The notes beneath the pieces were generated by a model, which was not told the DNA's origin, did no database searches, and saw only the letters and a program-made list of their open reading frames with translations. Shown here one piece after another: positions 1 to 5,230 of a stretch of DNA of 5,230 bases. The DNA lies in IMG/VR virus record IMGVR_UViG_3300014691_000037; one strand, written 5' to 3'. Numbering within the stretch: position 1 is the first letter of the stretch; each line of letters starts with the position of its first letter. This DNA is from a virus (taxonomy: Duplodnaviria; Heunggongvirae; Uroviricota; Caudoviricetes). The translations under genes and the position numbers were made by a program.

Positions 1-145
1 AGAGATTCGCTGTTGCCAAGATCGATAGTATCCATGCTGACCTCATTTCCCCTTAACGCCGGGGTAGCGGAACTGTTTGCTGAGAACACCGTGCGGTGTC
101 TTGATGGAAAGTAATTTAGAATAACCTAACATGAGAGGCAAGTGT

Positions 146-171
146 TTTTTGTTAGACTGATCTAACAAAAA
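146..171. promoter_or_regulatory. Distal operator-like palindrome: perfect 11-bp inverted repeat TTTTTGTTAGA-ctga-TCTAACAAAAA
   Basis: Read directly: arms 146..156 and 161..171 are exact reverse complements around a 4-bp centre. The core GTTAGA-N4-TCTAAC recurs in the repressor/cro intergenic region (662..677). It lies 3' of the repressor gene. It is not a canonical terminator: an A-run, not a U-run, follows the stem on both strands. Confidence 0.45.
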
Positions 172-203
172 GAATGGGCGCAACTAATCACTTGAAAAGA
201 ATG

Positions 204-611
204 TTATTTTATTGATTTATTTTTACGCGCTTTAAGCATTTCTTCGAAGAGTTTGTTGAAGTTTTCTACTCTTGCGCGCATTTCAGACAGCAAGGCTTCC
301 TGCTCGGAAGATGGAAGAGCATCGAATAATTCGATCAATTCTTTGTGGTTGGGAGTTAGCTCTGTTTCCACATGAAGTTCTTGTGCAGGCACTGGTGCCT
401 TGTCTTCGTCACCAAACATTAGCCATGTAGGTGAGCACTTCAGAGCATCCGCTAAAGCAAACAATCGTTTTCCGACTGGCTGGGTTTCGTCTCTTTCCCA
501 TTGTGAAATTGTGACGTGAGCAACTCCAGCGAGGCGCGCAGCTTCTCGTTGTGTTAAGCGTAATTCTTTTCGTCGCGCCAGAACTCGCTGGCCTAGGGTT
601 CTTGTATCCAT
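204..611 (-). CDS. dicA: Prophage immunity repressor, XRE-family helix-turn-helix, DicA-like (135 aa)
   Basis: Complete minus-strand ORF (ATG 611..609, TAA 206..204). N-terminal HTH with the XRE/Cro-C1 signature (...QREAARLAGVAHVTISQWERDETQP...). Length and C-terminal segments (...CSPTWLMFGDEDK..., ...MRARVENFNKLFEEMLKAR...) match my recollection of E. coli Qin-prophage DicA. Divergent from a small Cro-like gene. No strong Shine-Dalgarno upstream. Confidence 0.85.
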   Translation of the reverse strand: MDTRTLGQRVLARRKELRLTQREAARLAGVAHVTISQWERDETQPVGKRLFALADALKCSPTWLMFGDEDKAPVPAQELHVETELTPNHKELIELFDALPSSEQEALLSEMRARVENFNKLFEEMLKARKNKSIK

Positions 612-612
612 A

Positions 613-628
613 GTTAGGTAATTCTAAT
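613..628. promoter_or_regulatory. Operator-like site, degenerate copy GTTAGG-taat-TCTAAT
   Basis: Read directly: shares the TTAG-N6-CTAA core with the sites at 151..166 and 662..677. It lies 2 bp upstream of the repressor start codon. On the minus strand it contains TAGAAT, a -10-like hexamer. Confidence 0.4.
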
Positions 629-661
629 TTTTCTTGACTTAGGTATCCCGCGCACAATAAC

Positions 662-677
662 GTTAGAAAAGTCTAAC
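662..677. promoter_or_regulatory. Operator-like palindrome GTTAGA-aaag-TCTAAC
   Basis: Read directly: perfect 6-bp inverted half-sites with a 4-bp spacer, immediately upstream of the RBS (AGGGGG 681..686) of the Cro-like gene. Same half-sites as the distal site at 151..166. Confidence 0.55.
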
Positions 678-691
678 AAGAGGGGGCTTTG

Positions 692-919
692 ATGCTTAAA
701 GTTGACGCAATTACTTTTTTTGGCAGCAAAACAAAGCTTGCCAATGCCGCAGGAGTGAGACTGGCAAGTGTTGCTGCTTGGGGGATACTGGTTCCTGAAG
801 GTCGCGCGATGCGTCTACAGGAGGCATCTGGCGGGGAGCTTCAGTATGATCCCAAAGTTTATGACGAATATCGTAAGACGAAGCGGGCGGGGCGGTTGAA
901 CAATGAAAATCACTCCTGA
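692..919 (+). CDS. dicC: Small Cro-type regulator, DicC-like (75 aa from ATG 692; the ORF track begins at TTG 689)
   Basis: ATG 692 lies 5 nt after AGGGGG; stop TGA 917..919. Small protein divergently transcribed from the DicA-like repressor, with the size and position of DicC/Cro. The dicC label rests on synteny and size plus imperfect recall of the sequence. Confidence 0.65.
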   Translation: MLKVDAITFFGSKTKLANAAGVRLASVAAWGILVPEGRAMRLQEASGGELQYDPKVYDEYRKTKRAGRLNNENHS

Positions 920-1376
920 ACAGGCTCGTGAGGCTCTGGATGCCTGGATATGTCGACCAGGAATGACACAGGAGCAGGCGACGATATTAATCACTGAAGC
1001 ATTCTGGGCTTTGAAAGAGCGCCCGAACATCGATGTTCAGCGTGTCACAGATGAAGGTGGCGCGGTTGATCAGCGAGCGCTTGGCGTTAATCGAGTGAAG
1101 ATATTCGAACGCTGGAAGGCTATCGACACCAGGGATAAGCGTGAAAAGTTCACGGCGCTAGTGCCTGCAATTATGGAGGCTATCCGGATTAATGATTTCA
1201 GGTTGTATCGTGAAATTAGTGACGGAAAAAGCATCACGTACATGATCGCCGGGTTAAACAAAGAATATGGCGATGTGGTGGAGTCCGGACTGCTTTTTGC
1301 TGATCCTGCCGTAGTGGATCGTGAAACTGACGAACTTATAGAAAAAGCAANNNNNNNNNNNNNNNNNTGGTTATAA
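903..1376 (+). CDS. Prophage early-region protein of unknown function (position of YdaT/cII-type genes); C-terminus interrupted by an assembly gap
   Basis: ATG 903 overlaps the upstream stop by 17 nt. Backbone-like G+C. The 17-N run (1351..1367) falls 7 codons before the apparent TAA (1374..1376), so the true frame, length and end are uncertain. Confidence 0.6.
   Translation: MKITPEQAREALDAWICRPGMTQEQATILITEAFWALKERPNIDVQRVTDEGGAVDQRALGVNRVKIFERWKAIDTRDKREKFTALVPAIMEAIRINDFRLYREISDGKSITYMIAGLNKEYGDVVESGLLFADPAVVDRETDELIEKAXXXXXXWL
1351..1367. other. Assembly gap / masked bases (17 N)
   Basis: Literal run of n characters in the sequence. Confidence 0.95.
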
Positions 1377-1390
1377 ACACACAGCTTGCG

Positions 1391-2305
1391 ATGAAGATTG
1401 GCTTAAATGAAGCCATTGTGTTGCAGCAGTTGCATTACTGGTTGAGAGATACCAATTCCGGCATGGAATGTGATGGTGTTCGCTGGATTTACAACACAAC
1501 GGAACAATGGCTGGAACAGTTCCCATTCTGGTCAGAGTCAACGTTAAAGCGCGCGTTTGCAAGTCTGAAAACGCTGGGGCTTTTGCGTTGTGAAAAGCTC
1601 AATAAATCAAAGCGCGATATGACCAATTTCTACACGATTAACTATGGGAGCGAGCTTTTAGATGATGGCAAATTGAGCGAATCCATCGGTTCAAAATGCG
1701 CCGCTCCATCAGGTCAAAATGACACGATGGAAGAGGTCAAAATGAAACGCTCCATTGATTCAAAACGACCCAATGTCATCGGGTCAAAATGGCCCGATGA
1801 TCCTACAGAGAATACAACAGAGATTACTACAGAGAATAAAAACACTTTTCGTCCGGAAGCTTCGCAACCGGACCCGCAGACGGCTGAACAGGATTTTTTA
1901 ATCCGGCACCCTGGCGCAGTTGTGTTTAGTGCGAAAAAACGCCAGTGGGGTAGCCAGGAGGATCTGGCGTGTGCGCAGTGGATATGGGGGCGGATCGTGG
2001 GTCTCTACGAACAGGCCGCCAGTGATGATGGCGAGATCATGCGACCAAAAGAGCCTAACTGGACTGTCTGGGCCAATGATGTGCGCACAATGCGGATGCT
2101 GGATGGCAGAAGCCACAGACAAATTTGCGAAATGTTTGGTCGGGTACAGCGGGATCCATTCTGGGTAAAAAACATCATGAGCCCGTCAAAACTCCGCGAA
2201 AAATGGGACGAACTGGTCATCCGCCTGGGACGTTCACCTGTACAGCGTTGTGTGAATCATATTTCTGAACCGGATACAGAAATTCCGCCTGGTTTCAGAG
2301 GATAA
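1391..2305 (+). CDS. Phage replication initiator (lambda O-like organisation: N-terminal winged-helix DNA-binding region, origin inside the gene, distinct C-terminal domain)
   Basis: 304-codon ORF. N-terminus (NEAIVLQQLHYWL...WIYNTTEQWLEQFPFWSESTLKRAFASLKTLGLL) resembles winged-helix domains of phage replication initiators. The middle of the gene carries five iterons and an AT-rich repeat block, exactly as lambda ori sits inside O. No Shine-Dalgarno precedes ATG 1391 and the gap lies 24 nt upstream, so the start is uncertain. Confidence 0.8.
   Translation: MKIGLNEAIVLQQLHYWLRDTNSGMECDGVRWIYNTTEQWLEQFPFWSESTLKRAFASLKTLGLLRCEKLNKSKRDMTNFYTINYGSELLDDGKLSESIGSKCAAPSGQNDTMEEVKMKRSIDSKRPNVIGSKWPDDPTENTTEITTENKNTFRPEASQPDPQTAEQDFLIRHPGAVVFSAKKRQWGSQEDLACAQWIWGRIVGLYEQAASDDGEIMRPKEPNWTVWANDVRTMRMLDGRSHRQICEMFGRVQRDPFWVKNIMSPSKLREKWDELVIRLGRSPVQRCVNHISEPDTEIPPGFRG
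1684..1791. repeat. Iteron array: five direct repeats with core (G)GTCAAAATG at ~23-bp periodicity (putative ori iterons)
   Basis: Read directly: TCAAAATG at 1691, 1714, 1737 and 1784, and TCAAAACG at 1760; spacings 23, 23, 23 and 24 bp. Flanking consensus is roughly CATCnGG-TCAAAATG-nnnCG. The repeats encode a repetitive linker (…SIGSKCAAPSGQNDTMEEVKMKRSIDSKRPNVIGSKWPDD…). Confidence 0.75.
1804..1850. repeat. Three 12-bp periodic ACAGAGA(A/T)TA repeats plus an A-rich tract (putative DNA-unwinding element of the origin)
   Basis: Read directly: ACAGAGA begins at 1805, 1817 and 1829, followed by AATAAAAACAC. Located immediately after the iterons; encodes low-complexity TENTTEITTENKNT. Confidence 0.55.
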
Positions 2306-2345
2306 GTTTTGATTTCAGGTCATGAGGTAATTTTAAGGGGGACTT

Positions 2346-2768
2346 GTGGCAAAAGTTTTTACACAAGAAGAGCGGGAAAAAATTAAAGGGCAGGTGGTGG
2401 AACTCGTGCGCCAGAGCGGTCGTGAGACGTTACGGCAACTGGAAGCTAAAACAGGTGCGACTAGATATCTGATGAGCGTTCTTGCCAGAGAGCTGGTAGC
2501 CAGTGGCGATGTATACAACTCCGGCTACGGGTTATTCCCGTCTGAACAGGCGCGTAAGGACTGGCAAAACGCCCGCAAAAAACTCTCGAGGGCAAAGGTG
2601 AAGAAACCTGCTGTGGTTGATCCGGACCTTATCTGGTCGTTACCAGACGGAGAAATACGTCGTTATGACAGGCACCAAAATATAATTTGCTGTGAGTGCC
2701 GTAATAGCGAAGTTATGCAGCGCATCTTGGCATTTTATCAGGGAAATGTTTGGTATTTATTAAAGTAA
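2346..2768 (+). CDS. Hypothetical 140-aa protein (GTG start), basic with a C-terminal Cys cluster
   Basis: GTG 2346 lies 5 nt after AGGGGG (2335..2340); stop TAA 2766..2768. Backbone-like G+C (34/60 at 2401..2460). I do not recognise the family. Confidence 0.6.
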   Translation: MAKVFTQEEREKIKGQVVELVRQSGRETLRQLEAKTGATRYLMSVLARELVASGDVYNSGYGLFPSEQARKDWQNARKKLSRAKVKKPAVVDPDLIWSLPDGEIRRYDRHQNIICCECRNSEVMQRILAFYQGNVWYLLK

Positions 2769-2799
2769 CGAGATTAAAGAGCATTAGTTCAGATATTAA

Positions 2800-2828
2800 T
2801 TGACACTTCGGTGGCACAGGGCTAGAAC
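2800..2828 (+). promoter_or_regulatory. Candidate sigma70 promoter for the cargo gene: TTGACA, 17-bp spacer, TAGAAC
   Basis: Read directly: perfect -35 hexamer at 2800..2805 and a 4/6 -10 match at 2823..2828, in the AT-rich region upstream of the 583-aa ORF. Would give a ~200-nt leader. Confidence 0.3.
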
Positions 2829-3035
2829 TACTATGGTTTGCAGCCTTGTGCCAAGAGCGGACAGTTTGAAAAATAACGGTATTATCCAGCGACAGGTACA
2901 TAGTAGTATCTGTCTTTATAAAATTTTCAGCCTTGCAATGATTTTATGGACAAAAGAAGGTTAGACATAAACCATCCCAAATGGATATGATTACTGTGTT
3001 AGTAAACACTCATGATTATTACGGAGGGCTATTAA

Positions 3036-4787
3036 GTGCTTGATTATTTATCAAAGCTTCCTTTACCGGCTGAGCAAATACCACAGGGTTTAAAGGACCT
3101 ATTATTTGTTGAAGACAATTCTAACCCCCAGCGAGAAGTTACTGTAACCCATCATTACGAAAGAAATAAGTATCAAGATGACTATGATTACACTCATATG
3201 ATCATGGCCGTAGTTCCTGAGAATGATGTTGCAAATCTAAGTGTGTTACGTGAATCCCGTGACGGTGTCGTCACATTTTCCACTCAGGACTGTACAGAGA
3301 AAGGTGGAGCTTGGGGTACAGATATATCTATCTCCGGTTATGGGTATATTGTAGCTTCTTGGGGTTCAAGTCTTCACTACTCCTTTTTGTTGGCCGAAGA
3401 TGTCTGGATGAAACTGGGATTAAAACCAAGGCTCATAGGGGATGATGAACAAAAAGTAATTTTTGATGAGGTTTCTTCGCCATCATATGGAGTCGTGCAA
3501 GGCGATGTCTCAAGAGAATATCATTTCAAAAGCAACAAAGATATTAAATGGACAATGAGGAATGATTACCTCAGAAAATATTTATGGATGAAAGGTTGTG
3601 TTGGAGTAAAAGTTTTTTTCTTCGAAGCCTATATCGAACGAACTAAAGAGGTACTCGGACTCTTATCAGGTTCTAATCACTTTAGAATCGAACTTCCTTG
3701 GATTGAATTTGAAATAGTTGACCATACAGATAGGATATTGCTGCAAGCATGGGGAACTGTTCAATCTGTTCAGCCAGAGCTTTGCTCTGAATTAGATGTC
3801 AACACATTAGTATGGCCCGGTCACAAGTCACCGATAACAATGTCGGGAGCTACCGATTATCGTAGTGGCGAATACGTATATGTTGATGATGCTTTTCTTA
3901 CTAAATATGAAAAAGATAAGACATACGAAGCCATTCCATTTTTTTATGGCAATCACTATCATGCAGATCCTAGCTATGGCGGGCAATGGGCATTTAGAGG
4001 CTGTACTAGAGTCGGTAGGAACTTAGTGAAAATATATTTTTATGATCTTTACCAAGGAGTTCCAGAAAAGGAAATATATCATGTGTTTGATTATGCGAAA
4101 GACCAAAGCCTTATTGATACTAATTCATTAGATAATGAGCATATTGTTTCTAAGACTTTTAGATTTGCTAGAGAACTAACTGAGCTTAATGGAAATCTAG
4201 TGTCTCTAGGTAGAGTTTTAGATGTTCCCCTATCGAGTTCTGATATTTTTGAATACAACAGAGACGAACTAGATGAAGAAGGCATTAGAAATTATCCTGT
4301 ACTGCAAAAGCTTGCTCATGTAGCCTCAATCGATATGCAAGAGCAAGATTTCCTAGCTAGATGCAAGACTATAAACGAGATCATTACTAAAATTAAAACT
4401 GGTTCATTGAAGAAATTAAGTATTGCTATGGGGGTGAAGGCTGAGGATATTGAAAGATTGCAAACGCTAAAATTATTGCAAGGAATATTAAACCTTACAA
4501 GTGTTATTAATGAGCAAAATGAAGAGCAATCCGCGCTAAAACATGCCAATGAACTTGCAAAGTATAATTCACCCAATCATACATTAGCAGCTCTATTTAT
4601 AAATAATGACTTGAGGAACGCTGAAGCTCATGAAGCAGTCAATAAATCCATTGAACATCTAGCTAGTCTTGGTTTTGATAGCGCAACTTTGGCATCCGGT
4701 TATAGCCATGCTTTAGATTTTATATTTGATCAAATTATTGAGAGCTTGAGGAGTTTTAATTCGACTTTAAATGAAGTCCTGCACTAA
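3036..4787 (+). CDS. Large hypothetical protein (583 aa) on an AT-rich foreign insert; candidate single-gene phage-defence/abortive-infection protein with a C-terminal HEPN-like R-N-x-x-x-H motif
   Basis: GTG 3036 lies 6 nt after GGAGGG (3024..3029); stop TAA 4785..4787. G+C about one third by hand count (19/60 at 4081..4140) against ~60% in the phage backbone (36/60 at 1021..1080). Aromatic-rich N-terminal ~400 aa not recognised; helical C-terminal ~160 aa contains LRNAEAHE (residues 526-533). Confidence 0.85.
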   Translation: MLDYLSKLPLPAEQIPQGLKDLLFVEDNSNPQREVTVTHHYERNKYQDDYDYTHMIMAVVPENDVANLSVLRESRDGVVTFSTQDCTEKGGAWGTDISISGYGYIVASWGSSLHYSFLLAEDVWMKLGLKPRLIGDDEQKVIFDEVSSPSYGVVQGDVSREYHFKSNKDIKWTMRNDYLRKYLWMKGCVGVKVFFFEAYIERTKEVLGLLSGSNHFRIELPWIEFEIVDHTDRILLQAWGTVQSVQPELCSELDVNTLVWPGHKSPITMSGATDYRSGEYVYVDDAFLTKYEKDKTYEAIPFFYGNHYHADPSYGGQWAFRGCTRVGRNLVKIYFYDLYQGVPEKEIYHVFDYAKDQSLIDTNSLDNEHIVSKTFRFARELTELNGNLVSLGRVLDVPLSSSDIFEYNRDELDEEGIRNYPVLQKLAHVASIDMQEQDFLARCKTINEIITKIKTGSLKKLSIAMGVKAEDIERLQTLKLLQGILNLTSVINEQNEEQSALKHANELAKYNSPNHTLAALFINNDLRNAEAHEAVNKSIEHLASLGFDSATLASGYSHALDFIFDQIIESLRSFNSTLNEVLH

Positions 4788-4818
4788 TGTTAAAGTGCAA
4801 TATAAGATTTAGATGATG

Positions 4819-4873
4819 CCTTAAGGTTTTTTATTCAGTTAATACTTATTGGTTCTATTAATAAGTAATTTTT
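4819..4873 (+). terminator. Weak terminator-like elements after the cargo gene: CCTTAAGG followed by TTTTTT, then an AT-rich 8-bp stem followed by ATTTTTAT
   Basis: Read directly: palindrome 4819..4826 followed by T6 (4827..4832); TACTTATT (4843..4850) pairs with AATAAGTA (4860..4867), followed by a T-run at 4869..4873. The stems are short and AT-rich, so termination efficiency is doubtful. Confidence 0.2.
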
Positions 4874-5150
4874 ATGTCTTCTGAAATATTTGTGCCGATA
4901 ACAGGGTCATTAGTAATATATTCAATAGTTACGGGCTAATTGCCAGTGTTCGCCTTTCGCTCAAAGCGGACTAGAAGGTTAGCTTACGTCGGACTTGGCG
5001 TATTTAAAGAAGAGTTGGTGGTGACTGGTTGTTGTGTTCCATTTCTACAGAACAAAATCACAGAAACTATACCCAATAGTTGTATTGAAGCACTGACGAG
5101 ACAGCCTCATATTTATCAGGGCAGGTGTATATCCAATACAGGAGGTTGTC

Positions 5151-5230
5151 GTGCTGGTCCTCAAATGTGCGCTAGCTATTGCGGCTGTAATGGCAATTTA
5201 TTGTCTTGCTGTTGTTCTTACGGATCGCCT
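5151..5230 (+). CDS. 5'-truncated-by-window small hydrophobic protein, possible Hok/Gef-type type I toxin (N-terminal 26 codons visible)
   Basis: GTG 5151 lies 5 nt after AGGAGG (5140..5145). The visible peptide VLVLKCALAIAAVMAIYCLAVVLTDR is one transmembrane-like helix ending in charged residues, as in Hok-family toxins. The ORF runs off the window edge, so it is absent from the ORF track. Confidence 0.35.
   Translation, partial: MLVLKCALAIAAVMAIYCLAVVLTDR

Follow-up and report, generated by a model that had tools for sequence, protein, structure and literature searches.

A candidate replication origin of a lambda-like E. coli prophage, located where its own initiator gene encodes a linker

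The architecture of the phage lambda origin has been described, and lambda O is reported to bind A/T-rich single-stranded DNA (PMC7466680). The lambda origin, oriλ, occupies the centre of the initiator gene and, like the six-iteron origins of the Stx phages P27 and 933W, carries 4-6 dyad-symmetric iterons with an A-tract at the centre and a spacing of 20-24 bp; an A-rich, strand-asymmetric and easily melted tract comes next, followed by a palindrome starting with TTCGTC. The locus described here has a similar mid-gene iteron array and A-rich tract, with an imperfect candidate palindrome beyond them that also begins with TTCGTC. Origin iterons central in the rep gene are also found in RepA_N plasmid replicons, in which the product's C-terminal domain recruits host replication proteins. 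In iteron plasmids, the unwinding element contains repeated 13-mers to which Rep proteins bind in single-stranded form. Both these 13-mers and the DnaA-trio of bacterial oriC are a sequence-specific short repeat placed beside double-strand sites, where melting starts, and the 12-mer block described below resembles them in this respect. Finally, phages of Staphylococcus, Bacillus and Listeria possess initiators named 'DnaD-like / replisome organiser' (PHROG 6493), for which no published origin mapping was found in a survey with thin coverage of older subscription papers.

The locus is contained in a window of 5,230 nucleotides (the whole stretch of DNA analyzed). Its layout is already known in kind, and an origin annotation is absent from all records examined. 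At positions 1661-1873, a lambda-like prophage of E. coli (Qin/mEp460-like) very probably has its vegetative (theta-type) origin, embedded in the stretch of its own initiator gene that encodes the linker, with origin activity being proposed from sequence comparison. The earlier note had set the limits of the element at 1684-1850; the iterons and 12-bp units recognized there do lie inside these limits, but a degenerate iteron (1661-1683) and a palindrome (1851-1873) lie outside them. With the same thin coverage of older subscription papers, no experimental evidence was found of binding, unwinding or origin firing for this element or its relatives, and nothing relevant came from querying full texts with the iteron or 12-mer sequences or on origins inside replisome-organiser genes.

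The element resides in an O-like replication initiator gene (1351..2305, plus strand, stop codon at 2303-2305), which was identified by the ORF list, by the match of its product to PHROG 391 'replication initiation O-like' (E 3e-92) and by its match to a CDS of E. coli ATCC 25922 (WP_000054487.1, 99.5% identical). According to the ATCC 25922 sequence, a 17-N run at 1351-1367 replaces 82 nt in which the ATG and first ten codons are hidden; the 304-aa protein assumed in the earlier note is an artefact of this run, and the true product is 321 aa in length (WP_000054487.1). The gene goes under the RefSeq name 'hypothetical protein'. Of 5,426 complete E. coli genomes, about 3,950 contain it whole or in part, and 1,846 contain at least 80% of it. 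Its product is predicted to begin with a winged-helix DNA-binding domain (1370..1645, plus strand), corresponding to residues 1-92 of an AlphaFold model that was built on an alignment of short homologous protein fragments, which supplied neither names nor domains, and reached a mean pLDDT of 85.5 with an H-H-beta-beta-H-H-beta-beta topology. The top matches of this model in a Foldseek search against the PDB were all winged-helix DNA binders, and RepA of the RepA_N replicons pSK41/pTZ2162 (4pql), which also has an N-terminal winged helix, was among the best of them (TM 0.62). This resemblance is a generic winged-helix one (E about 0.01); a RepA_N Pfam match was found neither in the window protein nor in 30 relatives, and the RepA_N replicons, those of Gram-positive bacteria, have a host range and iteron sequences unlike the window. 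The DNA-binding N-domain is an undescribed one, with 0 of 30 family members matched by Pfam and no match in NCBIfam either. By contrast, the C-terminal domain (1892..2221, plus strand) is homologous to the lambda O C-domain, as found by BLASTP (34% identity over 148 aa, E 3e-27) and by matches to PHROG 2357 and 277. BLASTP aligned only the C-terminal half of the initiator with lambda O, Pfam Phage_rep_O did not match in the N-domain, and hhalign gave a probability of 0.05, so that no sequence relation of the N-domain to lambda O was detectable. Given that Pfam, NCBIfam and hhalign were all negative, homology of the DNA-binding domains is not claimed.

Between the coding parts for these two domains, that is, in the interdomain linker where the earlier reading had placed the repeats, six in-register 23-bp units were found in 1661-1799 on the plus strand, five of them clear and one degenerate, with a spacing of 23, 23, 23, 23 and 24 bp. 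The iteron consensus, CATCGGGTCA-AAA-TGACCCGATG, is a perfect palindrome in which the five-unit consensus pairs at 10 of 10 positions. The five clear iterons, recovered by both repeat search and core pattern count, are iteron 1 (CATCGGTTCAAAATGCGCCGCTC, 1684..1706), iteron 2 (CATCAGGTCAAAATGACACGATG, 1707..1729), iteron 3 (GAAGAGGTCAAAATGAAACGCTC, 1730..1752), iteron 4 (CATTGATTCAAAACGACCCAATG, 1753..1775) and iteron 5 (CATCGGGTCAAAATGGCCCGATG, 1777..1799). The repeat search aligned 23-nt units starting at 1684, 1707, 1730, 1753 and 1777 (spacing 23, 23, 23 and 24) with 70-100% identity. The TCAAAAYG core is present in exactly five copies, all on the plus strand and at the positions where five 23-bp-periodic iterons had been claimed (1691, 1714, 1737, 1760 and 1784), as compared with 0.72 copies expected, and 0 of 200 dinucleotide-preserving shuffles reached five. 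To these we add the degenerate iteron 0 (GATGATGGCAAATTGAGCGAATC, 1661..1683), which lies 23 bp before iteron 1, keeps the CA-N3-TG core and takes a position that is occupied by a good iteron in mEp460_4F5 and in a Klebsiella phage. Iteron 5, with an inverted repeat that is 91% complementary, is the best palindrome of the array and adjoins the 12-mer block. A check by tandem-repeat finder, as had been suggested, was successful in part: Tandem Repeats Finder reported the 12-bp block only (1805-1838, period 12, 2.8 copies) and missed the 23-bp array because its copies are too divergent, leaving the array to the repeat and pattern searches.

Three 12-bp (A)CAGAGAnTAC units and an A-tract then occupy 1803..1850 (plus strand), and we propose them as a DNA-unwinding element on the evidence of Tandem Repeats Finder, motif count, duplex stability and conservation. 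Three copies of CAGAGAnTA were counted (1806, 1818 and 1830), in agreement with the ACAGAGA repeats listed previously at 1805, 1817 and 1829, against 0.20 copies expected, and 0 of 200 shuffles reached three. The A-rich stretch after the iterons turned out to be the least stable part of the gene: the weakest 40-bp duplex is 1803-1842, with a dG of -44.6 as compared with a mean of -55.1 (sd 3.5), about 3 sd below, and the 40 bp of 1810-1849 are 72% AT with 50% A in the coding strand, while the stability maximum of the gene comes after the block. Among 26 relatives, the loci being selected for three units at 12-bp spacing, the DNA of the block is 94% identical, compared with 65% for N-domain DNA and 61% for the iteron array. 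The block hardly varies from host to host or with the partner protein, unlike the diverging iterons, and is therefore probably read sequence-specifically, and not merely easily melted. Judged by these comparisons, it is a specifically conserved motif, more than an AT-rich tract, and forms one putative origin block that is conserved from E. coli to Firmicutes. Lambda has no such specific CAGAGAnTAC repeat in its AT-rich tract, and the plasmid 13-mers and the DnaA-trio differ from the 12-mer in motif, in period (12 bp here) and in protein family.

An imperfect GC-rich palindrome, GTCCGGAAGC-ttc-GCAACCGGAC, is located at 1851..1873 (plus strand), as recognized by arm pairing, by relatives and by the position of its lambda counterpart. 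In the window 8 of 10 arm positions pair (shuffle P 0.14). Most Enterobacterales relatives pair at 9 of 10 with compensatory inner pairs; across the relatives 88.7% of cells are paired, and the observed covariation score was reached in 0 of 500 shuffles. The palindrome occupies the place of the lambda origin palindrome, the lambda counterpart having been read directly, and appears to be part of the same element as the iterons and the 12-mers.

The lambda-like arrangement put forward in the earlier note is borne out, with iterons and an A-rich tract in the gene and an array that starts about 344 nt into the gene here and 348 nt in lambda; the imperfect palindrome would be a third element. The TCAAAAYG core resembles lambda TCAAAACG, whereas the iteron arms are GGTCA/TGACC here and CCCTC/GAGGG in lambda. 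The claim that the iteron sequence is unlike that of lambda and implies a distinct initiator specificity likewise gained support, the N-domain being unlike that of lambda too. Across many lineages, the iterons co-vary with a residue of the predicted recognition helix. Two further differences concern the helicase-loading side: no counterpart of the lambda P gene follows the initiator gene, and the initiator carries a DnaT-like C-terminal tail that lambda lacks. The gene after the initiator is DUF977/Ren-like, no P-type, DnaC- or DnaB-type loader gene is found directly downstream, and loader annotation is absent from ATCC 25922, from the mEp460 records and from the whole HannyBb genome. A 583-aa ORF downstream had no match in PADLOC, Pfam, PHROGs or NCBIfam.

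Alignment columns of the iterons and the N-domain were compared among relatives. The arms of the iterons co-vary symmetrically, with the mirrored pair 8:16 showing the top mutual information of 253 column pairs (1.19 bits). On the protein side, no column shares more mutual information with half-site position 3 than that of residue 67 (1.37 bits). This residue, Ser67 in full-protein numbering, corresponds to Ser57 of the model (codon 1538-1540) and would come second in the predicted recognition helix (model residues 56-68; 1535..1573, plus strand, by DSSP on the AlphaFold model). Residue 67 was paired with half-site base 3 as Ser-T in 22/26 cases, Asp-G in 13/14, Lys/Asn/Arg-A in 6/6 and Arg/His-C in 2/2, and in phages held out of the derivation Asp-G was seen in 4/4 and Ser-T in 2/2, making 6/6 for the two commonest pairings. 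The rule is imperfect, however: among the held-out phages the pairings of Lys and of Arg were mixed, and co-changes are just as frequent for the neighbouring residue 66 as for residue 67. Of 14 half-site base changes, 9 shared their tree branch with a change of residue 67 (P 7e-6), so that the co-variation signal, which points to recognition of the iterons by the N-domain, survives a phylogeny-aware test. Pantoea proteins that are 90% identical differ in the same way, with Asp going with GGGCA and Lys with GGACA-type arms. These results suggest that the six palindromic iterons are recognition sites of the winged-helix N-domain encoded by the same gene, that Ser67, located where the recognition helix begins, is the residue predicted to read base 3 of each half-site, and, from the dyad symmetry, that binding would be by a dimer.

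About 60 homologous genes, from Enterobacterales to Firmicutes, share the same layout, and a 23-bp periodic array directly after the N-domain was found in almost every proteobacterial relative, as well as in several from Firmicutes and Bacteroidota. The PHROG 6493 initiators have the same N-domain (about 50% identity), followed directly by the same 22-23-bp palindromic array and by CAGAGAnTAC units; by contrast, their C-domain is DnaD-like (Pfam Phg_2220_C) instead of lambda-O-type, and their genes lie adjacent to DnaB-like helicase, loader or primase-helicase genes, whereas the window has no partner gene. Modules with 96-97% identity are found in genomes deposited as phage. These relatives bear on the possibility that the element is an origin by descent but an inactive relic in this cryptic prophage. 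The degenerate iteron 0 and the weak palindrome, 8/10 here as compared with 9/10 in relatives, mean that the prophage copy could be decaying, and the ATCC 25922 neighbourhood contains the Qin-type cryptic-prophage genes dicB and ydfD and a ydfB pseudogene. However, the deposited phage genome mEp460_ev081 (96.7% identical) has the same degenerate iteron 0 and the same 8/10 palindrome, HannyBb is 97.1% identical across the gene, which is its sole annotated replication gene, and the initiator ORF is intact and 99.5% identical in many genomes. We thus regard a relic as unlikely.

A regulatory role, in which the repeats bound by the initiator would function in autoregulation, in copy control by handcuffing or as a transcriptional roadblock while the origin lies elsewhere in the prophage, is an improbable alternative as well. 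Co-variation shows recognition and not origin firing, and iterons of plasmid Rep proteins also act in copy control. Against this alternative, the array lies next to the gene's least stable duplex, with the imperfect palindrome on its distal side, in just the order seen in oriλ, and array and 12-mer block are retained as a unit in every lineage. Furthermore, no second iteron copy was found elsewhere in the 5.2-kb window, and a promoter scan of 1300-2400 gave no sigma-70-like site.

It is very unlikely that the palindromic units act as mRNA hairpins by which the initiator transcript is controlled in its translation or stability. A 10-bp stem closed by an AAA loop can form from each unit, and terminator-like matches on the minus strand span adjacent units, although we regard these matches as by-products of the adjacent palindromic units. 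However, several iterons are poor as hairpins, with just 5-6 of 10 positions paired, an Rfam search across the entire window returned no match up to an E of 1, and neither the strict 22-24-bp phasing nor the co-variation with the recognition helix is expected of RNA hairpins.

At the codon level, the window 12-bp units are in frame (TENT, TEIT, TENK) in a region that is an interdomain linker, and 140 of 149 CAGAGA copies share one codon phase, encoding T-E-x-T; peptide-level selection may contribute to CAGAGA conservation. Nonetheless, a repetitive peptide linker that arose by protein-level tandem duplication and has no function at the DNA level is highly improbable, and is already contradicted for the iterons, in view of a core that falls in all three codon phases and encodes unrelated peptides (SKC, GQN, VKM, SKR, SKW), palindromic arms that co-vary, a 12-mer whose free position is codon position 2 (nonsynonymous) while the synonymous T at position 3 is fixed, and CAGAGA copies in other codon phases with 10-11 bp spacing at 8 loci. 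Given that a 23-bp period is not a multiple of 3, the array is a DNA-level and not a peptide repeat. A partition or packaging site was rejected, since neither par nor terminase genes lie in the neighbourhood and the array accompanies the initiator gene in every lineage.

For the element as an origin, we propose, by analogy with oriλ and iteron plasmids, that the initiator would bind cooperatively to the array, in which A-tracts are phased by about 2.2 helical turns, bending or wrapping the DNA into an O-some-like complex. Such a complex could destabilize the adjacent A-rich 12-mer block (1803-1842), the weakest duplex of the gene, with the GC-rich palindrome presumably bounding the block distally; a conserved part of the initiator probably recognizes the block sequence-specifically, possibly as single-stranded DNA. 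More speculatively, the lambda-O-like C-domain and the DnaT-mimicking tail would bring in the host DnaB machinery directly, a step drawn from just the absence of a loader gene and a 21-aa resemblance to DnaT. This 21-aa C-terminal tail, VQRCVNHISEPDTEIPPGFRG (2240..2302, plus strand), was found by phmmer and NCBIfam: it matches the extreme C-terminus of host DnaT in the PDB (2ru8, 6aep and 9zbt, residues 159-179; E 6e-4), and the NCBIfam DnaT match covers the last 20 aa of the initiator. Roughly 25 homologues from Enterobacterales, with different C-domains, have retained the tail. A contact of the extreme DnaT tail is not stated in a 2026 preprimosome paper, and a full-text literature search for the PPGFRG tail, in which older subscription papers were thinly covered, returned nothing relevant. 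If functional, the tail would be a compact case in which a phage has copied a docking peptide of the host replisome.

A broader reading, offered tentatively, is that a widespread and undescribed origin-plus-initiator module extends from Enterobacterales to Firmicutes and Bacteroidota. It would combine a simple, re-programmable one-residue/one-base iteron code of the winged-helix domain (Ser-T, Asp-G, Lys-A, Arg/His/Asn-C) with a need, on the part of this domain or of some other conserved region of the initiator, for a near-universal CAGAGAnTAC repeat as a sequence-specific melting/loading site, and in Enterobacterales the loader would be dispensed with as the copy of the DnaT tail diverts host helicase loading to the phage origin. 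For the element itself, it is predicted that Ser67Asp would retarget the initiator to GGGCA iterons and that the CAGAGAnTAC block would be required sequence-specifically. Lambda-derived origins are classic plasmid vectors, and a re-programmable origin of this type could be similarly useful. Lamassu-type defence systems have been reported to sense palindromic-iteron phage origins in lambda (PMC12663957), so that origin locations in other prophages bear on phage-defence studies. The placement of the origin would also account for prophage mosaicism, with the N-domain, iterons and 12-mers as one exchangeable specificity module: these three travel together while the C-domain is swapped at 1836-1874, and the palindrome coincides with this mosaic joint between the N- and C-terminal modules, as located by the BLAST boundary.

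Five copies of TCAAAAYG lie in the O-like initiator gene and are confined to the repeat array (0.72 expected), a count that none of 200 shuffles reached. The units are 23 nt long with spacings of 23, 23, 23 and 24, in line with the five 23-bp-periodic iterons described in the earlier note, although that count missed a sixth, degenerate unit at 1661-1683, in register with the rest, whose counterpart in close relatives is a good iteron. Every unit is palindromic, with the consensus CATCGGGTCA-AAA-TGACCCGATG pairing at 10 of 10 positions. A 23-nt period is not divisible by 3, so the core falls in differing codon phases and is translated as SKC, GQN, VKM, SKR and SKW; what repeats is therefore the DNA, and the possibility that the iterons encode a peptide repeat is excluded. 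A terminator-like match on the minus strand at 1766-1786 consists of the complementary arms of neighbouring iterons 4 and 5, and most likely reflects the palindromic array itself, not a real terminator.

The 12-bp periodic ACAGAGA block placed after the iterons by the earlier note was also recovered, as three copies of CAGAGAnTA at 12-bp spacing against 0.20 expected. Its position, 1803-1842, is the least stable 40-bp duplex in the gene (dG -44.6 versus a mean of -55.1, sd 3.5); A makes up 50% of its coding strand, and the gene's most stable stretch comes directly after it. Mean identity to the window across 26 relatives was 65% for N-domain DNA, 61% for the iteron array and 94% for the 34-nt 12-mer block, a comparison somewhat favourable to the block because these relatives were chosen for having three units. 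In the motif (A)CAGAGA-n-TAC, the free n is codon position 2 (Asn, Ile, Ser or Thr), while the T that follows it, a synonymous position, is 96% fixed. Together with copies at 10-11 bp spacing in other codon phases in eight loci, including Paenalcaligenes, Hydrogenimonas, Staphylococcus caprae and Limosilactobacillus, this makes it unlikely that the 12-mers are a peptide repeat. The block is retained across hosts and partner genes (primase-helicase, DnaB-like helicase, DnaC-like loader or none), and its sole constant companion is the N-domain. Because of this association, we propose that the block is recognised by the initiator itself, perhaps in single-stranded form; for lambda O, binding to A/T-rich single strands has been reported (PMC7466680).

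The initiator is a homologue of lambda O in its C-terminal half (34% identity over 148 aa, E 3e-27). Pfam searches with the window protein and 30 relatives gave no family for the N-terminal 100 residues, and neither BLASTP nor hhalign related the N-domain to that of lambda O. An AlphaFold model of the N-domain (54 sequences, pLDDT 85.5) folds as a winged helix, in which residues 56-68 (model numbering) form the recognition helix; winged-helix DNA binders make up all its top PDB matches, one of them the RepA N-domain 4pql (TM 0.62).

Protein and repeats were compared across five phage relatives, 80 genomic loci collected with an N-domain profile and 14 further phage records. Almost every proteobacterial relative has, directly after the N-domain, an array of palindromes of the form xxxCA-N3-TGxxx with a 22-24-bp period, as do several relatives from Firmicutes and Bacteroidota. 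The arms vary by lineage, both symmetrically (GGTCA/TGACC, GGGCA/TGCCC, GGACA/TGTCC, GTGCA/TGCAC, GATCA/TGATC, TGCCA/TGGCA and CGACA/TGTCG), and the mirrored columns 8:16 have the highest mutual information among all 253 column pairs. The N-domain alignment column most informative for half-site base 3 (1.37 bits) is residue 67 in FPFWSE-S-TLKR (window codon 1538-1540), which is the second residue of the modelled recognition helix, where numbering runs 10 lower. Ser accompanies T in 22 of 26 cases, Asp accompanies G in 13 of 14, Lys, Asn or Arg accompanies A in 6 of 6, and Arg or His accompanies C in 2 of 2. In the 14 phage records left out of the derivation of this rule, Asp-G (4/4) and Ser-T (2/2) held, while C occurred twice opposite Asn, Lys and Arg gave mixed pairings, and no clear array was seen in the three most distant relatives. 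On a neighbour-joining tree of 94 branches built without columns 66-67, 9 of 14 half-site changes share a branch with a residue-67 change (hypergeometric P 7e-6), a test in which column 66 performs as well as column 67. Pantoea proteins that are 90% identical carry Asp with GGGCA arms versus Lys with GGACA-type arms. We take this co-variation as strong indirect evidence that the encoded protein reads the iteron repeats. That the repeats act instead as RNA structure is unsupported, since Rfam gave no match over the window and such structure would leave co-variation with a DNA-binding helix unexplained.

The arrangement resembles that of the lambda origin (architecture described in PMC7466680), where annotated iterons begin 348 nt into gene O with spacings of 20, 24 and 23 bp and are followed 3' by an A-rich tract and the palindrome GTCAGAGAATTC-TGGC-GAATCCTCTGAC. 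The window's clear units begin 344 nt into the gene, and the A-rich unstable block follows. An imperfect palindrome, GTCCGGAAGC-ttc-GCAACCGGAC, occupies 1851-1873 within the most stable stretch, pairing at only 8 of 10 positions in the window but 9 of 10 in Enterobacterales relatives, where compensatory inner pairs occur (TTGC/GCAA, TTCC/GGAA, CTCA/TGAG and TTTC/GAAA). In these relatives, shifting the 3' partners by 1-3 columns lowers the share of paired cells from 88.7% to 11-37%, and the observed covariation score was not reached by any shuffle. An Edwardsiella relative (L019, about 3071-3096) has GAATTCTGGCGAATCC at this site after its 12-mer block, with the same core as the lambda palindrome. 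A less likely reading, that the array is a set of purely regulatory binding sites, leaves the conserved adjoining melting block and the lambda-like order of parts unexplained. The origin copy in this prophage could also be inactive; however, its degenerate features (iteron and palindrome) are common to mEp460_ev081. The repeats first noticed in the sequence are confirmed as an observation, and their interpretation as an origin is supported and extended. An iteron origin inside its own initiator gene is a well-known kind of system; this probable example is unannotated, Pfam lacks a model for its DNA-binding domain, which could not be related to lambda O, and it shows an unusually legible recognition code and a deeply conserved 12-mer element.

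Window 1397-1874 is shared with Klebsiella phages (77% identity) and 1836-2214 with SfII/SfIV-type phages (73%), so that the recombination joint of the N- and C-terminal modules coincides with the A-tract and palindrome (1851-1873). N-domain, iterons and 12-mers therefore act as one specificity module recombined with various C-terminal modules. Among the fetched relatives L168, L172-L174 and L179-L181, the N-domain and iterons are found with very different partners, among them a primase-helicase (Pseudomonas AF, Flavobacterium), a DnaB-like helicase (Staphylococcus and Bacillus phages) and a DnaC-like loader (BcepMigl, phiLdb).

The window derives from a lambdoid E. coli prophage, whose immunity and replication region it carries. 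In order, its genes are a cI-like repressor on the minus strand (204-611), a P22-Cro-like gene (689-919) and a YdaT/CII-like one (903 onward), the initiator gene, a DUF977/Ren-like gene (2346-2768) and a low-GC 583-aa ORF (3036-4787). A CDS of E. coli ATCC 25922, labelled 'hypothetical protein' in RefSeq and located in a Qin-type prophage that also carries dicB, ydfD and int/xis, is 99.5% identical to the initiator gene, which 3,951 of 5,426 complete E. coli genomes carry whole or in part; the deposited phages HannyBb, mEp460_ev081 and PhiR42_1 are 96-97% identical in this gene. The 17-N run at 1351-1367 does not keep length: it replaces 82 nt of ATCC 25922, making ORF lengths across it wrong, and hides the end of the YdaT-like gene, the ATG and initiator codons 1-10, so the protein has 321 aa and not the 304 originally read. 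The 583-aa ORF stretch has a GC content of 34-41% versus 44-52% for 801-2800, and Pfam, PHROGs, NCBIfam and PADLOC all left the ORF without a match. In ATCC 25922 its slot is taken by a DUF4209 gene, which lies on the opposite strand, and in mEp460_ev081 by another gene; the slot looks like a variable cargo position (moron or defence). Between the DUF977 gene and this ORF lies an inverted repeat, GGCACAGGGCT ... AGCCTTGTGCC (2813-2852), without an Rfam match and with TTGACA just 5' of it at about 2800.

No P, DnaC or DnaB-like gene lies 3' of the initiator in the window, ATCC 25922 or mEp460 records, and the annotation of the whole HannyBb genome lists none. The last 21 initiator residues, VQRCVNHISEPDTEIPPGFRG (2240-2302), are a close match to the very C-terminal end of E. 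coli DnaT, and roughly 25 Enterobacterales homologues also end in IPxGFRG, including those whose C-domain is of a different type. We hypothesise that the tail mimics DnaT to reach the host helicase loader; the literature searched named no contact partner of the DnaT tail. Firmicute homologues (L051-L085) have, instead of a DnaT-like tail, short acidic-aromatic ends (for example ...KDDLPF in L078, ...EGDFRFDDET in L051 and ...EPDFDF in L064), which we take to resemble the C-terminal tip of bacterial SSB, suggesting one initiator family with host-specific docking peptides.

What the first reader, a model, noticed from the sequence alone, without database searches (positions are those of the whole stretch)
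2769..4950. Sharp compositional island (~2.2 kb) marking a cargo insertion between backbone genes
G+C drops right after the stop of the 140-aa gene (22/60 at 2761..2820, 21/60 at 2881..2940) and stays low through the cargo ORF and its 3' flank, recovering near 4950. The insert carries its own promoter-like and terminator-like elements. I found no convincing flanking direct repeats or recombinase gene, so the insertion mechanism is unclear.
Basis: seen in the sequence. Interest (0 to 1): 0.45.

Follow-up and report, generated by a model that had tools for sequence, protein, structure and literature searches.

The report
Swappable defence-gene slot in a prophage
The low-GC stretch is a real, exchangeable cargo cassette in a hotspot of an E. 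coli lambdoid prophage; it carries an uncharacterised, probably RNA-cutting anti-phage gene and is bracketed by two copies of a 24-base symmetric motif that also brackets the classic variable slot of phage P2, which may be how such genes move between unrelated phages.

Summary
The GC island is real (0.364 against 0.47 in the backbone; GC3 0.29 against 0.45-0.51). Comparison with relatives places it at 2864-4954. The window is the early region of a Qin/mEp460-type lambdoid prophage of E. coli. The island fills a slot between the DUF977/Ren-like gene and hokD. In 41 sampled relatives this slot holds 19 unrelated cargo classes, including the validated defence gene PD-T7-1 and the candidates PDC-S39 and PDC-S15.

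The cargo here is one 583-aa ORF from a widespread family with no annotation and no conserved partner gene. Its C-terminal helical domain has invariant Ex3[KR] and Rx4H motifs, and its nearest structural neighbours are HEPN proteins at low Z. I read it as a stand-alone abortive-infection RNase; this is inferred, not shown.

Both junctions carry a 24-nt dyad motif (GTCCGCT-N10-AGCGGAC). The whole cassette, motif to motif, recurs at 93% identity in an unrelated chromosomal site. The same motif pair brackets the Z/fun slot of phage P2. Cassette-proximal motif arms covary with the cargo. The motifs therefore look like the exchange points; the enzyme or pathway is unknown. A 2004 paper on P2, which I could not read, may already describe part of this.

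The parts
204..611 (-). DicA-like HTH repressor (135 aa), prophage backbone
   Evidence: Pfam HTH_3 E 1.5e-14. Identical position and product in E. coli Qin-like prophages next to ydfA/dicB.
689..919 (+). DicC/Cro-type regulator
   Evidence: Pfam P22_Cro E 5e-12. Annotated DicC in relatives.
903..1376 (+). YdaT/CII-like gene; its 3' end is hidden by the N run at 1351-1367, which stands for about 82 bp
   Evidence: Pfam YdaT_toxin, PHROG CII-like. The mask length is inferred from the alignment to L001.
1391..2305 (+). Replication initiator O-like / DnaD-like loader; the true start lies in the masked stretch (321 aa in relatives)
   Evidence: PHROG 391 E 8e-92. Gene calls in L014-L019.
2346..2768 (+). 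DUF977 / 'Ren-like' (LygF) gene, the left anchor of the slot
   Evidence: Pfam DUF977 E 9e-30, PHROG 142 E 8e-46.
2769..2863 (+). Conserved backbone 3' flank: TTGACA at 2799-2804 and a 12-bp stem at 2812-2823/2842-2853
   Evidence: Conserved in all relatives. Folds at -12.6 kcal/mol, z -2.6.
2839..2862 (.). Left junction motif 'B' (TGCAGCC-TTGTGCCAAG-AGCGGAC). Its outer arm is degenerate here; relatives have GTCCGCT
   Evidence: (family D6). Homology to other-cargo relatives ends 1 nt after it.
2864..3035 (+). Cassette 5' region: promoter-like TAGACA-18-TATGAT at 2962-2991 and a GGAGGG RBS at 3023-3028
   Evidence: Conserved in the L020 copy. Function not shown.
3036..4787 (+). Cargo ORF, 583 aa, GTG start: N-terminal beta-rich region (1-360) and C-terminal helical HEPN-like domain (about 430-583; E448, R527, H532)
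4788..4947 (+). Cassette 3' region with a decayed intrinsic terminator (about 4803-4836)
   Evidence: intact in L020, decayed in the window.
4948..4971 (.). Right junction motif 'A' (GTTCGCC-TTTCGCTCAA-AGCGGAC). The inner arm and the first 2-3 loop bases travel with the cargo
   Evidence: Backbone homology resumes at 4952-4957.
4955..5230 (+). Backbone leading to hokD/rem, including a small hydrophobic ORF starting at 5150

Best explanation
Window 2864-4954 is one exchangeable cargo cassette. It occupies a defence hotspot of a Qin/mEp460-type lambdoid prophage, between the DUF977 (Ren-like) gene and hokD. This part is shown.

The cassette carries a stand-alone 583-aa protein. I infer that it is an abortive-infection-type anti-phage protein: an N-terminal beta-rich part would sense infection and a C-terminal HEPN-like domain would cut RNA through R527/H532. 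This is inferred from motifs, fold neighbours and the company it keeps.

The cassette is delimited by two copies of a 24-nt dyad-symmetric motif (B on the left, A on the right). The same pair delimits cargo in the P2 Z/fun slot and in other phage backbones. I propose that these motifs act as portable recombination linkers. Cassettes would be swapped or captured by crossover inside the motifs, most likely by relaxed short-homology recombination during phage replication (Rad52-like/RecET-type or RecA), rather than by an enzyme encoded in the cassette. This last step is inferred.
For: Hotspot:
- Flanks are 90-99% identical to thousands of E. coli genomes while the middle is replaced.
- There are 19 cargo classes in 41 slots.
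- Alternative occupants include PD-T7-1 (E 4e-157), PDC-S39 and PDC-S15. PD-T7-1 is experimentally validated (PMC9519451).
- The slot is present in sequenced phage genomes.

Cargo:
- The family has more than 200 members of about 585 aa in gamma-, beta- and alphaproteobacteria, with no conserved neighbour.
- The AF2 model has pLDDT 88.9.
- E448-x3-[KR] and DLR527-x4-H532 are invariant. These are the HEPN hallmarks listed in PMC3710099.
- The DUF4209 (HEPN) cargo of the same slot has DLRNQLAH at the same relative position.

Motifs:
- They sit at both junctions in every relative.
- AGCGGAC occurs only twice in the 21.7-kb prophage segment, both times at a junction.
- The cassette recurs at 93% identity over exactly 2843-4969, motif to motif, beside proA in another genome.
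- Two-cassette slots break at an internal motif.
- Cassette-proximal arms covary (AGCAGAC/GTCTGCT, AGAGGAC/TTCCTCT) while the distal arms stay backbone-type.
- P2 has exactly two such motifs, bracketing Z/fun, and P2-like contigs show B-cargo-A arrays.
Against: - No defence phenotype has been tested for this cargo.
- No Pfam, NCBIfam, PADLOC or PHROG model matches the cargo or any of 40 relatives.
- Only one case of the same cassette in two unrelated contexts was found. Ten slot cassettes showed no long match to 45 loci from other backbones.
- Many motif copies, including both in the window, do not fold as stable hairpins.
- Outside enterobacteria the motif often flanks housekeeping-type genes, like a generic REP element.
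- Within Qin-like prophages, ordinary homologous recombination in the long flanks would suffice for swapping.
- No recombinase has been tied to the motif.
Confidence: 0.55

Rival explanations
1. The motifs are sites, or terminal inverted repeats, for a dedicated enzyme acting in trans: a tyrosine/serine or HUH recombinase, or a transposase. Under this reading the cassettes are non-autonomous mobile elements, an integron-independent cassette system.
For: - The unit shared between the prophage and the proA-side locus runs exactly motif to motif.
- Hybrid motif arms have the attL/attR-like pattern expected from crossover inside a site.
- The loop sequence is conserved across very distant taxa, and arrays of same-strand copies occur.
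- In P2 the symmetry extends to about 33 nt (AATCTGACAGTCCGCT... / ...AGCAGACTGTCAGAATT), and the empty slot of phage STYP1 lacks both motifs.
Against: - No recombinase or transposase lies in any cassette or consistently nearby.
- No target-site duplication is visible at P2 against STYP1.
- attC features are absent, and cargo orientation is not uniform.
- No inverted PD-T7-1 cassette was found among the 2,766 E. coli records that matched the junction query.
Confidence: 0.3
2. The motifs are functional backbone elements, such as protein-binding operators, RNA 3' stem-loops or insulators that shield phage operons from cargo transcription. They only appear to be junctions because selection preserves them. 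Cargo turnover would then occur by ordinary homologous recombination in the long conserved flanks, plus rare illegitimate events.
For: - The distal motif halves and hundreds of bp of flank are conserved.
- REP-like copies sit at gene ends near housekeeping genes in alpha- and betaproteobacteria.
- The arrangement is symmetric with respect to the cargo: the right motif on the + strand matches the reverse complement of the left motif at 21 of 24 positions.
Against: - The motifs travel with the cassette to an unrelated locus and into unrelated phage families.
- There is no U tract, and many copies fold poorly.
- The empty P2-type slot lacks them.
Confidence: 0.2
3. The cargo protein is not a defence effector. 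It could instead be another kind of moron: a toxin without an immune role, an anti-defence factor, or a host-fitness factor.
For: No model of any defence library matches it. Some occupants of the slot are not obvious defence genes, for example an HTH-cupin regulator with a GNAT in phage Evi.
Against: HEPN-type motifs and fold neighbours. It shares the slot with a validated system and with candidate systems. Homologues lie in variable islands and mobile elements.
Confidence: 0.2
4. The low-GC segment is ancestral backbone and not an insertion.
For: None beyond its presence in at least 24 E. coli draft assemblies.
Against: It is absent from all 5,426 complete E. coli genomes, while the flanks are found in more than 4,200 of them. 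The slot is filled by 18 other cargo classes.
Confidence: 0.01

Closest known systems
Defence hotspots of temperate phages and satellites (P2 and P4 hotspots: Rousset 2022, PMC9122126; Vassallo 2022, PMC9519451)
   Same: Conserved phage genes flank a short, low-GC segment of highly variable content that is enriched in single-gene or few-gene anti-phage systems. PD-T7-1 from the Vassallo screen sits in this very slot in relatives.
   Different: This slot lies in a lambdoid (Qin/mEp460-type) early region, between the DUF977 gene and hokD. I found no description of it in the papers searched. Those papers leave the exchange mechanism open, whereas here a specific junction motif is visible.
Z/fun variable locus of phage P2, between G and FI
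   Same: It is bracketed by the same B and A motifs in the same order, around a GC 0.37 segment. Arrays of B-cargo-A occur in P2-like contigs.
   Different: The phage family and the flanking genes are unrelated. Nilsson et al. 2004 (Mol Biol Evol 21:1) proposed site-specific recombination at P2 variable loci. The paper is not held, so I cannot say whether this motif is what they described.
HEPN-domain abortive-infection and toxin RNases (DUF4209/C6orf70 family, HepS, AbiD/F, RnlA/LsoA, PrrC; PMC3710099)
   Same: C-terminal all-helical domain, invariant Rx4H usually followed by N, and an upstream Ex3[KR]. HEPN proteins dominate the nearest folds. The setting is a prophage.
Integron gene cassettes (attC)
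   Same: The topology is site - cargo - site, with arrays, promoter-containing or promoterless cargo, and hybrid sites after exchange. The triplets next to the motif resemble G|TT and AAC ([A/G]TT after B, AA[C/T] before A).
   Different: The motif is 24 nt, not 57-141 nt. There are no R/L box pairs and no IntI or attI. Cargo lies on either strand. The crossover appears to be inside the loop rather than at G|TT.
PeSL (promoter-early stem-loop) cassettes of T4-type phages (PMC2839356)
   Same: Short repeated stem-loop-containing motifs flank insertions, deletions and replacements of non-essential genes. They are proposed to mediate modular shuffling by recombination between the repeats (abstract).
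   Different: Different sequence, different phage group, and here the motif is shared across unrelated temperate phages and chromosomes.
REP/REPIN-type extragenic palindromes
   Same: Short dyad repeats occur in intergenic DNA, often as doublets with the same stem and different loops, several per contig in alpha- and betaproteobacterial genomes.
   Different: REPs are typically species-specific and linked to a RAYT gene. This motif is nearly identical from Hyphomicrobiales to E. coli phages, and no RAYT was examined.

Membership tests
HEPN superfamily (metal-independent RNase) | Conserved Rx4-6H motif, with the residue after R usually polar | tested here: met
   R527 and H532 are invariant in 40 sequences. 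The motif is DLRN(A/S/T)EAH in enterics and Vibrio, and DLR(I/V)ADAH elsewhere. Criterion taken from PMC3710099.
HEPN superfamily (metal-independent RNase) | Second conserved acidic residue upstream, typically Ex3[KR] | tested here: met
   E448 is invariant, with K or R at +4 in most members (NEIITK, HEIWQK/R).
HEPN superfamily (metal-independent RNase) | All-alpha HEPN fold | tested here: inconclusive
HEPN superfamily (metal-independent RNase) | Significant profile match to a curated HEPN family | tested here: not met
   No Pfam, NCBIfam or PADLOC hit for the protein or for 40 relatives even at E up to 10. hhalign to the DUF4209 protein aligns only the 14-residue motif.
HEPN superfamily (metal-independent RNase) | RNase activity that depends on R and H | not testable with these tools
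   Needs biochemistry.
Prophage anti-phage defence hotspot | Conserved flanking genes with highly variable content between them | tested here: met
   19 cargo classes in 41 slots with fixed junctions.
Prophage anti-phage defence hotspot | Known defence systems among the alternative occupants | tested here: met
   PD-T7-1 E 4e-157, PDC-S39 E 2e-102, PDC-S15 E 7e-99.
Prophage anti-phage defence hotspot | This cargo protects against phage | not testable with these tools
   Needs plaque assays.
Integron gene cassette | attC site of 57-141 nt with paired R''/R' (RYYYAAC/GTTRRRY) and L boxes | tested here: not met
   The motif is 24 nt. Only [A/G]TT and AA[C/T] triplets adjoin it.
Integron gene cassette | Adjacent intI, attI and Pc, with uniform cassette orientation | tested here: not met
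   The only integrase is the prophage Int at the att end. Cargo genes lie on either strand.
Moron with its own promoter and intrinsic terminator | Sigma-70 promoter upstream and a GC stem plus U tract downstream | tested here: inconclusive
   There is a 10/12 promoter-like site at 2962-2991, but hit counts are not above shuffles. The terminator is intact in the L020 copy and decayed in the window.
IS / non-autonomous transposon | Terminal inverted repeats | tested here: inconclusive
   The left and right motifs match in inverted orientation at 21 of 24 positions. The match extends to about 33 nt in P2.
IS / non-autonomous transposon | Target-site duplication and a cognate transposase | tested here: not met
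   No duplication is seen at P2 against the empty STYP1 slot. No transposase is present in the cassettes.
Invertible segment (Hin/Gin/Pin type) | The same segment is found in both orientations between inverted sites | tested here: not met
   A synthetic inverted-junction query for the PD-T7-1 cassette gave 0 full matches among 2,766 matching E. coli records.
REP/REPIN elements | Many intergenic copies and doublets per genome | tested here: met
   This holds in alpha-, beta- and some gammaproteobacterial contigs. In the E. coli prophage there are only the two junction copies.
REP/REPIN elements | Associated RAYT transposase and a 5' GT[AG]G tetranucleotide | not tested
   No search for a RAYT was made. 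GTAG is not part of the conserved motif.

The most novel reading that the evidence does not exclude
The B/A dyad motifs are the recombination sites of an unrecognised, integron-independent cassette system. This system would shuttle defence genes between hotspots of unrelated temperate phages (P2-like Z/fun, the lambdoid DUF977-hokD slot, and at least seven other flank families in IMG/VR) and chromosomal islands. That would explain how antiviral genes move between mobile elements that share no flanking homology. The 583-aa cargo would be a new HEPN-type single-protein defence.
Probability: 0.3. Interest if true: 0.85.

Novelty: new variant of a known kind. Interest (0 to 1): 0.62.

Why it matters
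Prophage hotspots are a main reservoir of anti-phage genes. Recent surveys state that the route by which these genes move between unrelated mobile elements is unknown (PMC13586616; PMC9122126). This locus offers a concrete and testable handle: a 24-nt motif pair marks the exact breakpoints, travels with a cassette to an unrelated site, and is shared by a lambdoid slot and the P2 Z/fun slot.

If the motif is causal, three things follow. It gives a sequence rule for finding cargo slots, and therefore new defence genes, directly from DNA. It gives a mechanism to test. It may also give a tool for cassette exchange.

Independently, the 583-aa family (more than 200 members, no annotation) is a good candidate for a new single-gene defence with a HEPN-type effector.

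Tried and rejected
- Rfam at E up to 1, on the window and on six motif-rich loci: nothing at the motifs.
- Promoter/terminator scan: hit counts are not above shuffles.
- Inversion of the cassette between the inverted motifs: no inverted PD-T7-1 junction among the 2,766 matching E. coli records.
- Empty DUF977-hokD slot: none found among 5,426 E. coli genomes. The closest is strain A20, with a 233-bp remnant.
- Canonical integron reading: rejected on motif length, absence of R/L boxes, absence of IntI, and mixed gene orientation.
- Stable-hairpin reading: only perfect B copies fold well. A copies and both window copies do not, so I describe a dyad sequence motif rather than a structural hairpin.
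- Sharing of ten slot cassettes with 45 loci from other backbones: no match of 100 nt or more. Cross-context sharing therefore rests on one pair, window against L020.
- Sequence routes to a HEPN assignment all failed: Pfam on 40 members, PDB hmmsearch, and a C-terminal profile search of 5.8 billion proteins.
- Foldseek against PDB with the full model: no hit at E up to 0.001.
- Literature search by motif sequence: only chance matches.
- The papers most likely to have described the P2 motif are not held.
- Chance expectation for the 17-base pattern in 596 Gb is about 70 hits (my arithmetic). The count of 120+ hits alone is therefore not evidence; the extended palindrome, multiple copies per locus and doublets are.
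Full report
**1. What the window is**

The ORFs and their family matches identify the early region of a lambdoid prophage:
- a DicA-like HTH repressor (204-611, minus strand);
- a DicC/Cro regulator (689-919);
- a YdaT/CII-like gene (903 to about 1376);
- an O-like replication initiator (1391-2305);
- a DUF977 'Ren-like' gene (2346-2768);
- a 583-aa ORF (3036-4787).

An N run at 1351-1367 masks about 82 bp, including the YdaT stop and the O start.

Megablast places the flanks at 90-99% identity in more than 4,200 of 5,426 complete E. coli genomes, always in Qin-type prophages. The gene order there is int, exonuclease, dicB, ydfA, dicA, dicC, ydaT, O, DUF977, [variable], hokD, rem, DUF968, Q-like antiterminator, lysis genes. 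The same organisation occurs in the sequenced phages mEp460_ev081, Tritos and Evi.

The exact 583-aa protein is encoded on at least 24 contigs, most of those shown being NCBI E. coli draft assemblies. The prophage sits at two different attachment sites.

**2. The observation**

G+C is 0.472 for 1-2768, 0.364 for 2864-4954 and 0.438 for 4955-5230. Backbone against island gives chi-square p = 9e-14. GC3 is 0.29 in the cargo ORF, against 0.45-0.51 in four of the five backbone ORFs measured; the dicA-like repressor gene is 0.38. The island is real.

It is somewhat less sharp than described. GC already falls in the last 100 nt of the DUF977 gene and recovers only partly.

Comparative junctions are precise. 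In nine relatives with other cargo, homology to the window ends at 2862/2863 and resumes at 4952-4957. The stretch 2769-2863 is therefore conserved backbone, and the variable segment is 2864-4954 (2,091 bp).

Promoter-like and terminator-like hits are not enriched over shuffles. A 10/12 promoter-like site (2962-2991) and a GGAGGG RBS precede the GTG start, and both are conserved in a 93%-identical copy elsewhere. The cargo's terminator hairpin is intact in that copy (z -4.0) but decayed in the window (z +0.9).

**3. The slot is a hotspot**

The island's DNA is absent from all 5,426 complete E. coli genomes; only its first 95 nt, which are backbone, match.

Relatives carry other cargo between the same junctions:
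- a DUF5677 protein;
- a DUF7380+DUF4209 protein;
- an FRG-domain protein;
- proteins of 449, 257 and 269 aa;
- a 320-aa protein paired with a GNAT-like protein;
- an HTH-cupin regulator with a GNAT.

Cargo genes lie on either strand. Across 41 slots from E. coli genomes, phages and IMG/VR contigs I count 19 cargo classes of 233 to 6,723 bp. Nearly all have lower GC than the flanks.

PADLOC models identify three of them: PD-T7-1 (E 4e-157), PDC-S39 and PDC-S15. PD-T7-1 was validated experimentally against T-even phages and T7 (PMC9519451). The hotspot's theme is anti-phage defence.

**4. The cargo protein**

No Pfam, PHROG, PADLOC or NCBIfam model matches it. Scanning 40 relatives individually at E up to 10 gives nothing consistent.

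It nevertheless belongs to a well-conserved family. More than 200 members of about 585 aa occur in Yersinia, Serratia, Pectobacterium, Enterobacter, Vibrio, Shewanella, Pandoraea, Paracoccus and Bradyrhizobium. All are 'hypothetical'.

Neighbourhoods differ completely between members: a Qin-type prophage, an island after proBA, an element encoding a giant LPD/MuF polyvalent protein, and Vibrio variable islands. There is no conserved partner gene.

The AlphaFold model is confident (pLDDT 88.9). It shows a beta-rich N-terminal region (1-360) and an all-helical C-terminal region.

The alignment shows an invariant DLR527-x4-H532, with N after R in enterics, and an invariant E448 in an Ex3[K/R] context. 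These two motifs are the hallmarks of the HEPN RNase superfamily as defined by Anantharaman et al. (PMC3710099). That paper also lists DUF4209 as a HEPN family. The DUF4209 cargo of the same slot has DLRNQLAH at the same relative position near its C-terminus, and this is the only region that hhalign aligns.

My reading is a stand-alone abortive-infection-type protein with an N-terminal sensor and a C-terminal HEPN RNase. The motifs are shown. The fold assignment is suggestive only. The function is inferred.

**5. The junctions**

In relatives the left junction reads GTCCGCT-TTGTGCCAAG-AGCGGAC; I call this motif B. The right junction reads GTCYGCT-nnTCGCTCAA-AGCGGAC; I call this motif A.

In the window these are 2839-2862, with a degenerate outer arm, and 4948-4971. 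They were picked up as repeat family D6.

AGCGGAC occurs only twice in the 21.7 kb of this prophage segment, both times at a junction.

The right motif on the plus strand matches the reverse complement of the left motif at 21 of 24 positions, loops included. The two copies are therefore best described as inverted.

The part that varies with the cargo is the last 2 nt of the left loop, the inner arm and an [A/G]TT triplet; and, on the other side, an AA[C/T] triplet, the inner arm and the first 2-3 nt of the right loop.

In three cargo classes the two inner arms carry complementary variants while the outer arms keep the backbone sequence:
- AGCAGAC ... GTCTGCT in the FRG cassette;
- AGCAGAC ... 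GTCTGCT in a 667+430-aa cassette;
- AGAGGAC ... TTCCTCT in L068.

This is the pattern expected if crossovers fall inside the motif.

Some slots hold two cassettes separated by an internal B motif. The first cassette is shared and the second differs, so the breakpoint lies at that motif.

**6. The motifs travel**

A 94%-identical homologue of the cargo lies immediately after the proA terminator, outside any prophage, in another enterobacterial genome. Nucleotide homology to the window runs from 2843 to 4969 (2,127 bp, 93%). That is exactly from inside the left motif to the end of the right motif, and nothing beyond matches.

A scan of IMG/VR for the B motif found it in the DUF977 slot in 31 of 79 loci. 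In the other 48 it lies in at least eight other flank families, and the sequence just after the motif differs between members of one flank family.

Several of these are P2-like phages. The motifs lie between the tail-fibre assembly gene G and the sheath gene FI, as arrays of B-cargo-A-spacer-B-cargo-A.

Phage P2 itself has exactly two such motifs in 32.5 kb, at 15423 and 17021. They bracket the Z/fun segment, whose GC is 0.373 against 0.516 for the genome.

Salmonella phage STYP1 has this slot empty and has neither motif.

In P2 the symmetry extends outward to about 33 nt.

**7. Limits and the wider distribution**

Motif copies appear in Hyphomicrobiales, Xanthobacteraceae, Nitrosomonadaceae, Pantoea, Serratia, Klebsiella, Mixta and others. 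About 70 hits would be expected by chance for 17 fixed bases. The real hits, however, have an extended palindrome (ATGTCYGCTTTGTGCCAAnAGCGGACAT). They occur several per locus on one strand. They often sit about 20 nt from a second copy with the same stem and another loop.

In those genomes the flanked genes are often housekeeping-like: a symporter, DegP, an ABC-transporter binding protein. A Pantoea pair, by contrast, brackets an ApeA-HEPN gene plus a SIR2 gene. Outside enterobacteria the motif thus behaves like a REP/REPIN-type element.

Folded as single strands, perfect B copies are stable (z -3.3). A copies and both window copies are not. What is conserved is the dyad sequence, not a hairpin.

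Further negative results:
- no Rfam family covers the motif;
- no recombinase was found in or beside cassettes;
- no inverted copy of the PD-T7-1 cassette exists among the E. coli records that matched the junction query;
- ten slot cassettes have no long match in 45 loci from other backbones.

Cross-context movement therefore rests on one clear pair.

**8. Mechanism**

I commit to the following.
- Shown: the island is an exchangeable cassette in a defence hotspot.
- Inferred: its gene is a HEPN-type Abi defence (probability about 0.5).
- Inferred: the B and A motifs are the points at which cassettes are exchanged.

For the pathway I favour relaxed short-homology recombination at these portable linkers during phage replication. 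This is the type promoted by phage Rad52-like/RecET recombinases, which from my own knowledge tolerate short and diverged homology. It is analogous to what was proposed for PeSL motifs in T4-type phages (PMC2839356). I put this at about 0.45.

A dedicated enzyme acting in trans on the motifs is the main rival, at about 0.3. It is favoured by the motif-to-motif unit, the hybrid arms, the TIR-like extension and the motif-free empty slot.

A purely regulatory or insulator role, with exchange through the long flanks, comes third at about 0.2.

**9. Novelty**

Defence hotspots in temperate phages are known, and so are HEPN Abi proteins. I found no description of this lambdoid slot or of the motif.

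Recent work on P2/P4 hotspots states that the mechanism of exchange with unrelated elements is unknown.

[quoted passage not shown] It may already have noted the P2 motif. This lowers my confidence that the motif observation is new.

I therefore file the finding as a new variant of a known kind. It contains an uncharacterised candidate defence family and a testable lead on cassette mobility.

Noticed in passing
window 5150-5230 (runs off the end); L010 2289-2375: A small hydrophobic ORF (VLVLKCALAIAAVMAIYCLAVVLTDR..., 29 aa in L010) starts with GTG, with AGGAGG 3 nt upstream. It is conserved in all relatives between the cargo slot and hokD and is unannotated in the RefSeq records. It could be a small membrane peptide or a type I toxin-like gene.
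   Followed up: no
window 1351-1367: A run of 17 N stands for about 82 bp in relatives. It hides the YdaT-like stop and the true start of the O-like gene (321 aa in relatives, against 304 aa as listed).
   Followed up: partly
window 2799-2853: The backbone flank has a conserved TTGACA followed by a 12-bp stem (2812-2823/2842-2853; -12.6 kcal/mol, z -2.6). The 3' half of this stem overlaps the loop of junction motif B. This alternative structure exists in the window because the motif's outer arm is degenerate.
   Followed up: partly
L010 1838-2117 (E. coli A20, NZ_CP028755.1): This is a near-empty slot. Only 233 bp lie between motif B and motif A, and its right end resembles that of the 2,641-bp cargo class (L063). 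It is probably a deletion remnant.
   Followed up: partly
L114, L140, L168, L130, L181 (alpha-, beta- and gammaproteobacterial MAGs): The same 24-28-nt palindrome occurs as doublets with variant loops (for example GTCCGCTTTACCCCCGAAAGCGGACAT about 20 nt before ATGTCCGCTTTGTGCCAATAGCGGACAT), several per contig, next to housekeeping-type genes. It looks like a REP/REPIN-like family that is nearly identical across classes of Proteobacteria.
   Followed up: partly
L126 1420-5070 (Pantoea sp. AS142): Two B motifs bracket an ApeA-NTD/HEPN_Apea protein (594 aa) and a SIR2 protein (PDC-S25, 450 aa). This is another defence pair delimited by the motif, outside the DUF977 slot.
   Followed up: partly
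L001 4564-5589 (DUF5677 cargo) against window 4356-4412: The only region hhalign aligns between the cargo family and the DUF5677 protein is RCKtlNEI...K.G against RACHIANEI...K.G. This is the stretch holding the conserved glutamate, which hints that DUF5677 may share the same helical effector type. The alignment is not significant (E 0.12).
   Followed up: no
L008 1419-1450; L237/L259 just after motif B: Different cassettes in different phage backbones share about 30 nt right after motif B (for example TTGCTGGCTCATGGTATGTTAGTTTA). This includes an extended -10-like TGGTATGTT, possibly a conserved outward- or inward-reading promoter that belongs to the cassette end.
   Followed up: no
L014-L018 against L019: The same early region and cargo occur in prophages with different integrases and attachment sites: next to an alcohol-dehydrogenase-family gene in one case, next to ompW in the other. 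This shows modular reassortment of the integration module.
   Followed up: no

Follow-up and report, generated by a model that had tools for sequence, protein, structure and literature searches.

A candidate single-protein HEPN defence gene on a mobile cassette in a Qin-type prophage of E. coli

The locus and its cassette

The window, by which we mean the whole 5,230-nucleotide stretch of DNA analysed, carries a 583-aa ORF on a segment flanked by a DUF977 gene on one side and the hokD region on the other, in a Qin-type lambdoid prophage of E. coli. The features of this segment are as follows.

2813..2864, + strand: left junction, a hairpin GGCACAGGGCT-N17-AGCCTTGTGCC followed by AAGAGCGGACAG, common to the cassette and to prophages with other cargo
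2843..4970, + strand: mobile cassette of ~2.13 kb, comprising its own promoter, one ORF, the remnant of a terminator and conserved motifs at the ends
2962..2991, + strand: candidate cassette promoter, TAGACA-N18-TATGAT, 10/12 against the sigma-70 consensus
3023..3028, + strand: Shine-Dalgarno GGAGGG, read from the sequence, 7 nt 5' of the start codon
3036..4787, + strand: ORF of 583 aa, GTG start, stop included; candidate single-protein defence gene
4804..4835, + strand: intrinsic terminator remnant, degraded in the window copy; hairpin and U-run in related cassettes
4940..4979, + strand: right junction, TTGCCAGTGTTCGCCTTTCGCTCAAAGCGGAC, a GTCCGCTTT/AAAGCGGAC-type hairpin, then TAGAAGG

The first-pass annotation had described a single large ORF with a good ribosome-binding site. 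Both descriptions hold: one 583-aa ORF occupies exactly 3036..4787 on the + strand, preceded by GGAGGG at 3023-3028, 7 nt before the GTG, and the Kluyvera, Yersinia and Serratia homologues have ATG in place of GTG at the matching start position. The ORF is compositionally foreign, with a G+C content of 0.373 (0.364 for the whole cassette) against 0.472 for window positions 1-2863. A hand count of 19 G+C in 60 at 4081..4140 was exact on recount, and the call of a low-G+C foreign ORF stands; the accompanying figure of ~60% for the neighbouring phage genes does not, as these have 46-50% in a backbone of 0.47-0.48. The ORF had also been placed between the replication module and a hok-like locus. 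Its immediate upstream neighbour is in fact the DUF977 gene, and hok/sok proper falls outside the window: at the matching locus of E. coli 55989, Rfam sok starts ~50 nt past the point equivalent to the window end. The last feature of the window, cut by its end, is an unannotated hydrophobic ORF of 29 aa with its start at 5151. The 583-aa ORF sits in the early-right region and is oriented like the replication genes.

The proposal of a foreign insert is borne out by a gap in backbone homology and by copies elsewhere. The match to E. coli prophages (96-99%) breaks off at 2863 and restarts at 4955, so that the segment is a genuine insert. Copies of positions 2843-4970 with 93% nucleotide identity exist in Yokenella, Scandinavium and Erwinia and in an island next to proA, in contexts that are all different, and copies with 81-85% in Kluyvera, Yersinia and Serratia, where the contexts again differ. 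Because copies of ~93% nucleotide identity recur in unrelated contexts in other genera, we conclude that the segment is a foreign, self-contained cassette.

The 583-aa ORF is the only ORF on this moving 2.13-kb unit. No conserved ORF of at least 20 aa was found outside the main frame of the cassette, and the idea of an antitoxin ORF was rejected. The promoter candidate comes from a scan that as a whole did not rise above shuffles; both of its hexamers are invariant in seven cassette copies (81-93% identity). At the other end of the gene, ~180 nt of non-coding sequence 3' of the stop codon are conserved in the cassette. Related cassettes have there a perfect 10-12 bp terminator hairpin with a U-run (-15.9 and -14.9 kcal/mol; z -3.4 and -2.8), compared with -4.6 kcal/mol and z +1.3 for the degraded window copy. 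A search of Rfam found no structured RNA in the window.

The end motifs are common to elements with other contents. In other genera the left hairpin and its motif mark the left end of the cassette; in E. coli 55989 and M16807 they form the left edge of DUF5677 and DUF4209 cargos. At the right junction, the 5' arm TGCCAATGTCCGCT is common to cassette copies in other genera, and the 3' arm and the sequence onward are common to prophages with other cargo. An integron attC was considered for this junction and discarded, as GTTAGCT there does not match the GTTRRRY core site (compared by eye only). Other E. coli strains have different cargo in the equivalent slot: PDC-S39, which is a HEPN protein of the DUF4209 type, or else a DUF5677 protein or relBE. 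The M16807 slot-mate matches PADLOC PDC-S39 at E 2e-102, and in K-12 Qin the slot is occupied by the relBE toxin-antitoxin pair, made up of the RNase RelE and its antitoxin RelB, adjoining hokD.

Protein architecture and the HEPN motif

The protein can be divided into the following parts, all encoded on the + strand.

3036..3332, + strand: residues 1-99, the most variable, N-terminal segment
3333..4070, + strand: residues 100-345, conserved beta-rich domain, proposed to be sensory or regulatory
4071..4307, + strand: residues 346-424, helical linker (AF2 secondary structure)
4308..4784, + strand: residues 425-583, all-helical domain of HEPN fold, predicted RNase effector
4614..4631, + strand: HEPN motif R527-N-A-E-A-H532 (Rx4H; translates to RNAEAH), predicted catalytic

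Residues 1-99 have 14% identity to the distant branch of the family and no column at >=90%; pLDDT falls below 50 at residues 77-99 of the AF2 model, and distant members align from about residue 100 onward only. The model is beta-rich from about residue 34 to 334. Nine columns are invariant among 81 homologues, and six of these (L129, W260, D285, L288, W318 and R325) fall within residues 100-345, where D144, R132, E292 and R328 are also kept at >=94%. The linker, residues 346-424, has no column at >=90%. No PDB fold or sequence match could be attributed to the domain at residues 100-345, and Foldseek of the full-length model against the PDB returned nothing at E <= 1e-3. A PD-(D/E)xK nuclease motif drawn from D285...E292-K293 was rejected, K293 being not conserved in the distant branch; nor did the N-terminal region yield any other nuclease, NTPase or enzyme motif, profile or fold match. 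We propose that this beta-rich region is the sensor or regulatory part of the protein.

R527 and H532 account for two further invariant columns, held across all 81 sequences at identities down to ~20%; conservation of N528 is confined to the close branch. The first-pass annotation had found neither a Walker A motif nor an obvious PD-(D/E)xK nuclease motif in the protein. A motif check agrees on Walker A, but the invariant HEPN RNase motif R527-NAEA-H532, at nt 4614-4631, had been overlooked. HEPN proteins carry an Rx4-6H motif whose arginine is usually followed by a polar residue (N/D/H) (Anantharaman et al. 2013; PMC3710099), and the RNxxxH of the 583-aa protein follows this pattern. In the AF2 model the motif lies at a helix end within an all-helical domain, as it does in HEPN domains. 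The hallmark of the superfamily is a metal-independent RNase that depends on R and H, with a dimeric composite active site (Anantharaman et al. 2013), and HEPN branches without activity typically lose the Rx4-6H motif (PMC3710099). In a remote full-length paralogue family, c3 (hhalign 98.3%, E 2e-14), the aligned positions are likewise occupied by R and H, in an Rx5H motif.

The HEPN assignment rests on motif, fold and topology, because no significant sequence or profile link to an established HEPN family was found in Pfam, PDB sequences or family-wide scans. Marginal matches were obtained for one family member each to an MtlR model (E 0.017) and a Cas13d model (E 0.014). The minimal HepT toxins 5YEP and 7AE8 are among the best matches of the 583-aa protein; the multi-domain proteins Cas13b and Csm6, together with Avs3, also appear, as matches to some part of the chain. 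Comparison by hhalign with the DUF4209 and DUF5677 slot-mates gave nothing homologous beyond a 14-residue motif, and a profile of the C-terminal domain recovered only same-family fragments from a 5.8-billion-protein set, with no bridge to another architecture. On these grounds the C-terminal ~160 residues are predicted to be a HEPN ribonuclease domain. With the motif found, the protein is no longer a complete unknown and would represent a new family in a well-known effector class.

Family distribution and genomic neighbourhoods

Single-sequence searches of Pfam, NCBIfam, PADLOC and PDB sequences gave no match, and the best PHROGs hits, at E 0.24-0.45, were not significant. Three family profiles run against PDB sequences returned designed armadillo and coiled-coil noise only, and when 40 and later all 81 members were compared with Pfam and PADLOC, the only matches were marginal ones of single members. 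The homologues (205 close, 426 representative at 50% identity; almost all 575-600 aa) are all named 'hypothetical', and no paper in the literature library searched cites six accessions from the protein's cluster. The earlier description of the protein as unassigned thus stands, and the database searches indicate an undescribed family with no Pfam, PADLOC, NCBIfam or PHROG model.

Relatives occur in ~120 of 185,579 species genomes (~0.06%), patchily across bacteria, and on 14 IMG/VR contigs; the cluster at >90% identity spans seven enterobacterial genera. The gene is missing from all 5,426 complete E. coli genomes, 4,674 of which match other parts of the window, mostly prophage backbone, and a tblastn search of 50,697 sequenced phage records did not find it.

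Across 80 loci there is no conserved partner gene, the most widespread neighbour cluster being present in 7/80. Because no neighbour cluster exceeds 7 of the 80 loci and the cassette has only one ORF, we conclude that there is no obligate partner and that this is a single-gene system. Two neighbour clusters, c4 and c6, were considered as kin of the family and proved unrelated.

A survey of homologue neighbourhoods, which the first-pass annotation had suggested, places the family in defence islands and mobile-element hotspots, in qualitative terms and with no formal enrichment statistic. In Serratia the homologue is part of a P2-like prophage, where it occupies the interval from gpA to the portal gene and adjoins a GmrSD_N-domain gene; the P2 gpA-gpQ interval is a hotspot defined by Rousset et al. 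A P4-like satellite has the Enterobacter homologue at its cargo end. The island around the Shewanella homologue also encodes HNH nucleases, AAA_15/21 proteins and an RT paired with SLATT. Homologues adjoin genes of the Gabija, Shedu and type I R-M systems: the two nearest neighbours at ~73 loci include GajB in 3 loci (E 8e-175) and SduA in 3 loci (E 2e-137), along with type I R subunits and D12 methyltransferases. No MNT nucleotidyltransferase antitoxin gene appears among the 25 most frequent neighbour Pfam families listed. The cassette is also found in non-phage islands and chromosomal defence islands.

Interpretation and comparison with known systems

We propose, with a probability of about 0.6, that the 583-aa protein is a single-protein, abortive-infection-type antiphage defence akin to ApeA and HepS, carried on a self-contained cassette with its own promoter and inserted in a cargo hotspot of Qin-type prophages. 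Since its tail is a predicted HEPN ribonuclease domain, this is probably a new one-protein phage-defence gene of a known type. The first-pass annotation had itself inferred a candidate undescribed defence system; the HEPN domain, the slot-mates and the homologue locations now support that suggestion, which keeps its candidate status.

The analysis itself shows a HEPN fold with its invariant motif, the make-up of the cassette and its conserved promoter, the absence of an obligate partner and the placement in defence hotspots and islands. Ribonuclease activity, substrate, N-terminal sensing, oligomerisation and defence are what we infer, in the following scheme. In uninfected cells the beta-rich N-terminal ~345 residues, joined to the HEPN domain by the helical linker, would hold the RNase off. 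Upon infection a phage-derived cue (protein, nucleic acid or small molecule) would be sensed, and the HEPN domains of at least two protomers would form composite active sites. These may then cut cellular RNA without metal ions, most likely at tRNA anticodon loops, as do HepS, ApeA, DARNA and PrrC. Translation would halt, and the phage would fail to replicate.

An alternative that we consider unlikely is that the HEPN RNase is a conflict or addiction toxin that stabilises its element, competes with mobile elements or plasmids, or responds to stress, under an RNA or peptide antitoxin in cis. The relBE pair in the K-12 Qin slot, adjoining hokD, fits such a role, and the ~180 nt of conserved 3' non-coding sequence could specify a regulatory RNA like that of AbiF, RNA antitoxins of the AbiF type being known. 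However, the cassette has no conserved small ORF, no partner recurs across the 80 loci, and Rfam is empty in the window. A conserved N-terminal region of 345 aa far exceeds what a toxin needs and resembles that of sensor-effector defence proteins, and the neighbours are mostly antiphage systems. The boundary between abortive infection and toxin-antitoxin function is not sharp, and this reading therefore overlaps with the one that we prefer.

We regard as improbable an arrangement in which the beta-rich N-terminal region is the catalytic effector or a second enzyme, and in which the main task of the HEPN-like domain is to oligomerise, to bind RNA or nucleotides, or to regulate. In its favour, HEPN domains of the MtlR type have no catalytic role, residues 129-325 contain six of the nine invariant columns, and the invariant polar residues D285 and R325, with D144, R132, E292 and R328, could form a second active site. 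Against this, R527 and H532 are absolutely invariant although inactive HEPN branches typically lose the motif, and the N-terminal region has no enzyme motif, profile or fold match.

There is a very small chance that the protein serves the prophage's own life cycle, through host RNA turnover in lytic growth or lysogeny control, with no defence role. Its early-right position, co-oriented with the replication genes, and the degraded terminator after the gene in the window copy would suit such a function. Yet the cassette also resides in non-phage and chromosomal defence islands, is absent from the 5,426 complete E. coli genomes (4,674 with other window matches) and from the 50,697 phage records, and gives way to unrelated cargo in the same slot of sister prophages; a gene for the phage cycle would be neither as dispensable nor as portable as this. 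That the protein is an ordinary cellular one for RNA processing or regulation, MtlR-like and horizontally transferred by chance, is hardly credible given the sparse, patchy distribution (~0.06% of species), the AT-rich foreign cassette, the consistent location in mobile elements or defence islands and the intact R527/H532 motif.

The antiphage reading, if confirmed, would add a widespread family, plus its sister family, to the one-protein HEPN abortive-infection class of HepS, ApeA and DARNA. It would also make the DUF977-hokD interval of Qin-type prophages a defence hotspot, which could be mined systematically, as has been done for the P2 and P4 hotspots. The family is unnamed and is not seen by PADLOC v2.0.0 or Pfam, and better annotation would have practical value for proteins now called 'hypothetical' in Escherichia, Klebsiella, Citrobacter, Serratia, Yersinia, Vibrio, Pseudomonas and others. 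A sensor region without a known relative could expose a new mode of infection detection. More speculatively, and with a low likelihood of being right, residues ~100-345 (invariant W260, D285, W318 and R325) may adopt an unseen fold for a new infection signal, and the cassette and its slot-mates may be swapped among lambdoid and P2-like prophages, satellites and chromosomal islands by way of the short, conserved junctions with their hairpins, GGCACAGGG...CCTTGTGCC-AAGAGCGGACA on the left and GTCCGCTTT...AAAGCGGAC on the right; the insertion point would then be a dedicated site for trading defence cargo, common to unrelated kinds of element.

Among known systems, HepT/MntA type VII toxins (PDB 5yep, 7ae2, 8xdj) are minimal, at about 130-170 aa, and have a cognate MNT antitoxin, whereas no MNT gene was seen beside the 583-aa family among its 25 most frequent neighbour families; MtlR/YggD are likewise unlike it in being minimal, non-catalytic regulators.

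PDC-S39/DUF4209 (C6orf70-type HEPN; E. coli ATCC 25922-type prophages) is a single-gene candidate defence of 595 aa in the same DUF977-hokD slot, and its motif DLRNQLAH, at about 545-552, has the same relative position as DLRNAEAH at 525-532. It differs in lying on the opposite strand, in its N-terminal domain DUF7380 and in having Pfam and PADLOC models. Because hhalign aligns the two over the 14-residue motif only (probability 0.2%), there is no demonstrable homology beyond that motif, and neither PADLOC PDC-S39 nor Pfam DUF4209/DUF7380 matched the window protein or its 81 relatives.

HepS, the 'HEPN Solo' abortive-infection protein of the Gifsy-1 prophage, is inactive by default and has no partner (PMC13043305; PDB 9oik). 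It resembles the 583-aa protein as a lone prophage HEPN with an Rx4-6H motif and no partner or inhibitor gene, and in its place 3' of the lambdoid replication genes, a frequent site of accessory genes. HepS, however, is a 218-residue chain (9oik), essentially HEPN only, that senses the siphovirus tail-tip protein J directly; the 583-aa protein is not a small stand-alone HEPN but has some 425 further residues at its N-terminal side, with a fold that is not recognised, and no sequence similarity to HepS / STM14_3211 was detected.

ApeA is a single protein with an N-terminal region of unknown kind and a C-terminal HEPN domain; it is predominantly alpha-helical, with a catenin-like N-terminal part, a PafA-like middle and a split HEPN domain (bioRxiv 10.64898/2026.01.26.701840). 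For ApeA the trigger (5'-phosphorylated deoxydinucleotides), decameric/dodecameric rings and tRNA cleavage have been demonstrated (bioRxiv 10.64898/2026.01.26.701840), whereas for the 583-aa protein sensing and RNA cleavage are proposed. The latter also departs from the predominantly helical three-domain plan in its beta-rich N-terminal half, and Pfam HEPN_Apea and ApeA_NTD1 had no significant match among the 81 members, at E up to 0.5-1. The two are nevertheless alike in consisting of one protein of similar size (Ec2ApeA extends to about residue 583) without a partner gene, in a C-terminal HEPN RNase domain with insertions and in their presence on mobile elements, and the closest structural homologues of ApeA are the same HepT toxins, 5YEP and 7AE8, that are among the best matches here.

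DARNA / PD-T7-3, finally, is a tRNA anticodon nuclease of 456 aa that stays idle until SSB-bound ssDNA is sensed (bioRxiv 10.64898/2026.02.22.705581). Since the 583-aa protein has no PADLOC match at all, it also has none to any PD-T7-3 model that PADLOC v2.0.0 may hold. DARNA has the reverse order of parts, with an N-terminal HEPN domain and a C-terminal Pds5-like helical sensor, and it shares with our proposed reading the principle of a HEPN abortive-infection defence in which effector and sensor are separate domains of one protein.

The cargo slot and its surroundings

We place the 583-aa ORF in a variable cargo slot of the prophage, the interval between the DUF977 gene and hokD. The features of the window are as follows.

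204-611, minus strand: DicA/cI-like HTH repressor
689-919: P22-Cro/DicC-like gene
from 903: YdaT-family gene, interrupted by 17 N at 1351-1367
to 2305: O-like replication initiator
2346-2768: DUF977 gene
2813-2864: left junction, hairpin GGCACAGGG...CCTTGTGCC, then AAGAGCGGACA
2962-2991: candidate sigma-70-like promoter TAGACA-N18-TATGAT
3023-3028: GGAGGG, 7 nt before the ORF start (read from the sequence)
3036-4787, plus strand: ORF of 583 aa, GTG start (ORF listing)
4614-4631: HEPN motif R527-N-A-E-A-H532
4804-4835: intrinsic terminator of the cassette, mutated in this copy (compared with L003 11769-11800 and L024 ~11769-11800, two related loci)
4940-4979: right junction, hairpin GTCCGCTTT-TCGCTC-AAAGCGGAC, then TAGAAGG
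5140-5145: AGGAGG, strong Shine-Dalgarno of the 29-aa hydrophobic ORF
5151-5230, running off the end: unannotated 29-aa hydrophobic ORF, MLVLKCALAIAAVMAIYCLAVVLTDRLSD (7376-7465 in L001, the matching E. coli 55989 locus)

The flanking genes match E. coli Qin-type lambdoid prophages at 96-99% identity (megablast), and backbone homology with E. coli 55989 and M16807 stops at 2863 and resumes at 4955. What lies between varies by strain: in 55989 it encodes a DUF5677 protein; in M16807 and the ATCC 25922 group, a 595-aa DUF7380+DUF4209 protein read from the opposite strand; and in K-12 Qin the place immediately upstream of hokD is taken by relB-relE. This break in homology and exchange of content bear out the first-pass annotation, which had placed the ORF on an insert. 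The DUF4209 slot protein matches PADLOC PDC-S39, a single-gene phage-defence candidate (E 2e-102); DUF4209 is classed as a HEPN family by Anantharaman et al. 2013 (PMC3710099), and DUF5677 was chosen for antiphage testing in a recent preprint. As an allele of this slot, the window's gene is rare: 0 of 5,426 E. coli complete genomes have it, yet the identical protein is on file, annotated 'hypothetical protein', for draft assemblies of E. coli.

Homologues carry ATG at the position aligned with the ORF's GTG, corroborating the start. The ORF has a G+C content of 37.3%. A recount of 4081-4140 returns exactly the 19/60 G+C first reported; the flanking genes, however, measure 46-50% rather than the ~60% once given for them, and the contrast behind the proposed foreign composition is therefore real but smaller than claimed.

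The 17-N run stands for ~82 nt of E. coli 55989 (L001 4351-4432), truncates the YdaT-family gene at its 3' end, and probably also takes with it the real start of the O-like replication gene; RefSeq begins this gene ~50 nt upstream of the start listed at 1391. At the other end of the window, the 29-aa hydrophobic ORF, which could encode a small membrane peptide, lies immediately upstream of the hokD/sok element; the hok/sok element proper begins past the window end (Rfam sok, E 7e-26, L001 7508-7682).

A mobile single-gene cassette

The 583-aa ORF is the sole ORF of a cassette (2843-4970) whose copies elsewhere share ~93% nucleotide identity with it (Yokenella, Scandinavium, Erwinia, a proBA-adjacent island) or 81-85% (Kluyvera, Yersinia, a Serratia P2-like prophage), each in a genomic context of its own. 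Both promoter hexamers are invariant in seven of seven cassette copies. In related copies the stop codon is closely followed by a perfect hairpin of 10-12 bp (AAGCTTTAGA/TCTAAAGCTT) and a U-run (z -3.4 and -2.8); this terminator is degraded in the window's copy (z +1.3), with a folding energy of -4.6 versus about -15 kcal/mol in the related copies. Given this mutation, transcription from the cassette may read through toward the hokD region.

At its left end the cassette overlaps backbone homology by ~20 nt and at its right end by 16 nt, with a short direct repeat (GAGCGGAC left, AAGCGGAC right). Both junctions, which map to ~5875-5925 and ~7165-7200 in L001 and to ~5885-5935 and ~7990-8030 in L002, a second compared locus, are common to three distinct cargos of Qin-type prophages in E. 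coli, and copies of the cassette from other genera and other kinds of element have matching end motifs. Because the junctions also surround other cargos, exchange seems to occur at these short conserved sequences, and their likeness suggests cargo swapping at a dedicated site.

Architecture, family, and neighbors

An AlphaFold2 model built on a 40-sequence alignment (pLDDT 84) comprises a beta-rich N-terminal region to about residue 345, a helical linker, and an all-helical C-terminal part. Only nine columns are invariant across 81 sequences reaching down to ~20% identity: L129, W260, D285, L288, W318, R325, R442, R527, and H532. The HEPN signature is Rx4-6H, typically with a polar residue after R (PMC3710099); judged by sequence, R527-N-A-E-A-H532 is a canonical instance with that polar residue, and it sits at a helix end in the model, as described for HEPN domains (PMC3710099). 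Listed beside the C-terminal part are MtlR/YggD, the MNT-associated HEPN proteins 1wwp, 5yep, 7ae2, 8xdj, 1ylm, 2hsb, and 1jog, as well as HepS, Cas13b, Csm6, and the C-terminal domain of KNTase; Sacsin, AbiA, and LsoA appear lower. No relative of the N-terminal region was detectable by sequence or fold. Its conserved polar residues could line a pocket for a ligand or make up a second active site, and the first ~100 residues are the protein's most variable segment (14% identity with a distant branch).

A large protein search returned 205 full-length relatives of 575-600 aa, all 'hypothetical' and none with a Pfam domain. Searched exhaustively with a profile, 1.84 billion representatives gave 426 relatives at E <= 1e-3; their architecture is stable, and the 150 matches listed include no obvious fusions. 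Members of the >90%-identity cluster come from Escherichia, Klebsiella, Raoultella, Citrobacter, Kosakonia, Erwinia, and Providencia. Relatives are encoded in about 120 of 185,579 species genomes, including Alpha-, Beta-, and Gammaproteobacteria, Nitrospirales, Acidobacteriota, and one cyanobacterium; they also occur on 14 IMG/VR contigs, and in 0 of 50,697 phage records. No paper in the literature searched cites any of six accessions from the protein's cluster.

No neighbor cluster occurs in more than 7 of 80 loci; the system is therefore a single gene. By qualitative assessment, known defence genes are frequent direct neighbors: Gabija GajB (three loci, E 8e-175), AAA_15/AAA_21 proteins, Shedu SduA (three loci, E 2e-137), type I restriction R subunits, and D12 methyltransferases. 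One homologue, in the P2 gpA-portal interval, a hotspot defined by Rousset et al., adjoins a gene with a GmrSD_N domain; another lies at the cargo end of a P4-like satellite at proA. A Shewanella island combines a homologue with an RT plus SLATT pair, HNH nucleases, and AAA_15/21 proteins, and a Pandoraea locus is transposon-rich.

One neighbor cluster, c3 (~570-590 aa; for example L046:8161-9912, minus strand), is a distant paralogue, colinear over the full length (hhalign 98.3%, E 2e-14, 12% identity), whose Rx5H motif aligns with R527 and H532, and thus a sister family of the same architecture. It has no Pfam or PADLOC match, adjoins a family member divergently or in tandem in about six loci (L041, L046, L050, L104, L031, L105), and may act as a heteromeric partner or be a defence gene in its own right.

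Two further unannotated clusters lie directly upstream of a family member on the same strand: c4 (~574 aa, mid-protein RSKYVH (Rx4H) motif, six loci: L055, L069, L072, L077, L078, L079; for example L077:8242-9963, plus strand) and c6 (~1077 aa, five loci; L068/L071 2352-5582). Neither has a PADLOC match or kinship with the 583-aa family by hhalign. In an Enterobacter satellite, the gene directly upstream of the homologue encodes a 168-aa protein with a weak Pfam MtlR match (L018/L019/L020 9277-9783); since MtlR belongs to the HEPN superfamily, this may add one more small HEPN-like protein to the same cargo region.

Proposed mechanism and known systems

We propose a mechanism for the protein by analogy with single-protein HEPN defences that have been characterized experimentally. 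The present data establish the fold, the motif, the cassette, the hotspot, and the gene's solo status; its activity, substrate, trigger, and oligomeric state we infer. Most likely, the protein would stay inactive until its N-terminal region detects an infection cue. The HEPN domains would then pair to form composite active sites and cut cellular RNA, probably tRNA, aborting the infection.

HepS likewise occupies this kind of prophage slot without a partner and is inactive by default (PMC13043305). ApeA joins an N-terminal region of unknown homology to a HEPN domain at the C terminus and is ligand-activated (bioRxiv 10.64898/2026.01.26.701840), and DARNA is a further precedent as a single-protein HEPN defence (bioRxiv 10.64898/2026.02.22.705581). 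For specialists in defence systems, the interest lies mainly in the putative sensor domain, which has no known relative, and in the hotspot that the gene marks. Membership in ApeA, HepS, PDC-S39/DUF4209, DARNA, or HepT/MntA failed in every test run. By analogy, the protein appears to work as these systems do, and we regard it as a new family of a kind already known rather than a categorically new one.

What the first reader, a model, noticed from the sequence alone, without database searches (positions are those of the whole stretch)
4614..4631. Single HEPN-like R-N-x-x-x-H motif in the helical C-terminal region of the cargo protein
Codons 4614..4631 encode RNAEAH (R527 to H531) within LAALFINNDLRNAEAHEAVNKSIEHL. 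This matches the canonical Rx4-6H signature of HEPN RNase domains, as established for Abi toxins, Cas13 and RnlA/LsoA-type proteins. The surrounding ~160 residues look alpha-helical by composition. This suggests an architecture of N-terminal sensor plus C-terminal RNase effector. A six-residue motif on its own can occur by chance.
Basis: inference. Interest (0 to 1): 0.6.

Follow-up and report, generated by a model that had tools for sequence, protein, structure and literature searches.

The report
Conserved R-x4-H site in prophage cargo protein
The RNAEAH motif is real and its arginine and histidine never change across a large, uncharacterised family of mobile-element-borne proteins. It is therefore almost certainly a functional site, probably of a phage-defence RNase, but the tools could not show that the domain is a true HEPN fold, and relatives are labelled in databases as a quorum-quenching enzyme (BpiB05).

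Summary
The motif lies in a 583-aa ORF (3036..4787).

A loose Rx4-6H motif is expected by chance about 2.3 times per protein of this composition. Conservation settles it: in 59 homologs, down to about 20% identity, only 9 columns are invariant. R527 and H532 are two of them, and the only two in the C-terminal domain.

AlphaFold2 gives an all-helical C-terminal domain (residues 362-583, pLDDT 92). R527 ends one helix and H532 starts the next, which is the canonical HEPN position.

HEPN membership is not established:
- No Pfam, PADLOC or NCBIfam model hits the family.
- hhalign against an MtlR-type HEPN family aligns R/H in register, but without significance.

The gene is a self-contained 2.1-kb cassette. 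It sits in the Qin-like prophage slot that holds relBE in K-12. Homologs lie in satellites, ICEs, plasmids and Tn7-like elements, directly beside Gabija and Ietas.

Two depositors name homologs "BpiB05", a published metagenomic AHL lactonase.

Best reading: a stand-alone abortive-infection protein with a HEPN-like RNase effector (confidence about 0.4).

The parts
4614..4631 (+). RNAEAH motif: R527-N-A-E-A-H532. R and H are invariant across the family.
   Evidence: sequence; invariance in 38 and 59 homologs; R527 is the last residue of helix 515-527, H532 the first residue of helix 532-544.
3036..4787 (+). Cargo ORF, 583 aa (66.6 kDa), GTG start. BpiB05-family protein. No Pfam, NCBIfam or PADLOC model, and no significant PHROG match.
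   Evidence: The N-terminus and length match those of homologs.
4119..4784 (+). C-terminal all-helical domain (residues 362-583). Conserved polar set: R442, R527, H532, D561, D565.
   Evidence: AlphaFold2 domain model pLDDT 92.3, pTM 0.89; conservation. In the 150 best hits listed of an exhaustive profile search (300 at E<=0.001), the domain always lies at the C-terminus of ~585-aa proteins or in shorter, presumably fragmentary, proteins.
3036..3773 (+). N-terminal beta-rich region N1 (residues 1-246). It is the most variable part (26% mean pairwise identity) and the candidate sensor.
3774..4118 (+). Region N2 (residues 247-361), the most conserved module (36% identity). Invariant: W260, D285, L288, W318, R325, R328. 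Near-invariant: E292.
4716..4730 (+). D561...D565 (ALDxxxD) on the last long helix. Near-invariant (98% and 95%). Possibly part of the same site as R527/H532.
2843..4991 (+). Mobile single-gene cassette (ORF plus about 190 bp upstream and about 180-200 bp downstream), 35-40% GC against 45-52% for the prophage backbone.
   Evidence: blastn. A Qin-like prophage without the gene (L001) matches the window only up to 2863 and again from 4992. A proA-adjacent island in another enterobacterium (L018) matches 2843-4969 at 93% nt identity. Yersinia (L002) matches 2934-4816 at 85%. GC profile. No terminal repeats.
2962..2991 (+). Sigma-70-like promoter candidate (TAGACA-18-TATGAT, 10/12) inside the cassette. 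RBS GGAGGG at 3023-3028.
   Evidence: a consensus match only; the number of such sites is not above the shuffle expectation.

Best explanation
The hexapeptide is the invariant core of the C-terminal helical domain of a one-gene cassette protein (BpiB05 family). The cassette sits in a variable accessory slot of an E. coli Qin-like lambdoid prophage.

Most likely the protein is a stand-alone, abortive-infection-type anti-phage protein. R527 and H532 would then form the catalytic dyad of a highly divergent HEPN-like, metal-independent endoribonuclease.

Proposed sequence of events:
1. The gene is expressed from its own promoter in the lysogen. The protein is inert because its single R-x4-H half-site is unpaired or occluded.
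2. The N-terminal beta-rich region (N1 variable, N2 conserved) detects an infection cue.
3. Oligomerisation or a conformational change pairs two R-x4-H half-sites, as in other HEPN enzymes.
4. The enzyme cuts cellular or phage RNA (tRNA, rRNA or mRNA) and stops phage production.

Shown here:
- the motif and its absolute conservation;
- its helix-end/helix-start position in a confident model;
- the fixed two-part architecture;
- the cassette-like mobility;
- residence in mobile elements and next to known defence systems, without a conserved partner gene.

Inferred: RNase chemistry, HEPN ancestry, the sensor role of the N-terminus, activation by pairing, and the defence phenotype.
For: - Conservation. 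R527 and H532 are 2 of 9 invariant columns in 59 homologs at about 20-94% identity, and the only invariant ones in the C-domain.
- Position. R527 ends helix 515-527 and H532 begins helix 532-544. [quoted passage not shown]
- Local pattern. h-x-x-h-x-x-h-R-N-x-x-[AGS]-H mirrors an MtlR/DUF4145-type HEPN family (IRKIRNEFGH). The best hhalign local alignment puts R on R and H on H.
- Context in this window. The cassette occupies the slot between the DUF977 gene and hokD. In K-12 Qin, the corresponding interval (ydfX/ydfW to hokD) carries flxA, ydfV and relBE.
- Context of homologs:
  - a P4-like satellite;
  - a Paracoccus prophage;
  - a Shewanella island with DRT RT_UG17+SLATT;
  - a Tn7-like element directly beside IetA/IetS;
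  - a B. pseudomallei ICE island directly beside Gabija (GajA 3.9e-70, GajB 1.3e-54) and type I R-M;
  - a P. aeruginosa ICE with HigB/Zeta toxins;
  - a plasmid.
- Partner genes. No neighbour is conserved across these loci.
- Distribution. Rare and patchy: 128 of 185,579 species genomes, across several phyla.
- Precedent. [quoted passage not shown]
Against: - No HEPN Pfam, PADLOC or NCBIfam model detects the protein, 58 relatives or their consensus sequences.
- hhalign to the one HEPN family tested gives probability below 0.5% (E 0.13-0.25).
- The residue after R is not consistently polar.
- No deeply conserved acidic residue lies upstream of the motif in the C-domain. Instead, two near-invariant Asp residues lie downstream (D561, D565), which would suit a metal site.
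- The domain is about 220 residues, far larger than a minimal HEPN.
- Homologs are named BpiB05 after a protein reported to hydrolyse 3-oxo-C8-HSL in a metal-dependent way.
- No family member is in PADLOC-DB 2.0.0, and none was found in 50,697 sequenced phage records.
Confidence: 0.4

Rival explanations
1. The protein is a defence or conflict protein, but the R527/H532 site is not HEPN. Together with R442, D561 and D565 it would form a different catalytic or ligand-binding centre, for example a metal-dependent hydrolase or nuclease site, or a nucleotide-signal pocket. The toxic effector could instead be the highly conserved N2 module (D285, E292, R325, R328), or an Avs3-like nuclease-type fold in the N-terminal region.
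For: - Fold searches do not single out HEPN, and no HEPN profile matches.
- D561 and D565 (i, i+4 on the last helix) are 95-98% conserved, next to an invariant His.
- N2 is the most conserved module (36% against 28% for the C-domain) and holds 6 of the 9 invariant columns.
- The defence-type contexts listed for the best explanation apply equally here.
Against: - The exact R-x4-H spacing is kept in all 59 sequences of A3, apparently without indels between R and H, and it sits at a helix-loop-helix junction. That is the HEPN signature, and it is unusual as a metal site because Arg is not a ligand.
- No PD-(D/E)xK or other nuclease motif is recognisable in the N-terminal region.
Confidence: 0.3
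2. The protein is what databases call it: a BpiB05-type N-acyl-homoserine-lactone hydrolase (quorum quenching). H532, D561 and D565 (with R527 and R442) would form a metal-assisted lactonase site. The gene would be an accessory trait that lets the carrier interfere with neighbours' signalling.
For: - Two independent depositors name homologs 'BpiB05' or 'putative bpiB05'. These are AFI89596.1 in Pectobacterium parmentieri (in the cluster about 80% identical to the window protein) and AJZ56144.1 in Paraburkholderia fungorum (587 aa, 37% identity over the full length, E 6e-156).
- Reviews list BpiB05 as a 587-aa, 70-kDa soil-metagenome protein. It has no known motif, needs a metal ion, and degrades 3-oxo-C8-HSL (PMC3355433; PMC3794736; PMC4942472). 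The family length is 583-590 aa.
- A His plus two Asp is a plausible metal site.
Against: - Homology to the actual BpiB05 sequence (ABU51109.1) could not be checked, and the original paper is not held.
- The family lives in prophage accessory slots, satellites, ICEs, Tn7-like elements and defence islands, beside Gabija, Ietas, DRT, R-M and toxin-antitoxin genes. It also occurs in hosts such as E. coli and Klebsiella, which, from my own knowledge, make no AHLs. This fits immunity better than signal degradation.
- No resemblance to any known lactonase fold (metallo-beta-lactamase, PTE, alpha/beta-hydrolase) was found.
- Reduced motility, pyocyanin and biofilm on heterologous expression could equally come from a leaky toxic effector (inference).
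Confidence: 0.15
3. The motif is a chance occurrence with no special role.
For: A loose Rx4-6H is expected 2.3 times in a protein of this composition, and the strict form arises in 14% of shuffles.
Against: R527 and H532 are invariant in 59 sequences at about 20% identity, where only 9 of 583 columns are invariant. The other loose match (R33) is not conserved.
Confidence: 0.01

Closest known systems
BpiB05 (soil-metagenome 'AHL hydrolase', Bijtenhoorn et al. 2011; ABU51109.1)
   Same: Homologs of the window protein carry this name in two genome records. The reported length is 587 aa and 70 kDa, against 583-590 aa for the family. It is described as unlike any known lactonase. This is probably the only family member ever studied experimentally.
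   Different: The published function (quorum quenching, metal-dependent lactone hydrolysis) is unrelated to RNA cleavage or phage defence. No structure, active-site residues or genomic context were reported in the texts I could read.
HepS (solo HEPN abortive-infection protein of Salmonella prophage Gifsy-1; PMC13043305)
   Same: It is a single gene without a partner. It lies in the accessory region downstream of the replication genes of a lambdoid prophage. It has one Rx4H per protomer, is inactive by default, and is proposed to be activated by a phage protein.
HEPN superfamily, MtlR/DUF4145-like clade (PF05068; e.g. the 168-aa protein next to the Enterobacter homolog)
   Same: The same local signature, h..h..hRNxx[AG]H at a helix end. 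The best hhalign alignment is in register at R and H.
   Different: The similarity is statistically insignificant (probability below 0.5%). The rest of the domains do not align. A single Pfam MtlR hit in one relative (E 0.017) maps to residues 368-437, not to the motif, and is at chance level for 59 queries.
Two-part sensor+HEPN defence proteins (RnlA/LsoA, AbiF/AbiD-type Abi proteins, S. aureus Tha)
   Same: The architecture of a non-catalytic N-terminal region plus a C-terminal helical Rx4-6H domain, and carriage on prophages and plasmids. This comparison rests on my own knowledge of these families plus PMC3710099, PMC8266594 and PMC11087260.
   Different: No sequence or fold match to any of them was found. 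No antitoxin-like partner such as RnlB is conserved next to the gene.
SeAvs3 (PDB 8dgc, antiviral STAND NTPase)
   Different: There is no STAND ATPase or P-loop, no TPR array, 9% identity and no sequence-level similarity. The matched SeAvs3 domain is unknown because no aligned ranges were returned.

Membership tests
HEPN superfamily | Conserved Rx4-6H motif | tested here: met
   R-x4-H is invariant in 38 and 59 homologs, with no indel between R and H.
HEPN superfamily | [quoted passage not shown] | tested here: met
   In the AlphaFold2 models (pLDDT 87.6 and 92.3), R527 is the last residue of helix 515-527 and H532 the first of helix 532-544. The criterion comes from PMC3710099.
HEPN superfamily | Polar residue (N/D/H) directly after the R | tested here: inconclusive
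   It is N in the window protein and close relatives. It is I/V in many 37-42% relatives and Q/K/T/S/V in distant ones.
HEPN superfamily | Conserved upstream acidic residue (Ex3[KR]) in helix-2 | tested here: inconclusive
   E368 and E448 are invariant only within the closer set. In the deep alignment, no acidic residue upstream of the motif in the C-domain reaches 90%. Instead D561 and D565 downstream are 95-98% conserved. The 3D proximity of these residues could not be inspected.
HEPN superfamily | Four-helix up-down HEPN core recognisable by structure comparison | tested here: inconclusive
   [not shown]
HEPN superfamily | Sequence or profile similarity to an established HEPN family | tested here: not met
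   Pfam, NCBIfam and PADLOC were run on the protein; Pfam and PADLOC on all 59 members of A3; and Pfam on five consensus sequences. No HEPN model was found. hhalign against the MtlR-like HEPN alignment gives probability 0.1-0.4%. Only one HEPN family could be tested profile-to-profile.
HEPN superfamily | Metal-independent endoRNase activity dependent on R and H | not testable with these tools
   This needs biochemistry.
BpiB05 family (reported AHL hydrolase) | Sequence homology to BpiB05 (ABU51109.1) | tested here: inconclusive
   The sequence could not be retrieved. The support is indirect. Depositor names appear on AFI89596.1 (80%-identity cluster) and on P. fungorum P0333 (37% identity, E 6e-156). 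The reported length of 587 aa matches.
BpiB05 family (reported AHL hydrolase) | Hydrolysis of N-acyl-homoserine lactones | not testable with these tools
   Known only from second-hand descriptions in reviews. The original paper is not held.
Stand-alone prophage/MGE-borne abortive-infection gene (HepS-like class) | Sits in variable accessory slots of mobile elements or in defence islands | tested here: met
   Contexts found: a Qin-like prophage slot, a P4-like satellite, a prophage, ICEs, a Tn7-like element and a plasmid. Homologs lie adjacent to Gabija, Ietas, DRT, type I R-M and toxin-antitoxin genes.
Stand-alone prophage/MGE-borne abortive-infection gene (HepS-like class) | No conserved partner gene (single-gene system) | tested here: met
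   The neighbours differ in all of about 12 independent contexts. The transferable unit is a 2.1-kb one-gene cassette.
Stand-alone prophage/MGE-borne abortive-infection gene (HepS-like class) | Protects against phage by killing or arresting the infected cell | not testable with these tools
   This needs plaque and infection-dynamics assays.
Any defence protein family in PADLOC-DB 2.0.0 | Match to a PADLOC model | tested here: not met
   The window protein has 0 hits. Among the 59 members there are only single chance-level hits (best E 0.007; Cas13d 0.014 in one member).

The most novel reading that the evidence does not exclude
The BpiB05 family, with hundreds of sequence clusters across several bacterial phyla, is a previously unrecognised single-protein immune sensor-effector. 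It would have been mis-filed for 15 years as a quorum-quenching lactonase. Its C-terminal domain would be a new, very divergent HEPN clade, or a convergent R/H RNase. Its N-terminal region would be a new phage-sensing module structurally related to part of Avs3. The gene moves between prophages, satellites, ICEs and transposons as a promoter-containing one-gene cassette.
Probability: 0.3. Interest if true: 0.7.

Novelty: new variant of a known kind. Interest (0 to 1): 0.55.

Why it matters
If the reading is right, this adds a widespread, compact (one gene, 2.1 kb) anti-phage module. It has an unknown sensing domain and an RNase domain too diverged for current HEPN models, so it shows what the catalogues miss.

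It would also revise the only functional claim attached to the family (BpiB05 as an AHL lactonase). That claim is repeated in many quorum-quenching reviews.

The invariant R527/H532, and the second conserved cluster D285/R325/R328, give immediate, cheap mutational tests.

If the lactonase claim is right instead, a quorum-quenching enzyme that travels with prophages and defence islands would be unusual in its own way.

Tried and rejected
1. Direct family assignment. Pfam, NCBIfam, PHROGs, PADLOC and PDB sequence searches of the protein gave nothing. Profile searches of the PDB with A2 and A3 gave only coiled-coil or armadillo noise.

2. Pfam on all 59 members. One MtlR (a HEPN family) hit appeared at E 0.017. 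It was traced to P0173 residues 368-437, not to the motif, and is at chance level for 59 queries, so I rejected it as evidence. A single Cas13d PADLOC hit (E 0.014) is equally at chance level and was not followed.

3. Domain shuffling test. An exhaustive HMM search with the C-domain against 1.8 billion representatives gave 300 hits. In the 150 best hits listed, the domain always lies at the C-terminus of ~585-aa proteins or in shorter, presumably fragmentary, proteins. No alternative N-terminal partner was seen that could have tied the domain to known HEPN architectures. Hits 151-300 are not visible.

4. hhalign of the C-domain against the neighbouring MtlR-like HEPN protein and against its family alignment was not significant.

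5. Pfam on HMM consensus sequences of the near, distant and whole family gave no HEPN family.

All three counted fold searches were then used, so the N-terminal region could not be searched on its own.

7. Retrieving HepS for a direct comparison failed. The Gifsy-1 record NC_010392 (LT2) has no ORF with R100/H105.

8. The BpiB05 and Schipper papers are not held.

9. Terminal repeats of the cassette: none convincing. Rfam: no RNA family in the window. Upx as a relative was rejected; it has more than 1,170 residues and a PD-(D/E)xK effector.

10. The search for related loci with the deep alignment A3 failed because there was no conserved stretch. It was repeated with A1.
Full report
**1. What is there**

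The window is the early region of an E. coli Qin-like lambdoid prophage. In order it holds:
- a cI/DicA-like HTH repressor (204..611, minus strand);
- a P22-Cro-like gene (689..919);
- a YdaT-like gene (903..1376);
- a replication-type ORF (1391..2305);
- a DUF977 gene (2346..2768);
- after a 267-bp spacer, a 583-aa ORF at 3036..4787.

Contigs carrying exactly this protein show the rest of the prophage. Upstream of the window lie the integrase, exonuclease and dicB. hokD, rem, ydfU, the Q antiterminator and the lysis genes follow downstream.

Codons 4614..4631 read AGG AAC GCT GAA GCT CAT = RNAEAH. With the GTG start at 3036 (GGAGGG 7 nt upstream; same N-terminus and length as homologs) these are R527 to H532.

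**2. Is it more than chance?**

Not on its face. Shuffles of this protein contain a loose Rx4-6H in 91% of cases (mean 2.3 per protein) and the strict R[NHDQ]x3H in 14%. The decisive evidence is comparative.

- The protein has hundreds of full-length homologs. There are 205 clusters at E<=1e-3 with the window protein as query and 680 at E<=1e-20 with a betaproteobacterial member as query.
- In 38 sequences down to 37% identity, D525, L526, R527 and H532 are invariant.
- In 59 sequences down to about 20% identity, only 9 columns remain invariant: L129, W260, D285, L288, W318, R325, R328, R527 and H532.
- There is never an indel between R and H.
- R527 and H532 are the only invariant residues of the C-terminal 220 residues. 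R442, D561 and D565 follow at 95-98%.

The site is clearly functional.

**3. Structure**

AlphaFold2 on the 38-sequence alignment gives a confident model (mean pLDDT 87.6). It has a beta-rich N-terminal region (about 1-360) and an all-helical C-terminal domain (362-583). The C-domain alone models at pLDDT 92.3 and pTM 0.89.

R527 is the last residue of helix 515-527 and H532 is the first residue of helix 532-544. Anantharaman et al. [quoted passage not shown] The predicted position fits that description.

Fold searches do not single out HEPN:
- Foldseek against the PDB has no hit better than E 0.5.

These scores are compatible with a very divergent HEPN, but equally with any up-down helical bundle.

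**4. Sequence-level HEPN tests**

- Pfam, NCBIfam and PADLOC find nothing in the protein. PHROGs gives only two non-significant matches (E 0.24 and 0.45).
- Scanning all 59 members against Pfam gives only scattered single hits. One is to MtlR, a HEPN family, but it maps to residues 368-437 of one distant member. At E 0.017 over 59 queries it is at chance level.
- Consensus sequences do no better.
- I built an alignment of an MtlR/DUF4145-type HEPN family, seeded by the gene that happens to lie upstream of the Enterobacter homolog (motif IRNAFGH). With the deep C-domain alignment, hhalign's best local alignment puts our LFxLNDLRxxdAH on IxxIRKIRNEFGH, with R on R and H on H. The probability is only 0.25-0.44%.

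The resemblance is therefore limited to the motif and its amphipathic helix.

Other departures from the HEPN pattern:
- The residue after R is N only in the closer relatives.
- No deeply conserved upstream acidic residue is evident.
- Two near-invariant aspartates lie downstream.

**5. Architecture**

An exhaustive profile search with the C-domain against 1.84 billion representative proteins gives 300 hits. In the 150 best hits listed, the domain always lies at the C-terminus of ~585-aa proteins or in shorter, presumably fragmentary, proteins. The two parts therefore travel together and are not seen shuffled.

Within the deep alignment, N1 (1-246) is the most variable part (26% mean pairwise identity). 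N2 (247-361) is the most conserved (36%). The C-domain is at 28%.

**6. Genomic behaviour**

The gene is a cassette.
- A related E. coli prophage lacking it matches the window only up to 2863 and again from 4992.
- A proA-adjacent island in another enterobacterium matches 2843-4969 at 93% nucleotide identity.
- Yersinia matches 2934-4816 at 85%.
- The cassette is 35-40% GC, against 45-52% for the backbone.
- In K-12 Qin, the corresponding interval (ydfX/ydfW to hokD) holds flxA, ydfV and the relBE toxin-antitoxin pair.
- Other complete E. coli genomes carry different small genes there.

Homologs lie in these settings:
- a P4-like satellite next to a HEPN gene;
- inside a Paracoccus prophage next to a PIN gene;
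- a Shewanella island with HNH genes and a DRT RT_UG17+SLATT pair;
- a Tn7-like element directly after IetA/IetS;
- a B. pseudomallei ICE island directly after Gabija (GajA 3.9e-70, GajB 1.3e-54) and a type I R-M system, followed by a Schlafen/AlbA_2 gene;
- a P. aeruginosa ICE with HigB and Zeta toxins;
- a Paraburkholderia plasmid.

No neighbour is shared between these contexts.

Only 128 of 185,579 species-representative genomes carry a detectable relative. They are scattered over Proteobacteria, Nitrospirales, Acidobacteriota, a cyanobacterium and others. No sequenced phage in INPHARED has it.

This is the typical footprint of a horizontally mobile, single-gene conflict system.

**7. An unexpected label**

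One member of the 80%-identity cluster (AFI89596.1, Pectobacterium parmentieri) is named "BpiB05". A 587-aa Paraburkholderia fungorum plasmid protein is named "putative bpiB05"; it is 37% identical to the window protein over the full length (E 6e-156).

BpiB05 is a soil-metagenome protein reported in 2011 as a novel hydrolase acting on N-acyl-homoserine lactones. Reviews list it as 587 aa and 70 kDa, with no known motif and a metal requirement. They say it degrades 3-oxo-C8-HSL and reduces motility, pyocyanin and biofilm in P. aeruginosa (PMC3355433, PMC3794736, PMC4942472). Its accession is ABU51109.1.

I could not read the original paper or fetch the sequence. Membership therefore rests on the depositors' names and the matching length.

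If the label is correct, the only experimental claim for this family is quorum quenching, not RNA cleavage. An invariant His with two nearby Asp would suit a metal-assisted hydrolase. Against that reading stand the mobile-element and defence-island contexts, and carriage by hosts that make no AHLs (the latter from my own knowledge).

**8. Verdict**

The HEPN interpretation is plausible but only partly supported. The motif, its conservation and its secondary-structure position are met. Fold-level and profile-level membership are not demonstrated.

My best explanation, at about 0.4, is a stand-alone abortive-infection protein whose C-terminal domain is a very divergent HEPN-like RNase. It would be activated when the N-terminal region senses infection. 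HepS of Gifsy-1 is the closest conceptual precedent (PMC13043305).

The alternatives are:
- a defence protein with a non-HEPN active site, or with an N-terminal effector (about 0.3);
- a genuine BpiB05-type lactonase (about 0.15);
- chance, which is excluded.

The family is absent from Pfam, NCBIfam and PADLOC-DB 2.0.0, so I rate it a new variant of a known kind.

Noticed in passing
[not shown]
   Followed up: partly
window 3774-4118 (residues 247-361): This segment, not the R-x4-H domain, is the most conserved part of the protein. It holds 6 of the 9 invariant columns (W260, D285, L288, W318, R325, R328). It may be a second active or binding site, or the interface that controls the C-domain.
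   Followed up: partly
window 1351-1367: A run of 17 N interrupts the YdaT-like ORF. In a contig with the same prophage (L014 8251-8332), 82 bp stand there, so this is an assembly gap or mask, not biology.
   Followed up: yes
window 5151-5230 (continues in L014 to 12205): A small ORF of 29 codons encodes a very hydrophobic peptide (MLVLKCALAIAAVMAIYCLAVVLTDRLSD). It has an AGGAGG ribosome-binding site 5 nt upstream of its GTG start. It lies in the conserved flank between the cassette and hokD. It is not called as a gene in the contigs examined and may be a small membrane peptide.
   Followed up: partly
window 2769-2863 and 4992-5230; L023 (K-12 Qin): The interval between the DUF977/ydfX-ydfW genes and hokD is a swap site in Qin-like prophages. 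It holds relBE+flxA+ydfV in K-12, two small hypothetical genes in strain Es_ST80 (L001), and the 583-aa cassette here. 1,689 of 5,426 complete E. coli genomes match the flanks, and none carries the cassette.
   Followed up: partly
L012 7277-7783 (Enterobacter P4-like satellite): The gene directly upstream of the Enterobacter homolog is a 168-aa MtlR/DUF4145-type HEPN protein with an intact IRNAFGH motif. It matches no PADLOC model and may be another uncatalogued solo HEPN defence gene in a P4 hotspot.
   Followed up: partly
L025 5295-8008 and L006 6250-7923: In one Gammaproteobacteria-like genome, the homolog overlaps by 8 nt the end of a 571-aa gene with no Pfam or PADLOC hit, within an apparent 4-gene operon. 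In Vibrio, a 557-aa zinc-ribbon, transposase-like ORF precedes it. Neither neighbour is conserved elsewhere.
   Followed up: no
L109 3614-7849 (P. aeruginosa ICE): A 1,411-aa protein directly upstream of the P. aeruginosa homolog has only a weak PADLOC candidate hit (PDC-S73, E 1.3e-6). It may be another uncharacterised defence candidate.
   Followed up: no
cluster members AFI89596.1 + AFI89597.1 (Pectobacterium parmentieri), P0312 (Erwinia rhapontici, 459 aa): Several genomes carry the gene split or truncated at about residue 459 (459 aa + 124 aa). That separates the R-x4-H region from the rest and suggests occasional inactivation of the C-terminal part.
   Followed up: no

Follow-up and report, generated by a model that had tools for sequence, protein, structure and literature searches.

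Hok/Gef toxins (PF01848) are about 50 amino acids (aa) long and have an N-terminal transmembrane helix and a conserved C-terminal domain that contains an R-x-x-L-C-E motif. Shorter type I toxins include TisB (29 aa), ShoB (26 aa), ZorO (29 aa), DinQ (27 aa), Ldr (35 aa), and Ibs (19 aa). Small membrane peptides of prophages can be toxins, exclusion factors, or regulators of membrane proteins. Phage genes that have their own promoter and are inserted between phage modules are termed morons. In the Sakai prophage Sp5, hokW-sokW is a toxin/antisense pair that aids phage release, and the HokW protein is toxic (PMC8621323). An ORF upstream of this pair is not mentioned in the hokW-sokW paper (PMC8621323), and a 14-kb stretch of Sakai Sp5 contains neither hok nor the small ORF that is the subject of this study.

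Here, we analyze a stretch of 5,230 nt (hereafter, the window), which is the early region of a lambdoid prophage. Its right edge cuts through a small ORF that starts at position 5151. From comparison of sequences, we conclude that this ORF is probably a conserved, unannotated gene for a 29-aa inner-membrane peptide, with a weak promoter of its own, and that it is an optional upstream companion of hokD/sok. The features of the window are as follows.

204–611, minus strand: HTH repressor gene
689–919: Cro-like gene
from 903: YdaT-family gene
1391–2768: 304-aa ORF without a family match, and a DUF977 gene
3036–4787, plus strand: 583-aa ORF of low GC content, without a family match
4940–5230, plus strand: 97-codon "mok-like" frame, open here; not a gene
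4941–5084, no strand: left part of a conserved module; homology to other prophages starts at 4941
5085–5090, plus strand: −35-like hexamer TTGAAG, inferred from comparison
5108–5113, plus strand: −10-like hexamer CATATT, inferred; predicted transcription start at ~5118–5121
5140–5145, plus strand: Shine-Dalgarno (SD) sequence AGGAGG, read directly, then TTGTC (5 nt) and the start codon GTG (5151–5153)
5151–5230, plus strand: first 26 of the 29 codons of the small ORF, which encodes a single-helix membrane peptide; the stop (5238–5240) lies outside the window

We take 1391–2768 to be the replication region of the prophage. Positions 1351–1367, inside the YdaT-family gene, are a run of 17 N. The flanks of this run are 65 bases further apart in near-identical contigs, and the 17 N thus stand for ~82 bases.

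The visible part of the small ORF (5151–5230) translates to VLVLKCALAIAAVMAIYCLAVVLTDR, a hydrophobic run followed by charged residues. Exact-match scans of IMG/VR and of GTDB genomes for the point at which cargo and module meet in the window gave no hit. The ORF was extended with six contigs (L131–L136), which were retrieved by the exact sequence of the 583-aa neighbor. These contigs are identical to the window from 1368 to 5230 except at base 5159 and, in L136, at 2428. With them, the complete product reads MLVLKCALAIAAVMAIYCLAVVLTDRLSD; it has 29 aa, and the stop codon TGA is at window-equivalent 5238–5240, three codons past the edge. This peptide has a GRAVY of 1.72, and its 19-residue core (residues 6–24) has a mean Kyte-Doolittle hydropathy of 2.56. 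In matching Escherichia coli genomes, the ORF ends after 29 to 30 codons, and hokD lies ~220 bases further right. The peptide has no match in Pfam, NCBIfam, PHROGs, or PADLOC at E values up to 1, and a homologue search with a 40-aa read-through variant returned one near-identical protein only. We describe the product of the ORF, with reasonable but not strong confidence, as a 29-residue single-helix peptide of the inner membrane, into which it is predicted to insert.

We collected 137 copies of the small ORF: 120 from IMG/VR by a 20-nt pattern, and the rest from phage, genome, and plasmid records. Exactly 29 codons are present in 134 of the 137 copies (of the other three, two have 31 and 37 codons and the third is truncated where its contig ends), in a sample of which most loci were gathered by an exact pattern that lies inside the ORF, so that this part of the sample is biased toward conservation.

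The original prediction was that a Hok-family toxin of ~50 aa starts at 5151 and that the overlapping 97-codon frame is its mok. We regard this as extremely improbable. Much of the underlying description is accurate: AGGAGG, the 5-nt spacing, and GTG at 5151 are there on direct reading, as is the hydrophobic helix with a charged end. A hydrophobic N-terminal helix behind a strong SD is compatible with a Hok protein, and prophages of this type do carry hok homologues, which are annotated as hokD in E. coli genomes. However, the constant length of 29 codons argues against a Hok protein. The Hok C-terminal residues that were expected beyond the window edge are absent, and the extension instead reaches a stop after 29 aa, without a Hok C-terminal domain. 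A lack of Hok-family residues downstream had been set beforehand as a test of refutation; since the ORF has none, it is not hok. Furthermore, at E values up to 1 the peptide matches neither HOK_GEF nor the NCBIfam Hok models; the score of the downstream hokD on HOK_GEF is 82.9 bits. An hhalign comparison of 11 peptide variants with eight Hok-family sequences, six of which were entered by hand, gave a probability of 0.9%. A tandem duplication of hok or a truncated Hok was also considered, and was ruled out by profile comparison and by the lack of a second sok match.

The 97-codon frame is indeed free of stops from 4940 to the window end, as originally described, but its role as mok does not hold up. 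Only 18 of 72 unique relatives have it open throughout, it is interrupted in the other 54, and it has no coding signature: there are 5 synonymous to 21 non-synonymous changes in this frame, which is about what is seen in unconstrained DNA. Compared with the copy on the Shigella virulence plasmid (pINV), in which stops interrupt the frame, its dN/dS amounts to 4.6. The left limit originally given for the frame, 4940, coincides with the start of homology at 4941. An antisense sok-like promoter and the fold-back elements of hok mRNAs had been suggested as checks. Inside the window there is no match to RF01794, which is found downstream instead (5283–5457), and the minimum free energy of the predicted small-ORF mRNA is like that of shuffled sequences (z from −0.43 to +0.64 across six types).

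The expectation of a hok/mok-type locus at the right edge is partly right. A real hok, with its leader and Sok region, is located 220 nt further right; in L131–L136, hokD/sok begins ~50 bases beyond the window end, with the start of hok mRNA at ~5283. The first reading is corrected accordingly: hok is real but not in the window, and the small ORF at 5151 is another gene. The features downstream of the window, in window-equivalent coordinates, are as follows.

5240–5269 (L132 6205–6234), minus strand: promoter-like site that overlaps the hok promoter in back-to-back orientation
5248–5276: hok promoter, TTGGCG-17-TAGAAT
5283–5457 (L132 6248–6422; L001 3343–3517): hok mRNA leader, matched by Rfam sok (RF01794) with 114 bits
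5452–5607: hok, matched by Pfam HOK_GEF
5676–5693: terminator after hok

This hokD/hokW-type locus has an upstream "mok" ATG that is in frame with hok, giving a 70-aa ORF (window-equivalent 5395–5607; L001 3455–3667; L132 6360–6572), which several callers annotate as MokW or HOK_GEF. In R1, mok is out of frame with hok. Over the hok 3′ region and terminator (5616–5697; L132 6581–6662), isrK is matched at 25.7 bits, below the Rfam gathering threshold of 50; this match is probably due to chance or a shared terminator shape. Besides the downstream sok, a permissive Rfam scan gave only sub-threshold matches, of which the one to isrK is the best. We attribute these to chance, and none of them is plausible for the segment that carries the small ORF.

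The small ORF and hokD/hokW-sokW (PF01848, RF01794) have several characteristics in common. The small-ORF segment is part of the same conserved module. Each gene specifies a small hydrophobic peptide, and each is located in the interval that separates the replication genes from the gene for the Q antiterminator. However, the small ORF encodes 29 aa rather than the ~51 aa of Hok, without the C-terminal domain of Hok. It precedes the hok promoter and is not included in the hok mRNA, and it has no mok-type overlapping frame. No fold-back structure was detected in its RNA, and most hokD loci do not have it.

The extent of the module can be seen from its distribution. Window positions 4941–5230 are matched in 1676 of 5426 complete E. 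coli genomes at ~93% identity, and the match starts exactly at 4941; there are no annotated features under it in the matching genomes. Directly to the left of 4941 are variable cargo genes. Majority-base conservation is 0.74 to 0.90 across 4941–5084, which also has indels, compared with 0.94 to 0.99 across the small ORF. In other recombinant types, 4941–5084 is swapped for unrelated sequence, while the promoter-like motif and the ORF are kept. There is no Rfam match in 4941–5084. In our view, 4941–5230 is likely to form the upstream portion of a ~760-bp conserved module that occurs in lambdoid prophages of both Escherichia and Shigella. With similar likelihood, two elements make up this module: a small gene without annotation and, after it, a type I toxin-antitoxin locus (hokD/hokW-sok).

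The small ORF might alternatively not be a functional protein gene at all. Its DNA could owe its conservation solely to recent origin and tight linkage to hok, or to a role as an upstream transcribed or promoter region of hok, with the reading frame surviving by chance. We find this unlikely, in part because of how the two loci are distributed. The hok leader or locus comes next in 108 of the 118 copies that have enough flank (~92%). In the other 10, which include the pINV copy, hok is absent yet the ORF is intact; in one hok-less prophage variant, other DNA begins 12 nt after the ORF stop. Persistence of the ORF where hok has been deleted speaks against the non-coding alternative. Conversely, hokD-type loci occur at 10862 places in 4722 E. 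coli genomes, and the core of promoter and ORF at 2192, in 1928 of the 5426 complete genomes; the small ORF is present at ~20% of hokD-type loci in E. coli. As 80% of hokD loci work without the segment, it is not a required hok element, and the ORF is better seen as an optional companion that is not part of the hok/sok mechanism. The sequence of the ORF region is also not significantly complementary to that of the Sok region, of the hok mRNA, or of the hok 3′ end, which is further evidence against a non-coding role.

The pattern of substitutions also argues for a protein. Among 25 haplotypes, variable sites are distributed 6/5/14 over the three codon positions of the ORF frame. There are 14 synonymous to 13 non-synonymous distinct changes in this frame, against an expectation of 26% synonymous. 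Both other frames have 5 synonymous to 21 non-synonymous changes each, and the third-position bias is confined to the ORF frame, which argues against the non-coding alternative. Amino acid changes among the copies are conservative (A/T/V, V/I, D/E, and R/H). The SD is AGGAGG, GGGAGG, or AGGAGA in all copies. Recombination breakpoints lie just outside the promoter-ORF unit on both sides, and the unit moves between contexts; the position of the breakpoints again argues against the non-coding alternative.

Other observations favor the non-coding alternative. Most prophage copies are 90 to 95% identical, and many are thus of recent common ancestry. Among close prophage haplotypes, dN/dS is ~1 or above on very few changes (1.76 for type B versus the consensus, from six changes), which indicates a modest constraint on exact residues. 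In addition, PGAP calls the small gene in none of the RefSeq genomes examined. Nevertheless, frame and length are kept even in a copy whose DNA is ~20% diverged, and in which GTG has been replaced by ATG in place.

This diverged copy was found by tblastn, which is unbiased by the DNA pattern used above. It has ~76% protein identity and is present on 136 virulence plasmids of Shigella and enteroinvasive E. coli (EIEC). The pWR100 copy, MLVLKGTLAIAAVMTIYCLIVVLMERFSD, is of the same length and has ATG instead of GTG at the same codon. Nine of the 16 differences are synonymous, and against the prophage consensus dS is 0.62, dN 0.12, and dN/dS 0.20. Thus, the small ORF looks like a real gene that is kept under purifying selection. 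Its location on pWR100 is as follows.

L138 2436–2690 (NZ_CP037924.1 ~90808–91062), minus strand of the record: promoter-ORF unit, diverged but intact

On pINV, the unit occupies the intergenic region of ospZ and icsP, where it shares the strand of icsP and precedes the icsP coding sequence by ~290 bp. There is no hok in this copy; ~90 nt of hok promoter and leader are left before the icsP upstream region. We compared the locus with published dRNA-seq data from S. flexneri M90T, the one experimental data set that was found. In that part of pWR100, the dRNA-seq table has icsP starts at 90709 and 90726 only, and none at the predicted site near 91027, a finding that speaks against the promoter proposed below and favors the non-coding alternative. 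The table also has no start site for the adjacent remnant of the hok promoter, and weak promoters may thus be missed.

Upstream of the ORF, the comparison points to a promoter. CATATT is invariant in 136 of the 137 copies, in five or more upstream contexts that are unrelated to one another and on Shigella pINV, and it is 36 to 37 nt from the start codon. TTGnnn is present in 125 of the 136 copies with CATATT. The spacer is always 17 nt long and has 16 different sequences. Such a pattern, with hexamers that are conserved and a spacer that varies freely, is what one would expect of a sigma-70 promoter, and we therefore read one here. The window version matches the consensus at 8 of 12 positions, below the promoter-scan threshold of 9 of 12. 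The inferred promoter, TTGAAG-17-CATATT, would accordingly be a weak one of the sigma-70 type. It would give a transcript with a leader of ~32 nt, a strong SD, and a GTG start that drives the small ORF. During lytic growth, the small gene would also be read from the early rightward transcript of the phage. There is no terminator between the small ORF and the hok promoter, so that transcription starting at the upstream promoter probably extends into the hok mRNA region. The same arrangement could allow the upstream promoter to serve hok, which is a further point in favor of the non-coding alternative.

In 11 copies (L105, L100, L035, L052, L069, and relatives), a three-base substitution (equivalent to 5086–5088) turns the −35-like TTGAAT into TCTCAT, and the ORF is intact. 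These copies are possible natural promoter-down variants.

We next consider what the peptide might do if the ORF is a gene. It resembles the short enterobacterial type I toxins in its size, in its single hydrophobic helix, and in not being called by annotation pipelines. This raises the question of whether it is a second type I toxin that is held down by an antisense RNA from the opposite strand and forms a two-toxin module with hok. A hydrophobic 29-aa peptide with a charged C terminus, encoded in a prophage beside a proven type I toxin family, is consistent with this proposal. So is, in the lineage of the window, the promoter-like site on the minus strand, TTAACT-18-TAAAAT (9/12), which lies just 3′ of the stop and would direct antisense transcription through the whole ORF. 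We nonetheless judge the proposal to be quite improbable. The minus-strand site passes the promoter scan in only 49 of 133 copies, and its −35 hexamer is missing on pINV and in hok-less variants. Where the site is conserved, its overlap with the hok promoter could provide the explanation.

The RNA of the small ORF also departs from that of known type I toxins. The mRNAs of hok, tisB, and ldr are stable and keep their SD sequestered. By contrast, the small-ORF mRNA is not unusually stable in any of the six types (z values above) and has neither a consistent structure across the types nor consistent SD sequestration; its leader is short and unstructured, and its strong SD is exposed. Divergent antitoxin RNAs of the tisB/istR or zor/orz type would be encoded in the upstream DNA, which is replaced in several types. 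Our comparison revealed no small-RNA gene, antisense or divergent, that is conserved. Variation at synonymous sites extends over the entire ORF, and therefore no constraint from an overlapping RNA is visible. Finally, there is no match to a toxin family in NCBIfam or Pfam. We give similarly little credence to the idea that the 29-aa peptide is a functional partner of Hok, either as a second membrane toxin or as a helix that modulates Hok or lysis timing, in a two-peptide module of which a stand-alone copy would have been kept on pINV.

A C/T polymorphism is present in the −10 hexamer of the minus-strand site; 49 copies pass the scan and 84 fail.

The reading to which we commit is that the small ORF encodes a small, membrane-acting accessory protein of prophages, which would make it a moron-type gene. 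Its action would be independent of Sok control, and we do not regard it as a classical, tightly silenced type I toxin. Like morons, it has the signature of its own sigma-70-type promoter, and it is located in a cargo hotspot of the early right operon. It encodes a helix of transmembrane length and moves between contexts as a promoter-ORF unit. It differs from morons in having no terminator of its own in the common arrangement.

This small gene is present in about one third of complete E. coli genomes, in several temperate phages, and on the Shigella and EIEC virulence plasmids. It falls outside all families in Pfam, NCBIfam, PHROGs, and PADLOC, and the standard annotation pipeline does not call it. 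A peptide that travels with hokD/sok could bear on the effect of that system on phage release, or on cell survival. Among species-representative genomes, a scan with a degenerate DNA pattern detected the gene in E. ruysiae, S. flexneri, and three MAG contigs only. As far as we have searched, the family is thus confined to Escherichia and Shigella.

The ORF has been labeled sporadically. Some GenBank submitters call it a "membrane protein" or "hypothetical protein" (REL606 and BL21), its pINV form is uncharacterized in UniRef, and a Prokka annotation of pWR100 lists it as hypothetical. The peptide string was not found in the searchable literature, and it is absent from the Sakai small-gene supplements. 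The sORF table of Shigella "overlooked genes" has no matchable entry, with BIO00620 (31 codons) being a possible lead. Two other candidates were rejected: a preprint on the Pas sRNA concerns the late region and has Sok only within its 10-kb flanks, and SMP3 of CFT073 is a DUF6404 protein that is unrelated to the small-ORF peptide.

Two further observations concern the neighborhood of the small gene. In E. coli B, a deletion (L140 1480–1605; BL21(DE3), NC_012971.2 ~1591432–1591560) fuses the middle of the DUF977 gene to the small-ORF leader. It removes the inferred promoter and leaves the small ORF intact, and the shortened DUF977 frame ends inside the small ORF, in another frame.

The second concerns the 583-aa ORF (3036–4787), which has a GC content of 34 to 41%. 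It has no match in Pfam, PHROGs, PADLOC, or PDB sequences, and no DNA-level match in complete E. coli genomes. It could be a defense or accessory gene. With the DUF977 gene on one side and the small-ORF/hok module on the other, it occupies a cargo hotspot. In other phages, the same hotspot holds a gene for a 713-aa hypothetical protein, a NUDIX and HAD hydrolase pair, or a hypothetical gene on the minus strand.
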